Positions 1-64,000 of a stretch of 64,000 bases of DNA are shown here, one piece after another. The stretch covers positions 95,652,876 through 95,716,875 of the forward strand of contig JARDVH010000084.1 of NCBI GenBank assembly GCA_030324005.1. The letters are read 5' to 3'. How positions within the stretch are numbered: the stretch's first letter is position 1; each line of letters starts with the position of its first letter. The position numbers and the translations under genes are program-made. Origin of the DNA: Negaprion brevirostris. Its lineage: Eukaryota. The notes beneath the pieces are model-generated. The model saw nothing but the letters and a program-made list of their open reading frames with translations. It had not been told where the DNA came from and did not search any database.

Positions 1-482
1 CTAGAAAGAGTGCAGAAAAGATTTACTAGGATGCTATCGGGACTTGATGGATTGAGTTATAAGGAGAGGCTGGATAGGCTGGGACTTTTTTCTCTGGAAT
101 GTAGGGAGCTGAGGGGTGATCTTTTAGAGGCCAATATAATGAGGGGTACATATCAGCTAGATCGTCAATATCTTTTCCCAAAGGTAGGGGAGTTTAAAAC
201 TAGAGGGCATAGGTTTAAAGTGGAAGGAGAGAGATACAAAAGTGTCCAGAGGGGCAATTTTTTCACAAAGAGTGTGGTGAGTGTCTGGACCAAGATGCCA
301 AAGGTAGTGGTAGAGGCAGGTACAATTTTGTCTTTTTAAAGCATTTAGACAGTTATATGGGTATGCAGGGATATGGGCCAAATGCAGGCAATTGGGATTA
401 GTTTAGGGGTTTTAAAAAAGATAGGGTGGCATGGATAAGTTGGGCTGAATGACCTGTTTCCATGCCGTAAACCTCTATGACT
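1..482 (+). mobile_element. CR1-clade LINE 3' end
   Basis: QKRFTRML.GL..LSYKERLDRLGLFSLE..LRGDL..TRGH..NFFT..VVSVW is the CR1 ORF2 C-terminus, followed by a 3' UTR. Confidence 0.9.
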
Positions 483-769
483 CAATGTGAGAGATAAGTC
501 ACCAATACTCCCATGCTATATGACTGAAGTGTTAATGATTCCCAGTATATTTACAACGCAATTTCTACACATAGCGGATTAATCTCTCCTTGACAGTTTA
601 ACTATACATCCACTATATTTATCTCTTCTCAAGAATGCCTCACCTCAATAGCCAATGTTAACCTGAAGTCATCTGGAATCCCATGGGTTAGATGCAGTGT
701 CAGTTTTAAACCCTGCCAGACATTGTTCTCCACTGAACAGTGCAGGATAAGATAGATCCACCAGAATAA

Positions 770-1650
770 TTCTGGACTTAGATGGTTAAAGTATGTGGAT
801 TTGTTATATCAACTTGGATTGTATTCCTGTGAGTGTAGAAGAATAAAGATAGACTGACCTCATTGAGGTGATTAAGAAAATCGAATGAATTGACAAGGCA
901 GATAAAGAGAAATTAATTCCTCTGGTGGGGAGTTCAGAAGAAACCTTAAAATCAGACCTGGGTCATTCACTGGTGATGTTGGGAAGCACTTCACACAAAA
1001 GATAGCGGACATCTGGAACTCATTTCCCCCAAAAACCGGTTGCAGCTGGGTGGTCAATTGGAAGTTTCAAAGATAGGATTAATAGATTTGTTAGCCAGGG
1101 GTATTATTACTTTATAATGCAGAGGAGGTTGAGGGGAGACTTAAGTGAGGTATGGTAAACATGGAAAGCCTAGATAAAGCAAATAGGAAGATCCGAGTCA
1201 GGATTTGTCAATCTCATCCATACCTGCCGCCATTGCCATCAAGAACTCCATACACTGTGCAGCACTCTGAAAAATCTCAGCCATGAACAGAGACCTTGTA
1301 CGCCGAAAACTAGGTTTTCGGCGAACATTAGGAACAATGTCAAGAACCAGGGGCGTGGATTTAAAACAATTGGCAGCAGGATTGGAGGGGAGATGAAGAA
1401 AAGGGTGGTAAAGGCAAAAACCATCATTGCATTTAGAAGGTGCTCGGATATGTACCTTCAGACTACAGATCAAAAACTGGAAAGTGAAGTTAAGGTGAAT
1501 AGCTCCTTTGGTCTGTGTATTACGACCATAAGTTTTCTATGTTTGAAAGCAGGTAGGGGGAATCTAAGATACAGGTCTGTTGTGATCTATATAAATGGTA
1601 GAGCAGGCTTGAAGGGGTGAATTGAATGGCCTTCTCCTGTTCGTATGTTC
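770..1650. mobile_element. Cluster of decayed CR1/LINE fragments
   Basis: Degenerate CR1 3' motifs (e.g. gatgttgggaagcacttcacacaaaag, gaatggccttctcctgttc). Confidence 0.6.
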
Positions 1651-2289
1651 CAAAGTCCTTTCTTTATACCAAAGGATTATGTTCTNNNNNNNNNNGGTTA
1701 CTTACATGAAAGCATTCTGCCACGTATCTTTAATAATGGGGAGAAAGAGAGTTATCATTAGGACTAGTGATATTATAATAACCAAGTAAGTTATTAGGAT
1801 TTATGCCAATATTTGAGGGATCATGTCCCCATAACTTTGTAAAAAACTCTACAAATCTTTTGTTTGTGCGTTACTTACATTAAAACCACCAGTCAGGTTA
1901 CAATAATAGACTGTGTTATGTGCACAATGTTTCGCCACAAATCTCTACCTACTGCACAGTCACAAGAATCTGCTCGACAGGAAAAATAATGGTCCACAAT
2001 CATTGAATAATGCAGCAAGAAGATTATTCAGCCATCGCCTCTCTTTGAAAGTGCTGACCCACTCCCTTCCCCTTTACTCACACAAATTTGTGCTGTATAT
2101 AGTTAATAGTGTTTGGAAGATACTCTTGAATCTGCTTTTGTCATCCTTTCAGGCAGGGCATTCTAGATCCGAACAATTTACTGTGGTTGAAAATGAAATC
2201 TCGTCAATTCCCCTCTGTTTCTTTTGCCAATTACCTTAAATCTGTGTCCTCTGGTCAGTAACCTCCTAACAATATTTTACCAGGTTGTC

Positions 2290-2852
2290 CTAAGGTTCTG
2301 ATAGGTCAGCCGGAAACCTTACTGTGCACAACTTTGGACTTCTTACCTAAGGAAGGATATATTTGTCTTAGAAGGGGTGCAGCAAAGGTTCACTAGATTG
2401 ATTTCTGGATAAACGTGTTGTCTGATGATGAGGAGCAGACCTATATTGTCTGGAGTTTGGAAGAATGAGTGGTGATTTCATTGAAATGTTGAAAACATTT
2501 GAGGCAGGTTCTGAGAGGCTGTTTTTCTCCTAGCTAGAGACTTTGGAACTATTAATCATAGTCTGAAGAAAAGGTGTCAGCCATTTAGGGCTGAGGTGAG
2601 GAGAGATTCCTTCACTCAGAGGGTTTCTGTATCTTTGGAATTCTTTATCCTAGTGGGTTGAGGATGTTCAGTCACAGAGTATAGTATTCAAAGCTGAGAT
2701 TGATAGGTTTTTGGACACTGAGGAATTTAAAGGTTATGAAGATCGGTCAGGAGAATGGAATTGATTTAGGGGATCAGCTGCAATTTTATTAATGGTGGAA
2801 CACACCTTGAGGGGCTGATTGGCCCACTCCTAAGGCAATTTCTTATGTTCTT
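2290..2852 (+). mobile_element. Decayed CR1 LINE 3' fragment
   Basis: ttacctaaggaaggatata...aggttcactagattg...ttcactcagaggg...cttatgttctt tail. Confidence 0.8.
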
Positions 2853-3247
2853 AAAAAAGGACCATTTATCATACTGCTGTTGGTCGGATCATTCTGAACA
2901 CTGACCAGTTACCACGTTGCAATAGAAATCACATGTCAAAAGTACATTTTTCGTTGTGACAGGTGCCATAAAAACGTGAGTCCTGTCTTTCTTGTGCATC
3001 CTTTCATACAACTGGCATCACTGGGTGAGATGAGTTGGGGAAATAGGGCGAGAACTTCATGAACATCCTTAATGTTCCTTTTTTTCTGCATGTAACTCAG
3101 GCTATTTTCCAGTAACTCACTCCAGGTTAAAATTCCCCTGCAATCACATTTAAACTTAAGCTTACCCTTAACTCTGCCATCCAACTCATCAAAATCTCAT
3201 CCGTCCATTACCCTCTGTGCTCACGGACCTCCATTAGCTCCTGGTTA

Positions 3248-3530
3248 ACAAAGAACAAAGAACAACCCAGCACGGGAAACAGGCCCTTTGGCCCAATGAG
3301 CCCGCGCCGCCGCATCCTCCTACACCTACCCTGCCCTGCGTGTATGCGAGTGGAACCCCTAACTTAGCCAGATTCAGGGGAGAATAGTGTCAATTTGGTA
3401 CACCAATCAGCCTAAGAGCACATCTTTGGGGTGTGGGAGGAAACCCACGCAACCACAGGGAGAATGCGCAAACTCCCACAGACACAGGCCCAAATCCATG
3501 TATCTGCACAGCTAGCAGTGCTAGTCACTG
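3248..3530 (-). mobile_element. Degenerate HE1/V-SINE-like element
   Basis: V-domain-like ggaggaaacccacgca..cagggagaatgcgcaaactcc plus (acaaaga)n tail. Confidence 0.6.
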
Positions 3531-4004
3531 AGCTGTTGGTTCTAGTCCATAAGTTCACACTTCCCGTCTCCGTAATCTGCAGCCCTATGTGGCCCCCAAC
3601 TTTCTTTGCCTCATGTGGTTGGCTTTTATCTCTGAAATACTGGCCTTAAACCTCATTGCCTTGCTACCTTTCCCCTCCTTTAACTCACTCTTCATAATCC
3701 ATCTCTTTAATCTAAGTTTTGGTCACCTGTCTTAGTATCTCCTTCTTTGGTTTTGTTTTTGGTTTTTCACCCATTACAGTGCTGTAAAGTGCTTTGAAGC
3801 ATTTTGCCACCACCACCTTCTCATCTGTCACCTTTTCAACAGCAATTAGGAATGAGCAACAAATGGTACCCTAGCCAGTGAGAGTCCTTTGCTGTGAAAG
3901 AAAATAAAGGCACTTTCACAATGAAAGCTGTTGTTTACTAGAATTTGAGCCTATGGCCTTCTCTCTTCATTTTCATTCATTTATGAGAATATGGTCGGAA
4001 CTAC

Positions 4005-4720
4005 TGCCAGAATATTGTCAGAGCCCATGGCCTGTACAGTATCCAATGCCTTCAGTCGTTTCTTGATATCACATGAAGTGAATCAAAATTGGCTAATGAC
4101 TGGCATCTGTGATGTTGGGGGCCACCGAAGGAGGCTGAGATGGATCATCCACTCGGCACTTCTGACTGAAGATTGTTGCGAGTACTTCTGGCTTATCTTT
4201 TGCACAGATATGCTGGGCTGTTCCATCATTCAGGATGGGGATATTTGTGGAGCTTCCTCCTCCTCCAGCGAGTTGTTTAATTGTCAACCACTATTCACAG
4301 TTGAATGTAATCGGACTACTGAGATTGGATCTGATCCACTGTTTGAGAACTAACTTAGCTTATTACTTGCTGCTTTTGCTGTTTGGCACACAATTAATCC
4401 TACGTTGCAACTTCACCAGATTGATGCCTCATTTTTAAATATATCTGGTGTTGCTTCTGGCATGTCCTCCTACACTCTTCATCGAACTCTGATTAATTGG
4501 TGTTAATATTGATGGATATACTGGGCCATGAGATTACAGACGTTACGTACAATTCTGCTGCAGATAATGGCCCACAGCACTGAATGGATGCCCAGTCTTG
4601 AGTTAATAGATTTGTTCAAAGTCTATCCTGTGTAGCATGGTGCTAGTGCCACACAACACAATGAGGATATTCTCAATATGAAGATGGGACTTTTGATTCC
4701 ACAAGGATTATGCAGTGGTA
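4005..4720 (-). mobile_element. Non-LTR retrotransposon ORF2 fragment (shark CR1/L2-like family)
   Basis: TIKQLAGGGGSSTNIPILNDGTAQHICAKDKPEVLATIFSQKCRVDD, typical of the pre-RT region of LINE ORF2. Confidence 0.7.
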
Positions 4721-6299
4721 GGTGTTTGGGATTTGGGCAGTAGGCACAAGTGGATATCATAATCCTACTCTTTTTGAATTCATGTACAATGTTGCGACAC
4801 CTTCTAAGCAGAGCCATCTCTGCACTCTCCCTTCTCCTGGCTACTGAAAAGGTTGCCAGGTTGATTTTTGATGCTTTNNNNNNNNNNCAAGTAAGTACCC
4901 AATATAGTGATTTAAAATGATCTTCCTTTTAGAGTGCCAAAGCTGACTCAGTGATAGCATTGTAGTTTTGGAAGATTCATGACTCACTCCAGAAATTTAG
5001 TAGAAAATCTAGGTTCATTCTCCCAATGTTATCGTGAGGCAAGCTGCAGTGCAATGTCAGAGGCAGAGCTTTTCGAATGTGACAATAAACCAAGGCTTGT
5101 CCTGGTAAAGGTAAAAGATCCATTGGCAGTATATCAAAGAATAGGGAGTTCTTTCACCTGAGCGTCTTGTACAACATTTATACCTCAAGCAACTTCATTA
5201 TGAGTAGATTATGTGGTCACTGGTATTTGTGGGATTTTTCCATGCACGAATTGTATGCAACATTTTCCAACACTGAAACAGTACCTTGTATCTTGAGATG
5301 CTATATCAAAAGTGCTTCCTTGACTGTAAAATGCACATTGGGATGCCATGAAGAATTTTTCCACTAAGTTGCATGGTTGTGTGCATGCAGGCCTTACACT
5401 CTAATTAATAAAGTGTGTGCTCAGTTGTGGAAAACACAATTAAGGGGCTGTGCACGGGGAAAAAAGAACAGGCCATTCAGAGTTGCTAGATTCTAAAGGG
5501 AGCATTGAAGCTGAGGTTTCAACAGATGTAAATCTTCATAAATCCAGTGTCTGTTTTGCCACATAATGTATTGAAACAAGAAGTCGAACGTTATTTTAGT
5601 ATGTAAATTAGCATTAAGGTTAACTTAAAAAGTAAAATCCTCTTTTGCATCTCCAATACACTTTTCCTGAAAGATACAGAGAGTTGTGCTGTAATAAGTA
5701 GGCTAAATAACTCCAGGAAGTCTTTTGTGTTCAACAGTGCAACTTATTCTGTGAATAAAGCACAATGCTCTCCATGGTCATGAGTGTTCCCACTGTGGTG
5801 ATTTACCACATGTACACCCTGTTCCACACTGAGCTTGGAAATCCAGCTCTGACAGGGTTGTTGTTGATATCTTTGCCTGTAGGTGCATGCTTCCCCTATT
5901 CTGAAAAAGGGTGGTAGAAATCTGGAATGCTTGCTCCGAAAAGTTTGCAGTTTGATTGTAAATTTCAACATTGAGACGATAGATTTTATTACAGTAAGGA
6001 CATAATGGAATATGGATCCAATGTGGATAAATGGTGCAATACTGATCAACCATGTTCCAAATGAATGATGGAGAAGGCTCCAGGGGCTCATTGGCTTATT
6101 CTTGTTCCTTTAATTATCGCACAGCATGATTATCAGCTACAGAGTATGTTTGTTTGATGTTTGTGATCGGGAATGAGACTTTCTGACAACCCTGAGACAA
6201 TGCATGAACCTGTGAAAGAACTAACCTCCACTCTGTTAGGGAGGCCGTTTTCTTTTCTGCTGAATGAAGATCCTGTTGTTCCTTTGTGTACGCATATGA

Positions 6300-6700
6300 A
6301 GGAGGAAGCTCTAGGATTTTGATATAGCACAAGTGAAGGAACAGCGATATATTTCCAAGTCAGGATGATGGAGGACAACTTCCAGGTGGTCGTGTTCCCA
6401 TGTGTCTGTTGCCCTGATCCTTCTAGATGTAGCTGATATGTGTTTGGAAGGTGCTGTCTAAGGAGACTTGGTGAGTTCCTGCAGTGAATCTTGTAGATTG
6501 TATACACTGCTGCTACCATGCATTGGTGATGGAGGGAGTGAATGTTTGTGGATGAAATGCCAATCAAGTGGGCTGCTTTGTCTTGGATGGTGTTCAGCTC
6601 CTTGAACGTTGTTGGACCAGCCCCATCCATACCAAGTGGAGACTATTCTAGCACACTCTACAACACTTGTGCCTAGTAGATTGGGGACAGGCTTTGGGGT
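6300..6700 (-). mobile_element. LINE 3' fragment (same family at 39440-39915 and 56350-56935)
   Basis: LNTIQDKAAHLIG...IHSLHHQCMVAAVYTIYKIHC peptide is repeated at three loci in the window. Confidence 0.8.
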
Positions 6701-7269
6701 TAGCTTGCATGCACTGTTGGCAGCAGTCAGGCAGTTACAGTTAGGCTCAGAGCATTGGACTGAGAAGGGACCACAAATTTAAAACATGGGCTGGCCCTCT
6801 CACCTGCCTCTGACTATTGTATGAGGGCACAGATTGCCACCCTACTATGGCCAATTAGTCTGCTGACATCTGATTGTCAAAGGCCTGAACATGAAAACTT
6901 GAAGAATGGCCACTTGGGTAAGGCTGTGGGAAGTAGTCAAACCCCTCTCGCAATGAATCAATGCTACCAGGGAAGGATGAAAACAGCATGACAAATGACC
7001 AGGAAAACAAAAACAAAAAAGATGAAACGGAGAGGCTGAACAAATTGTTATCCCTCTTGGGACAAATCAAGATGTTGAGTGACCAGGACTACAGTGGCCA
7101 GTAATACAAAAGGAAAATGCCTTGTAAAGTATGTTGCACCACCTGTCAGTAACACTGTCATCATTTGACCAAAAAACGCAGAGGCTAAAGCCAGCCATGT
7201 TAGTAACAAGTTATTGAACAGCTGGTAACTAAAACTTCACATTCAGTGCTGTACTTTCAAAAGGTCAAG

Positions 7270-7590
7270 TGAACAAATTCTATTTCAGGGACTCAAGCAC
7301 AAAATCAAGGCTGACGTTTCAGTAAAGGGTTGAGGGAGCGCTGCACCAGTCAGAAATGCTAAACCCATGACATTACCTGATGAGCAGAGTTGAGCCCAAT
7401 ATTTATCTTTCAAAAACATCAATAGATTAGCTCACCATTAATGCACTGCAATCTGTGGGAGCTTGCTGTATGCAAACTGGCTGCTGCATTATCTACATTA
7501 CAATAGTGACCACACTTCAAAATGTACACTGTATCATAAAGTTTTGGGATACTCAGAGGGATCATATATAAATGTAAATCTCTTTCTTCA
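7270..7590 (+). mobile_element. Deu-domain SINE (SacSINE1/AmnSINE-like)
   Basis: ccaatatttatc...gtgggagcttgctgtatgcaaactggctgctgca...cacttcaaaa...tatataaatgtaa. Confidence 0.65.
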
Positions 7591-8099
7591 TTACAAGACA
7601 AATAAAACAAACTATGATCAGCATCATCCCCACCCCCGATTAGCTGCACCAATCACCCTCCACACCCACAATTTTGTGCACCATTCACTCCTCCTCCTTT
7701 ATCTGCTCCATCCCTTGGTTATCAGCACTGTTTCCCTCTGTGCTCCTAAACTTACTGCACCATTCCAATCCTCCAATTATCTACATCATTGGAAAACATT
7801 TAGAGATTCAGAGAAATGCTAGAAATCATGGTTTCATTTTGCATAAACCCACTAAATCTAGTTCAGCAATTTCCATAGATTCTGAAAGCTCAGCCAGGAG
7901 CTTGACTTGTTTTGTACATGGAAGGTACCTGGTAGAATTTACTATCCATTCAACTCCCATAGCAGACCACCTGCAATTTGGGCTTCACATTTAGAAGACA
8001 AACAGATGTTGGGGCTATGGTTTCAAGTGACGGCAAAAATCAAGTCTTCACCTTCTCACCAGCCGAAGTTGGTGTTTCAGCTCATGGTAACATCAGTAA

Positions 8100-8560
8100 C
8101 CTGGGCTTCTGGTTCAGGAGACCAACAGGTTTATGAGCTATGGGTCCTGGGGGCTGACAGATACGAGGTCTTTAGTCCTGGATACCAACAGGTGTCAAGC
8201 CTTGAAAGCCAATAGGGATCAGAGTTTTGAGTCTGAGAGTCTTTCAGCAGGTAGGGCTTCTGTTTTGAGACCAGAAGGTGTGGGCTTCTAAGTTCATACT
8301 GACATCTTCACGGGTTACTGGTTACAATTTTGGTTTGAGCAACCAGCAAGCATTATGCTTTCATTGTGAGACCAGCAGAAGTTGAGCTTCGAGTTTGAGA
8401 CCAGGAGAAATTGGACTTCTAATTTGAGACCAGTAGGAGTTAAGCTTCTAGTTTGAGAAAGGAGTTGGGATTACCAGCAGGAATGGGTTTCCATATTTGA
8501 GCCCAGTGAAAGTTGAACTTCTAGCTTAAGTAGTGAGTTTCCAGTTTGGAGTTGGACTTT
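8100..8560 (+). repeat. Degenerate ~29-bp minisatellite
   Basis: Recurrent unit cttc(t/g)agtttgagaccag(c/g/t)ag(g/a)agttg. Confidence 0.75.
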
Positions 8561-8754
8561 CAAGGACACTTCAAAATGCAAAGTCTTTGACCCTACTGAT
8601 CGCAGTGAGGAAAACTGATCAGGCAAACAGGAGTTAGAATCTGAATGAAATTATCCTTTGGGAAACAAACTTACATTAAAACAAAGTAATCAGCCAAGAC
8701 TTCTTCACCAGTTATTTTACCAGAGATGTTTTCGTTTCATACATGCTGTCAACT

Positions 8755-9370
8755 GTGCCTAGGTCAGTGGAGCTCTTGTCTCTGATTCAGAAGGTTGTTA
8801 TTCAAGTCCAATCCAAGAGGTTTGAGCACAAGTAATACAGCCTGTTGCTCCCAGTGCAGTACCAAAAGAGTTTTGTACTGTCAGAGGAACTGTCTTTCAG
8901 ATGTGAAGTTCAACCAAGGTTCCGCTTGCTCCCTCAGGTGGACATCAAAGATCCTGCAGCACCATTTCAAAGTGAACAGGGGAGATCTCTCTGATGTCTT
9001 GACCAATATTTATTTCTCAATAAGCAGCACTGAAAAAGCAGATTGCCTGGTTGTTATCAAGTTACTGTTGGTGGGAATTTGGCCTTTTGCCCAAGGTCAG
9101 GGTGCAATGCCTTTTCTTGTCAACTTGGATCGATCATATAAATGTCTCTTGTGGGAACCGTGAATTGAATTCAATTCAATTTGAATTTGGTTTTTGGAGT
9201 AAGCAAGAAGGTAAATTTGGACTACTCTGCACAACGGCTTTGTATCTTTTATAATGGTGTTGTGCACAAACAGGCTGTTGTGTTTTCTACGTTACGGCAG
9301 GGACTACATTTCAAAAGCCACCAAGACCTTTGAGACTTCCTGCCGTGAAAGATGCTATATAAAAAGCATT
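8755..9370 (+). mobile_element. Deu-domain SINE (SacSINE1-like), interrupted
   Basis: tRNA-like head (ttcaagtcc), ctcaggtggac..aaagatcc, ccaatatttat; related copies near 5.0-5.35, 33.0-33.4, 33.8-34.05, 40.1-40.4 and 41.8-42.2 kb. Confidence 0.7.
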
Positions 9371-9934
9371 TTTTAAAGAAATATAAGAAAGAAATTACAA
9401 ATGAATCTGTTACGCACCGGCGTACTCGAATGCCGCAGAATGATCTCAGGTTGTCAGATTAGGTGTAACGTTGTCCATCGGTTAGCCATCAATTCACCAA
9501 GTGAGCTCTGATTTGTTCCTTTATGGCAGATATTTGAGATTACGTGCAAATTACTTCAAGAGCATGACTGGCACTAGAGAAATTGATGCAAGCACCTTNN
9601 NNNNNNNNNNNNNNNNNNNNNNNNNNNNNNNNNNNNNNNNNNNNNNNNNNNNNNNNNNNNNNNNNNNNNNNNNNNNNNNNNNNNNNNNNNNNNNNNNNAG
9701 CACCTTGAGGTGAAGGGAATGGAAGGGGTGGGGAGTGCACATGCCAGCATACACTTCCTTGCTGGTGAACTGGAGCCACACTTCAAGATCTGCAGCGACC
9801 GCCCGCTATCCAAGATAACACCAAATGCATGCATTTGCCAGGAATGAAATTAACAACCTTACGAATGAAGGTTTCAGTCGAACCCACTCTCCATGTAACC
9901 AGAGATATATGTGTACTGTACATTTTTTGTTATA

Positions 9935-9940
9935 TTTATT
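9935..9940 (-). promoter_or_regulatory. Candidate polyadenylation signal of SYNGAP1 3' UTR
   Basis: AATAAA on the minus strand about 420 nt after the stop, in AT-rich non-repeat sequence. Confidence 0.35.
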
Positions 9941-10357
9941 TATATATTATATATATTTATATCTCAAACTTTTTCCTTTTCTTTCTCATACAATAGGCCA
10001 TTTAAACATGGCACACAAGTAGAAAAGTGCAATGAAAAATATACCACTTTTAAGTGCATCAAGATCTGGGCATTATCCACAGCCATGAGAATTGGGAGTG
10101 TTCGTGCATGAATGATGAGAGGATATAAAATAATTGTTAAAAGCTATAATCGGTTTTCATTCCATTGGTTTGCTAGTTCCATCACATCACAGGCCTGCGC
10201 TTGAGGGGGAAGAAATGGGGAGAGGGAGCAGGAAGGGGAGAGGCAGAGAGATGAAGTGAAGGAGTGGCGGGAGATGATTTACACCCGGCTTTGCTTTCAC
10301 CGCAGTCCCCCCTGCCCCCTATTCCCCCAAAATCCCGCCGCCTCCTCTCCCCTCGCG

Positions 10358-10528
10358 TCAGTGGCCACTGGCGTTACGGAATTCGCCATTCTCCGTGATC
10401 TGTAGGCGCGGCGGAGGGTGCGACGACATCATGCCATTCAGCTGGGTCTCGCTGCACCGGTCTTTCATGTGAGTCAGGGTGCTCATCAGCCGGGAGTTGG
10501 TTGCCCCCATCGTTGAGAGCTGCCTCTC
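10358..10528 (-). CDS. SYNGAP1: SYNGAP1 terminal coding exon, alpha2-type frame
   Basis: ttttgtttag|GAGAGGCAG; ERQLSTMGATNSRLMSTLTHMKDRCSETQLNGMMSSHPPPRLQITENGEFRNASGH*; ERQL and PPPRLQITENGEFRN match SynGAP alpha2. Confidence 0.95.
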   Translation of the reverse strand, partial: ERQLSTMGATNSRLMSTLTHMKDRCSETQLNGMMSSHPPPRLQITENGEFRNASGH

Positions 10529-12829
10529 CTAAACAAAACAAAAAATATATAAAAAGGGAAGAAATCCGTGTTAAAGCCACAGCATCCGTCGCCAAGGAGG
10601 GCGAACTTCTCTGTACCCTGGAGCAGCCAAGCCAAGTCCTCGAAGCGATATGGCGAGAGGAAGCCAATTTATAATGGGGGAGGGGGCGGAGTTGTGGGGC
10701 CTTAAGAAATTGGAATCTACCAATCTCAATAAGGATATCTGCACCAGCCAATTGCATAATTCAATGAAAGACAACTTTACTTTCTTTAAATCAAAAGCAA
10801 TCTGATGCTTTGAGCAGGGCCCCTCTAATTTTGCTGGAAACCAACTCGCAAAACTGTTCAATGTCAGGGTGGAAAGAATCCAGGTCACCCTTAGCAAGAC
10901 TCAGGATTTCACACATGGGTTGCATATCTGAGCCAGAATGCTGGAACAATGTTTTGAGACCTAGGAGCTGCCCAAGCTCAGCTGGTGGGGGAGACAATCA
11001 GTAGCAGGTAGAGAAGGTGAGGAAAATATGAATCTAATTTGTGCCATGTGGGGATGTGGGATGAGTTGGTAGGCTTCTATCACAAAGATAATGACAGTCA
11101 ATTCTCATTAAACAAAAAAAGGGTGGTAATTTCTTTCAAATGTAAAAGTGGTTAAAAAATAAGATACAGGTGACCTGATTGGATAGTTAGATTTCAAGTG
11201 CCTCCAATCAGAATGAAGAAGTACGCTCTCCACAGAATTGTGCTTGGATGATTCCAGGATATGAGGAACATTTCAAAGCATCGAGAATCAAATCTACCAA
11301 CAATCTACAACATCTCCGCTTTCACATCCCAGCGCAGTGTGCTCCTTTGTCGTGGCCTAGGCTTCGGGACCTTTGTTCTTAATCAATGCCCTAAATTGAC
11401 ACGGTGACAGGCAGGCCCAATTCAGTGAGCATCTAATCTTTCTCCATGCTTGCTGCTTTGAAGCCTTACACCCCCCTTCCTCCTCACATATTACATTGAT
11501 GCCATGTTAGCCACCTTGCCTAATGCGGGAGATAACTTGAAACGAATGTGTGTACAAACAGTCCCCACCGTCTACCCTCCCCCCAAATTATCGTGTAACT
11601 GGACGCATCCATAGGCATTTTATACTCCACCCTGACCAACTGATGTAGCTGACGGGTTAAAATTGATCAAGAGCCCATTGTCTCCCTTCCACCCAATAAA
11701 TGCTTTATAAACAACCTAGCCCCCATCTGCACTAACTATTAGGAGATCTACATATAGTTGAGACAACTATATGGGTTTTCCTGCAGTCTGTTTGCCTTCG
11801 GCATGAACTGCTTTCTGTTGCCTTTTTGGGTTTTGCTTCCTTCTATGTTTTGGATGGGAAAGCGGACCTACTTCAGCACCTTATATTTTGGATGGGAAAG
11901 TGGATCTACTTCAGCACCTGATATTGCAACTGACTGGCAGAGGGCAACATGTTCTGGGTTGCCATGCAGTGGTATGCATTCCTTATTGTTCTTGAAGACT
12001 ATTTGGGAAGCAGAAAGAGTCTTCAATAGCTTCTTTATGTTATCAAACTTGATTGGTGTGCTTCTGAATCTAGAGATTCTTCCACTGTATGGCAGGGAAT
12101 AGTGGTGCAATCAATGGAGAGAAATATTGGGGAGGGGGATGTGATACTGATATTTCATCTGTTCCTGTGTGCTTCCTGCCCACCGCGTCAAGTTGAAATT
12201 TATTCTCAAAGTGCCCACAAGCGCCTGTGGGATACTCCTAGATTTGGCATCTCTGGAGGCACCGTAGCTTGGACCACAAACACGTGAAGAGACACAGCAC
12301 AGAGAATGAATGGCTTCAACTTGTGACAGAATGAAAGTCATGCAAACATCACAATGGCGGGGAGAATGACACATATTGCAGGTCAAAAAAAGAAACAAAT
12401 GACAATTCTTTTTAGTTTCAGTCTCTTGTTATGTTGTATTTCCCACCTCTTAGAATCTCTGTATTGGTTTAGCTCTTCGAATGGATGTGGCTGAAGTGAA
12501 GTGAGCTGCAGATCGACATGGGTTGCCACACCAAACTTCAGTCACATGATTTCCACTTTGTGGCCAGTTTCATGGCGTCCCCTCGGAACTGAGTGGGACT
12601 ATTCAAATAGGTAATTCTCGCCTCACATCCTGGGCCAAGTCACTGAGAAAGTTCAAGGTTCAAATTCTCACTTTAAAGCTTTAATGTATTCTCATTGTTT
12701 TAACAGGGTATGTGGATTGCCCCATAAAATTAAGCATGAGGCACCCATGTGAATCTAAAGATGACACTGGGTGTCATGCTATGTGCTTATAATTCAGTCC
12801 CATATCCTGCTTTGGGGGACCTGACGAAC

Positions 12830-13180
12830 AGGTTTGGCAGGGTAGATACTGAGAGAGTGTAGCCACTGGCTGGGGAATTCAGAATACTGGAAGGCACACA
12901 GAGAGTGGGCACAGTCTTAAGATAAAGGGCTGATTATTTAATGTGAGAATGAGGAGAAATTTCTTCTCGTCAGGAGGTTGTGAATCTTTGGATGGCTGTG
13001 TATGCTCCATTATTGAGTACATTTAAAGCTAAAATAAACAGATCTTTGTTAGTCAGGGAATTAAACATTAGGAGAGTGGGTGGGAAAGTGGACTTAAGGC
13101 AGAAGATTAGCCATGATTGTACTGAATGGCAGAGCAGGCTTGAGGAGCCATACTCCTGCTCCTGTTTCTTATTCTGTGCT
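12830..13180 (+). mobile_element. CR1 3' fragment
   Basis: gatgaggagaaatttcttctc-like motif, gttgtgaatctttgga, gatcagccatgat-like motif, tactcctgctcct. Confidence 0.75.
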
Positions 13181-13254
13181 TTTGTTAGGCTTTGTTTGTC
13201 TAAGATTACCTTACACTCTTAATATTCTATAACATTTGTGTTTTTTTATTTGTT

Positions 13255-13590
13255 TGTTGGATGTGGATAGCAATTATTGCCCATCCCAAAGTTTCCTTGA
13301 ACTGAGTGGTTTGCTAGGCCTCTTCGGAGGGCATTTAAGAGTCAACCACATTGATATGGGTCTGAAGTCACATATAGACCAGATCAAATCGGGACAGCAA
13401 ATATTCTTTCTGAAGGGGCATTAGTGAAGGGGTGAGTTTTAAACAACAATCAATAATGGTTTCATGGTCATCATTGGACTTTCAATTCAAATTTCATCAT
13501 CTGACTTGGGATTTGAAACCATGTCTGCACAGCATTACCCTGGGTCTTGGGATTTGTAGTCCAGTGACAATACCATTGCCAATACCTCCA
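13255..13590 (-). mobile_element. tRNA-headed SINE-like repeat
   Basis: Minus-strand A-box/B-box-like ggtattgtcactgg...ggtttcaaatccc; related fragments near 23.15 and 36.55 kb. Confidence 0.55.
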
Positions 13591-16500
13591 CTGCTTTCTA
13601 CCTTTGTGCATGTCAATGTGTTTATCCCAGTATATATCTGTATGTGTATTGACATGTGTATACATACAAATCAGTGTGTATATCTATATCTGTATAGGAG
13701 TATAGATGTATAACTGTAACTATGTACCTAAGTGTAACTATGTCTGTACAGGGGTTAAAACTAATAGCAGCAAAACACTCAAACTTTGTCCCATAACCCC
13801 CTGTCAGTGATCACTTTGTGAATGCCAGATCCTGTGTTGTGTTTTGCTGCTATGGTGACAGATAAGTCTGCTGCTGAGAAGCATTGGGAGGAGTAGGAAC
13901 TGCACAATGGACTACAGCCCATATTATTGCAGCAAAGTAAATTTGTAAGTACCAATGAGTCAAAACCAGCACAGGAATACTTAAGATGGAAGAATGGAGG
14001 CAAGAGCAAGTCTTTAAATATATTTTGTAAATCACATCTAGTGATAGATGAGGGTGGAAGAATCTCTCTGCTCCTTGAAACAACATCCACCACATTATAC
14101 ATTCACTTACAATTACACCTCATATCAACAGAGCAGGGTCCTTGGCTGAGGGGTGCCTCAGAATTTAATGCAATGGATTCAACCGCAATAGGTGAAAGGG
14201 GGGGAGACAACATTTGGTGAAAATGTGCAATGAAACTTCGGTAACAGAAACCTTTCAAGATGTAGTTGAACAAGCAATGATAGACTGATCTGCTGCCGAG
14301 CCAAAATGAGGGTAAAATCCAGGCTTTGCCCTTTGACCTTCTCCGAGTTGCCCTCAGACTAGCTCAAAAGCAACTGTATTCCATTGTTGCTCAGTGTTTA
14401 GATGATGTCAATGAGTGTTTGAATGGACACTGAGAAGATGGTGATGCGCTCTACCATCTCACATACAGTAAAGATACAGTAAAATTTGATACTGCAAATA
14501 ACCAGCGGCAATGGAATGGAAATAAAAATGTTTGCATATATGATCGAAAGTGGAAGTGGGTCACAACCAAGGCACAACACAGCTTTCCAGTACTTGCTCA
14601 TGATGGTCAACATGTTAGCTTGATGGGCCAACACTCCCATGGGCGTTCATCAGTTCTCAGCCAGACTGGTCACAAAACAATGACTTTCAGGTCTGCCCAA
14701 CCAGGTTCAGAAGTTAACCTGCCTGTGAAAGTTATCTGAAGTTGTCCATTTGCTTGGAATTGAGCTGTAGGCTCAGCTACCACCTCTAATAGCTGCAACT
14801 TCTCCACCCCCAGCACCCTCTCCACTAATAAATATGCTCAATAAGCATGGATGACCAACAAAGACCAATAAGATATAGCCAGACACTATGCCCCATGCCA
14901 ACCCTACTGAATTAGAAGGAATGGGAAAATGGATCCCTAATTCCAGTTCCTATGCCAATTCTGATTGGCACTGGGCTGCACCAGAATTATCAACCATTCC
15001 CAAATGTGAACGATGGTTTCTGAACCAAAAGGATTTGGCATCACAGACTCTCCTCAAGTCTCTCCCAATACCACACCCTCCATTTTAAGATGGAATGTTG
15101 CAAGGAAGAGTGGGTTGGAGTAGTTCACAGCCTAAATGGAATTGCACTGGTGAAAATGGTGCAGTGGAACTTTCAGAAGAAGCCAACAGATCTGACATTG
15201 TCCTCCTCACCTGTTTCTGTCGGTCAGAAATTCCAACCAAAATTCTTCAGGCAGAGAGAGAGAGAGAGATATTTAGGGAGAATCAGAGGGTGTGACAACA
15301 CTCTAGTAAATGTTGCAGAAATAAAAGCAGGTATAGGCTATTCAGTCCCTCAAGTCTTGCTTCTCTATGCAATAAGATCATAGCTGATCTTATATTGGCC
15401 TCACTCCACTTTACTGTCTGTCCCCCATAACTCTTAACTCCCTTGTGGGATGGCTGAGAACAGGTGAAAACATACAAGGGGAGGCTGATGTTTCTCTCAC
15501 CTTGGATGGTGCCCAATGGAAACACTAAGCCAGCAAGACAGAATAGCAAATTGCAAATCTGTCACAGGTCATACAAGTAAGACTTCTTAAGAGAGCACAA
15601 CACAGTACAAACCATCAAAATTCATTTTTGTAGGCAAAAGAAAATTCAAGCCAGGCAACTACAACCATTTGGCAACAGACTAAAAGCTGACAAACATGCG
15701 ATACAGACAGAAATCCAGCTTCAACACAACATCTTGGACACACTTTTTTGTGAAACTTTCAATCTAACAGGAGGCAAAGAAGTTAACACTTTGCTGGATT
15801 CCAGTTTCTTTTGAGGAAAAGCCATCTGCCCACTGTACCTCCACCCTCCCAACTCAAACTCCTCCACGAGACCTCTTGCCTCTCCAAAATCTCCATTAGT
15901 TGAGAGCAAAGGCAGGCAGGGAGGTGGGCACACCTGTGACTCCATCGGCTGATGGGGAGGGAAGATCTGCTTGAGAGGTTAAGGTGGGTGAATTATGATA
16001 TATATCTCCAACCCTTCCCACCACCCCCACCAACCAATCTGGTCTGGTCTTGCTAGGTTACACTTAATAGCCCGTGGGACCTGCCACTGAGGTGGTCACC
16101 ATACACTTGGTCCAGACCGGATTACAAGGTCTCTTTTCTGGAACTATGCTTCAAGCTCCTTCTCTTTTTAAAGGACTGGTACCAAAAGAAAAATTTCCAA
16201 ATTGAACTTGGTCCAACTGGGGGGAGGGGAGGGGATATATTTCTGAATTCACCTGACTCAGGCAACCCACTTCATTTCAGTATTTTGTGAAATGTTTATC
16301 TCTGCCAAGGAACAGTCACAGATTAAAAAACAAAATCATAGGGTGGAATTTTAGGGCCTCTGCCATTAGCAGTATTTTCTGATCATGCCAAAGTCGATGA
16401 ACTTTTGAAAGGTTCACAACATTTTCTGTGACCTGTTCCCACCACCAGGGGGCTGTAGAATTCTACCCATGGAATCNNNNNNNNNNNNNNNNNNNNNNNN

Positions 16501-18388
16501 NNNNNNNNNNNNNNNNNNNNNNNNNNNNNNNNNNNNNNNNNNNNNNNNNNNNNNNNNNNNNNNNNNNNNNNNNNNNCCCATGGAATCTGCAAAAGTGGAA
16601 ACTTTAGGGAAAGATTTTGTATTCAATGTTTCCTATTTAGAGATTTGAATATTGAGGAGGCCTATTCTCAGTTGAGGCCTAGCTTTCTGAATGGAAAATT
16701 GTCTTCCTTGTTCACTATGTGAAACAATACAATGTGATGGGCTTAATTAGGAAGCTGCACTGTGCTGGGTGACAGTAACCAAAAGGTGCGGTCCTCTGGG
16801 ATCCCTGGAAGAAAGGCCACTTGGTTGCAATGTCAACCTCTTTTGGTGACCCAGAGAAGGTCTTAGTGTGACTCCATATCAGCCTGGACTCAAGAGAGCT
16901 AGCATGTGCTGCGGTGACTCAAGCGGCATGCACTGGCAAACCCTAAGACCAGGACTAACCTTTGGAGGTAATGAACCTTTGTTGCACAGTAAAATGAAAA
17001 TTAATAACATGACGTGGGACGTGTGTGTGTGCTAACACAGTTGACACGTCAAGTGGCAAGGCATAGGTCATGTGGGGACATATTGGTTGAAACGACAAAT
17101 GGACATGCACACAGACACTCATACACGCACAGCGACAGACACAAAAAAAAAGCCACACCACCTCACATCGACTTTGCAGACACGTGTGAAAAGATCTTCA
17201 GTGCAGTCCTTGTCTTAGTTCAAGACTCTCTGATGGAGTATCAGTCCAAGGGGCATCAGGGACCTTGCAGTAGTGCCTGTACCAAGTAAGATGGTGACCT
17301 CAGTTCTTAAGAGCTCTTCAGGTAAAGGCCCTCCACATTCCCCCTCCTCCAACCCCCAACAACCTGGCCCCTTACAGGCCTCTCCAAAGACACTTCTTCC
17401 AGTCCATCAAGGCCTTTGAATCAAGATGTTTCCACCCATTGTACTTTTAATTTCAAAAACAATGTTTATTTGTTGGTGGAAAGGGGAGTGGGGCAAGGGT
17501 GAAAAGGCAAAACTGCAAGAGGTCTATGAGTACATTCGCTCGTGAAGATGTTGTGTAGATTTGATTTCTGACAGCTCTGAAATAGCTGGCCTGCTGGAGA
17601 TGTGCAACAAAGTCCAATATCTGCCCATTTCTTCACCCTCCCTTACTGCCACCATCCCCCAAAACCACTGAATACAAATTATTGCAACCAATTTGAGAAG
17701 GCCTCCAATCCATTTCACATTCAGTCCTCTTTATTCCCCCATTGATGGGGGAAACAACAAACCGTGCAAAGAACCTCCATCGACTTGCACTGCAGCTCAA
17801 CCTTAGGTGACCCATCGCTTAGATATTGGAACTTTTCACACATCTCTGCAGCCTTCAGATCTTCTGAAAGCCAGGGATACTGCAGCTTAAAAGATTTCTC
17901 CCTTTTCTTTGTCTCGTACCTTCTGGTTCGCTGCCCTCAAATGTCGGAGGAGGTACAGGCGGCGCAAGACACCGTTCCAGCCAGGGTTTTCTAGTCGCCT
18001 CTGAGTCGGTCAACAAGGCCCTCACGGCGCGACCATCTCCCCTGCCCCCTTCTGCATGTGAACGGAGCATTCTTTCCCCACACCCAGCTAACAATGTGCC
18101 ACACAATCAAAACCACCAGCCCGAGGAGTGACCCCACTTACCGGGTCCTGTGGCCAAACTTGAATGTAGATCCAGAATTAATTTTTATATAAATATATAT
18201 ATATATATACAATATATATATACTTTTTCAAAACAAAGAATNNNNNNNNNNNNCTCCCTCCCAAAAAAACCTGTCCAGCCAATTAGAGAACTCATTTTCC
18301 TGCCCAGGTTGCCTGCCAGAAGGACATCGCGGTCTAAACGCCGCCCTCAGTAGGTCCCGCGCCAACGGAAACCCGAGGCAGATCAGCG

Positions 18389-18596
18389 TCAGACCAGCTG
18401 CTGCCCCCCTCCCCCTTCCAAGCTGTACTCGAAGCGGCGAGCCTGGCGACGAACGAGGCGGGGGTCTCCGCGGAACTTGGCCTCGATCCGGCTCGAAGCA
18501 TAGTCCTTGGCGCGGTGAGGGCGAGGTGGGTGGGCAGCGGGTGGGGCTGGAAAACCATTTTGCTTTTTTTTGAAGGAATGCTCCATTGACTTCCAG
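18389..18596 (-). CDS. Candidate alternative exon / ORF in last SYNGAP1 intron (acceptor hidden in gap 18597-18673)
   Basis: Preceded by TACTAAT branch point and an AG-free pyrimidine tract of more than 80 nt; GC-rich open frame WKSMEHSFKKKQNGFPAPPAAHPPRP...GGGGQQLV*. Confidence 0.4.
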
Positions 18597-19612
18597 NNNN
18601 NNNNNNNNNNNNNNNNNNNNNNNNNNNNNNNNNNNNNNNNNNNNNNNNNNNNNNNNNNNNNNNNNNNNNNNNNAAAGAAGGCGTAAGAGAGTAAGAAAGG
18701 GGAAAAGAGGAAAGGCAGGAAGAGAAATAAAGAAATTTACATATGTATTTGCAATATTAGTACAATTTGTTGGCACAATTTCCATACCACAAAGGTATAC
18801 CTCACAAAGCACGAACACATACAGACACATGTATATATTGAATACATATGTAGATTATATAAATATATATCACAATCAATAAAGCAATAATGTTAGTTAT
18901 TAGATGCTGCATTTCCAAAATGGTTGCTCAGCAAAGTTTTCGACAGCCTGTACAGTACAGATTACAATAGCCGCCTCCCCTCACACCAGGGAACAGTGAT
19001 GACCATGACACTTGGCGAAGGATGGGGTTATCGAAACCACTTGAACCTGACCGGCTGAGGATAGGGTGCAGTGCCCATCTGATTGCCAAGCCCACCGTGC
19101 ACCTCAACAAAGACAGGATCATCTGGACAGGACATGAAAGCCGGCCGCGCACCCTATCCGGCCACCCTCCCCGTTTTGGCTGCCGGCCGCTGCGAAGTGA
19201 CCACCCCGGTGGGGCAGTGGTCAGGAAAGGCAGCCCGTAATTGCATCCTCAGCCATCGCCACCGCCACTTGTAGGTAATCCTACCGGGAGATCGGAGGCC
19301 ACGGTAGGTCACGTCTGCCCGTCTTGCGCCATTGTCGCACACCTTGGCCGTGGTAGCTCGTCTGCAGCCGCCCCATAACCGTCACCCAACTCCGCCTGTC
19401 TTGACCCCTTTTCCTGACCCGCCAAGAGAGACATTCTAGAAGGTTCTTCCTCCATCTGCGTAGCGCTGACTCCCCCAACCGCCCATCCTTTTTCTTCCCC
19501 CAGTCATTTTATCATTTCCTCCAAGAAAGATGCGATGAATTCATCCACTTGACATTGAAGGTAAGGGTGGGTAGGAGAGGGTAGGCGCCCTTACCCTGGA
19601 GAGCAGGTGGAC

Positions 19613-19833
19613 AACCCCCATCCCGCAGCCCCTCCCCCCTCGGGGCCATCTCGTGCGCCTAACTGTCCCCGCACGCGGTCAGTTTAAATCTCGCCCCGCC
19701 CCTCCCCCACTCGACTTATCAGATTCCGAGCCTGCCGCTCGGCAACCGATGACGTCAACAGCGGACGCAGTTCCGATTGATGCAAAGGCGCGGACCCGCT
19801 CCCATGGAGGGAATTCTCACGATTGGCAGGTCC
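19613..19833 (-). promoter_or_regulatory. Promoter-like cassette copy 1 (left arm of inverted repeat)
   Basis: On the minus strand: CCAAT, TGACGTCA (19750-19757), GGGGCGGGG, TTTAAA (19683-19688). Confidence 0.55.
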
Positions 19834-20347
19834 ATCGATGGGCGCATGTGCGCCCTCACGGCGCAGAATGTTCTACCGAGAGCGAGCGGGCGTCCGTTTT
19901 GGAAGGCGTCGAATGGGGGAGTGCGGTTCAAGAAGCCCAGGTAGGAGAAAATCGGCTCTGAATACCTGTCGTCCGTTGACCGCCCCCCTTTCACAGGATT
20001 CGTTACCTGCTGGGGCGGAGTTATAGCAAGTGAGAGTGGAGGGTTGGGCTGATAAATCGCGTTCGACGTCCGACCAGATATTGGACTACATTAACGTGGC
20101 GGCGTCTCTGACACCAAGTCAGGTTAAACTTGAGCTTAGGCCTGTCAACAGACGCAGCGTTTTGTTTTCTACTTGGGAGACAGGCTCTTGTGATTCTCAG
20201 TGCCTTGGAAAACCTGGGTGTGAATTATGGGCATTGGTTCCCACCAATTTTGCAATAAACCCTGTATAAATACCACGCAGGTTAATCTTTCAGGAAACAG
20301 GAGGGATGGAGTGTAAAATAGATGGTAGATCTGTTACCTAAGTTGTT

Positions 20348-20606
20348 AAAGTTTTATTTATTAGTCTGACAAGTAAGCTTACATTAACACTGCAGTGAAG
20401 TTACTGTGAAAATCCCCCCAGTTGCCACACTGCGGCGCCTGTTCGGGTACACTGAGGGGGAATTTAGGATGGCCCAGTACACCCTAACCAGCATGTCTTT
20501 CGGACTGTGGGAGGAAACCCACACAGACATAGGGAGAACGTGCAGACTCCGCACAGTGATGGAAACTGGGAATTGAACCCAGGTCCCTGACAGCCTGAGG
20601 CAGCAG
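20348..20606 (-). mobile_element. HE1/V-SINE-like element, 5'-truncated
   Basis: V-domain plus B-box gggttcaattccc; same tail subfamily as 22190-22372 and 49725-50016. Confidence 0.85.
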
Positions 20607-20803
20607 GGCCAGCCAATCGGGAGGGAGCGGGTCCGTACCTTTGGACCAATCGGATCGCAGTCCGCTGGTGACGTCATCGGATGCCGAGCGGCAGGCTCGG
20701 AATCTGATAGGTCGAGAGTTGGAGAGGGGTGGGGCGGGATTTAAACTGACCGCGTGTTAGGCGGGCGAGGCGGCCCCAGGGGAGGGGCTGTGGGATGGGG
20801 TTT
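20606..20803 (+). promoter_or_regulatory. Promoter-like cassette copy 2 (right arm of inverted repeat)
   Basis: Reverse complement of 19613-19833 with indels; CCAAT x2, TGACGTCA (20669-20676), GGGGCGGG, TTTAAA (20740-20745). Confidence 0.55.
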
Positions 20804-22189
20804 CTCCAATTTCTTCCCAAATGGCACTGGGGCTGTACATGGATTGCAGTGGCTCATTGCCACCTTCTATTGGGCAGTTAGAGATGGGCAACAAGCATCC
20901 CACAAAGAAAACAGAGATTCAGCTCTTGGCTTCCAGTGAAGATAACTAATAAAACATGACCTGGTCAATGCCCAGTGACTGTGGGTTAGATGTCAATCAG
21001 TGAAATACCATGGAAGTGCAACTAAAGTAAAACAAACAATTTGTGAATGGAGAGAGTTATCCTTCAAGAACAGGAGGCAGAAAGAGAATGTTACTTCAGG
21101 GATCAAACCCAGGTTTGAAGATGACGTGGCTCTGCACACATAGTTCTTGCACATTTGGATGTCAGTTTACTATCTGTTCGTATTGATGTGCTTGAACAGG
21201 GTTTGGTTAGAAATGATATGGGGTAAGGCAAATTTAACTTGCCTGTTCAGAACCAATGGGATTGTATGCGATGCTATTTTTATCTCTTGCCTGAATTGAC
21301 TTTATTAAAGTTAACAGATAAGTCAGTTTTATAACCTTCCACCTGAATCCATAGGATCCCTGCACGTGAGTTTGGGCATAATGATCCCCAATATTTCAGC
21401 AAGCTAAAATTCCATCTATCTATGGAATAACCTGCTCCCTATTAGGACTATGTATGGAACAGATAGTGTTCTTTCAAATGCGAAATCGGACAGATTTTGG
21501 CCTGAAAATTACATTTTGGGAGCTAGTTGATACGTGGTAATGTTTGGGAGAAACAGCTGATTTTTGAACTTCTGCTGTTCAACNNNNNNNNNNNNNNNNN
21601 NNNNNNNNNNNNNNNNNNNNNNNNNNNNNNNNNNNNNNNNNNNNNNNNNNNNNNNNNNNNNNNNNNNNNNNNNNNNNNNNNNNAACATTCTCCACCACAA
21701 TTTTCTTCAAGCCATGACTGGGTCTTTTGTAGACCAGTTGATGGAGATTCCTGTGATCAGTAAACAGCTTCATTATATCATGTAATTATCAGTAATTCCT
21801 ATGTTCCTAACACATTTCCATTGTGTCCTTTATACGTTGGGTGGTGTTTGCACGTATCTGGCCATGTCATATTCTACAATAATTAAATCAAAACTATTCC
21901 TATTTCCTTTCCTGCCTTATTCTGTCTCCACCACCAAACGGCCCACCACCACCACTACTCTCTCCAGGCTCTCCTAATCCCCACTGTATTCATAACATTT
22001 TGGTGTTTCATATTTGCCAGCTAAATTTATCAGGAACTGCAGGGGCCTACCCATGTTCAGAATTCAAACCCATCTTCTCACCAAAATGCCTTAATCCCAT
22101 TTTATCTGTGAAACACTTTCAAAGCCATTGATTAAAGCTACAGCTTACTTATTCCATAAATCCTGTTGCTTTGGTTTAAGTTTATTTCT

Positions 22190-22429
22190 TAGTGTCACAA
22201 GGACATTTACATTAACACTGCAATGAAGTTACTCTGAAAATCTGCTAGTTGTCACACTCCTGTGCATGTTTGAGTACACTGAGGGAGAATTTAGCATAGC
22301 CAGTGCACCTAACCAGCACAGTTTTTGGACTGTGGGAGGAAACTGCAGCATCTGGAGAAAACCCATGCAGACATAAGAACATAAGAAATAGGAGCAGGAG
22401 TAGGCCATCTAGCCCCTTGAGCCTGCTCC
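22190..22429 (-). mobile_element. SINE fragment followed by CR1 3' tail running into a gap
   Basis: acattaacactgcaatgaagttac.. tail; (cataagaa)n CR1 end. Confidence 0.75.
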
Positions 22430-23805
22430 NNNNNNNNNNNNNNNNNNNNNNNNNNNNNNNNNNNNNNNNNNNNNNNNNNNNNNNNNNNNNNNNNNNNNNN
22501 NNNNNNNNNNNNNNNNNNNNNNNNNNNNNNNNNNNNNNNNNNNNNNNNNNNNNNNNNNNNNNNNNNNNNNNNNNNNNNNNNNNNNNNNNNNNNNNNNNNN
22601 NNNNNNNNNNNNNNNNNNNNNNNNNNNNNNNNNNNNNNNNNNNNNNNNNNNNNNNNNNNNNNNNNNNNNNNNNNNNNNNNNNNNNNNNNNNNNNNCTCTC
22701 ATCACAACAAAGCTCACTTGTTTGGCTGACCGCAAACAGTCCCCACAGTTCCCTAAATTCCATCAGCGTAAACGTGGCCCCAATACCTGTGATTGACAGG
22801 TCTGTTCCTTGGAATCCACAATCACCACTGCACAACAGAACCAGAAGAGATCTCTCACCAGGCACAGATAGAGATGACAGCAGAATAATGGGGGACATTT
22901 GGTAATATTAGCATGCGCTCTACTGCTTGGATAAAGTGAATTTCTCTTCTGAAATGCTGATTCATCAACAACAACTGCTTTCTGTGAAACCTGCTGCTTG
23001 CTAGGGACACCACAGTGATGGAACAGAAACAGGTCCAAGAAAGTTTCTGGTGTAAATTGAAGGATGTCATACTTACACTCTGTGCTGCATCTCTTTAAAG
23101 TTTGCAGGAGGTGATTCTGAGTGGCAGGACCAACATTTACTTCCCAACCCTAGTGACATTGAAACAACTGGCTTGTTAGGCTACTGGAGTCATGAATCTG
23201 CCAAGACTGGGGAAAAGTGAGCAGTTTCCTTCTCCAAAAGAAATATTGCAGCCTTTTCAGCATTGAAAGAAGTGACCTTACAGAGATATGTATTGGTTGT
23301 ATTTGCATGATAACGATCCCATTAATGCAAAGTCATTTCACTTTGTAACAACAGTGCAAGGCCTAACTTGAACACAACCTCAACCTGGTTTCTGGCCCTC
23401 GCCCTAACCAAGTAAAATGATCTCTAGAGGAAGCAAATTTGTTCTCTTTTACATCAGAATCAGCCTGCTCATCTAGGTCCACTCCACACTTAGCAAATGG
23501 CTAGCAGAAAAAAAATGGCCATGATGGTTTTAGATTTGTAGTGTGAATGAGCTTCCCAAATGATTTTGCAAAAGCTACCACAGTACTTCAAACTAAAACT
23601 GTGAGAGTTAAGACAGGATGGTGGAGAGGGTTCCAGGCAAATTGTAGGTTGGCACAGAGTGATCACCGCATTGACTAAGCACTGGATCAGCTCTCTGCAA
23701 TTGTTGAAGAAAGAGCTGGTGCTGTTAACAGGAGCACTAAAGGGTATTTCTGGAGAAATGGGCCTACTCCTTTAAGTCGCACATCTGTCTTGGTGATCTT
23801 TTTAT

Positions 23806-24045
23806 TGTAAAAAGTCTGACAACACCAGGTTTTAGTCCAACCGATTTATTTGATAATAAACCCACAAGCTTTTNNNNNNNNNNNNNNNNNNNNNNNNNNN
23901 NNNNNNNNNNNNNNNNNNNNNNNNNNNNNNNNNNNNNNNNNNNNNNNNNNNNNNNNNNNNNNNNNNNNNNNNNTTGGACTAAAACCTGGTGTTGTCAGAC
24001 TTTTTACTGTGTTTACCCCAGTCCAACACCGGCATACCCACATCA
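23806..24045. mobile_element. Palindromic Penelope-type terminal repeat spanning a gap
   Basis: gtaaaaagtctgacaacaccaggttttagtccaa and its exact reverse complement flank the gap. Confidence 0.6.
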
Positions 24046-25159
24046 TGATCTTTTTATTGACAGGTAATCATTCTCCTCCCTGCAGTACTCCTTTTTAACC
24101 AACTGATGGTGATATTGCTTTATATTGTAATAACGCTTAAGGCTGAAATCTGCCGTTGCCTGAAGACATGCAATTGTGATCACAAATTAAGATTAAACAA
24201 TTTGCTGCCCAAAATAAAACAATTTTTAGTATAAAAATGTGTCTGAGCTGATTTGGAGAGACTGAAAAAACTGTTAATTCACACCAAATAAGGCAAAAGA
24301 GGAGTACCATGGGCTAAAAGATACATTACTTTGGTGCTCAGTCTGACTTGGCAATACTGTTGTCGACTGTGGTTAAATATATTCCTGGAGGTTTCAGCAC
24401 ATGACTTGCCCTCAAGCTCCAGCCATTCATCAGCCAACACACCCATCCTTGTGGAGTTCTACATTACAATGCCAATTGGAAAGCAAAAAGACTCATCACC
24501 AAAACTAATAGCGAAAAAACGTTTCCTCTATCCCTTTCCCCCCTCACTGTTTTCAGTGATTTCATATCTGGTGTAGTGCAATTTAAAGAAAAAAATCTTT
24601 TTTCATATTCCAACTAGTTTTCTGTAGGACTGCATGCAGCAGTGACCTGGTGATTGATCTTCAATTCCTTGAAGCTCCAGTCCAATTCTGGAGGTTTGGC
24701 AACCCTACTTTGGCAAATCAAGGATCATAGTTCTGGACTGGTGAACAGATTCATTTCTGATCTTGTTAAGATTGGAGGATGTGGGAATCACAAGACCGTG
24801 TATCCCTCACAAATGAGAGTTCTGAGATTTTTCCCCCTCTGAAAATAACATGGGATGCATTTAAGGGGAATCTTGTGAAATAGCGAAGGGATAAAGGAAT
24901 AGAATGTGATAGGGTGACATGAAGGGATTCGAGTAGAGCTTAAACACCAGTTGGTGTGGTGTTGAAGATTCACTGTATTTTATTGAGTAATTTCTATATT
25001 TCAGCAGTAATTGCACTTCTAACGGTGCTTTAATTGGCTCTAACATATTTTGGCACCTTTGGAGGCTTTGAAAGGTGCTATGTCCAGTCATATTTTTTAT
25101 TGTTACCAGTGTTGTGCATTCACTTCATGCATTCATGTAAAGGGTTGCTTGGACCCTCC

Positions 25160-26172
25160 AGTGATCAGCAGTGTGCCTGAGGGATCGGTGCTAGGTCCAT
25201 TGTTATTTGTCGTTTATATTAATGATTTGGATGAGGATTTAGGAGGCATGGTTGGTAAGGTTGTAGATGTGACCAAGATTGGTGGCATTGTGGACAGTGA
25301 AGAAGGTTATCTAGGATTGCAACAGGATCTTGATCAATTTGGGCCACTGGACTGATGAATGGCAGATGGAGTTTAGTTTAGTTTAGATAAATGTGAGGTG
25401 ATGCNNNNNNNNNNNNNNNNNNNNNNNNNNNNNNNNNNNNNNNNNNNNNNNNNNNNNNNNNNNNNNNNNNNNNNNNNNNNNNNNNNNNNNNNNNNNNNNN
25501 NNNNNNNNNNNNNNNNNNNNNNNNNNNNNNNNNNNNNNNNNNNNNNNNNNNNNNNNNNNNNNNNNNNNNNNNNNNNNNNNNNNNNNNNNNNNNNNNNNNN
25601 NNNNNNNNNNNNNNNNNNNNNNNNNNNNNNNNNNNNNNNNNNNNNNNNNNNNNNACCCTATTATAGAAAGGATATTATTAAACTAGAAAGAGTGCAGAAA
25701 AGATTTACTAGGATGCTACCAGGACTTGATGTTTTGAGTTATAAGGAAAGGTTGGATAGACTGGGACTATTTTCCCTGGAGCATAGGAGACTTAGGGATG
25801 ATCTTATAGAGGTCTATAAAATAATGAGGGCCATAGATAAGATAGTCACCATCTTTTCTCAAAGGTAGGGGAGTCTAAAACTAGGAGGCATAGGTTTAAG
25901 GTGAGGGGGGAGACGTACAAAAGGGTCCAGAGAGGCAATTCTTCCACACAGCGGGTGGTGAGTGTCTGGAACAAGCTGCCAGAGGTAGTAGTAGAGGCAG
26001 GTACAGTTTTGTTTTTTAAAAAGCATTTAGACAGTTACATGGGCAAAATGGATATAAAGGGATATGGGCCAACCGCAGGCAATTAGGACTAGCTTAGCCG
26101 TTTTAAAAAAAGGATGGCATAGACAAGTTGGGCCGAAGGGCTTGGTTCCATTCTGTAAACTTCTATGACTCT
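25160..26172 (+). mobile_element. CR1 LINE, RT and 3' end
   Basis: SVPEGSVLGPLLFVVYINDLD RT motif; C-terminus closely similar to the 1-482 copy. Confidence 0.92.
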
Positions 26173-26569
26173 TTATTCATATAAATGAGGCTCCAGTGGG
26201 CTCTGGGGTGGGTAAGTTACCAGCCAGAAGTGCATTAAGCCATTGTGAGGATGGATCACTATTTCTTGTTGCTGTACTGTGATGATGGTACTGTTGGCCC
26301 TTCCATCATTCTTGTATATCAGTTGCTTATGAACTGTTGTTGTGGAAAGACTTTGAAGCAGCTCCTGACAGATTGTTATAGGACTTGGAAATGGATGGCG
26401 CAGGCATTGTGTTGGAAACAACATCTGTATTAATCACCTGATGTCTCATACAGAAGGCAGATTGTCAATCCAATCCAAACACACTTCTGTCACCTGCACT
26501 TGTACTGAGTGTCAAACAATACACTGACACTGGCTGAGTTCCCACACATTCTTTGGTATCAATCACAAA

Positions 26570-27250
26570 CCTTCTGTATTCCCATTAAACACTTCCAGGC
26601 CAGGTACTGCATGGATTTGATACAGAATAATGCTCCCTGTACACCTTCCCATTAAAAACTCCTAGGAGAGGTACGCCATTGGTTAGATATAGATTAAAGC
26701 TCCCTATGCACTGTCCCATCAAACATCCCAGGATAGTTAGAGCAAGGATTAGATATGGAAGGAAAGCTTCCTCTATTCTTCCTCACTGAAATCCAAGGGT
26801 AGGTACAGCATGGGTTAGGTACAGATTAAAGCTCCCGATGTGTTGTCCCATCAGACACAATGGGCATGCATTAGATATAGAGGAATGCACCCTCTATGCT
26901 GTGCCATCAAACACTCCCAGGACAGGTACAGCACAGGGTTAAATATCGAGTAAAGCTCCCTCTACATTGTCCCCATCAAACAATCCCCGGACAGATACAG
27001 CATGGGGTTAGATACAGAATAAAACTTGTCCACATGTCCCATCGTACATGCCCAGAACAGGTACAGCAGAGAGTAGAGACAGCACAGGGTAGATACACTG
27101 TCTCTCTGCACTGTCCCCATTAAACATCCCCAGGACAGATACAGCATGCAGTTAGATAAAGCTCTTACTACACTATCCTATCAAAATGCTTTCAAGTTAG
27201 GCATGGATTAAGTTAATTACAGAATAAAGCTCCCATTATACTTTTCCCAG
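26570..27250 (+). repeat. ~68-bp tandem repeat (about 10 degenerate units)
   Basis: Unit cactgtcccatcaaacactcccaggacaggtacagcacgggttagatacagagtaaagctccctcta. Confidence 0.9.
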
Positions 27251-28194
27251 CACAGTATTTTACCTGCAAAATGGCTACTTCACTCATTGTTTTAATTTGG
27301 CTCGTTAGCCATCCTCTGACAAAGAAAATTCAGTTATTATTAATGATGTGGAGAGTGTGTCTTTGGACTGGTGCTGAATTGAAGCTGGAATGAAATTGTC
27401 CAAACTCATTTGATGTGTCAGGATTGTAGCCATGCTTCAACATGTTGTTAGAGCTAGCTTACAGCACCCTTAGACTTTTGCTCTTGTACTCAAAGCAGAA
27501 CACTTCAGAAATAAACAGGGACACCTGCGATGTGACTCTGTACTACCCAGTTTTGTACTGCTTCTCCAAACATACATTACACTGATTTTGAGCTGCCAGA
27601 AGTAGAAATCACTAAGAAATTCTTTGACATATTTGAATAACAATATGAAAAATATCAGTCTCAAATGGCACTAGACAGCACTAGCTCCTTCAATAAACAT
27701 GATCTTGCCCAGCACTTCACAAAAATCCTGAGGTTAAAATTCACCCTTAACTGGGGCAGAAAATTGACAATGGGGGCTGGACCACCCCTAATACAACGTG
27801 TCTAATTTATTTTTCAATTGACAGCCAGCCTGACCTGATCTGCGATCAGTTGAACTTCAGCTCCACTGGGTTGAAGGAACTGGTATGCTTGTAAAAATAA
27901 TGTATAAAAGTGCTCATTATTTGGTCAGTTCTTCAAAACGTTGTAAATTACAGCCATTAATGCTGAATGTAGAAACTCAGACAGGTTAGTGGAAACTGGA
28001 TGCACTCTCAACATCTACACCCATTTAAATACCAGCAAACCATTTTGGACCAGCCATAGTATGAATGGGATAGTCATGACTAGACTTCTCCTTAACACCT
28101 GCACATCCCTAAACACAAACAAAATTACTTCACTTAACCGCTTACTCCAATTCAGGGTTGCGAGGCAGAGTATATCCTGACAGACACTGGACAT

Positions 28195-28445
28195 TCGGCA
28201 GGGTACATTCAGGATGGGATGCCAGTCTATCACAGGGCGCACATTCACACAGACAAACCGGGGGGCAACTTACCATGTCCAATTCACCTAACTTGCACAT
28301 CTTTGGACTGTGGGAGGAAACCGGAGCATCCTTTGAAAACCCACGCAGACACAGGGAGAATGTGCAAACTCCATACAGACAAATACCCAAGCCAGAATTG
28401 AACCTGGGTCCCTGGAGCTGTGAAGCAGCAGTGCTAACCACTGCT
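28195..28445 (-). mobile_element. V-SINE (HE1-like head, different tail)
   Basis: gtggttagcactgctgcttcacagctccagggacccaggttcaattc plus V domain; tail has gactggcatcccatcc. Confidence 0.85.
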
Positions 28446-29994
28446 CACGCCCCCACCTCCCGTCCCCAAAAACCCAACAGCCAATCAATTAGCTATCAAA
28501 TCACAAAATGAAGAAAGCATCACTGATGCTGGTGTGTGGAACAGCAGCAAAACAGCAACCAGTCCTTTGAACCAAATTGCTGTGTTAATAGGATACTTCA
28601 AAATCTACACTTACCTAAATACCAGCAAAGCACAAAGTCAATCATTTTGAATGAAAAGAAGAGTGAATACATAGACAGATGTTCAATTTTTCAACTTGCA
28701 TCTATACTGAAAGACATTGCTTTTTTCAATAGGTTATGCTAGTTAGTTGATGTGAAATAGTTTTATTTTTCATCCATAGAGGGAATTGTAAGTTGGCTGA
28801 CAGGATATGGAACTGGACGGAAAAGATGAGTGTGATCTAGCTCAAAGTTGTCCATGATCTGAAATAATGCTTTGGTGGTACTGAACCTGAAAGAAAGGTA
28901 GGAATAGGATGATGGGACGAGGAGTAGGAAAAGTAATGAGCAAGTTTGGGATATTTCTGAACAATTTCTACAAAAGTTGCACCCCTTCCTCAAAGCAGCT
29001 ACAGTAATTTATACTGTTGCAGTTTTATCAGCCAAGCTGACTAATGTTTCATCTGTTTTCTCTAACTTTCTTTCATCCTCTGCTGTTGGTAGTCCTGACT
29101 TTTGGTGGGTGTGGTTTTCAAAGGAATCCTTCCCCCTACAAAAGCCTTGGTTGAGTGCAATCCTTTCATCAAAGGGCATCAATATAGAAGCATCATGGGG
29201 CTACCTGAGTAGGAACCCAGGGCTAATTTCTTCTTTCCATGGCACACTAAAACTAACTAGCATTCAGATCAGTACTTCAGCACAGACCAGGAATCATTCC
29301 TCAGGTCGGCCTGAGCCTGCTACTGTCCCAATAAAATTCTCAACCTCATGTTTAGATCTCTCCAGGGCCTTTTACCTACCTATCTTTGTAATATTGTTTA
29401 ACTGATCAACTGTCAGAGACCTCAAACATCTCTGATTTGTAGTTCCCTTTTTGTTCCACTATCAGTGGCCTTACCTTCAACAAAACAGGTCCTAATATCA
29501 GGATTTCATCCCTAACTGTCTCTGCCTGTATCTCCTTCCCTTTCCTTTTCTGAAATATCTTCCTTGAAACCAACTTTTTGACCAAGCTTTTAGTCACCCA
29601 CTCTAATCTTGGTGTCACTCTGATCTGATTATGTTTTAGAACATTTGCCTACATTAAGTATGTTTTATATGTATGTGCAAGATGTTGCTTATGTAACACC
29701 AGGCATCTCATGAACCAACAACCATTGGGAGCAGCTCAATAGGATCTGTGGCAAGTTAGAAAATCTCAGGACTTTGCACTGACAGACATACTGAAGTACT
29801 TTGGAAGTTCAGTCTGCAGTAGTAAGAGCTGAAACACAGCGACTAATGACAATTTTTTTGGGGGAAAAACAAAGCACCACTTCAAACCACAAAGCAGGTA
29901 CAAGAGAACCAGATCTTATCTGAATAGTCAAAAGAACTCAACTTCAAACATTCATTTTTTTTTAAAAGGTGACCCAACTTGGTATTATAGTTCC

Positions 29995-30281
29995 TGTTTC
30001 TCTCCTCCCTTCACTCCCTTGCTCCACTTGCTCCCTTGCTCCCCTCACTCCCTCACACCCTCGCTCCCTCATACCCTCGGTCCACTTGCTCCCTTACTCC
30101 CTCATTGCCCTCGTTCCCTCACACCCTCACTCCCTCGCTGCCTTCACTCCCTCGTTCTCACACTGCCCTCGCTCCCTCATTGCCCTCGCTCTCTCGCTGC
30201 CCTCACACCCTCACACCTTCACTGCCCTCGTTCCCCTCACTCTCTCACTGTCCTCACTCCCCTCACTTCCTCACTACCCTC
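29995..30281 (+). repeat. C/T-rich low-complexity repeat (ccctcact/ccctcgct)n
   Basis: Direct inspection; ends at an N gap. Confidence 0.9.
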
Positions 30282-31823
30282 NNNNNNNNNNNNNNNNNNN
30301 NNNNNNNNNNNNNNNNNNNNNNNNNNNNNNNNNNNNNNNNNNNNNNNNNNNNNNNNNNNNNNNNNNNNNNNNNNNNNNNNNCTTTCTAAACATCTGAAGG
30401 CTTGGCTCTTCACAGATTGAGCCTGTGATATTTTCGGGTGGAGCAAGTTCGGGATGGAATTTCCCTCTTTCCTCACCTTCTCCTATCCACACTACTCTCC
30501 TCCCCACCCTCTTCCTATCCAGACTTGTACATCTCCCCATCCCTGCCTATTTTCCTATTCCAATTTACTCACTATTATCAAATTTGTGTCTGTTCTCAGT
30601 AGGTGCTCTTGCCCTAACCTTGTCTTTTATTGCCCTTCTGGAGCTATTTATCAGCATGTGAAGTAATCTTAATCCTACTTTCAAATAGTTTAAACTGCTC
30701 AATATATTCAAGTAGTTGGGCGCCGTTGCTTGTGATTTGGCCGTACTCTGTTCAGTTGGTCATTTATAATACCAAGTGGAAAGGGCTATCACCCAGTGCT
30801 GAGTCCGTGGACTTGTTTGAATTCTCTTCTCCTTTGTACATGCAAGTTACTTCTCTTTGTTCCTGCACAACTAGACTGCCATTGGATAATCTGCTATTGA
30901 CAACTATCAGACATTGCCAGAGCACTGGAATCCATTTGGGGTACATTGCATTTGAAATCAGATCTTAGCAGAGAGAAATGAGCATATGGTGGCGGGTCTG
31001 GTTTGGTACCTAGTGGCAACTGTACCAACGTTTGGCCTACTCCAAAAAGGTCATTAGTGTAAACAGTGCGACAAACCTGAGTGTATGTTGGCAAAATCGC
31101 TGCACACCTTGTAGTAGTGAGCAGCCTCATGACCACTTAAAGAGTACATGCCCGCCCTTCATTCCCTTGTGCCAGCTAATACCCCACCCAACCAATTCGC
31201 TTCAGAGGTGGGCAATCGCATAGAGGAATTAAACAAAAGAAAAACATGCATGTGAGGTTACCATTGGCCTCCTGGTTTTCCCACTTGTACATAACCAGGG
31301 CAGAACCCTGCCTAATTACTGTCAACTATTTCCCAGGTCAAACCTCATCTTCACAATCTCACAAGCTGCCTTTCCAAAACTGAGGACATTTAAGTGGGGG
31401 CCATCCCACTTCTGTCCTGGTACCTCCCCACTGCACAAAAACATGCATGCCACTGAAAGTAGTTAAAATTTTTGCAATGGTGCCAGCCAATTTTCCCTGA
31501 ACATCGCCAGCGCAGTTGCCCCCAGCCCATTTTAAGGGGTGGGTCGAATGCTGATTCTGAAAAAAAAACATGGTATCTTAAGGAGGGTTGGATAGTAGTA
31601 GGAATGTCCCTGCTGAGTATTTATTAGAAACTGATAGCTGTCCAATTATGACACGCATCATGGCAGGAGCCCCTTTGCTTATAGTTGGGGAGGCGGGGAG
31701 AAAATCTGCAGCAGTTTGTTCAGATGAGGTTTGACCGGAGCCGTCCTATCCCGACAAGACTGGTTTGCAGACGCTGCTCCCTCAGTGTCATTTGTTGATC
31801 TTTGAGGTGATGATTTTCTGTAC

Positions 31824-31911
31824 CTGAACGTCGATTATCCGCTGCTTGGCATCAATGGCCTCCTGCATGTTGGCGTGGTCTTTCCTCAACTCGTCTTCCA
31901 CCACCATTAAC
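31824..31911 (-). CDS. SYNGAP1: SYNGAP1 exon 18 equivalent
   Basis: gcccacag|...|gtacag, 88 bp; (R)LMVVEDELRKDHANMQEAIDAKQRIIDVQ; not present in the ORF track. Confidence 0.93.
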
Positions 31912-32039
31912 CTGTGGGCAGAGGCAAAAGGCAACACAACTCAGCAATTGAGAGAAGGCTTGGGTGCTTGTGGAGGAGCCATTGACATTTACCCTCATTT
32001 TGTGTCCCTTCTTGTCAAACCACAAGTACATCCATAAAC

Positions 32040-32465
32040 CCCAGATTTTATAAGTTGCTGGTTAGGCCTCAGCTGAAGCCAATTCTAAGCTTCAGAATGC
32101 TGTGGTCTGAGAGAGAGTGCAGAAGTGATTCATTGGAATAGTATCAGAGACTTTTATTGTGTAGAGACCTAGACAAGGTCAAGCTGTTCTCCATATAGCA
32201 TCAAAAGTTAAGGAGGGATTTAAGAAAGGTATTCATAATTGTGAAGTGTTTTGATAAGTTAGTAAGCAGAAACTATTTCTACTTTTCAGTAAGCAGAGGA
32301 CGTAGATTTAAGGTAAACTGGCAAAAGAGCTGGAGAGGTGCTAATGAGAATTTTTATGAAATGAGTTTGCTATGATCTAAATACATTTTCTGTAAGGAAA
32401 GCTGATACAATGGCTTTCAAAGGGAATTGGGTGTATATTTGAAACAAAGATAAAAGTGCTATTGG
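32040..32465 (+). mobile_element. Highly decayed CR1 fragment
   Basis: ggttaggcctcagctg...agagagtgcagaag...tttcaaagggaattgg motifs. Confidence 0.65.
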
Positions 32466-34659
32466 GGGGTGGGGGTGTGGAGAGGGTGGAGGGCAGTAAT
32501 TCCATGGCATAATTCAGCTAGCTATGCTTTGCACCTTCTCTAAGGTCTTGGCAGCCCTCTGAAAGTGCTGTGTCCAGAATGAGAGACAGTACTACAGCCA
32601 AGGCCTCATAAGTTATTTGTAAAGTTTAAGGTCTTGGTGCAGAGTAAAGGTCCATAATGCCAAGTTTGAAATAAACTTGAAATAGCTGAGATGACTGAAT
32701 AGTTCGTAGTCAGGTCTCAGGTAAACTAAATGTAGAGTTCTAAAGGATTGAAGACTAGAAAAATGAGAAGACTGGTGAGAAGCTCTTGGTGCTGAATTTC
32801 TGGGAAGAATAAGTTCAGAGTAGAAGACAGTGCAGTCAGCCCAGATCTCAACCATAAAGATGCAAAGAGGAGGCATAATGAAGGACTGAATGGTCTACTC
32901 CTGTTCCTATATAATTACTTATATAACCAAATGGACTTGTGTTCCGAAATGTATCTCAGCATCTAACTCTTTACTAGTCTACAAGAGGTTAGCAATGACT
33001 CAGTTAGTTGTACTTGCCTCAGGTTGTGAGTTCAAGACCTACTATAGAGACTTGAACAAAAAAAATGAAGGTTGCTGCTCCCCTTCATTGTTGGAGTGTC
33101 CGTTTAAAGTCTCACCCAAAAATCAAGACCTGTGTTGCCTTCCTAAGTGGAACTTAAAGATTCCATGGCACTGTTTTAAAGATGAACAGGGAGCAGTTGC
33201 GCTTGGTCAATATTTATTCCTCAACCAGTATCATTAAAGTATAATCTGATCATACTGCTGTTGTGAGGAACTTGTGCACTAACTGATTTCCCCATTTCCT
33301 GCGTTGTAACAATGAATAAGATATAATTCAAGTACGTAATTGATTGAGAAGCTACTGTAAAGTACTTTGGGACACCCTGAGGCAGCACAGAAATGCAAGT
33401 TTGTCTTTGTTAAACTCTACGTTATGCAGCCCAAAATTTATTTTTAGAATCTATTTGCAGTTACTTACAATTCAGAATTGTGAATGCCATCTGCCATTCA
33501 ACTGCTTGAGTTGCTAAATATCTGTAGGCCTTGTTGAATGCTTTCCTTTCCTCACAACATCCTGTTTTCCCACGCAATTTGGCACAATCCACCAACATAT
33601 GTTCTCCTTATATGATAGAATGGCTTTAAGAAGTGGTTTTGTAATACCCTAGGGCGCCTGGTTGCTGTGGTATCCAGCTCATTCCATATCATCAGAGCAA
33701 CAGACAAATCATACTTGTGTGAAAGTCACATTGCATATTATTATTTGTGGTTTGTAAAAACCTGTAGAGGCTTAGTGATGTGCAAAAAAAAAATTAGCTC
33801 CACTCTTGGCCTAGGGGTACCTCAGAATGTTTTACTGCCAATTAAGTACATTTGAAATATAGTCGCTGTTGTAATGTAGGAAACACAGCAGTTAATTTCC
33901 ACACAGCAAAATTCCACAAACAGCAATCTGATGATGACCAGATAATCTGTTAGTTGTTGATTGAGGAATAAACATTAACTAGGATACAAGTAGGAAATTA
34001 CCAGCTCCTCCTCATGATGTTGCCATACGATATTTTACTTCCACCTGAGAGTGGGAGTATCATTGGTATAACTGCCGTCATGGTAGTTTGATGATTTGAA
34101 TTCAATTTTTAAAAATTTGGAAATGAAAAGTTGGTATCAGTAAAAAAAAAGCTTTTGAAGCTGTTATATTGTTGTAAAACCTAACTAGTTCTCTTTAAGG
34201 AATGAAGCCCACTGTTCTTATCAGATCTACCCCATTTTTGACTCCAGCCCCACCTTTGAATTGGCCATGTGAGCATATGGCCTTGCCAGCAATGCCCACG
34301 TCATTAGAATTTTTTTTTAAAAAAGTGAAAGAATGGCATAAAAAGCTTATGTCCTGATTCCTGGACCTCTTCAAGCAACTCTTGGCTTCCAACAGGAATC
34401 AATGCGATCTCCGTCAGGCACGGCAAGGTTGTTAACTGGGTTAACAGTAACATAAAGAATTGTTCTTGCATTTGTTTCCATGACTTCAAAAGAATTTGTT
34501 GACTTGTATCAAGAATTGCTAGTTCTGAAAGTTCCTGACATCTGTTCCACAAATGGAGCCAGAGAGGCTAATGATTGAATACTGCCACAAACACAATCTG
34601 CCCTATGTTTCAGTGGCAAAATTCCATCATCCTCACACCCAACATTTAACGCAAGTAGA

Positions 34660-35350
34660 AGCAAAGTACTGTGGCTGCTGAAATCTGAAATAAACATTGA
34701 AAATGCAGGAAGCCCTCAGCAGGTCAGGCAGCATATTTGCAGAAAGAAACAGTTAATGGGGATGATTTTCCCAAAAAGTTTCAAAGTGTCACAGCAGCGT
34801 GAAAACGGGAGTCCTCCACATTGGTCTTGTGCGCGAGCTTGGCACTGCAATTTTCTAGTGCTCTGTCACTTTCTTCAACGGCTGTGAAACCGCCTTCATA
34901 ATGCTCGGACATCATTGCACATGGCGCCCCGATCTCCTAGTGAACCAGGATATCTCCCATGATGCACTGCCCCTGGCACGTTTAGAGTACTGCCCGTCCA
35001 CACCTCCAACCGCCCAGGAGCTTCCAAACTCCTCGGCGTGGCCATGGTTCCTGGTCCCCATTACTGCAAGGCAGTTATGATTCTCACTACCGTGATGTCT
35101 CGCCAGTGGGAAGCATATTCGGAAAGGTGGAAGCAGCTGTGCTGAACTTAAGTAGATGTTAATGTAGTCAGTTCCTATGGGCAGGAACATAGCATGTCAA
35201 GGCTTGTCACACTGATGAACCAGCACAGTGAACTGGTAAGATATTTCAGATTGATGATCTTTCATTAAGTTATCATCCTGAAACGTTAATTCCTTTTGTT
35301 CCACACATGCTGACAAGCCTGCTGAGTATTTTCAGCATTTTCTAATTTTT
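34660..35350. mobile_element. Palindromic Penelope-derived element split by an insertion of about 480 bp
   Basis: Arms aaatgc..ctcagcaggtcaggcagcat..agttaa / ttaa..atgctgacaagcctgctgagtattttcagcatttt; related copy at 63570-63720. Confidence 0.55.
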
Positions 35351-37070
35351 TTAATACTCAGGTTGAGATGTGGCATGGGTTAGACAAAGAGTAATTTACG
35401 CTCTACACTGTCCCATCAAGCACCCAGGTACAGTGCAGGTTGGATACAAGCTCCCTCTGCACGATTTATGATGTTGAGACAGATTTAGGAGAAAATGTTT
35501 GTGCCAACAATGTGGTTACATTAGAAATAAAACACAAATCCAATGTCAGAACCCATCTTGAGAATTAAAAGAAGCTTCCTGGTGGAAGATGTTGCATTCC
35601 CAGAAAATCCAGGCTGTGGTTCCAGGTTTACTCTGTAAGTCTAGAGTTAGCATAAAGTATGCGCACACTGTTTTGTGCATCATATCATTTGACCTCGCAT
35701 ACTGACTTCATCCAGACTACCGTGGAAGTGAATGTTGTGTTGCAAGCAGCCTTCAGTATGATGAGAGCGTGGAACTTGCCATCACAGGGAGTGGTAGAGA
35801 TGAATAGTGTAGATCTGTTTAAGGGAAAGTTAGATGAGATGATGAAACTTGAGGGCTATGTTGATAGGGTTGGACGAGGAAGATCTGGAGAAAATTTGAG
35901 TGAAGCATAAATGCTTGAATTGGGCTGAATGGCTGTTTCTGTCCTGTATATTCAATGTAATGTCCCTTAGGAGGGTGTTGGGCAAAGATGGGATTGAACT
36001 CTGGCAGTGCCTTCTTTGGAGATTTTGGTAAGGATACACCATACTAACTGACTTACATCCTTGGGGTGTGGGTGTCACTGGCCATGCCAGTGTCCTAGAT
36101 GACCTGAAGAAGGTGATGGTGTATCTCTTTATGTATCATTGCAGTTCATGTCGTACAGTCAAAGAGTTTTACATCACAGAAAGAGGTCCTTTGGCCCATC
36201 GTGTCTCTGCCAGCCATCAAGCACCTATCTATTCTAATCACATTTTCTAGTACTTGGTGCTTAGTCTTCTTTGCTTTGGCATCTTTGATGCTCATCTAAA
36301 TGCTTCTTAAATTCTGCTTTCACGTCTGCCATCTTTTCAGATTCCCACTACACTCTGGGTGAAAAAGTTTTTCCTTAACTTCCTTCTAAATCTCCTGCCC
36401 CGACCTTAAATCTATACTCCCTAGTTATTGAACTCTGTACTGAGGGAAAAGTTTCTTTCTATTTACCCGATCTAAGTCCCTCATTATTTGGAAGCAAAGG
36501 TGCTCCAGGAAGGAAGTTTGTTTTTTGTATGTGGTCAGTCCATTGCAGTGTCTTGCTAGGCCACTTTGGAAGCAGTTAGATTTCAAACATACTAGAGTCA
36601 CATATGGTTCAGATTGGGTAAGAACTGTAAGTTAATCAATATTAGTGAACCAGTTAAACTTTTTAAACCAACTTTTTATTTGTAGATTGCTTTAAACTAA
36701 TTTCACAGTAGAGGAAATTTGAACATATGTTCTCTGGATTATACGTCCAGCAATAAAACTATTACACACCATATCTGGCCTGTATAGAGTGCTGTGGGAT
36801 CTGCACCCATCCAGACAACTGGGGGGTATTCCATTACACTGTAGGCAACGAGTAGGCTTTGGGAAATCAGACGGTGAGTCACTCATCACACTGACCTGCT
36901 CTATTAGCCACAGCATTTATGTAGCTACTTCAGTTGAGTTGTTGATCACTGCTAATATTCCTTGGATGTTGGTCAGTGAGGGGATTTGGCAGTATTAATG
37001 CCATTAAGTGATAATGGCTTTGAAGGTTTCCTAGCCAGAAAATTGACTGAGTTGGCTGTTTGCTGTTTAC

Positions 37071-37282
37071 CTGTTGATAATGCCTTTGATCTGGTTGTCC
37101 TTCTCCTCCTGCTGCCGGCGCAGACGGGTCTCACTTTCATCCAGGCGTGTCTGGTATTCTCGAAGGATCTTCCCTGTTTGTTCCTCCTGTGACATCAGCC
37201 GCCGCTNNNNNNNNNNGCGGTTAGACATCTGCAGCCGTTCCTTCAGGGAAAGAATCTCCTCCTCATACTGGGTCTGTTGCCC
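37071..37282 (-). CDS. SYNGAP1: SYNGAP1 exon 17 equivalent, coiled coil (contains 10-N gap; 5' boundary ambiguous)
   Basis: [17 protein letters not shown][gap][44 protein letters not shown](R); donor gtaaac. Confidence 0.93.
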
Positions 37283-38303
37283 CTGCGGAAATGGATCACA
37301 GGGGGAATAAATGACACACAACTTGTCACACATGACATGGCGGGGGGTGTTGGTGCTAATGTTGGCACTCACCTTACTAGCATTTGTGATGTGCAAACTG
37401 ATTTGTTTAGGCAGGGAGCTTCCAAGAGCTGCAACTTTCATGGTTTGGCTGTGATCGTTTCTCAGGTGAGTTGGCAGGCTGCACCATGGCAGCACAGCCC
37501 AAGTCTGAATGTGGTTGCTGGGTTCCCCATCAGCCACTGTGACACCTCTTTTATAAGTTGCCATCCATGTTGGAAGGCTGAAGTAATTGACAAGACATGC
37601 AGAACTCTTTTGTTTAGCCATATAAAAATGCTTCCCTTGTAAAATCTGACAAGCATAATAGATTTGGGAGTAGCTTGGCCTAGAAATCAGCTGATGTTGC
37701 CCTTTTTTATTCCTGCGTTAAAGTAAATAATCCAATATGGATGTAGATATAAAAATAGGCATGTGTTAAAACATAACTGAATATTGAGTCAGCAGGTGCA
37801 AGGATGTTTCTCCTGACCCCACACTAATGCTTTGGCCACATTGATCACCTTTTCGGTTCTCTCTGATCACTTCTGGTTTGCCCCCTCCCCAATTCATTTA
37901 GTTGCCTCCTGCTCGCTATCACCCATAGCCTCCCTCAATTTCTTTTCAATTGTTTCACTTTCCTGTTCTTCCCTTCCTGATCCCTTCCTTCTCCATTGTT
38001 CCCATGGATAATCTTGTCCCATCAGTTGCTTCCCTCATCCGATCACCTGCTTTGCCATTGCTCTCCTTGTCCAGTCTCTCCCCTCTCGATCTCCTCCTTG
38101 TTANNNNNNNNNNTCTTGTGTGACTTGCCTAACCTATTGGCGACATAGTGACCCCAAATTCAAGTTGTGAACACCCAGCTCATTGGTCTGATGTTCAGGG
38201 TGGGCCTCAGGAAATTCATGATGGCCTGACAATTAATAGGTCTCCCCAACATTCTAACTTCCCAAAACACAAAATTTCCTTGCCAATACAGACCCATTTT
38301 CAC

Positions 38304-38474
38304 CTTGTCAAGCCTGCTCTCATCCATTGACTTGGAGTATTCCCTTAGTTTGTACTCTTCCCGTTCCAGGTGTGAGCTTTCGATGTCTGCAGAAAGATGA
38401 GTCATGTTGGTCACCCACGCCACAGTGCGCTCTGAAGGGGTGACAGGGTGAAGAGTCGAGGGTGAATGGGAGGC
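38304..38474 (-). CDS. SYNGAP1: SYNGAP1 exon 16 equivalent
   Basis: cctcag|...|gtgaaa, 171 bp; [57 protein letters not shown]. Confidence 0.95.
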
Positions 38475-38867
38475 CTGAGGGACAAAAGCAGATGGCATTG
38501 ATGAAGCATCTTATATCACCTTAAAGGCCAAAATGGACGCTGACATGTTACAGAATGGAGTGGGAGAGACCTGATTCCACAGGAATCTCTGCAGTTTTTC
38601 CCCTTCATGGGGAATTCCATTGAGAGGGAAGGCGGAGGCTTCCTGTCTCCACTGGTAATGCCATGAGAAGAGGCAGGGCTAGCACGATGCAGTCACCCAA
38701 ACAGAAGCTCTGTCCACTTCTCCAGTGGGGGCAATGCTGGGGAATTGCCAAGGTACTGTCCAAGCATGATCCTCTCCTCCCTGTGTGATGCACTCACCTG
38801 AGGTTGTCCCACTGGGTGCATGCTGTGGAAGGTCAATTGTAACTCATGACAATATGGTGAACGAACA

Positions 38868-39160
38868 ATTTGATTTATTATTCTTCCATGTATTGGGATA
38901 CAGTGAAAAGTATTGTTTCTTGCACACTTTACAGGTAAAGCATACCATTGATAGAGTACATAGGGCAGAAGGAAAGGAGTGGATGCAGAATACAGTGTTA
39001 CAGTCATAGCTTGGATGCAACTTAATATAAGGGGAGTCTATTCAAAAGTCTGATGACAGCAGGGAACAGGCTGTTCTTGAGGTGGTTGGTACGTTCTCTC
39101 AGACTTTTGTATCTGTGTTTTTGTATTGTGACGGAAGAAGATGTAAGAGAGAATGTCCGG
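38868..39160 (-). mobile_element. LINE 3' end (Rex1/Babar-like)
   Basis: tttgatttatt tail; gtctgatgacagcagggaacaggctgttcttga (SFFPAVIRL-like on the minus strand). Confidence 0.55.
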
Positions 39161-39439
39161 CAAAAGGACGATCAGGTGTAAAGACTTGATATTTAGATTT
39201 GAATTTATTTTAATGCAGTTCCTGATGTCGGAAAGCCTGTTACATCACTGTTGAGTTGTGGGGACAATTGCAACAGGACGTATAACGTGATGTGGACCTC
39301 TTGTGAGATTTTGCGTTTCCATCACCGTTCATGTCCAAGAAGAATGGAGCACAAAATCCCAGCTTTTAAGTATATCTGTGTGTTGGGACCAGATCCTGGA
39401 TGAGAAAATAAAATGTGGTGAATGTCAGGATTCTGGTGA

Positions 39440-39915
39440 CAGTTGCTGACTACGCCAGCATTTATTGCCCTTCCCTAATTGTCCTTGAGAAGGTGGTGGT
39501 GAGCTGCCTTCTTAAACCACTGCAGTTCCTGGGGTCTAGGTACAACCAGAGTGCTGTTAGGATGGGCATTCCAAGATTTTGACCTAGCTATAATGAAGGA
39601 ACAGCTATATATTTTCAAGGTCAGGATGGTGAATGGTTTGAAGGAGAACTTCCAGATGGTGGTGTTCCCATATGTCTACTACCTTTTTCCTTGTAGATGG
39701 TCGCAGTCGTGGGTTTGGAATGTGCTGTCTTAAGGATGGTAATGATGGTACATAAGGCTACCACTGTGCATCAGTGGTGGAGGAAGTGAATGCTTCTCAA
39801 TGGTATGCCATGAGTCAGGCTGCTTTTGATGTTTAGCTTCTTGATNNNNNNNNNNGCCGATCAGCCTGGCTGTTTTACCTTGGATAGTGTTTAGTTTCTT
39901 GAATGTTGTTGTTAT
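39440..39915 (-). mobile_element. LINE 3' fragment
   Basis: Same family as 6300-6700. Confidence 0.75.
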
Positions 39916-42284
39916 ACTCCGAAGGGCAAGAAGATCCAGATTTGAGATCATTTCCAACACTACAAATGGGTGGTGAGAATTTTTTTTTAACATGAGGCCT
40001 GACCTGGAATACACTGTCTGAAAGGATGGTGAAAAGAGGTTTAGTAGTAACTTTCAAAAGGAATTGCAGAATTAGGGAAAAGTGTTCAGGCTCACTGGGT
40101 ACACACTCACCTCTGAGCAACAAACTTCTGGATTTAAGTTCTACTCCAAAGCCACCATAAAAATCTGGCTAACCTTCCACTGCAGTATTGAGGGATTGCT
40201 GCACCAACAATATTGCTGTCTTTTGGATGAGACATTAAACTGAGGCCCCATCTCCTTGCTTGAGTGGATAGAAAAGATCCCATGTCACTAAAGGAAGAAC
40301 AGTAGGTGACTGATCCCTGGTGACCTGACTTGACACTTCAAAATACTGGCTGTAAAATGCTTTGCGAATTCTGGTGGTTATGAAAAGCACATAATAGAGA
40401 TGTCATTTTTCTTTCAAAGGAGCAGGCTGTGGCACCAAGAAAATACCTCTTTCAAAGGACATTATGGACAGGATTTGCTAAATGCCTGCCTTCTGCAATG
40501 CAAGATTCCACACCCTGCAGGGCCATGATTCTGGTGGTGATGCTGCTGATAGCCTTGCAATCTTCAAACTGTGGACCTCCCATTGGACTACTTGTGTAGC
40601 TCAGAGGTTTCATCACGGCAGAAGAATCACAGCCACAATACACAACAATTTAGTTGCTGACTTTGGCTTCAAGCTAGCTGGAGGTCTTCATTCAAACATG
40701 TGTGATACGTAAAGTGAGAATTCTGACAGATGATAGACTGAAACCAGAACATTTTGTGCTAAGTAAAATTTCCATTACTTTCCACCCATTAAAACAGGTT
40801 GCTGACTGACATGGTGAGTGCTAAATTGCCCCTGTAGTCTCAACTAGGAGCTGAACTGCCTCTTCTCAGCTGGGCTGACCATTATGCCACACCAAAGGAA
40901 GGCAAGTGATACAAGCCATAGCCATTGAAATGAGTCCAGGAGACAACAATCATCTAGGCAGTGCAGAGAGGAATTGCCAGGTTTCTTGACTCTCCTGGAG
41001 GCTCTGTGGTTCGTGCCAGGTTGGGAGTGCCCTTGCCTGCTGGAAGATCAAGGGGTAATCTGATTGAGCTNNNNNNNNNNNNNNNNNNNNNNNNNNNNNN
41101 NNNNNNNNNNNNNNNNNNNNNNNNNNNNNNNNNNNNNNNNNNNNNNNNNNNNNNNNNNNNNNNNNNNNNNNNNNNNNNNNNNNNNNNNNNNNNNNNNNNN
41201 NNNNNNNNNNNNNNNNNNNNNNNNNNNNNNNNNNNNNNNNNNNNNNNNNNNNNNNNNNNNNNNNNNNNNNNNNNNNNNNNNNNNNNNNNNNNNNNNNNNN
41301 NNNNNNNNNNNNNNNNNNNNNNNNNNNNNNNNNNNNNNNNNNNNNNNNNNNNNNNNNNNNNNNNNNNNNNNNNNNNNNNNNNNNNNNNNNNNNNNNNNNN
41401 NNNNNNNNNNNNNNNNNNNNNNNNNNNNNNNNNNNNNNNNNNNNNNNNNNNNNNNNNNNNNNNNNNNNNNNNNNNNNNNNNNNNNNNNNNNNNNNNNNNN
41501 NNNNNNNNNNNNNNNNNNNNNNNNNNNNNNNNNNNNNNNNNNNNNNNNNNNNNNNNNNNNNNNNNNNNNNNNNNNNNNNNNNNNNNNNNNNNNNNNNNNN
41601 NNNGAGGGTCATTGCTTTTTTCTTAATTGGTCGGCACAACATCGAGGGCCGAAGGGCCTGTTCTGCGCTGTAATGTTCTATGTTCTATAACAGTGTGGGA
41701 TGCTTAGGGTGGGCCAGCCACTGTCTGCCTGTCCAATATTTTTTGTTTGTTAGAAGGGTGAAGTGTCAGCTGGAAACATCACATTTAAAAGTGGGAAAAG
41801 CTTGAGTTTGTATTGCGCCCATCACAACTCCAGGACATCCCAAATAACTTCTTAGCTAATTTAATACTTCTGAGATGTAGTCACTATTGTAAACAACATG
41901 TAAACCACATTGCACATGGCAAGCTCTCACGATTAGCAATGAGATAATGATCCGATAATCTGCTGCTTTTAATGATGTTACTTTGTCAGGATACCATGGG
42001 GAACCTCCCTGCTTTTCTTGAAAGTAGTGTCATGAGATTTTTTGCATCCATCCAAGAGGGCAAATGGAGATTCTAGTCAGTGTCTGGCTCAAGAGATGGC
42101 ACCTTGTACAGTGCAGCACACTCTCACTGTATTAGCCTAAAATGTCTGTTCAAGTTGGAGTAGAACTTGAATGCACAACTTTTTGACTAAGTTGAGAAGG
42201 CTATCTGCTGAGCAATAAGTGATGACAGCCAGAACATTGTTTTCAGATAAATAATATTGGGGATTGATCCCCTGGAAAGCCTAC

Positions 42285-43140
42285 CTGCTTGGTGATGCCT
42301 GATTTTGCAGCCGGAGCATCTGTTTTGGCCATGATTGACTGCTGGCGCACCTTGGGACCGTGTGTTGGCTCGGCAGGCGACTGCAACAAGTTGGCACTAG
42401 GAGGTCGAGGTCGCTGGGCCGCGCTGACCGTCAGCTGCTGTGTTTTTCCTCGGACAAGAGGTGGAGGAGCAGGCGGCGGCTGGTCTATCCTCCTCTGGGG
42501 ACCGATGTTGGCCGGGGGTGCTGACAGCATGTGTTGAAGGTTGTCGGTCAGTGACAGCTGCCTGCGGCTAAACTCGCTGTTCTGCCGGGCGAACTCATCA
42601 CTGTAGCTATGACTATGGAAGATCTGCTTGTTGGCAGAAAGATCCTCACTCTTGCTGTAACCATGGTAACCCAAGAGGCCAGCACCAGGCTCGGCGGGAG
42701 TCCGTAATGAGGCAGGCCCATCTGAGGTCATGTTGAATAAGGGGTTCTGAAAGGACAAGGGGACTCGCAACTGCCCATGCAATCCATCCGTGGTGATACC
42801 CATTTGTCCTAACCGCAGACCTCCTGACACGCTTGACCCACTCCCCTGTGACAGTCGGCTAGGCCTGAGGCCTACTGTAGTTCCAATCGAGGCCTGACTG
42901 CTATTTAGCATGTCCCCAACAGTCTGGAGGTTACTTATGCTGTTCATACTCCGGCTGTCCTGCAGGTCCATCATGGAGATACTCTTGTTCGTGGTCATCA
43001 TTTTGGGGTCAGGTTCTGTGATATCAGAGCTGCTTGTGCAATATGCCGGGGAGGAACGTGCAAGTGGAGGCCTTGTCACATAAAAGACATCCTTTCCCTT
43101 TTCCTTGGTCGGAGAAGGTAGCCTGGTCATATCGATTGAG
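42285..43140 (-). CDS. SYNGAP1: SYNGAP1 exon 15 equivalent (large disordered-region exon)
   Basis: ttacag|...|gtaggc, 856 bp; [14 protein letters not shown]...[21 protein letters not shown]...LSFQNPLF...RRQLSL...RQQS...GITKQ; motifs are SYNGAP1-specific rather than DAB2IP/RASAL2. Confidence 0.97.
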
Positions 43141-43332
43141 CTGTAATTGAAGGAGAATGGTAGCACTAAATTATAAAGGAATAGGAAAACTTGTGTTCTA
43201 TTTTTCCTGCATTTCTCTGTCTAAGGAACTCAAACCTGTGGAAAAATCAAGTACTCCTCTGTCATCTTACACTCCATCCTTACCCAATGTCCTGTTGCTT
43301 ACATCCTAACATACAAGAAGAGCTGGCCTCTT

Positions 43333-43662
43333 GGGGCGGCACAGTGGTTAGCACTGCTGCTTCACAGCTCCAGGGAGCCAGGTTCAATTCCCGGCTAAGG
43401 TCACTGTCTGTGTGGAGTTTGCACGTTCTCCCCATGTCTGTGTGGCTTTTTCTGGGTGCTCCGGTTTTCCTCCCACTGTCCAAAGACGTGCGCGTTAGGT
43501 GCATTGACCATAGTAAATTGCCCCTTAGTGTCCTGGGATGTGTAGTTTAGAAGGATTAGCGGGATAAATATATGGAGGTTCAGGGAGAGGGCCTATATGG
43601 GACTGTTGTCAGTGCAGGCTCGATGGGCCTTTTTCTGCACTGTAGGGTTTCTGTGATTCTAT
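43333..43662 (+). mobile_element. Near full-length HE1/V-SINE
   Basis: gggcggcacagtggttagcactgctgc (A box), ggttcaattcc (B box), V domain, LINE-derived tail. Confidence 0.92.
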
Positions 43663-45569
43663 GGAGTTCTCTCAGCCATCATGTCCTGTGCTTGCTGGAC
43701 CTACTTTGACTTCTATTCCAGCAATCTCTTAATTCAGAATTCCCATTCATGTGTTCCATGCGTAGTCTCACCTCTTCCCATCTTTTAATTTTCTTCAGTT
43801 CTCCAAGAATTGACTTAGTCCAAACAATCTTTAATTTACCATTGGTAACTATGCCTTCTAATCTGCTACACTTTTGAATATCCCATGAAACCTCACTACC
43901 CCTCTCACCTCCTTTAAGACTTTATCTCTTTTGACCAAGCTTTTGATTATGTGCCCTAATGTCTCCAGAAGGATGACCCTTCTGTGAAGTATCTTGGGAT
44001 GTGGAATGTCCTATCCTACCAAGTCAGTGCTTACTTGTATTGCCTGCCAGGGAACCCACCATGACGGCTGTCTTCAGTAGACTGCAACGTCTCGACGGCA
44101 GGAAGGGCTGGAAAATGCTACTGTGTGTTTATATCAAAAATGATATATTTATTGAAAAGGCTGAAATCACCATATAAGTTTCAAAAGGCTGAACAACAGC
44201 ATTTTAACAGTAGCATTTAGACTGGCAGAACTTCCACACAACGGTACCCTACAAATAATCAGCAAGGTGACCAGGTTGTCAAGAAGTAGTCACCTGGAGA
44301 CAATCAATTAAAGATGAGTTTGAACATCGCTTGAACTATTCACAGGACATTCATGTATATTCAGCTTAGACTCAGTTACTTTGGACAGTGGCTGAGAAGG
44401 GAATTCCATTGGCCATAATCCAATAATTTTTAAACAATGGATCTGGAATCAGATTTCTGTGATCATGTTTGGGTAACTGGAAGGTTTGTGAGGAGACACC
44501 ATGTGATGAGCAAGTTAAACCTAATTTCCGTTTTTAAGAAACTGCTTCCTTCCCAGCTGGTTGGAATCAGAGCAGAAAGATCCAAAGTTGGCCCTCTCTC
44601 TAGCCATCTTGAAAGCTTGTGCCCTCCCTGTTTTCCAACCAACTACATTCTACAAGCAGCAACTTAAATTTTAACCCAGTAGCTGCTGACTCCAGAAGAA
44701 AAGACAGAAATTATCCATCAACATATTTCAATTGTTGCAGAATCCAAAAGATAATTGAACCCAGTCTCAAGCTTTCCAAGTCATTAATCTGCTGGATCTA
44801 TATATAATTGACATCATTGGGCAGTTACTTAAACAGTTACTACCCTCCCACATTGTAACTTAAGTGCATTTCTGTTTGTGCAAACGGTTGAGTGCAGGTG
44901 AGTAAGAGAATTGGAGCGTTTTTTATTATTTTTGTTTAGACTGGTTTTAAGTATAAGAAATACTAATTCCTTTTCTTTTAAAACATATAAGACCTGTCTG
45001 TGTGGGCACTTAAATAGTTAAAGACTCACTGAATTGGCAGTTGGATTCTTTAAAAAAAACACTTTTTTTGCAGTAAGTTGAGAGCTATTTTACCATTTCT
45101 TGTATGATTGTAAGAAATGTTTTAAAGATTAATGTTAAAGATGCTATAAAAATGCAAGTTGTTGCTGTTGATATTGTTTCTATTTGCAACGTACTGCTTT
45201 GTAAAACTAAACCTGTAGTCTCAACTGACCTCAGTTTCCTTGCTAATTTTTTAAAAGCCTGATCCATGTCCTGCAGTATTGACTTTAAACATTTCACCTG
45301 AGCTGTTCAGCAAGAAATAGAAGGATTGATTCATTACCAGAAATGATAAACGTTTCTTTGAGAATAAGATTCAAATGTCATAACCATGGCTGCATCTTTG
45401 AGATACCTATAAAAGATGCAAACTTACCTTCCCCTATTTTAGCGCTCCCAATGTAAATGTCGTCAGTTTCAAAAAGCCACAAATGTAATTTGTTACATCT
45501 AATTGGCAATGCAACTTGGCTGTGCTGCAAGGGTATTTTACAACACTGCAGTAGATATTCTAGATAAGG

Positions 45570-46683
45570 GTGAAATATGGGGTGATGTATTTGGACTTTG
45601 GAAAGTTTTTGATGAAGTTCCAAGAAAGAAATTAGTGTGCAAAATTCAAGGACGTGGAATTGAGGGTAATGTATTGGCATGAATTGAGAATTGGTTAGCA
45701 GACAAGATAGAGAGTGGGAATAAATGTTTTTTATTCCGAAGTGGCAGGCAGTGACTAGTGGGGTCCCACAGGGCTCAGTGCTTGGGCCCCAACTGTTTAC
45801 CATTCATATGATTTGGATGAGGGAACCAGGAGTAATATTTCAAGGTGTGTAGATGGCTTAAAATGTGGTGGGAATGTGAGTTGTGAGGAGGATGTTAAGA
45901 GGCTTCAAAATAATTTAGACAAGTTTGAATGAGTAGGCAAATACATGGCAGGTGCAGTATAACGTGGATTAATGTGCAGTGAACTAGAGAAGGAAAAACA
46001 GAATGGCAAAGTATATAAATGATGATAGATTGGAAAATGTTCACATACAAAGGGACCTGGCTGTTCTGGTACACCAGTCACTGAGAGCAAGTATGTTTCA
46101 AACGCAAATGAGTTAAGGAGCAAGGATGTTTTACTGTGACTGTACAGGATCTTTGTGAGACCATACTCAGATAATTGTGTGGTCTCCTTATCTAAGAAAG
46201 GATATATTTGCAAGAAAGAAAGTGCAACAAAGGCTTCCCAGACTGATTACTGGAATGGCAGGATTGTCATATGAGGAAACATTGTGTCGAATGGCCTGTA
46301 TTCATTGCAGTTTAGAAGAATGAGAGGGGATCGGTTTGAAATGTGCTGAGCTGAGTGGATGCAGGAAGGTTGTTTCCTCTGGCTGGAGGCTGAAGAATAA
46401 GAGATCACTGTCTTAGGATACAGGGTAGGCCATTTAAGATGAGATGGGAAACTTCATTTACAGGATGGTGAATTTGGAATTCTCTATTACAAAAGGCTGG
46501 GAGATCAACTCACTGAGTATATTTATGAATGAAATAGATATCTAGACTCTCATGGTTTTACAGAGTATGGAAAGAGCGCTGGAGAATGGTGTTGAGAAAG
46601 AGGATTAGCTATGATCATGTTGAATGGCTGAGCACGCTCAAAAGGCCCAATTGCATACATTGCTCCTATTTTCAATGTTTCTA
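45570..46683 (+). mobile_element. Decayed CR1 LINE (RT to 3' end)
   Basis: YLDF..VTSGVPQGSVLGP motif sequences and CR1 tail. Confidence 0.9.
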
Positions 46684-46850
46684 ACCCGTGCTGTACTTGC
46701 CAGGGAGTGTTTGATGGAGATAGTATAGAGGGAGCTTTACTCTGTATCTAACCCCATGCTGTACCTGTCCTGGGCGTGTTTGATGGAGATAGTGTAGAGA
46801 GAGCTTTACTCTGTATCTAACGTGTGCTGTACCTATCCTGGGAGTGTTTG
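46684..46850 (-). repeat. ~68-bp repeat, 2-3 units, immediately downstream of exon 13
   Basis: Reverse complement of the 26570-27250 unit. Confidence 0.85.
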
Positions 46851-46874
46851 CATGTCAAATTTGGGCCACCTCAC

Positions 46875-47056
46875 CTGTTCAGATCTTTAACAGTGTACTT
46901 CTGAAGATCAGATGAAATGCCTCTGTTGATGCTGGGCCCAGAAGTATAACGTTCCGCTATGTGGCTCGATTGTCGTTGTACATGCGATGGGTTTCTCAGT
47001 GCTGCGCTAATGTCATTGAGAAGGCGGGGGAGGGGACCCAGTTTCAGCACAGCTTC
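46875..47056 (-). CDS. SYNGAP1: SYNGAP1 exon 13 equivalent
   Basis: ttccag|...|gtgagg, 182 bp; EAVLKLGPLPRLLNDISAALRNPSHVQRQSSHIAERYTSGPSINRGISSDLQKYTVKDLN(S). Confidence 0.95.
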
Positions 47057-49147
47057 CTGGAAAGGCATAGGAAAGATATTTTTACCTAGGGATAACCACA
47101 TCCTCCAATTCACAATTGTTTTCAGTGTTTAAAACTCCTCTCAGTGTAGTTACAGTGAAATGATGAAACCCAATGAATCCATTCACTTGACATATATAGC
47201 AAAGGACCCAAGCATTTGACTTTCCTCCACATATGAAAATCCCAATGGACCCAAAAGCTTCCCATTCACTCCACAGAATCCAGTTGACAAAATAATTCTT
47301 CAATTTACAATAGAACTACAAATTCCCTAGTTGCAGTGCAGGATCCCAGTTGACTGAGCACTTCTTATCATACATCATTTACTACTACATCCAACCATGT
47401 CCCTCCCATTCACTCCTACCAGGCAGAATCCTAATGCCTCTGACTCCATCTAACCACTACATATTGAATGATATTGGGTCCAAATACTTCCCACCACAGA
47501 ATCCAAAGGATTGAGCTAGTACGTCCCCAGGAAAAAGATCACAATAAATCCAATTGCACACTCTTCATCCTCCATAAATAATGATAATGGACACAAAAAC
47601 TAGTATTCACTTTCTATACTTCAAATGCCAATGGATTGCAACACCTCTGAAATCACATAGGAGTACCCAAAGGAACTAACCAACTTCTTGCTGACCTCAT
47701 CAGGCTCCACTTATTCATATGTTTGTGCTGATGCTGGCTGAGCAACTTTGTTTTTTAATGCTTGCATGGCATAAATGAAGATAGCAATGCATGTACTCAA
47801 TAACATTTCAACTTTTTTGCTTGAGCTTCTCTGCAGCTTCTGTCACTTTCTTCTCTCAATCTGTAAGAATATTCTGAAGCAATTCTGTTTTAGGCCGGTG
47901 GCATGGAACTCGTGTTGCCTCTTAACAACTGTTTCCCCTAAGATTTCTTTGAAATGGAGACCTGTGCTTCAGAAATATTCCACACAGCCAGTTCTGCCTG
48001 TTTGCATGTCTTGGAAATCAGAAACAATTAGGAGGCTTTTCATCTTTACAAAGCTTCATATTTTCATGCTTGTATTACTACCAAATTACAACTAGTTTTC
48101 AAGCTTGCTAACTATTTAGTAAACATGTTCATTTAATTGACAAAATTATTAGCCTTTACACTTGGATTCAAGTGCATTTGTTGCGCTATTTGTATCGAAC
48201 TTGTCTTTGTGTGTTGGGTGAGGGTTACATTTTTCCATGACATTTTAAATCTGTTGTGAGATGGGCACAAACAGAACATATTACCAAATTGAATTAGGCA
48301 AATAACTTTTCCAACCAACATTTGGTTGCGTCCTTGATGAGACAGATTGATGGGTGCAAAAACAGCAATTGCTGACTTGTTAGTGGCAACAAAATACAGT
48401 AAATAATATAGATAAAATACAGTAAATAATACTTTTGCAACGACAGGAATTATAGTGCACCAAACATTAAAGGTCTTTTTGTCTGAGTCTGGCAATATGA
48501 GGGATAATATTCCACCTTGGCACTGCTGACTGAATTTTAGCTCTGCTGTGTATAGTTTCCAAGTCATTCAAATTGATGTTTGAGAAATCACAGGCAACCT
48601 ATGCCCATATTCTAATGGGTGAGATTTCTCAATGGAAGCGTGAAGTTGAAAAATTACTTGAATTTAAAATCATTTGTTATGCGAATTATCAAACTCATCT
48701 TTGCTTATCAGGTGAGGGTTACATTTTCCATTTTTAAAATCTGATAGTATTTCTGTCTTCCAAAAAATTAAAATAGCTTCTTCAAAATACTACAGCTCAT
48801 ATTTACAAGAATTTAGGCCACTTTAAAATAACCTATAAGATGATTTGAAATATAATGCAAAAATATTTTTGCTTGTTTGTGGAGATGTAGTTGTTTACTT
48901 AAGAATTCAATAATCTTTACAAGTTATCCTTTCTGGCAACATTTCTTGAGTCTGTTCTCTGCATCATGATCATTGAACAGGATTTCAAAGCGGGGTCAGG
49001 TACCCAATGCTTAGATAAATTCTATGTCCCAATTCCACACACATGCANNNNNNNNNNNNNNNNNNNNNNNNNNNNNNNNNNNNNNNNNNNNNNNNNNNNN
49101 NNNNNNNNNNNNNNNNNNNNNNNNNNNNNNNNNNNNNNNNNNNNNNN

Positions 49148-49212
49148 TGCTTCCCCACTCGAGCTCCAAAAATACAATCATGCACGACCTGTAGTCCTCC
49201 TTACTGCCCAAC
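49148..49212 (-). CDS. SYNGAP1: SYNGAP1 exon 12 equivalent, 5' part only (rest lost at N gap 49048-49147)
   Basis: Pyrimidine tract plus gattag acceptor; phase matches exon 11; LGSKEDYRSCMIVFLELEWGS resembles family F(T/G)SKE..FMNEFLELEWGSM. Confidence 0.85.
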
Positions 49213-49724
49213 CTAATCAGATGGAGGAGGAAGAAAAGCAGCACAATAGCAACACAGGCTACTTTAATTCATTTCTAATCTGTCTCCACAACAAATGAGA
49301 AACCTATATCACACTTGTAAGTTTAGGCAAGGCAGGGAGAATGAGCATAGCAAGCATTCTGAAATATACTTATCCACACATCCACTCATTCCGTAATGGT
49401 TGTGTGAGGCTCTGAACGTTACAGAGAAGTAATGACCACTCTGTCAGTTCCAGGCACCACACTTTTAAGAAAACTATCAAGATCTTAGAGTAGACAGGAG
49501 ATTTACAAGACAGAATTAAAGAATTCAGTTATGAAGAGAGTTTAGAAATGTTAGGATTGATCTCCTTAGAGTAGAAGACATTCAGGTAATTTCAATAGCG
49601 ATATACTCAAATTCCTGAAAGATTTTCAAGAGTAAGTTTTTAAAAAATGTTTAGCAGAAGGGTTAGTAGCCAGAAGGAACAATGTAAGATTATTGAAAAT
49701 AGGAAAGGAGTGCAAGAGAAATAA

Positions 49725-50016
49725 GTTTATTTATTTGTGTCACAGGTAGGCTTACATTAATACTGTAATGAAGTTACTGTGAAAATCTCCTAGTCGCCAC
49801 ACTCTGGCACCTATTCAGGTGCACTGAGGGAGAATTTAGCATGGGAATTGCATCTAATCAGCATGTCTTTTGGAGTGACAGGAAACAGAGGCACCAGGAG
49901 GAAATCCACACAGACACGGGGAGAACATGCAGACTCCCCACCGACAGTGACCCAAGCTGAGAATCAAACCTGGGCCTCTGGTGCTGTGAGGCAGCAGTGC
50001 TAACCACTGTGCCACC
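49725..50016 (-). mobile_element. HE1/V-SINE-like element
   Basis: ggtggcacagtggttagcactgctgcctcacagc head plus V domain. Confidence 0.9.
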
Positions 50017-50953
50017 AGCAATGATTTATGTAGCAAGTAATTGTGATTTGGAATATACTGCTTGATGGAAGTTCAGTCAAAGAACTTTCAGAAGGGAGTG
50101 GGATAAATATTTGAAGGGGGAAGAAAATTGTCAGGCTTTGGAAAAGAATTGGGTGGAGGTGGTTGTGGGTACACCAATGGTACAACTCTTACAATTGTGA
50201 GAACAGATATGATGGACCAATTAGCTGTATCTTTTGCTGTAATTTGTAACATTTTAAAATATATAATCTACATATTTGGAGTAATTCTGCAATGATTCTT
50301 TGACGTTTTGAATGCTAAGTAACCCTAATGATCACTCGTGAGGAATGTCTGAAGTGTAATAAACAAGCCCAGAAGCCTGCAGAATAACTGGTAACAGCTA
50401 ACCACGACACTGAACAAACCTGTCGACAGCAGAAACACATAATAACATGTGGGCCCTACATTTCTTCTACGTCATTGAACTTAAAAAAGATACAAAACAC
50501 TGGAGCTGCAGTCAGGATCACACATTTGCGAGCTCCCTGAAGAGATCTTGGTGCGTGTGTATTAGTACCTCATTTTCACATTCAGTACAGTTTTCAGTGT
50601 TTCCTAGTTATCAAACTTGTTAGAGAAGCCAAGGTAATATTACAATACCCAATAATATCTATACATAAGAGCGATATAAATATACAAAGTGCTTGATCAT
50701 GCCAACAACATACATGGTTGTTTTTGCAGCAAAACATACTGAAAATTAACCAAATATTTAGGAGGATAAAAACCTACCAGTTAATTAAAAAGACACCCAG
50801 ACCAGCATGAATTGCTACCACTGATATACTTCCAGCAGGACTTCTTGAACAAGATCACTACTGACACTTACCTCTCAAATCCCTTACACCAGTCTCACAG
50901 GCTACATTACCCATTGAATGGGCTGTGGCTTCCACAGGTCTGGGAGAACTTAC

Positions 50954-51190
50954 TTGGTGAAGTTGGCCAGATTTTGAATGACTTTGGCTATAAGGGTTAA
51001 AGTTCGGGAGGTGCGGTCATCTGGATACTCCTGCATCAGGTTGAAGAGGCTAGGAGACATGATCGCGGGGCAGAGGAAACGGAGAAACAAGGAGGCACTG
51101 ATCAAACGGTCGGCTATGTCTTCTCTGCCACGCTCAGCACAGCGGTGCCTCCAGGAGGCAAAGACTTCCTTCAGCTCACGTGGAAAGACG
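50954..51190 (-). CDS. SYNGAP1: SYNGAP1 exon 11 equivalent, RasGAP FLR motif
   Basis: ttttaaacag|...|gtaagt, 237 bp; [78 protein letters not shown](K). Confidence 0.97.
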
Positions 51191-53339
51191 CTGTTTAAAA
51201 TAAAGAGAGCAGGGTAAGAAATGATCTGTCACTTTAACTGAGGCAAAGGCACCGTGCAATCTGATTACGTGGATTCCATTTCATTAATTACAGAGGGTTA
51301 ACTATAAAACCACATGGGTCAATGTTCCCTCTAAGTCTTTTCAGCAAGTCTTTCTGGGCAGTAAGTTTGTATGAGGGGAATTCATTGCCTTAAGGTGTGC
51401 TGTAAACAGATTCAATAGCAACTTGCAAGCTGGATAAATACTAGAATGAGAAAAGTACAGGGCTATGAGGAAAGCACAAGTGTGAGATTAAGTGATCAAT
51501 CTTTTGATGAAGGCAGCTCTAGGTGCTGTCTGTTTCATTGTTTTTCTTCCAAGAAGGTAGTTTGAAAATAACCTGTCTGGTCTGGCATTGGATTTGGAAC
51601 GTCCCATTTTCTGTTTAAACAAAGTAACTTTGATCAGACTGATGATGGTTGGGAGTGGGTGGGGGGACCATAGGTGGCAGGGTTCCAATTGACCTCAGCA
51701 TTCTTGGTTGGAGAATAAATGATCAGAATTACTTTCCCAATTGTTATTGAATGATAGCATATATGTGGATGCCAGAATGCTCTGAGGCAGCTACTGTTGA
51801 ATAACTTGCTAAAANNNNNNNNNNNNNNNNNNNNNNNNNNNNNNNNNNNNNNNNNNNNNNNNNNNNAAATGTGGTTTACACCAATAGAGCTGTACCCTAA
51901 ATGAACATTTGCTTTTTCAAAGATGGCTGAGAATTTGAAGAAGCCAATGGAAATACTTTTTTTGGTTCAATGAAATCAAACAAAACAGGCACACACTAAC
52001 CAAAATGAACAAAACAAAATTTTACATTATTTGAAGTCACACTGTGTCACAGTTAAGCAAAATCAATAAGGGAGTCATCTCAGTTTCAGTTAACTAAATT
52101 CTCACAGCCAACACGAATCAGCAGTGAGAATTCAGTGATACTGTTTTCCCTCTTTCACACTAGAGAAAAAGGGAAACCCTGTCAACTTGACTGTTAGATT
52201 TGAACTCTCAACAATTAGTGGAAAGAAATTCGGGTAGATTATTTACTTGCTGTTCAGATGTAAAACTTTACATGGAATGTAGCAGAGAAACAAGCCTTTG
52301 GGTCTCCTGCTCTGTGCCGAGGTTTACACACAAGCCTCTTCCCACCCCTCTTTATCTACCTGCATATTCTATTTGTTTTCCCCTTGTACCTATATGCCTT
52401 CCTTCCCTTTAAACATGTCAATGCTAATCACCTCAATAATGTGATATTACACATTTTAACCACTTGCTGGCTGAACAATTCTTTACTGAATTTACTGTTG
52501 ACTATCTTCTTTTATTTTCAATAGTTTTGGGTTCCTACATCTTCTCCACATTCACCCTATTGAACTCATTCATACTTGTAAAAATCTCCATTAGGTCAGG
52601 CCTTAGCCTTCTCTCACAAGAGAGAAGAACTGCAGCCTATTCAATCTTTCTTAACAGTTGTAACCTTTCAGTTTTGGTCTCATTCTTCCAAGCATTGTGT
52701 TTGAATTCAGGTACCATTTATGCAAAGTTCCTAGTTTTGACTCCCATTAGTCAGCTTCATCTCAGCCAGCAAATTGAAAATCTGCCTTAGTATGTCATCA
52801 ACAGCCAATCTCCTGATAAGAGCTTGTTTAATTTCCATGCCCTGATCCCTTCTCAGGACAGATGTTTGAAATACTTCACCCCTAAACAGAAGGAGCTCGT
52901 CGCTCTCTCCCTGGATTGTACTTCTGGAGTTAATGGACAATTCCATCACTTACTTCACTAACAGCCGGTCTCTTAGATTGTACCATGGTTGTAACCTTTT
53001 TGANNNNNNNNNNNNNNNNNNNNNNNNNNNNNNNNNNNNNNNNNNNNNNNNNNNNNNNNNNNNNNNNNNNNNNNNNNNNNNNNNNNNNNNNNNNNNNNNN
53101 NNNGACAAGGCTGGATTTGGACCAAAGCTCCAGAAGCGAAAAGAAACAATAATCCTCACCAAAGAAGGATCATTCCCTCTCGATTGGCTGGATTTGAACA
53201 CTGGTCCACTGGGAATAAAAGATCTGTGTTCTTTTCTGTCCTATTGTCCTCTGACTTTAAGATTCCACAATTGCCTAGACACTGCCTTTGACTTCAGTGG
53301 CACACTGCTTTCACATAGTCAAATTACACCAGCACTGAC

Positions 53340-53484
53340 CAATGGGAGTTGACGATCTTGCAAAGTGCCAATTCGCAGCACATCCTCAGGTTAGCCTGGT
53401 GATCAGCCAAAGTGGAAAAGGTGCATTTAGCCGGGTCTACCTCGCAGTTCTCTTCAGATTCATAAAGTGCTCGGATAAACTCTC
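53340..53484 (-). CDS. SYNGAP1: SYNGAP1 exon (human exon 10 equivalent), RasGAP domain
   Basis: tttcacag|...|gtcagt, 145 bp; translates (G)[47 protein letters not shown](C). Confidence 0.95.
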
Positions 53485-53539
53485 CTGTGAAAAAGATACA
53501 GTTACTCTTAGTTATTCTTTATTCCCTGGCACTTGTCAT

Positions 53540-53895
53540 ATCACTCACACAATTGCATTACGTTCCATCTCAAAACATGCCACTCATCACACCATCCGAC
53601 AGAGCATCACGCACACCATCTAACCTTCCATCTCTTCCTGTCTCACACATGTTCCAACTCTCTCCCTTTCACACACCAAACATCTCATCATACACCCCAC
53701 CATCATATCACACATTCTTCCAACAACATATCTCACACACAGACCATCCAACATCACATACACACCAGCTAATGTTCCATCTCTCTCTCCCTCTCTCTCT
53801 CTCTTACACACGCACCAAACATCCCATCATACACACAGACCATCCAACATCCTATCACACATTCACGCTATTACATTCCACCTCTCACACACCAT
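53540..53895 (+). repeat. CA-rich low-complexity tract (UG-rich in pre-mRNA) upstream of exon 10
   Basis: Repeated cacacaccatc-like units; similar tract at 57930-58370. Confidence 0.7.
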
Positions 53896-54499
53896 CTGAG
53901 ACTCGCAGTGCAGCATCATAAAGGCCAAGTTTGAGTATGCAGCAGAGCAGCACAGAGGCTGAAAAAAGAGGGAAGGTAAGGCTTGCCACAGAGCAGAATA
54001 AAAGACAAGGTTGAAAGTGAAGCAGATCAGCGCAAAAGGTCTGGTCTGGTGTAGAGCAAAATAATGGACGAGGCCTGGAACAGAGCAGCATAAAGGGCTA
54101 GTCTAACTGAGTCAGTGAAATGGGAGGAAAAAGAATAGTTTAGTGGAGTCACAACACAAGTCCATGGCGTAGGCAGACCTATACATATTTAATCAATCTA
54201 TATAATTTAAGCTACATCAATTAACTAGAATTAAATTAAACCAATGATAAAATACATACATTTCAACTTACATTTTATGCATTGTGTATTAAATCATTCA
54301 TCATAATTAGCATCACTGTAATTGATCAGGTATAGGTAGGAAAGCTTCCAATCTATTCAGTAAATTAAAATTCAATAAATAATGAGTTAAGTAAAACATT
54401 TGTTAACATCCCTATAAAATAGTGATGTCAGTGCAAGCTGATTGGTGAGTAGCTAGTGACTGTTGATTTTAATTGTTAAGTTTATATCTCTTAAATTAA

Positions 54500-56335
54500 G
54501 GAATAATCTAGTAAACAGAGACGTGTTTGGGCACCTCAGTCCATTAGAATGTACATCCTGTTCTGTGTGAGAACTGAGTTGCACTTCTTGAGTCCTGACC
54601 AGCCACATGTGCTGTAGGAGCTTAAGCTTAGGATTTCAAAGCTGAAGGAAAAGCTATGCCCACTGTGGTGCAACAGTGAGTCTAATTGGATACTACATTC
54701 TTAGATGTAGTCACACTAACAGTATGCAGACAAAGAAGGACTGGATGACCACCAGTCAATCAGAACCAGGAAGGTAGTGCAGGACTCCCCTGACTGCATC
54801 TCACTCTCCAACTGATAATCAGTTCTGAATACTGGTGAGGGCGTTGTTTCATCTGGAGAGTGCAACTAAGTTAACTATGAAGTGTCTCAGCTGTAAGGGG
54901 CAGGGGTAGAGGTGGAAGATCAGAAAAGCAATAATTTTGGGAGCAGAGAAGCATTTCTGTGGTAGCAGGTGTGACTAAGATGGTATATTATTCCCCTGAT
55001 GCTGAGGTCCAGGGTGTCACTGAGCTGTTGTGTAATATCTTGGAAAGCAGTTGAAGAGCAAGGAAAGAAACTAAAGTCCATGGGATCCAAAGGACTATGG
55101 CAAGTTGGATCTAAAATTGTCTCACTTTTAAAATTAACTAATGGGATGTTGGTATCACTGGATAGACCAGTATTTATTGCCCAACTAGTGAACATGATTT
55201 ATTTAGATTTCCAGAAGGTCTTTGACAAGATGCTGCATAGGAGACTATTAAATTAGTTAAGTGCCCATGGTGTTAAGGGTAAGATCCTGACATGGATAGA
55301 GGATTGGCTGACTGGCAGGCAGAAAGTGGGGATAAAGGAGTCTTCTTCTGGGTGGCAGCTGGTGACTAATGGTGTGCCGGAGGGGTCAGTGCTGGGACCA
55401 CAACTTTTCACAATACACATTCACGATTTGGAGGAAGGAACTGAAAGCACTGTTGCTAAGTTTGCATCTGATGCAAAGATATGTAGGGGGACAGGTAGTA
55501 TTGAGGAAGCAGGGGGACTGCAAAAAGACTTGGGCAGGTTAGAAGTGGCAGATGGAATACAACATGGAAAAGTGTGAGGTTATTACTTTGGAAGGAGGAC
55601 TGGAGGCATAGACTATTTTCTAAATGGGAAACTGCTTAGGAAATCAGAAACATAAAGAGACTTGAGAATCCTTGTTCAAAATTCTCTTAGTGTTCAGTCA
55701 GCAGTTCAGAATGTTAGCATTCGTATTGAGAGGGCTAGAATGCAACAGCAGGGATGTACTTCTGAGGCTGTTTAAGGCTCTGGTTAGACCACATTTGAGT
55801 ACTGTCAGCAGTTTTGGGCTCTGTCTCTAAGGATGGATATGCTGGCCTTGGAAAGGGTTAAGAGAAGGTTCACAAGAATGATCCCTGGATNNNNNNNNNN
55901 NNNNNNNNNNNNNNNNNNNNNNNNNNNNNNNNNNNNNNNNNNNNNNNNNNNNNNNNNNNNNNNNNNNNNNNNNNNNNNNNNNNNNNNNNNNNNNNNNNNN
56001 NNNNNNNNNNNNNNNNNNNNNNNNNNNNNNNNNNNNNNNNNNNNNNNNNNNNNNNNNNNNNNNNNNNNNNNNNNNNNNNNNNNNNNNNNNNNNNNNNNNN
56101 NNNNNNNNNNNNNNNNNNNNNNNNNNNNNNNNNNNNNNNNNNNNNNNNNNNNNNNNNNNNNNNNNNNNNNNNNNNNNNNNNNNNNNNNNNNNNNNNNNNN
56201 NNNNNNNNNNNNNNNNNNNNNNNNNNNNNNNNNNNNNNNNNNNNNNNNNNNTGAGAAAAAATCAATCATGATTGAATGGCAGAGCAGACTTGATGGGCTG
56301 AGTGGCCTAATTCTGCTCCTATGTCTTGTGGTCTT
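54500..56335 (+). mobile_element. CR1 LINE: ORF1-like remnant plus RT/3' fragment
   Basis: IYLDFQKVFDKMLHRRLL, VTNGVPEGSVLGPQLFTI, LERVKRRFTRMIPG. Confidence 0.85.
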
Positions 56336-56349
56336 AACCTTAAACCCTA

Positions 56350-56935
56350 TTGAGATGGAGGTGGTGAGCTGACTTTTTGAACTGCTGCAATCTCTGTGGT
56401 ACCAGTTCACCCACAGTGCTGTTCAGGACAGAGTTCCAGGATTTCAATCCAGTGACAGTGAAGGAATGGTGATACATTTCTTAGTCAGGATGGTGAGTGA
56501 CTGGAGGGAAACTTGCAGCTGGTAGTGTTCCCAGCCATCTGCTGCCCCTGTTCTTCTATTTGGTACTGGTTGTGGGTTTGGAAGGTGCTGCCTAAGGAGC
56601 CTTGATGTGTTGTTGTAGTGCATTTTATAGATGCTACAAACTGCTACCATTGTTCATCATTGGTGGAGGGAATGAATGTTTATGGAACGGGTGTTAATCA
56701 AGTGGGGCTGCTTTGTCCTGAACGGTGTTGAGTTTCCTGAGTCTTGTTGAAGCTGCACTCATCCAAGCATTTGGAGAATATTCCATCACAATACTGATTT
56801 GAACCTTGTAGATGTTGGACAGGTTTTGGGGAGTCAGGAGTGAGTTACTTGCCACAGGATTTCTAGCCTCTGATCTGCTCTTGTAGCCACTGTTTATATG
56901 GTTGGTCCAGTTCATTTTCTGGTTGGTGATCAATG
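56350..56935 (-). mobile_element. LINE 3' fragment
   Basis: IYKVQI..MEYSP.AWMSAA...LNTVQDKAA. Confidence 0.8.
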
Positions 56936-56949
56936 CTTATTGTAAATTA

Positions 56950-57910
56950 TTGATTTTGTGAATGGAATTCTGTTTCTAGTGGGGTTCCGCAGGGCTCAGT
57001 AATGGGTTCCTTGCTGTTGGTGACATATATCGATGATTTAGACTTCGAAATTTGCAAATGATTATGAAAACTGACCATGCAGTTGATTGTGAGAAAGAGC
57101 AACGCTGGTCAGATAGCCAGAAAAGTGATGAGTGGAGTTCAATTCAGAGAAGTGTGAGTTAATGTATTTGGGCAGGCTAACAAGGCAAAGGAATAATGGT
57201 AGGATTCTAAAAAGTAAAGGGGAAAAGTGTAGTGTATATCTGTAGTCTCATGAAGATAGGAGGATCGGTGGATAAGATGATTAAGAAGACATGTGGGAGA
57301 CTTCCTTCTATTGGTCAGGCCCTAGGGTGTAAGAATAGGGAGGTCACGCTAGAACTGTACGTAAAAAGAACTAGTTCACCCACAGCTACAGTACTGCATA
57401 CAGTTTATCCGCAACTAGATTACTGCATAGTATTTTGATCACTGCATTGCAGGAAAGATTTGAACGCACTGGAGAGCGTACAGGAGAGATTTACAAGGAC
57501 GTTGCCAAGAATTGAGAAATTTAACCTTGAGTGAAGATTGGATGAGCTGCGATTTTTTTTTTCCCTGTGATAGTGGAAGCCAAAAGGAGATTTAATTGTG
57601 ATGGATGAAGTTTTGAAGGGCCTGTAGGTAGTGAGTAGGAAGGACTAACCTCAACACAGAAGTCATTAATCAGACGGCATAGATTTAAATTAATTGCCAA
57701 AAAGGATTAGAGGGAAGTCAAGTCTCTGGTGCTTACTGCCTGGAAAAGTGAGAGGCAGAAACTCTCACCACATTTAAAAATTTTTTGGATTTACACTTTT
57801 CAAGTGCAACTTACAGAACAAAAGTTGAAAATTGGAATTTGACTGGATAGCTGTTTTTCAGCCAACATGGATATGATTGGCCCAATGGTCTCCATTTGTG
57901 CTGTAATTGT
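56950..57910 (+). mobile_element. Decayed CR1 LINE
   Basis: tagtggggttccgcagggctcagt RT motif, ctggagagcgtacaggagagatttacaagga. Confidence 0.8.
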
Positions 57911-59129
57911 TTCAGTGTTTATCCAATCTTCCATCATTCACACCACACCACCCAATGTCTCAACACAGGCAAACACAAACCACTCAGAATACCTTCTCAC
58001 ATACAACCCAAATGCCATGATACTTGTAATCTAGATTCCCAGCAATCACACCCTAAACATCTAATCATTTCCAAAAAACCCTATTACATCCTATCCTGAG
58101 CACCAGAACAATCAAATCTCAAGTCATTCCCAGGAACTCTATTTCATGCCACCCAACCATCAAGCACTCATACCCCAAAATAATCTCACTCAAACTACAC
58201 AAATACTCCACATAATGTCACACACGTCAAAGCACCTGGACAGGCTAGCTCCAAACCCACACACCTCACTGTCATTCAGACGTCCAGATACGTTTCACAT
58301 GCATGAATATCTCATGCACATTCAAACATGTCAATCTCAAACACCCCAAACACCATGCCACACCCCATCTGATTAGCAATGGGGCCGAGGATAAGTGCAG
58401 ATAGTGATGATGGAATGCTATGTGGACCATGAGCAACTGCAACCATGGAATGTCCTATCAAGGAAGGAAACCAGTCAAAGATTTAGAGCATAGCTCGCAA
58501 GGTAAACTTTATTTACCTTTGGGAGCGGGAAGAAAGAAAGGCAGTGGGTCTTCTGTTAGAGAAAATAATTGGGGTTGACTAATATTGAGCAGATAGCACA
58601 TGATCTGTACAGACCTTGATAAGTTAAAGGGCTTTTTCCTGGAGCCGGTCACTACATTTTCAGGCTTTTCCTAATTACTGCCTCTTCTGTCAACATCAAC
58701 ACTTCTGGATTGGTTAGACACACACTACATCTCCCTTCATAATGTTGCACCTATAATTTCCATGTCAGGTACAGAACAGGTTAAACAGTACATCTCCCCA
58801 TACACTGTTCTATTTAACAATTTCCAAGTCTGGTAGATGATAGGTTGGACAGAGTACATCCCACTCTGCACTTTCCCATCTAGGTCTGGTACAGAATGGG
58901 TTAGACACAGATTGCTTTACATTGTCCTACCATCTTAATTTCAACTGACATCATCAATTCTCCTGATTCTAATCCTCATATTAGTCAGCAATATGAACAA
59001 GTCAGTCCCTGCATGGTCTGTGCAGCGAGGTTCTCCCTGCTAAACCCATTTAAGGCTGACCCATTACCGAGAAGGGAGTCTCCACAGTGAAATTCATAGT
59101 ACAGGAAAGTTTGGAAGATTTACTTGGCT

Positions 59130-59995
59130 TGTAATGATAGTCTGAAGGCTAAGTTCTGATTTCATTTATAGCCAATTGTTGCGAAGTTGGTGTTTGTAAA
59201 ACTGTTTTTCAAAAAAAAGTGGTTTTTTTTCTGTGTTTAGACAGTTAAAAGGGATGCAAGTGCATGCAGTACACAGACTGAAACATTGTATTGAGAGGCC
59301 AGGCAGTGGTGTTGCCAAGACAACAGCCTGATTTTGAACTTTAATCAATCAATTTAAAATAGGCTGCTGTTATTCAAATGCCTATCAGATTTGAATGTGA
59401 TGTTTTGGTATCTTGAGAACCAATCCTATTGTGGGGATTTTGATATGTCATCAGAGGTATAAGAGACAGCAACTACTCTCTGTCACAGCTCACAGTTTTA
59501 GAAAGAGAGAGAGAGTCAAAGACAGCCAGCCAGCAACTGCTTTCTGACATAGCAACTGTCTCTGCCACAACTAATATCTTTCAGCTCGGGGCCTCATCTA
59601 AATAGAAAAGGTGTCAAAAGAAAGCCTCATTTCAATAGTGAAGACAGAAACTTCTGGAAGATAAAACCTGGTTGTACTTTTGAGAGTGACTAAAAAAATT
59701 CTGTTTTTTTGTTAATGAGAGGGAATTGAATTTATCTAAACAGCATTCCATTAGAATGACGTTTTATTTGGTTTGTTAATAGTTTAGTTAACATGTTCAC
59801 TGTTAGATAAATAAATTGTCACTTGTTGATTTTACATAGTTTCAGGTAGTTATTTTGATTTAACCACTAAAAGTTGCTGAAGAGCAGATTGTACTATTTC
59901 TCACAGATTTTTAACAAATTATAAAACGAGGTACTCCTCTTTGAGTGGTTAACTGTTTGTTCTCAGAAAGGGGAATCAACCTCCGCCTCATAACA
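59130..59995 (+). mobile_element. 5' LTR of Gypsy element
   Basis: Starts TGTAATGA and ends TCATAACA (imperfect terminal inverted repeat); followed by a PBS. Confidence 0.65.
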
Positions 59996-59998
59996 GAT

Positions 59999-60023
59999 TG
60001 GGGCTCGTATCCTGGGTTTGAAC
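59999..60023 (+). other. Primer binding site, tRNA-Pro-like
   Basis: tggggctcgtatcctgggtttgaac resembles the complement of the tRNA-Pro 3' end, TGGGGGCTCGTCCGGGATTTGAAC. Confidence 0.7.
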
Positions 60024-60371
60024 AGACCTAGATCTTTAAATAAACCTCAAATGAAAAGTGGAAGATCTAACTGACAACAAGCCAGTAAAATCAGAAATGG
60101 GGAAATGGCTCTTAACGTTGCTAAAGAGATTCTGGAGGTTGAAGATACTTCTAAATTTGCCAAGAAAGTTCAGAAAGACAGAAAAAGATGACACGTGTAG
60201 AATTGCCAAACAGGCTAAAATTGGGTTTAACGAGGTTTACTAGGAAATTGTAATGGAGATAGCCAAACATTTATGTATATCAGAGAAACAGTCAAGTGCA
60301 GGGGTGTTAGAAAAAAATAAATTGCAAATGAAATGACTGGAGTTAGAAAGTGAACTTAAAAGGCATTCAAG

Positions 60372-60525
60372 AGGTAGCTAGATATTGAACTTGGGACGAA
60401 TGGAATCAAAGCTTATGGGGAGATAGCAGGATTAGGCTACAGAGTTGGATGATCAGCCATGATCGTGATGAACGGCAGAGCTGGCTTGAACGGTCTTCTG
60501 TTCCTATCTTCCATGTTTCTATGAT
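60372..60525 (+). mobile_element. CR1 3' fragment nested in Gypsy gag
   Basis: ggatgatcagccatgatcg..gaacggcagagc..ctgttcctatcttccatgtttctatg. Confidence 0.75.
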
Positions 60526-62294
60526 GGTGAGCAAGCTCAGCATAGCCAACTGCCTGGTAGGGACATATACAAATATGTCCAAACATTACCAAAATTTGAT
60601 GAAAAGGATGCAGAAGCCTTTTTTGTTTCCTTTGAGAAATTGGCTACGGAGATGAAATGGTCAGAGGAGGTGTGAGTAATATTAATTCGGACCAAGTTGA
60701 TAGGCAGGGCTGCAGAGGTGTTAGAGGAGGTGTCAAGAAACTATAAAGAATATAGAAGGCTGTTTTCTGTGCTTATGAATTGGTACCAAAAGCATATAGA
60801 CAACAGTTCAGAAATGTAAGGAAGGAATCAGCTCAGACATATATGAATTAAGAAAGAATTTGGCAGAGCAACTTCAAGAGATGAATGAGAGCATTAAAGA
60901 TAGAAAAAAAACATATGAGGCTATTAGAGATATTATTCTGCTGGAGGAGTTGAAAAACTCACTTCCAGAAGTAGTAAGAACTCATGTTGAGGAGCAGAAA
61001 ATCGAAACAGCGAGAAGAGCTGTAGAGATGGCAGATAAATACACGTTAGTGCATAAATTGAAATCTAGCTCTCAAAAGCAATTTCATTCCATAAGGTATA
61101 GAATTGGGAAAGAGGGAGATTGTTCAATGAAAAACAAAGTAGATCGCACTGGGAACATTTTACCACCTGTGAAAAAAGAAAGCTAAGAGGGTGGGAAAGA
61201 GGTGAAAGACCTCGGGTGTTTTCACTGTGATACGATGGGGCATAAAAAGAAACAGTGCTGTTGGCACAGAAAGAAAGGAAGGCACAGGGGAAAAGGATGT
61301 GGTTAAAGATGCTCAACCAGTGGGTTTAGTTAACACAGTGAAGGAAATCGCGAGAGAAGTCGAGGAGCTGAAAGAGAGTGCACAGCATAGGTAAGGGCTG
61401 GATAATAAGATAGCTCCCAAACTGTTCAAATACNNNNNNNNNNNNNNNNNNNNNNNNNNNNNNNNNNNNNNNNNNNNNNNTAAAGAAGTTAAAATATTGA
61501 GAGATACGAGAGCTAGCCTGTCTCTAATAGATGAAGATATTTGTATTCCTTCTGAAGTATTGCCCGAGAGAGTGGTAATCTGTGAAATAAATGAAGAGAG
61601 GAATAGTGTTCCCTTGTGTAAAATAAGACTGGAAAGTCCGGTCAAGATTGGGGAAGTGATAGTGGGAGTGATGGAAAACTTAGCTATTCCAGGAATACAG
61701 TTTATCCTTGCAAATGATTATAGCTTGATCACAAGCGGGAGTGATGACCATTGTTATGGAAAAGCCAAAAGAAAATCAGGCAACTGAGGAGTTGAAAGAA
61801 AAATACCCTGGAATTTTTCCGGACTCTGATGGCAAGATGCCACAGCTGTAAGTTAAAACAGGAAGGGAGAACAAAAGGAAAGATGAAGGAGTTGAGATAG
61901 TTAGCTGACATGCTGTTTGATGAGATGGTAAAGGAAAAACCAAAGCAGGTTGAGAATTAGGCAGAGGTGCTTAATTCTGAAAGATTAATGGAGTTACAAC
62001 AGAAAGGTGAGACGATAAAGGATTTATATCATAACATCTATATGGAAAAGAAATCAGTGTGTATTCCAGAATGCTATTACCTTAAGGATAAAACATTAAG
62101 GCAGAAATGGAGACCTTGGCAGGTTACTGCAGATGAGAAATGGGCTTAAATTCATCAGATTGTGTTGCTAGTAGAATATAGACAGGACGTATTGCGGAAA
62201 GCATATAAATTACCTGTAGGAGGTCATCTAGGAGTGAGGAAGCCTCAGGTTAAGATGCAGAAGCATTTTTATTGGTTTGGATTACATAAAGGGT

Positions 62295-62612
62295 TACACA
62301 GTGGTTAGCACTGCTGCCTCACGGTGTCTGGGAACCTGGGTTTGATTCCCAGCTTGGGTCACTGTGTGGAGTTTGCACATTTTCTGTATGTCTGCAAGGG
62401 TTTACTCTGGGTGTTTCTGGTTTCCTCCCACAGTCCAAAGATGTGCGGGTTAGGAGGATTGGCTATGCTAAATTGCCCCTAAGTGTCAGGGGGATTAGCA
62501 TGGTAAATACATGGAGTTATGGGGATAGGGCCGAGGTGGGATTGTGGTCGGTGTAGACGTAATGGGCCGAATGACCTCCTTCTGCACTGTAGAATTCTCT
62601 AATTCTATTCTG
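62295..62612 (+). mobile_element. HE1/V-SINE nested in Gypsy integrase
   Basis: cacagtggttagcactgctgcctcac...ccttctgcactgtagaattct(attct)n. Confidence 0.9.
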
Positions 62613-64000
62613 TAAAGGTGTGGTTGAATTTTGGCGTACATATCATACATGTCAGACGGTAGGCAAGCCACAGGCAGTGATAAAGCCAGTGCCTTTGATG
62701 CTAATTCCTTCACTTGAAGAACCCATTACATGGGTTATAGATGATTGTGTAGGTTCCCTCCTAAAACCAAAAGTGGGAACCAGTATTTGCTAACTGTAAT
62801 GGAAGTGTTCACAAGGTTTTCAAAGGCAGTTACTTTATGGAGGCAAAAAAAGGTTGTGGAGGAGTTGCTTGCTTTCTTTACCCGTTATGGATTATCCAGG
62901 GAGATTCATTCAGACCAAGGGTCCAATTTTATTGCCAAATTATTTAAGGAGGTTATGGATAGTTTAGGTATCAGACACTTTACATTGAGTGCAGATCATC
63001 CTGAATCCCAGGGAGCATTGTAAAGCTGGCAAAAGACCCTGAAGACCATGTTGAGGGCTTACTGCCAGGATTAGCCAACTGATTAGGATAAAGGTATCCC
63101 CTTTATATTACGTGCTTTAGAGATGCTCCAAATTAATTGACTTTACTCCATTTGAATTGATATTCGGACATGAAATAAGAGGACCTTTAAAATTAATTAA
63201 GGAAAAGTTGGTGGGTCCAAAGTCAGATCTCACAGTTAGATTATGTATCTGAGGTGAGAGAAAGATTAAATAGTGTGGGTGAATTAGCTAGACAACATTT
63301 GAAAGTGGCTCACCACCTAATGAAATAAGAAACAGGTAAGAAATCTAAAATTTGTACATTTACCTGTGGGGATAAAGTATTGCTGCTATTACCAGTGGTA
63401 GGAGAATCCTTCAAAGCAAGGTTTAGTGGTCCCTATCGGATTGAGAAGAAGTTTTCAGGTGAATTATCTGGTAAAGATGACAGATAGGAAAAAATGTATA
63501 GGGTATGTCATGTGAATATGCTAAAACAGTACAATGACGCAGAAAGGGAACCTGAGAAACAGGTACCAAAAGAGAAAATGCTGGAAAATCTCAGCAGGTC
63601 TGGCAGCATCTGTAAGAAGAGAAAAGAGCTGAATCCTGACTCAAAAAGTCATTTCTTTTCTCTCCTTACAGATGCTGCCAGCATCCAGATTCCAGCATCC
63701 ACAGTAATTTGCTTTTATTACTGAGAAACAGGTATTAGTTACTGCCACTCGGAGTGAGGAATCAAATCCAGATAATGTGGATTTTGATGTGCCTCAGAAT
63801 AAATTGAGTAATGAAGAAATCCTTAAGGAATGGAATAGGACAATGAGCGATCTGTCCTAGGAACAGAGAATTGAACTGAAAGACTTGTTACAATGTTATG
63901 AGGACCAATGTACAAATAGAATGGGGAGGACTATTGATATAGTATGTGAGGTTGACATAGGTAATGCTATTCCGATAAAACAACACCCCTATCTGCTTAA

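Follow-up and report, generated by a model that had tools for sequence, protein, structure and literature searches.

The window, that is, the whole stretch of 64,000 nucleotides of Negaprion brevirostris DNA analysed here, carries on its minus strand a SYNGAP1 gene whose last coding exon can be read in two frames. The features of this exon, and the exon by which the gene is anchored to its orthologues, are as follows:

10358..10528, minus strand: last coding exon of SYNGAP1; frame 0 is the alpha2 tail (56 aa and a stop), the ancestral frame
10486..10527, minus strand: +1 frame at the position of mammalian alpha1, RGSSQRWGQPTPG and a stop, without class I PDZ ligand
10483..10488, minus strand: two TGA codons of the +1 frame, from alpha2 codons Leu14-Met15-Ser16; TGA TGA also occurs in both paralogues
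10490, minus strand: third base of alpha2 Arg13, silent in alpha2, which decides the last +1 residue
10529..10565, minus strand: AG acceptor and pyrimidine tract of the last exon, as read from the sequence
42285..43142, minus strand: large SYNGAP1 exon, the orthology anchor, 98.6% identical to Chiloscyllium SynGAP P0196

The gene in the window is orthologous to SYNGAP1, and separate DAB2IP-like and RASAL2-like loci are present in the genome. In a tree of 22 hand-chosen rows covering the last 420 residues, in which the window protein was not itself a row, annotated chondrichthyan and bony SYNGAP1 formed one clade (100/100), and lamprey proteins were not placed with SYNGAP1, an open fork with long branches. 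In a profile search (93 matches), proteins of lamprey, hagfish, amphioxus, hemichordate, crinoid, and scorpion were seen to continue in the alpha2 frame past the corresponding junction; the junction and the motif are common to DAB2IP and RASAL2 as well. This occurrence in both cyclostomes and invertebrates marks alpha2 as the ancestral frame, and these tails show it, at the level of sequence, to be the old one, common to invertebrates. The whole alpha1 peptide could be encoded in none of the three cyclostome and four invertebrate tails compared.

On the minus strand, the intron end tttag is followed from 10528 by the exon, GAGAGGCAG, whose alpha2 stop codon lies in frame 0 at 10358-10360. Entered at 10527, the +1 frame is open for 13 codons and gives RGSSQRWGQPTPG, closed by TGA at 10486-10488. 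The mammalian alpha1 tail (P0136), RGSFPPWVQQTRV, likewise has 13 residues, and 6/13 are identical to the shark +1 peptide. As to a class I ligand, the shark peptide has Thr at position -2, and Gly at position 0 in place of a hydrophobic residue; of the residues F4, P6, and W7, by which alpha1 contacts the alphaC helix of PDZ3 (PMC10441386), it has W7 only. The 1-nt shift into a 13-residue frame and the missing ligand had both been described in the initial annotation, and both were confirmed in the sequence. The comparison was made with assembled contigs, not raw reads: no difference was seen over 10250-10700 in a Logan contig of run X15, from which this DNA may itself derive, or over 10335/10352-10522, ligand codons included, in contigs of X2 and X7, from two other organisms, and X1 has no listed exon difference, one of its three differing letters being unplaced. 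Although the scaffold has numerous gaps, it is extremely improbable that an assembly error conceals a T-x-V ending, as every base of the ligand codons is matched by the contigs of X15, X2, and X7, and a single copy of the exon was found in the genome. It had also been claimed that a change of GGC to GTC would be enough to supply the ligand, and this stands in part. One alpha2-silent change at 10490, which codes for Gly in the window, Asp in bamboo shark, and Val in bony vertebrates, gives T-P-V, the ending used by paddlefish, smelt, and carp, but the mammalian anchor is not rebuilt: F4, P5, P6, and V8 are missing besides the terminal Val, and seven alpha2-silent changes separate the shark +1 peptide from the mammalian one.

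Why the +1 frame has 13 codons

A search of the same genome with the alpha2 tail led to three loci: SYNGAP1, a DAB2IP-like exon, and a RASAL2-like exon, the latter two presumably DAB2IP and RASAL2, by their likeness to labelled proteins. The +1 frames of these paralogous last exons, RNALSHWTQLMPD and KNESSLWTLPTLG, each followed by two stops, are both 13 aa long, and the RASAL2 frame ends in T-L-G and a stop, so Thr(-2) recurs there. The landmarks of the +1 frame arise from the overlapping alpha2 codons: the stop from Leu14-Met15, Thr(-2) from Asn11 coded AAC, and Trp7 from Met7-Gly8. When the alpha2 protein was held fixed and synonymous codons were drawn at random (200,000 draws), the probability of a 13-aa frame was 0.48-0.52, that of 13 aa with Thr at -2 was 0.26-0.36, and with a class I end 0.043; at least six identities to mammalian alpha1 were reached in about 0.32 of the simulated 13-aa cases (a ratio taken by hand). 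For all three paralogues to have 13 aa, the joint chance, as a product of simulation values, is about 0.07, a slight hint of a maintained frame. The acceptor context shared with mammals consists largely of the codons for E-R-Q, and bamboo shark has GAA in it, as deduced from two frames.

It had been proposed that equal length and Thr(-2) identify a retained alpha1 frame, a proposal that the data do not bear out, since the alpha2 codons N (AAC) and L-M account for both. Equal length, considered as a sign of a cryptic alpha1, was rejected because the paralogues and about half of the simulated exons give 13 residues too, and Thr(-2), considered as the kept half of a ligand, is present in RASAL2 and replaced by Ile in bamboo shark. 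The equal-length 13-codon frame is ordinary, no more than chance.

The +1 frame in cartilaginous fishes and bony vertebrates

The RefSeq model P0184 of the bamboo shark Chiloscyllium plagiosum ends in KGIINR followed by KGSSRRWGPPIPD, which is the +1 frame of the last exon, with Ile at -2 and a stop after the last residue. The window differs from bamboo shark at 5/13 residues in +1 and at 0/13 in alpha2, the bamboo shark frames coming from two species (+1 from C. plagiosum, alpha2 from C. punctatum). In the chimaera Callorhinchus, alpha2 Met-Asn forces TGA at +1 codon 7, so the frame stops after six residues; in the skate Amblyraja, alpha2 Ile4 rules out Ser3, and T-x-V is still possible. Shark +1 peptides are known in full for two species only. 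None of the 40 chondrichthyan SynGAP entries among the matches listed ends in S/T-x-V/I/L (120 of 1345 matches were listed, with 15 of the 116 proteins in the main cluster of sharks and rays), in agreement with the initial annotation, by which this SynGAP would lack the canonical PSD-95 anchor. The ligand thus appears to be absent across the cartilaginous-fish class, as judged from these entries.

In bony vertebrates, annotated +1 tails read SSFPPWVLQTPV in paddlefish (Polyodon), KSSFPPWVHQTPV in smelt (Osmerus), KSSFPPWIQQTPV in carp (Carassius), and RGSFPPWVQQTRV in beaver (Castor) and guinea pig (Cavia). When the exon was reconstructed from proteins annotated in its frames 0 and +2, the result was RGSFPPWVQQTRV and a stop in two caecilians, and the same in zebra finch with one Q/P ambiguity; three of the four pairs were solved in this way, and the fourth, which mixed two bird species, had no solution and was dropped. 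The pattern S-F-P-P-W-V/I-x-x-T-x-V with its stop is kept from paddlefish through to mammals, amid an alpha2 that varies. Twenty alpha2 tails were hand-picked across bony lineages, redundant mammal and bird rows being left out; all 20, and 28/28 distinct replacements among them, are compatible with the alpha1 core, as against 36/72 single-base neighbours in the control (Fisher p = 3e-7, a value that overstates the support, as it comes from related rows and from a core derived from bony peptides themselves). For zebrafish, an alpha1-like isoform of syngap1b was reported in which 10/11 terminal residues equal the human ones, and syngap1a is described as having none (PMC11266194). Conservation of the alternative-frame peptide across species is therefore found in bony vertebrates and not in cartilaginous fishes: the compared peptides show the +1 reading drifting in the latter and fixed in the former. 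This amounts, as far as aligned tails can tell, to a clear reversal of constraint between the frames, with bony vertebrates holding +1 and cartilaginous fishes holding alpha2.

A recent preprint placed the dual coding region of SYNGAP1, RASAL2, and DAB2IP before the duplications of these genes and counted SYNGAP1 among those whose frames have been kept throughout jawed vertebrates (Tress et al., 2026; bioRxiv 10.64898/2026.05.28.727796). If the last exon is meant, then preservation in sharks looks passive, and the chimaera breaks the frame. A literature search, thin on subscription papers, returned no report of ligand absence in cartilaginous fishes and none of overprinting; the class-wide absence and the reversal of constraint are apparently real and new to the literature.

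Splice routes and other terminal exons

Three further features of the window bear on how the end of the protein is made:

31824..31911, minus strand: penultimate exon, 88 nt (3n+1), with a phase-0 donor at 31824; its skipping puts the last exon in +1
37070..37282, minus strand: coiled-coil exon with a phase-2 donor at 37070 and a 10-nt N gap inside
18389..18589, minus strand: alternative terminal exon of 66 aa, ending in GGGGQQLV and a stop, conserved in sharks and stingray

In mammals, alpha1 and alpha2 are two frames of the last exon, and alpha1 accounts for about 35% of human junction reads (PMC9064290, PMC7314543). We infer that a junction one base shorter requires a non-canonical splice site. 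The 88-nt penultimate exon, which is found in both paralogues as well, follows a phase-2 donor, and plain skipping therefore enters +1, as is implied by the annotated skip-type ending of C. plagiosum P0184. By such skipping, the solved coiled coil (structure 5JXC, which spans 1170-1258 of P0136) would lose roughly 12 residues at its end. The X2 and X7 contigs continue 1241 and 3111 letters upstream of 10522, the junction letters not being displayed. In the annotated proteins of paddlefish, smelt, and carp, the +1 frame is entered after an extra cassette segment, and in the window, where N gaps are present, tblastn gave no convincing match for this fish cassette, the ray tail LHPDYL, or the TYGAFR tail. 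Ray-finned fishes enter +1 via a cassette exon and mammals via the junction one base shorter, and canonical skipping of the 88-nt exon may have exposed +1 to translation before the ligand existed.

The junction itself appears, from annotated models, to be variable in several registers among bony vertebrates: P0012, P0016, P0018, P0094, and P0124 have an extra Val or the +2 frame there, as do many bony-vertebrate models, and Astyanax syngap1b P0164 and P0166 have other class I ends (HSAV, TTAV) after the cassette segment. If the 31824 donor is read through, the following sequence (31788-31823, minus strand) gives VQKIITSKINK and a stop, 8/11 identical to chimaera P0193 (VQNIITSKISQ), where bony vertebrates from bichir to mammals read VEIT; the conservation of this intron start may reflect a splicing element, or the read-through may be a genuine short isoform.

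The exon ending in QQLV matches four annotated elasmobranch isoforms at 52-63 of 67 positions. Five elasmobranchs agree in all of its last eight residues and vary in the remainder; Val stands at 0 and Gln at -2, so the end is not class I. Among the matches listed, 6/40 chondrichthyan entries end in GGGGQQLV. The exon seems elasmobranch-specific, having no counterpart among the bony-vertebrate tails compared, and its upstream intron lies partly inside an N gap (18597-18673). Homology to the fish cassette was considered and rejected (hhalign probability 0.66%, 6 columns). A two-phase scan of 117 acceptor-like sites located below the 31824 donor, within the limits set by N gaps, gave nine class I ends, about eight being expected by chance (a hand estimate), and none corresponds to an annotated isoform.

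Outside the window, about 215-226 kb downstream of the last SYNGAP1 exon and on the same strand, lie exons of a gene with coiled-coil and B30.2 (PRY/SPRY) domains (L012 and L013; G000:C84:95448500-95448740 and 95437350-95437910). They are 90-97% identical to a tail fused in frame to SynGAP in RefSeq models: the fusion, at the 31824-type donor, is seen in Mobula, Chiloscyllium, and Stegostoma and in 17/40 entries among the matches listed, and in other sharks the tail is annotated as a separate A33-like gene. This SynGAP-B30.2 read-through may be a model artefact; if true, its conservation in both sharks and rays would deserve attention. Many B30.2 exons surround SYNGAP1, a setting that we take to be in line with an MHC-like region, and a RASAL2-like gene lies on the same scaffold (G000:C84) about 22.7 Mb away. 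Within the last SYNGAP1 intron, a GC-rich island with promoter-like CCAAT and GC boxes (19300-20750, minus strand) is possibly an internal or antisense promoter.

Gain or loss of the PSD-95 ligand

The reading we prefer, with a probability of about 0.55, is that the 13-codon frame passively mirrors alpha2 and has no class I ligand, and that the ligand was likely overprinted after the split of sharks and bony vertebrates. It is proposed that this PSD-95 ligand would have been written on the bony-vertebrate stem by third-codon changes silent in alpha2. The direction of change leans toward gain. Paralogues, chimaera, and elasmobranchs are all without the ligand, which was counted for gain together with the cyclostome and invertebrate tails that cannot encode the whole peptide, and one gain is more parsimonious because the alternative needs a gain and a loss. 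On the other side, it was counted against gain that the whole of mammalian alpha1 is within reach of shark alpha2 through silent changes alone. Codons 2-8 of alpha2, which lie under the F-P-P-W-V core, are 0/7 identical to both paralogues, compared with 10/18 for codons 9-26, as if codons 2-8 had been remodelled before sharks diverged, in keeping with what an earlier gain predicts; however, chimaera keeps 2/7 of these codons, which weakens the argument. Third bases cannot give direction because four-fold sites are saturated: 1/8 and 0/8 match the bony bases, and a downstream control of shark against caecilian gives 2/9, so the comparison (1/8 vs 2/9, Fisher p = 1) was discarded as having no power.

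Of the two histories left side by side in the initial annotation, an ancestral state and a lineage-specific loss, the first is thus favored and the second is possible at clearly longer odds. Under loss, alpha1 would have arisen on the SYNGAP1 stem before the jawed-vertebrate split and disappeared in cartilaginous fishes, the shark frame being a decayed remnant and alpha2 frozen in an alpha1-compatible form. This would account for codons 2-8 unlike both paralogues (0/7 against 10/18) and for the SYNGAP1-stem residues Q3, L4, S5, and G8, which are those required for alpha1 S3, F4, and V8, and zebrafish syngap1a offers a precedent, though there the duplicate keeps alpha1 (PMC11266194). Yet loss needs an extra event, the disappearance from a single-copy gene of a motif that is the same in every bony lineage compared; any ligand overprinted later is compatible with its contemporary alpha2 by construction; and the four-fold sites, though saturated, bear no trace of it (1/8, 0/8).

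It is improbable that the +1 frame encodes an expressed and maintained isoform, beta-like and truncating the coiled coil via skipping, kept in three paralogues since before their duplication. P0184 is annotated with such an ending, the 88-nt exon and the 13-aa frame occur in all three paralogues, and the family claim of Tress et al. (10.64898/2026.05.28.727796) agrees, but this is one annotation in 40 entries among the matches listed, the +1 peptide drifts, the chimaera frame is closed after six residues, and the preprint, whose main text leaves the exon unnamed, itself cautions that overlapped frames may persist passively. Compatible with both gain and loss, and unlikely in its own right, is a PDZ-type anchor of shark SynGAP supplied by the exon ending in QQLV, or by the B30.2 read-through with its L-R-L end, for an atypical PDZ partner. 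The invariance of the last eight residues in five elasmobranchs, the terminal Val, and the 6/40 entries among the matches listed speak for it; Gln at -2 violates the x-S/T-x-hydrophobic consensus for PSD-95 (PMC10441386), and class I ends in the 117-site scan occur at about the chance level, none of them annotated.

If gain by overprinting is the correct reading, then it can be joined with the other observations into a wider picture, which we hold tentatively and at somewhat less than even odds: the SynGAP-PSD-95 anchor would be a bony-vertebrate invention made in the wobble positions of a pre-vertebrate exon, chondrichthyans would be pre-ligand, the splice routes into the frame would differ, and sharks may use the Val-terminated exon. 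The genome has four DLG-type loci, one of which (L004) we take to be the PSD-95 orthologue. The shark +1 peptide is predicted not to bind PSD-95 because the terminal Val, F4, and P6 are missing. Mammalian isoforms without the ligand show about 25% less synaptic localization and form no condensates with PSD-95 in cells, and only alpha1 fully supports LTP and live-cell PSD-95 condensates (PMC7314543). As the loss of localization is only about 25%, shark SynGAP would remain partly synaptic, presumably reaching the synapse like mammalian alpha2 or gamma, via the coiled coil and without PDZ3 binding. If true, a vertebrate class without the ligand dates a key synaptic interaction and provides a natural comparison for its contribution, and the bony-vertebrate invention would be the very anchor central to mammalian phase separation and LTP. 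In addition, overprinting as an origin of short binding motifs can be tested cleanly on this exon, which also cautions that a frame preserved in sharks can be passive, so that isoform function need not be preserved.

Among known systems, the ancient dual coding regions of Tress et al. (10.64898/2026.05.28.727796) are described in a main text that names neither this exon nor a PDZ ligand. The last exons of DAB2IP and RASAL2 differ in alpha2 codons 2-8 (0/7 identical) and cannot encode the whole alpha1 core, but they share with SYNGAP1 the junction, the 88-nt penultimate exon, the 13-aa +1 frame, Trp7, and TGA TGA. Isoform X5 of zebrafish syngap1b (PMC11266194) and the QTPV tails of paddlefish, smelt, and carp differ from the shark frame in having the terminal Val and the SFPPW core and use the same +1 frame and stop, with T-P at -2/-1. 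The closest comparison is the mammalian alpha1/alpha2 exon (PMC7314543, PMC9064290). Its +1 frame differs from that of the shark, which drifts and is without the terminal Val, F4, P5, P6, and V8, and its alpha2 is without the ancestral RLMSxLxxxKxR segment that shark alpha2 retains; still, the two exons are orthologous and have in common the acceptor position, an intact alpha2, and a 13-codon +1 frame with Trp7 and Thr11.

What the first reader, a model, noticed from the sequence alone, without database searches (positions are those of the whole stretch)
18389..18762. Candidate unannotated alternative C-terminal exon of SynGAP ending ...GGGGQQLV*
Seen: near-consensus branch point TACTAAT (18762-18756), then more than 80 nt of AG-free, largely CU-rich sequence running into a 77-N gap. 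After the gap comes a GC-rich frame (WKSMEHSFKKKQNGFPAPPAAHPPRPHRAKDYASSRIEAKFRGDPRLVRRQARRFEYSLEGGGGQQLV*) and then UTR-like AT-rich sequence. Known: distal branch points with long CU tracts mark PTBP-regulated exons, and the mammalian gamma exon lies in this intron. Inference: a new isoform tail. Its NG-then-Pro-rich segment loosely echoes the alpha2 tail, and the terminal Val might be a non-canonical PDZ ligand (-2 is Gln, not S/T). The frame cannot be fixed because the acceptor is in the gap.
Basis: partly seen in the sequence, partly recalled or inferred. Interest (0 to 1): 0.72.

Follow-up and report, generated by a model that had tools for sequence, protein, structure and literature searches.

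The report
Shark-and-ray alternative SynGAP tail
Sharks and rays splice an extra last exon onto the synaptic gene SYNGAP1, giving a conserved 66-residue tail that automated gene models already hold; it may serve as a docking tail, because this shark lacks the PSD-95-binding end that mammals have.

Summary
The exon is real, and its frame is now fixed. An RNA-type contig (run X10) joins the upstream coiled-coil exon (ends 31824, ..RIIDVQ) to 18589. The acceptor AG is at 18591-18590, in plain view just after the gap, not inside it. It is not unannotated: RefSeq predicted isoforms of three sharks and one ray carry the same join, length and stop (77-94% identical, 45 of 66 positions invariant, last 9 invariant). 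No homolog was found outside elasmobranchs, and no paper was found in five searches. It sits where the gamma exon sits but does not match its sequence. QQLV fits none of PDZ classes 1-3. A side result is more interesting: the alpha1 frame of this shark's alpha exon ends TPG*, not TRV/TPV*, and 0 of 36 chondrichthyan SynGAP models end in a class 1 ligand. The PSD-95 ligand is therefore likely a bony-vertebrate gain. Whether QQLV stands in for it is untested (about 15%). dN/dS and gap closure were not achieved. The scan's earlier notes hold nothing on this gene.

The parts
31824..31911 (-). last common coiled-coil exon of SYNGAP1 (..LMVVEDE..RIIDVQ), 88 nt, ends in phase 0; GT donor at 31823-31822
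   Evidence: 30 loose letters of X10 record 9 match + strand 31826-31855 exactly
18592..18800 (-). AG-exclusion zone: 209 nt if the 77 N hold no AG (127 + 5 visible nt); the six other acceptors examined have 23-75 nt
18756..18762 (-). predicted distant branch point TACTAAT; branch A 18757, 167 nt from the acceptor (gap size taken as given)
   Evidence: sequence; use as branch point is inferred
18674..18736 (-). polypyrimidine tract, 63 nt visible, 90% C/T; six TCTT words between branch point and gap
18597..18673 (.). 77-N assembly gap, intronic, not closed
18590..18591 (-). 3' splice-site AG (AAG|TCA), first visible AG after the branch point
   Evidence: X10 record 9 leaves the window at 18591 into the upstream exon; X19 record 32 also ends at 18591 with 28 further letters, not shown; RefSeq joins VQ|SMEH
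18389..18589 (-). coding part of the alternative last exon: 66 codons + TGA (SMEHSF..EGGGGQQLV*)
   Evidence: single copy in G000
18392..18418 (-). invariant last 9 residues EGGGGQQLV; Val at 0, Gln at -2
   Evidence: 5 of 5 species; chance of a terminal run of 9 given 45 of 66 invariant = 0.025
17499..18388 (-). 3' UTR, at least this far by RNA-type contigs; AATAAA at 17735 and 17470; true 3' end unknown (may run on to the alpha exon)
10358..10528 (-). competing alpha exon; alpha2 frame ERQLS..RNASGH* (56 aa)
   Evidence: X17 contig of 3206 nt lies on 10367-10522 with 0 differences
10486..10527 (-). alpha1 (+1) frame of the alpha exon: RGSSQRWGQPTPG*, same length as the mammalian alpha1 tail but without a PDZ ligand

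Best explanation
This is an alternative last exon of SYNGAP1 that is spliced in frame to the coiled-coil exon, is conserved in sharks and a ray, and encodes a 66-residue tail in place of the alpha tail; the tail likely acts as a mostly unstructured docking tail with a free C-terminal valine. Shown: the junction 31824 to 18589, the frame, the stop, and conservation of length and end in five species. Inferred (about 70%): the exon is picked by a distant branch point and a scan to the first AG, with the long pyrimidine tract as a regulatory site, so that it competes with the alpha exon 8 kb downstream. Inferred (about 55%): the protein is made and the tail changes where SynGAP sits or what it binds, leaving PH, C2, GAP and coiled coil intact, as the mammalian tails do. 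Inferred (about 25%): the invariant GGGG-QQLV end is read by a C-terminus-binding domain; PSD-95 class 1 binding is unlikely because position -2 is Gln.
For: Spliced contig X10 record 9 (150 nt, depth 8): 35 letters on 18557-18591, then letters identical to the upstream exon. X19 record 32, another study and organism, ends at the same place. RefSeq models of Heterodontus francisci, Chiloscyllium punctatum, Scyliorhinus torazame and Hypanus sabinus have the same join, 66 aa, no indel, 94, 89, 94 and 77% identity; 6 of 15 listed members of a 116-member cluster. RNA-type contigs lie on the exon in 4 of the 5 RNA-type runs laid (X10, X17, X18, X19; X16 only on the UTR). AG-free zone 127 visible nt against 23-75 at six other acceptors, the hallmark in PMC1431707. 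AlphaFold: pLDDT 59, pTM 0.18, no fold, weak helices 31-54. No Pfam family.
Against: Only one contig shows the junction letters directly; the runs' RNA label is a guess by the tool, tissue unknown. RefSeq models are predictions. No protein-level evidence. dN/dS could not be computed, and the UTR is about as conserved as the exon in X18 (14 differences in 239 nt against 21 in 265), so part of the constraint may be on the RNA. The tail is less conserved than alpha2 (54 of 56 in three models). An AG could lie in the gap. X10 contigs tile the 8 kb down to the alpha exon, one crossing the alpha acceptor unspliced: a very long 3' UTR or unspliced RNA, either of which could mean low protein yield.
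Confidence: 0.8

Rival explanations
1. Origin: the exon is the elasmobranch ortholog of the gamma exon, a long form that bony vertebrates cut down (Polypterus 17 aa, cyprinids 21 aa, amniotes 4 aa).
For: Same intron and same phase 0 as gamma. The first 26 residues end RPHR, as the Polypterus exon does; cyprinid exons end RMHR, RMNR or RMQR.
Against: Shuffle tests give P 0.04-0.21 for Polypterus and 0.05-0.79 for two cyprinids, while Polypterus against carp gives 0.0005 in global mode. Bony-vertebrate gamma-position exons end in R and then stop or splice into the alpha1 frame; the shark exon runs 66 codons and has no donor-like site between 18600 and 18145.
Confidence: 0.2
2. Origin: the exon is an old tandem copy of the 3' half of the alpha exon (NG..PPR core), since diverged.
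For: The three best of 151 non-self C-termini are all alpha2 tails: loach 66, chimaera 56, carp 50; full shuffles 0, 3 and 10 of 10000, block shuffles 7, 2 and 80 of 10000; HMM of the tails finds the loach tail at E 8.5e-5 among 157.
Against: The alpha2 tails of other sharks, 54 of 56 identical to this shark's, score only 24 (P about 0.46-0.48). Alpha2 HMMs without teleosts do not list the exon in the top 6 of 2116 window frames, and with them E = 1.3; hhalign probability 1-10%; DNA alignment no better than 530 of 1000 codon shuffles. The loach tail after PPPR is not conserved in other cypriniforms and was itself picked by a search with this tail.
Confidence: 0.25
3. The event is mainly regulatory: using this acceptor removes the alpha tail and adds a long 3' UTR (possibly degraded), and the peptide is conserved largely as a by-product of RNA constraint.
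For: X10 contigs tile 10389-17890; UTR conservation similar to the exon in X18; G-rich end of the exon; mammalian gamma is rare, about 9% of non-beta junction reads (PMC7314543).
Against: Length and stop are identical in 5 of 5 species from sharks to a ray while non-coding pieces in X18 show gaps; AATAAA signals lie 650-920 nt after the stop.
Confidence: 0.15
4. Chance ORF in an intron, or an assembly artefact.
For: The region holds two assembly gaps.
Against: Spliced contig, RefSeq joins in four species, DNA-type runs X1 and X6 match the flanks.
Confidence: 0.02

Closest known systems
RefSeq predicted SynGAP isoforms XP_067865623.1 / XP_067865632.1 (Heterodontus francisci), XP_072405940.1 (Chiloscyllium punctatum), XP_072331560.1 (Scyliorhinus torazame), XP_059826700.1 / XP_059826711.1 (Hypanus sabinus)
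   Same: Same join, same 66-aa tail, same end: these are the orthologous isoform.
   Different: 4 to 15 substitutions; they are automated models with no isoform name or function.
Mammalian SynGAP-gamma (exon 19, -LLIR*; PMC7314543)
   Same: Alternative exon with its own stop, in the intron between the last common exon and the alpha exon; phase 0.
   Different: 4 residues against 66; no sequence match; gamma-position exons of turtle, bichir and cyprinids can also splice on into the alpha1 frame.
SynGAP-alpha1 (class 1 PDZ ligand QTRV; PMC7314543, PMC9064290)
   Same: Ends in Val, Gln at -3.
   Different: Separate exon rather than a +1 frame; Gln, not Thr, at -2; binding untested.
Distant-branch-point exons (PMC1431707)
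   Same: Long AG-free zone with branch point and pyrimidine tract towards its 5' end; first visible AG is used.
   Different: 77 nt of the zone are unsequenced; branch point not mapped; a last exon.

Membership tests
SynGAP C-terminal splice isoform (alternative last exon) | spliced in frame to the last common coiled-coil exon | tested here: met
SynGAP C-terminal splice isoform (alternative last exon) | own stop codon and distinct tail, conserved between species | tested here: met
   5 of 5 species, 66 aa
SynGAP C-terminal splice isoform (alternative last exon) | own 3' end (polyadenylation) upstream of the alpha exon | tested here: inconclusive
   AATAAA at 17735 and 17470, but X10 contigs run on to the alpha exon
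SynGAP C-terminal splice isoform (alternative last exon) | protein detected in brain | not testable with these tools
   no proteomics at hand
SynGAP gamma exon | lies between last common exon and alpha exon, phase 0 | tested here: met
SynGAP gamma exon | short frame ending in Arg then stop (LLIR, LIIR, LFTR, LSVR; MHR in carp) | tested here: not met
   66 codons, starts SMEH
SynGAP gamma exon | sequence homology to ray-finned-fish gamma-position exon | tested here: inconclusive
   P 0.04-0.79 by test and species
Class 1 PDZ ligand (alpha1 type), X[T/S]X-hydrophobic-COOH | hydrophobic last residue | tested here: met
   Val in 5 of 5
Class 1 PDZ ligand (alpha1 type), X[T/S]X-hydrophobic-COOH | Ser/Thr at -2 (class 2: hydrophobic; class 3: Asp/Glu) | tested here: not met
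   Gln in 5 of 5; class definitions from PMC2553845
Class 1 PDZ ligand (alpha1 type), X[T/S]X-hydrophobic-COOH | binds a PDZ domain | not tested
   no complex job sent; no shark PDZ domain in hand
Distant-branch-point exon | AG-free zone of 100 nt or more before the acceptor | tested here: met
   127 visible nt; 77 N unknown
Distant-branch-point exon | first AG after the branch point is the acceptor | tested here: inconclusive
   true for visible sequence; gap unread
Distant-branch-point exon | lariat maps to the distant branch point; PTBP control | not testable with these tools
   needs lariat reads or a minigene
Tandem duplicate of the alpha exon | detectable homology to alpha exon | tested here: inconclusive

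The most novel reading that the evidence does not exclude
The PSD-95-binding end of SynGAP-alpha1 (T-x-V) was overprinted on silent positions of the alpha2 frame only in bony vertebrates; sharks and rays lack it and instead use this separate exon, whose invariant GGGG-QQLV end is an atypical ligand for a synaptic scaffold. Two lineages would then have found two ways to anchor SynGAP. The first half (no class 1 ligand in elasmobranchs, gain in bony vertebrates) I put at about 0.7; the whole at the probability given.
Probability: 0.15. Interest if true: 0.68.

Novelty: new member of a known kind. Interest (0 to 1): 0.4.

Why it matters
SynGAP's tail decides its synaptic behaviour, and the alpha1 PDZ ligand is needed for normal LTP and cognition in mice (PMC9064290, passages). 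A lineage that lacks this ligand but keeps a different, conserved tail is a natural test of whether SynGAP needs PDZ anchoring, and dates the origin of the alpha1 ligand. As an exon it is ordinary: one more alternative last exon, already in automated annotation.

Tried and rejected
Protein search with the tail alone, longer proteins: 0 of 119 candidates; this missed true orthologs because they are cluster members, not representatives, so blanks here are weak. Search of 1.84 billion representatives: 2 hits, both repeat proteins unrelated by Pfam and by inspection; rejected. Search with coiled-coil end plus tail: 52 of 159 candidates passed; none but the loach alpha2 tail covered the tail. No RNA holder is listed as RNA on record: no evidence either way. 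Gap closure: X1 and X6 have no cover at 18593-18686. X10 has no cover upstream of the acceptor (18593-19400): not used as evidence. Contig depths were not used to rank isoforms. In one search a repeat near 12940-13580 swamped the tables (244 differences, 701 loose ends, 2203 pieces not shown), so exon substitutions for dN/dS and the alpha junction letters were lost. Other frames of the exon are open too but the junction and RefSeq fix frame 0. A PxxPxR SH3-like word (residues 21-26) is broken in 2 of 5 species: rejected as a conserved motif (motif recalled). No complex prediction was sent: no PDZ partner in hand and low power for a terminal-Val peptide. Earlier scan notes: nothing by sequence or place; one unrelated Daple note. 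Zebrafish paper supplements: 0 hits for four terms.

Full report
Setting. The window holds the 3' part of SYNGAP1 on the minus strand: the large exon 43139-42285 is 96-99% identical to shark and ray SynGAP models and 89% to chimaera. The last common coiled-coil exon is 31911-31824 (..RIIDVQ, phase 0, GT at 31823). The alpha exon starts at 10528. The finding lies in the 21-kb intron between them and is single-copy in G000.

Observation. The visible AG-free run is 127 nt, 4th longest of 4050 intervals on this strand; TACTAAY occurs 5 times on the strand. The six other acceptors examined have AG-free zones of 23-75 nt.

The junction. I laid 7 of 24 listed runs; all are contigs and the RNA label is the tool's guess. 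In X10, record 9 lies on 18557-18591 and goes on for 115 letters; the 30 shown match the upstream exon at 31826-31855 exactly. The two shared letters are the AG, so the splice is 31824 to 18589 and the acceptor is AAG|TCA, five bases after the gap. The product reads ..RIIDVQ-SMEHSF..EGGGGQQLV*, 66 new residues. X19 record 32 also ends at 18591 with 28 further letters that were not printed: consistent, not proof. X17 and X18 have contigs on the exon; X16 only on the UTR.

Already annotated elsewhere. Of 15 listed members of the 116-member elasmobranch SynGAP cluster, 6 end in this tail, from Heterodontus francisci, Chiloscyllium punctatum, Scyliorhinus torazame and the ray Hypanus sabinus. With the window, 5 species give 66 residues, no indel, 45 invariant positions and identities of 94, 89, 94 and 77%. 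The last 9 residues are invariant (P 0.025). None of 5 Callorhinchus models has it, and no bony-vertebrate protein fetched ends this way; the searches for distant homologs were blank but weak. AlphaFold gives no confident fold, Pfam nothing.

How it likely works. Splicing: branch point and tract sit 167 nt before the first visible AG, which is the one used. That is the layout of distant-branch-point exons, where step 2 scans to the first AG and regulators bind in between (PMC1431707, outline and Background read). PTBP control is plausible from six TCTT words (motif recalled) but untested. The 3' end is open: AATAAA at 17735 and 17470, yet X10 contigs tile 10389-17890 and one crosses the alpha acceptor unspliced, so the UTR may be about 8 kb or the contigs may be unspliced RNA. 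Protein: the isoform keeps the whole core and coiled coil and swaps the tail, as the mammalian isoforms do (PMC7314543, passages). The tail is basic (14 K/R, 6 D/E) and ends in a glycine linker and QQLV. Gln at -2 fits none of PDZ classes 1, 2 or 3 (PMC2553845, passages), so it is not filed as a PDZ ligand; an atypical C-terminal reader stays possible.

Origin. Not gamma by sequence: gamma-position exons are 4 residues in amniotes and 17-21 in ray-finned fish, end in Arg, and stop or splice into the alpha1 frame; tests against the shark exon give P 0.04-0.79. Origin is unresolved.

Side result. The +1 (alpha1) frame of this shark's alpha exon is 13 codons, like the mammalian one, but reads RGSSQRWGQPTPG*. 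X17 is identical over these codons. A C. plagiosum model ends KGSSRRWGPPIPD, which I read as the same frame (inferred from 8 of 13 identities). 0 of 36 chondrichthyan SynGAP models fetched up to end in [ST]-x-[VIL], against 9 bony-vertebrate proteins in that call (QQTRV 7, LQTPV 2) and cyprinid QTPV tails. G000 has one SYNGAP1 alpha exon and two paralogous exons whose +1 frames are also 13 codons and end MPD* and TLG* (the names DAB2IP and RASAL2 for them are recalled). By parsimony the short frame is old and the PDZ ligand a bony-vertebrate gain; chimaera and lamprey were not checked and only part of the cluster was seen. A preprint lists SYNGAP1, RASAL2 and DAB2IP among dual-coding regions kept across jawed vertebrates (10.64898/2026.05.28.727796, passages and section 21); its supplements are closed and may bear on this. 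In mice the alpha1 ligand is needed for normal LTP (PMC9064290, passages). In zebrafish only an alpha1-like tail could be matched (PMC11266194, passages and supplement search; its isoform figure is not held). 10.1101/2024.10.10.617460 (passages) concerns mouse gamma only.

Print status. Five searches found no paper on a shark or ray SynGAP tail; the library lacks most subscription journals.

Verdict. A real, conserved, elasmobranch alternative last exon of SYNGAP1; a new member of a known kind, already in RefSeq models. Interest 0.4, most of it from the missing alpha1 ligand and the open question of what QQLV binds.

Noticed in passing
window 10527-10486 (-): The alpha1 frame ends TPG*: the Arg codon of the alpha2 frame is CGG here, so the last residue is Gly, not Val. 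No class 1 PDZ ligand in 36 chondrichthyan models.
   Followed up: partly
L006; G000:C84:95601349-95601429 (-): A further alternative last exon (27 aa, PSETGH..TYGAFR*, after a TAG acceptor) about 51 kb beyond the window start; matches RefSeq tails of Stegostoma and Mobula.
   Followed up: partly
G000:C84:95437349-95448740 (-): A33-like TRIM/PRY-SPRY gene about 205 kb downstream on the same strand. RefSeq models of Chiloscyllium punctatum, Stegostoma and Mobula fuse SynGAP (after RIIDVQ) in frame to it: conserved read-through or annotation artefact.
   Followed up: partly
P0012, P0121: Ray models (Hypanus, Hemitrygon) carry yet another tail (KRKEPL..HPDYL) with no match in the window.
   Followed up: no
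P0177, P0214, P0260, P0273: In turtle, bichir and cyprinids the gamma-position exon either stops after its Arg or splices on into the alpha1 frame, so it can act as a frame-switch cassette that yields the PDZ ligand.
   Followed up: no
L008, L009: Two paralogous last exons in G000 keep a 13-codon +1 frame with the stop at the same place.
   Followed up: partly
window 12940-13580: A repeat that is very abundant in all four RNA-type runs.
   Followed up: no
window 37207-37216: A 10-N gap inside a coding coiled-coil exon; against the homologs it stands for more than 10 bases and does not show a real frameshift (inferred).
   Followed up: no
G000:C84:85-101 Mb: Dozens of PRY-SPRY genes surround SYNGAP1 on this contig, as in an MHC-linked region (recalled).
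   Followed up: no

Follow-up and report, generated by a model that had tools for sequence, protein, structure and literature searches.

The locus analysed here raises the question of why two inverted copies of the same promoter-like cassette, about 200 bases each and some 770 bases apart, lie within one intron of Negaprion brevirostris. All positions refer to the window, the whole stretch of 64,000 nucleotides that was analysed (GCA_030324005.1, contig JARDVH010000084.1, positions 95,652,876 to 95,716,875, forward strand). The host gene lies on the minus strand and encodes RasGAP and DAB2P_C domains (Pfam search); one of its exons was identical in 70 of 75 residues to the SynGAP chain 3bxj_A, in a comparison covering matches among which the paralogues DAB2IP and RASAL2 did not appear. 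By its coding sequence the host is a SYNGAP1-type gene, and both copies (arms 1 and 2) are located in its last intron, of about 21 kb (from the exon at 31824-31913 to the last exon, starting at 10528). On balance, we lean towards reading arm 1 as part of an intragenic CpG-island promoter or enhancer, and arm 2 as an old local inverted copy of it produced by template switching. Most likely, the locus is an unrecorded case combining an intragenic CpG island with a local inverted duplication, both of known kinds, and it draws attention to a possible internal promoter close to the SYNGAP1 3' end; no description of it was found in the literature searched, at the level of main texts. The positions of the main features are summarized in Table 1.

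Table 1. Features of the two arms and of their surroundings, with positions and strands in the window.
Feature	Position	Strand	Basis and remarks
Branch-point-like TACTAAT	18756-18762	-	Read directly; followed by a pyrimidine tract running into the N gap 18597-18673
CpG island (1122 bp)	18995-20116		The window's sole strict island; includes arm 1 but leaves out arm 2
Splice-donor-like AGG/GTAAGG (/ marks the junction)	19589-19597	-	Consensus matched at 7 of 9 positions; several further 7-of-9 sites lie close by
Arm 1, probable source copy	19613-19833	-	Alignment and motifs
Arm 1 motifs	CCAAT 19822-19826; CRE 19750-19757; GC box 19694-19702; TTTAAA 19683-19688
Inner part of the island	19834-20116		Unique to the arm 1 side; simple-consensus scoring
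SINE-like dispersed repeat	20345-20606	-	Between the arms; ends exactly at the arm 2 edge
Arm 2, probable derived inverted copy	20606-20803	+	Alignment and motifs; repeat remnants directly on both sides
Arm 2 motifs	CCAAT 20613 and 20646; CRE 20669-20676; GC box 20732-20737; TTTAAA 20740-20745
Remnant of another dispersed repeat	20817-20894	+	Adjoins the outer end of arm 2
AATAAA	20948-20953	+	Some 178 nt past the predicted start of arm 2; precedes every donor-like site

The reverse complement of arm 1 was identical to arm 2 in 171 of 196 ungapped columns (87%); the differences were 13 transitions, 12 transversions and 27 gap columns in 4 indels (13, 2, 9 and 3 nt), in agreement with the preliminary description of reverse-complementary arms of about 200 bp with substitutions and indels. 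The arm-arm local alignment scored 249 (vs. a maximum of 51 in 1000 shuffles), and the pair was recovered when, as had been proposed, the window was compared with itself (BLAST, E 1.7e-48). No third copy of the arms was found by self-comparison of the 64-kb window, in which other repeat families recur several times, and homology stopped at the arm ends (arm 2 flanks vs. arm 1 flanks, p 0.15-0.66), with no longer duplication reaching beyond them. A haplotype or assembly duplicate was discarded, since the 13% divergence is too high and the sequence from 18674 to 21583 is free of N gaps. Contamination by vector or phage sequence, for which plasmids and phages gave no match, was also rejected, as was an origin as a tandem array (the only tandem feature was a TA run at 18186).

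Both arms contained CCAAT, CRE (TGACGTCA), GGGCGG and TTTAAA, in an order that is mirrored between them; the retention of these four elements in promoter order, as first described, was confirmed. The two full CREs, at 19750 (arm 1) and 20669 (arm 2), were the only ones in the 64-kb window, while TTTAAA occurred 57 times. The ordered four-motif cassette appeared in none of 20000 dinucleotide shuffles of the island, for a pattern chosen after being seen and with arm 2 not being an independent second occurrence; a full CRE alone appeared in 298 of 20000. Both TGACGTCA and TTTAAA are palindromes, and the outward polarity of the arms, also proposed in the preliminary description, therefore derives from motif order alone; motif order does suggest it, but the TATA pattern given in PMC11676430 matched each arm only on the inward-reading strand. 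The full CCAAT pattern from the same source was present twice in arm 2 and was not found in arm 1. A cAMP or activity response might be expected from the CRE 8-mer, its sole basis.

Arm 2 was outside the strict CpG island (at least 500 bp, GC of at least 55%, CpG o/e of at least 0.65), in a separate 405-bp CpG patch meeting looser criteria only. There were 22 CpG sites in arm 1 and 18 in arm 2 (o/e 1.04 and 0.98 respectively, vs. 0.28 for the window). Fifteen CpGs were shared and 4 had decayed, at a non-CpG divergence of 11.7%, consistent with the earlier observation that both arms keep many CpGs. In nine other repeat pairs of the window (13-26% diverged), 3 CpGs were shared and 29 had decayed (Fisher p 7e-7, a value which overstates independence because these controls share some members and most of them are more diverged than the arms); the two control pairs closest in divergence shared 2 CpGs, with 8 decayed. 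The decay of the arms was therefore unlike that of methylated repeats. In the elephant shark, a cartilaginous fish, hypermethylation of transposons and gene bodies is reported, together with a TSS methylation inverse to expression (PMC5437953). CpG retention, considered together with this hypermethylation, points to a long escape from germ-line methylation, and both arms would thus have been unmethylated in the germ line for a long time. The SINE between the arms had an ordinary CpG o/e (0.37 vs. 0-0.42 in 5 other copies), and a spread of the island visible as protection of the SINE CpGs was not seen.

According to PMC8286816, orphan islands account for about half of all CpG islands, and SP1/NRF1-type sites contribute to the unmethylated state of islands. 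The island resembles the orphan and intragenic islands of that report in being intronic, with a GC content of 59-60%, a CpG o/e of 0.6-1.1, low CpG decay and GC-box, CCAAT, CRE and NRF1-like sites; unlike in them, part of its core recurs as an inverted copy beyond its limits. No coding signal was detected in it: codon-bias and stop-count tests gave p values of 0.43-0.63 (for 4 of 5 held-out exons, the codon model gave the true frame the highest of the six scores), and none of 12 frame translations of 17698-20342 matched a Pfam family. A decayed ORF was accordingly rejected (no Pfam family, no homologue, no codon bias). The inner part of the island presumably includes an NRF1-like palindrome (19842-19853), GC boxes near 19987 and 20012 and a reverse CCAAT (20080), together with a plus-strand donor-like site (19941) and an AATAAA (20254); from these motifs, arm 1 alone could fire both ways.

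Arm 1 is probably the source and arm 2 the derived copy, because arm 1 lies inside the island and has continuous CpG-rich flanks. The repeat at the inner edge of arm 2, which we take to be a SINE in minus orientation, stops where 5 of 6 other aligned copies continue, and at the junction a zone of 9-12 nt is similar to the SINE continuation and to arm 1 alike. Its non-CpG divergence from 5 other copies was 15-21%, vs. 11.7% between the arms, which fits copying later than the SINE. The remnant at the outer end, presumably LINE 3'-tail-like, aligned with a copy at 39400-39650 (score 46 vs. a shuffle maximum of 35) and gave p values of 0.09 and 0.49 with two other family copies (significant in 1 of 3). 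No target-site duplication (TSD) longer than 2 nt was found at symmetric ends, and none of at least 6 nt with free ends; 2-nt matches arose by chance at 3 of 60 symmetric boundaries, and an old TSD could have decayed.

Arm 2 has the form expected of a template-switch product: it reverse-complements a neighbouring segment, ends abruptly and lacks a TSD. Template switches generate inverted copies (PMC5453318), and human events are reported to be up to 318 bp long, with a mean of 11.6 bp (10.1101/2021.11.26.470150). The arms resemble the duplications described in these two reports in the nearby reverse-complement copy, the absence of a TSD and a junction resembling both flanks, but are near the upper length limit, with a distant template (770 bp), and old (13% diverged). 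A switch of 200 bp across 770 bp greatly exceeds the typical event described there in length, which counts against template switching. Alternatively, the SINE and the LINE, both 5'-truncated, could have been inserted later on both sides of a pre-existing arm 2.

In the explanation that we favour, an island promoter or enhancer with a local copy, the segment 18995-20116 would be an orphan CpG island, largely unmethylated in the germ line and held open by its GC-box, CCAAT, CRE and NRF1-like sites. The arm 1 cassette would initiate host-sense transcription, with the most likely start near 19660, and the short first exon would run as far as the donor at 19594. About 200 bp of this cassette would have been copied once, locally and in inverted orientation, when replication or repair switched template across about 770 bp; the copy, arm 2, would have landed between two older repeats, probably clipping both. 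Its CpGs may have been kept by the same factor sites, beside the island, and it would at most add binding sites or short unstable antisense RNA.

The arms may instead be pieces of a transposon or an endogenous virus, and the island a young or protected insertion, an origin that we consider unlikely: they would be promoter fragments from the LTRs or LINE 5'UTRs of related subfamilies, or else the inverted termini of an element of DIRS-like, Penelope-like or non-autonomous DNA type. Cassettes of the CCAAT-CRE-GC-TATA type are typical of LTRs, two young inserts from diverged subfamilies would share CpGs as well, and GC content rises steeply near 19000. Young SINEs, LINE 5'UTRs and LTRs are also reported to satisfy CpG-island criteria (PMC12582260). 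One minus-strand frame after arm 1 has just 3 stops in 208 codons, but no homologue of it was found among 344 candidates, and the codon-bias and stop-count tests described above revealed neither bias nor a stop deficit. The lack of a TSD, of a Pfam match, of plasmid or phage matches and of a third arm copy in 64 kb also argues against mobile pieces, and so does the number of TG..CA-plus-4-mer candidates (1 of 208 pairs vs. 0.8 expected by chance). Nothing in the window reached the Rfam gathering thresholds, hammerheads included (3 chance-level matches in 17400-21000, E 1.7-4.4), and a structured-RNA family was rejected. An arm-spanning ORF had no homologue among 51 candidates. The ORF consisting half of arm 2 and half of the SINE had 5 matches: the best stretch ran from residue 42 on in 4 of them, and the BLASTP alignment of the fifth (27-118) began only at residue 44. 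None of these matches aligned to the arm (the two nearest were inspected), in a weak test, the SINE control itself having 5 matches only.

The known elements to be compared are, as we take it, TIR DNA transposons or MITEs, DIRS-like elements with inverted LTRs and Penelope elements with inverted pseudo-LTRs, all similar to the locus in their layout, a spacer enclosed by a pair of inverted arms of about 200 bp. Here, by contrast, neither a TSD nor a hammerhead was found, remnants of a transposase, RT or recombinase were absent, and a single pair was present in the window, with very different contexts for its two arms. The marks of LTR, DIRS-like and Penelope-like elements (TG..CA with TSD, gag/pol/recombinase remnant, hammerhead ribozyme) were not found at the locus. 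Local duplication, as originally suggested, is thus supported over DNA-transposon ends by the absence of a TSD and of a third copy in the window.

The preliminary description went further and considered the duplicated cassette a matched bidirectional promoter. Local duplication and a promoter-like setting were upheld; the activity of both arms was not. Two working, selected, back-to-back promoters, with CRE-driven sense transcription and regulatory antisense transcription into the upstream SYNGAP1 exons, are considered improbable. Both arms still carry the CRE, GC box, TTTAAA and one CCAAT, arm 2 matches the full CCAAT consensus twice, and all 4 indels fall outside the motifs (p 0.018 counting gap columns, but just 4 events). 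However, substitutions were evenly distributed along the arms (p 0.62), motif columns were not significantly better conserved than the rest (34 identical/3 different vs. 137/22 ungapped columns, p 0.42), and 3 of the 4 CpG decays were located in arm 2 (not significant). The two contexts are also asymmetric: arm 1 is in the strict island and is followed by a donor, whereas arm 2 is outside the island, wedged between repeats, with unshared flanks. The stretch between the predicted starts, about 1.1 kb apart and sharing no elements, is interrupted by the 260-bp SINE-like repeat with ordinary CpG decay, whereas TSS-bearing islands are reported almost never to contain TEs (PMC12582260).

With starts predicted from TTTAAA, arm 1 would be followed by a donor-like site at about +64, which has no counterpart after arm 2, and by a first poly(A) hexamer at +1923; arm 2 would be followed by the repeat remnant, the AATAAA at +178 and a first donor-like site at +596. 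An early donor and a late poly(A) site are the usual explanation of promoter directionality. This argument is weakened here because poly(A)-factor loss is reported barely to change upstream antisense transcription, most of which is ended by Integrator and not by a poly(A) factor (PMC11230626). The locus is similar to the bidirectional promoters described in PMC11676430 in being GC- and CpG-rich, with CCAAT and GC boxes and possible starts on both strands; in that description they have one regulatory stretch common to two genes, mostly without TATA, whereas here two cassettes are split by a SINE and no gene or exon was found after arm 2.

A human SYNGAP1 antisense RNA is reported to be anticorrelated with SYNGAP1 in the cortex (PMC3851999), and a transcript from arm 2 would likewise be antisense to SYNGAP1, by analogy only. 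A still bolder version, which we think quite improbable, is that one inverted copying event made back-to-back twins which were both kept, with neuronal activity tuning SYNGAP1 from its last intron through a sense unit from arm 1 and an antisense transcript from arm 2. The sense unit would have two exons (donor 19594, branch point 18757, second exon within 18600-17450). If true, the kept twins would have reached independently an arrangement parallel to human SYNGAP1-AS, with a datable birth of a divergent pair; and were arm 2 active and conserved, a divergent promoter pair and an antisense regulator could arise in one step.

The minus-strand element at 17450-18760 comprises a candidate branch point, a pyrimidine tract, a CpG-rich stretch (o/e 0.7-0.96) with open frames, and an AT-rich tail with AATAAA/ATTAAA at 17735, 17470 and 17451; its main acceptor is concealed by the gap 18597-18673. 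No homologue of its ORF at 18389-18595 was found among longer proteins, which is weak evidence, and codon usage in the element gave an ambiguous signal. In mammals, the SYNGAP1 gamma exon 19 lies between exons 18 and 20, and 3'-end isoform choice is reported to set synaptic function (PMC7314543). Provided that mammalian exons 18 and 20 correspond to the exons flanking this intron, the element could be a gamma-like terminal exon; it could also be the second exon of an arm 1 transcript. The last exon (10358-10528, minus strand) reads an alpha2-like tail ending in RLQITENGEFRNASGH; a neighbouring frame reads RGSSQRWGQPTPG and then a stop, without the QTRV PDZ ligand of mammalian alpha1, and the third frame is open throughout too.

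Least of all do we expect the selected product to be an RNA duplex in SYNGAP1 pre-mRNA, acting as an ADAR substrate or as a switch for the nearby candidate exon: a long duplex was indeed predicted (175 paired bases, longest unbroken run 28, -346.7 kcal/mol vs. a mean of -147 in 50 shuffles), also present in the predicted full fold, and the arms are the sole long inverted pair in the 21-kb intron besides a 34-bp pair flanking an N gap, but any inverted repeat would fold likewise, 12 transversions and 4 indels break the pairing without compensation, and the duplex covers no splice signal. The distance of about 850 nt between the duplex and the branch point ahead of the candidate exon, as first estimated, was accurate (about 856 nt from arm 1). 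Substitutions preserving pairing were not favoured on the sense strand (5 G-U vs. 8 A-C, p 0.58), and there is, therefore, no sign of selection on pairing.

Several other features were observed in the window. The perfect 34-bp inverted pair (23807-24007) flanks a 100-N gap and probably either stems from the assembly or represents a small palindromic repeat. A tandem array of units of about 67 bp was located at 26580-27240, with an inverted related array 20 kb away (46676-46850). Broken plus-strand ORFs at 60800-63020, without similarity to the arms, presumably correspond to the gag, protease and integrase of an LTR retrotransposon. Short CpG-rich patches with no assigned exon were present at 34758-35178 and 3118-3401; the other patches of this kind mostly coincided with host exons.
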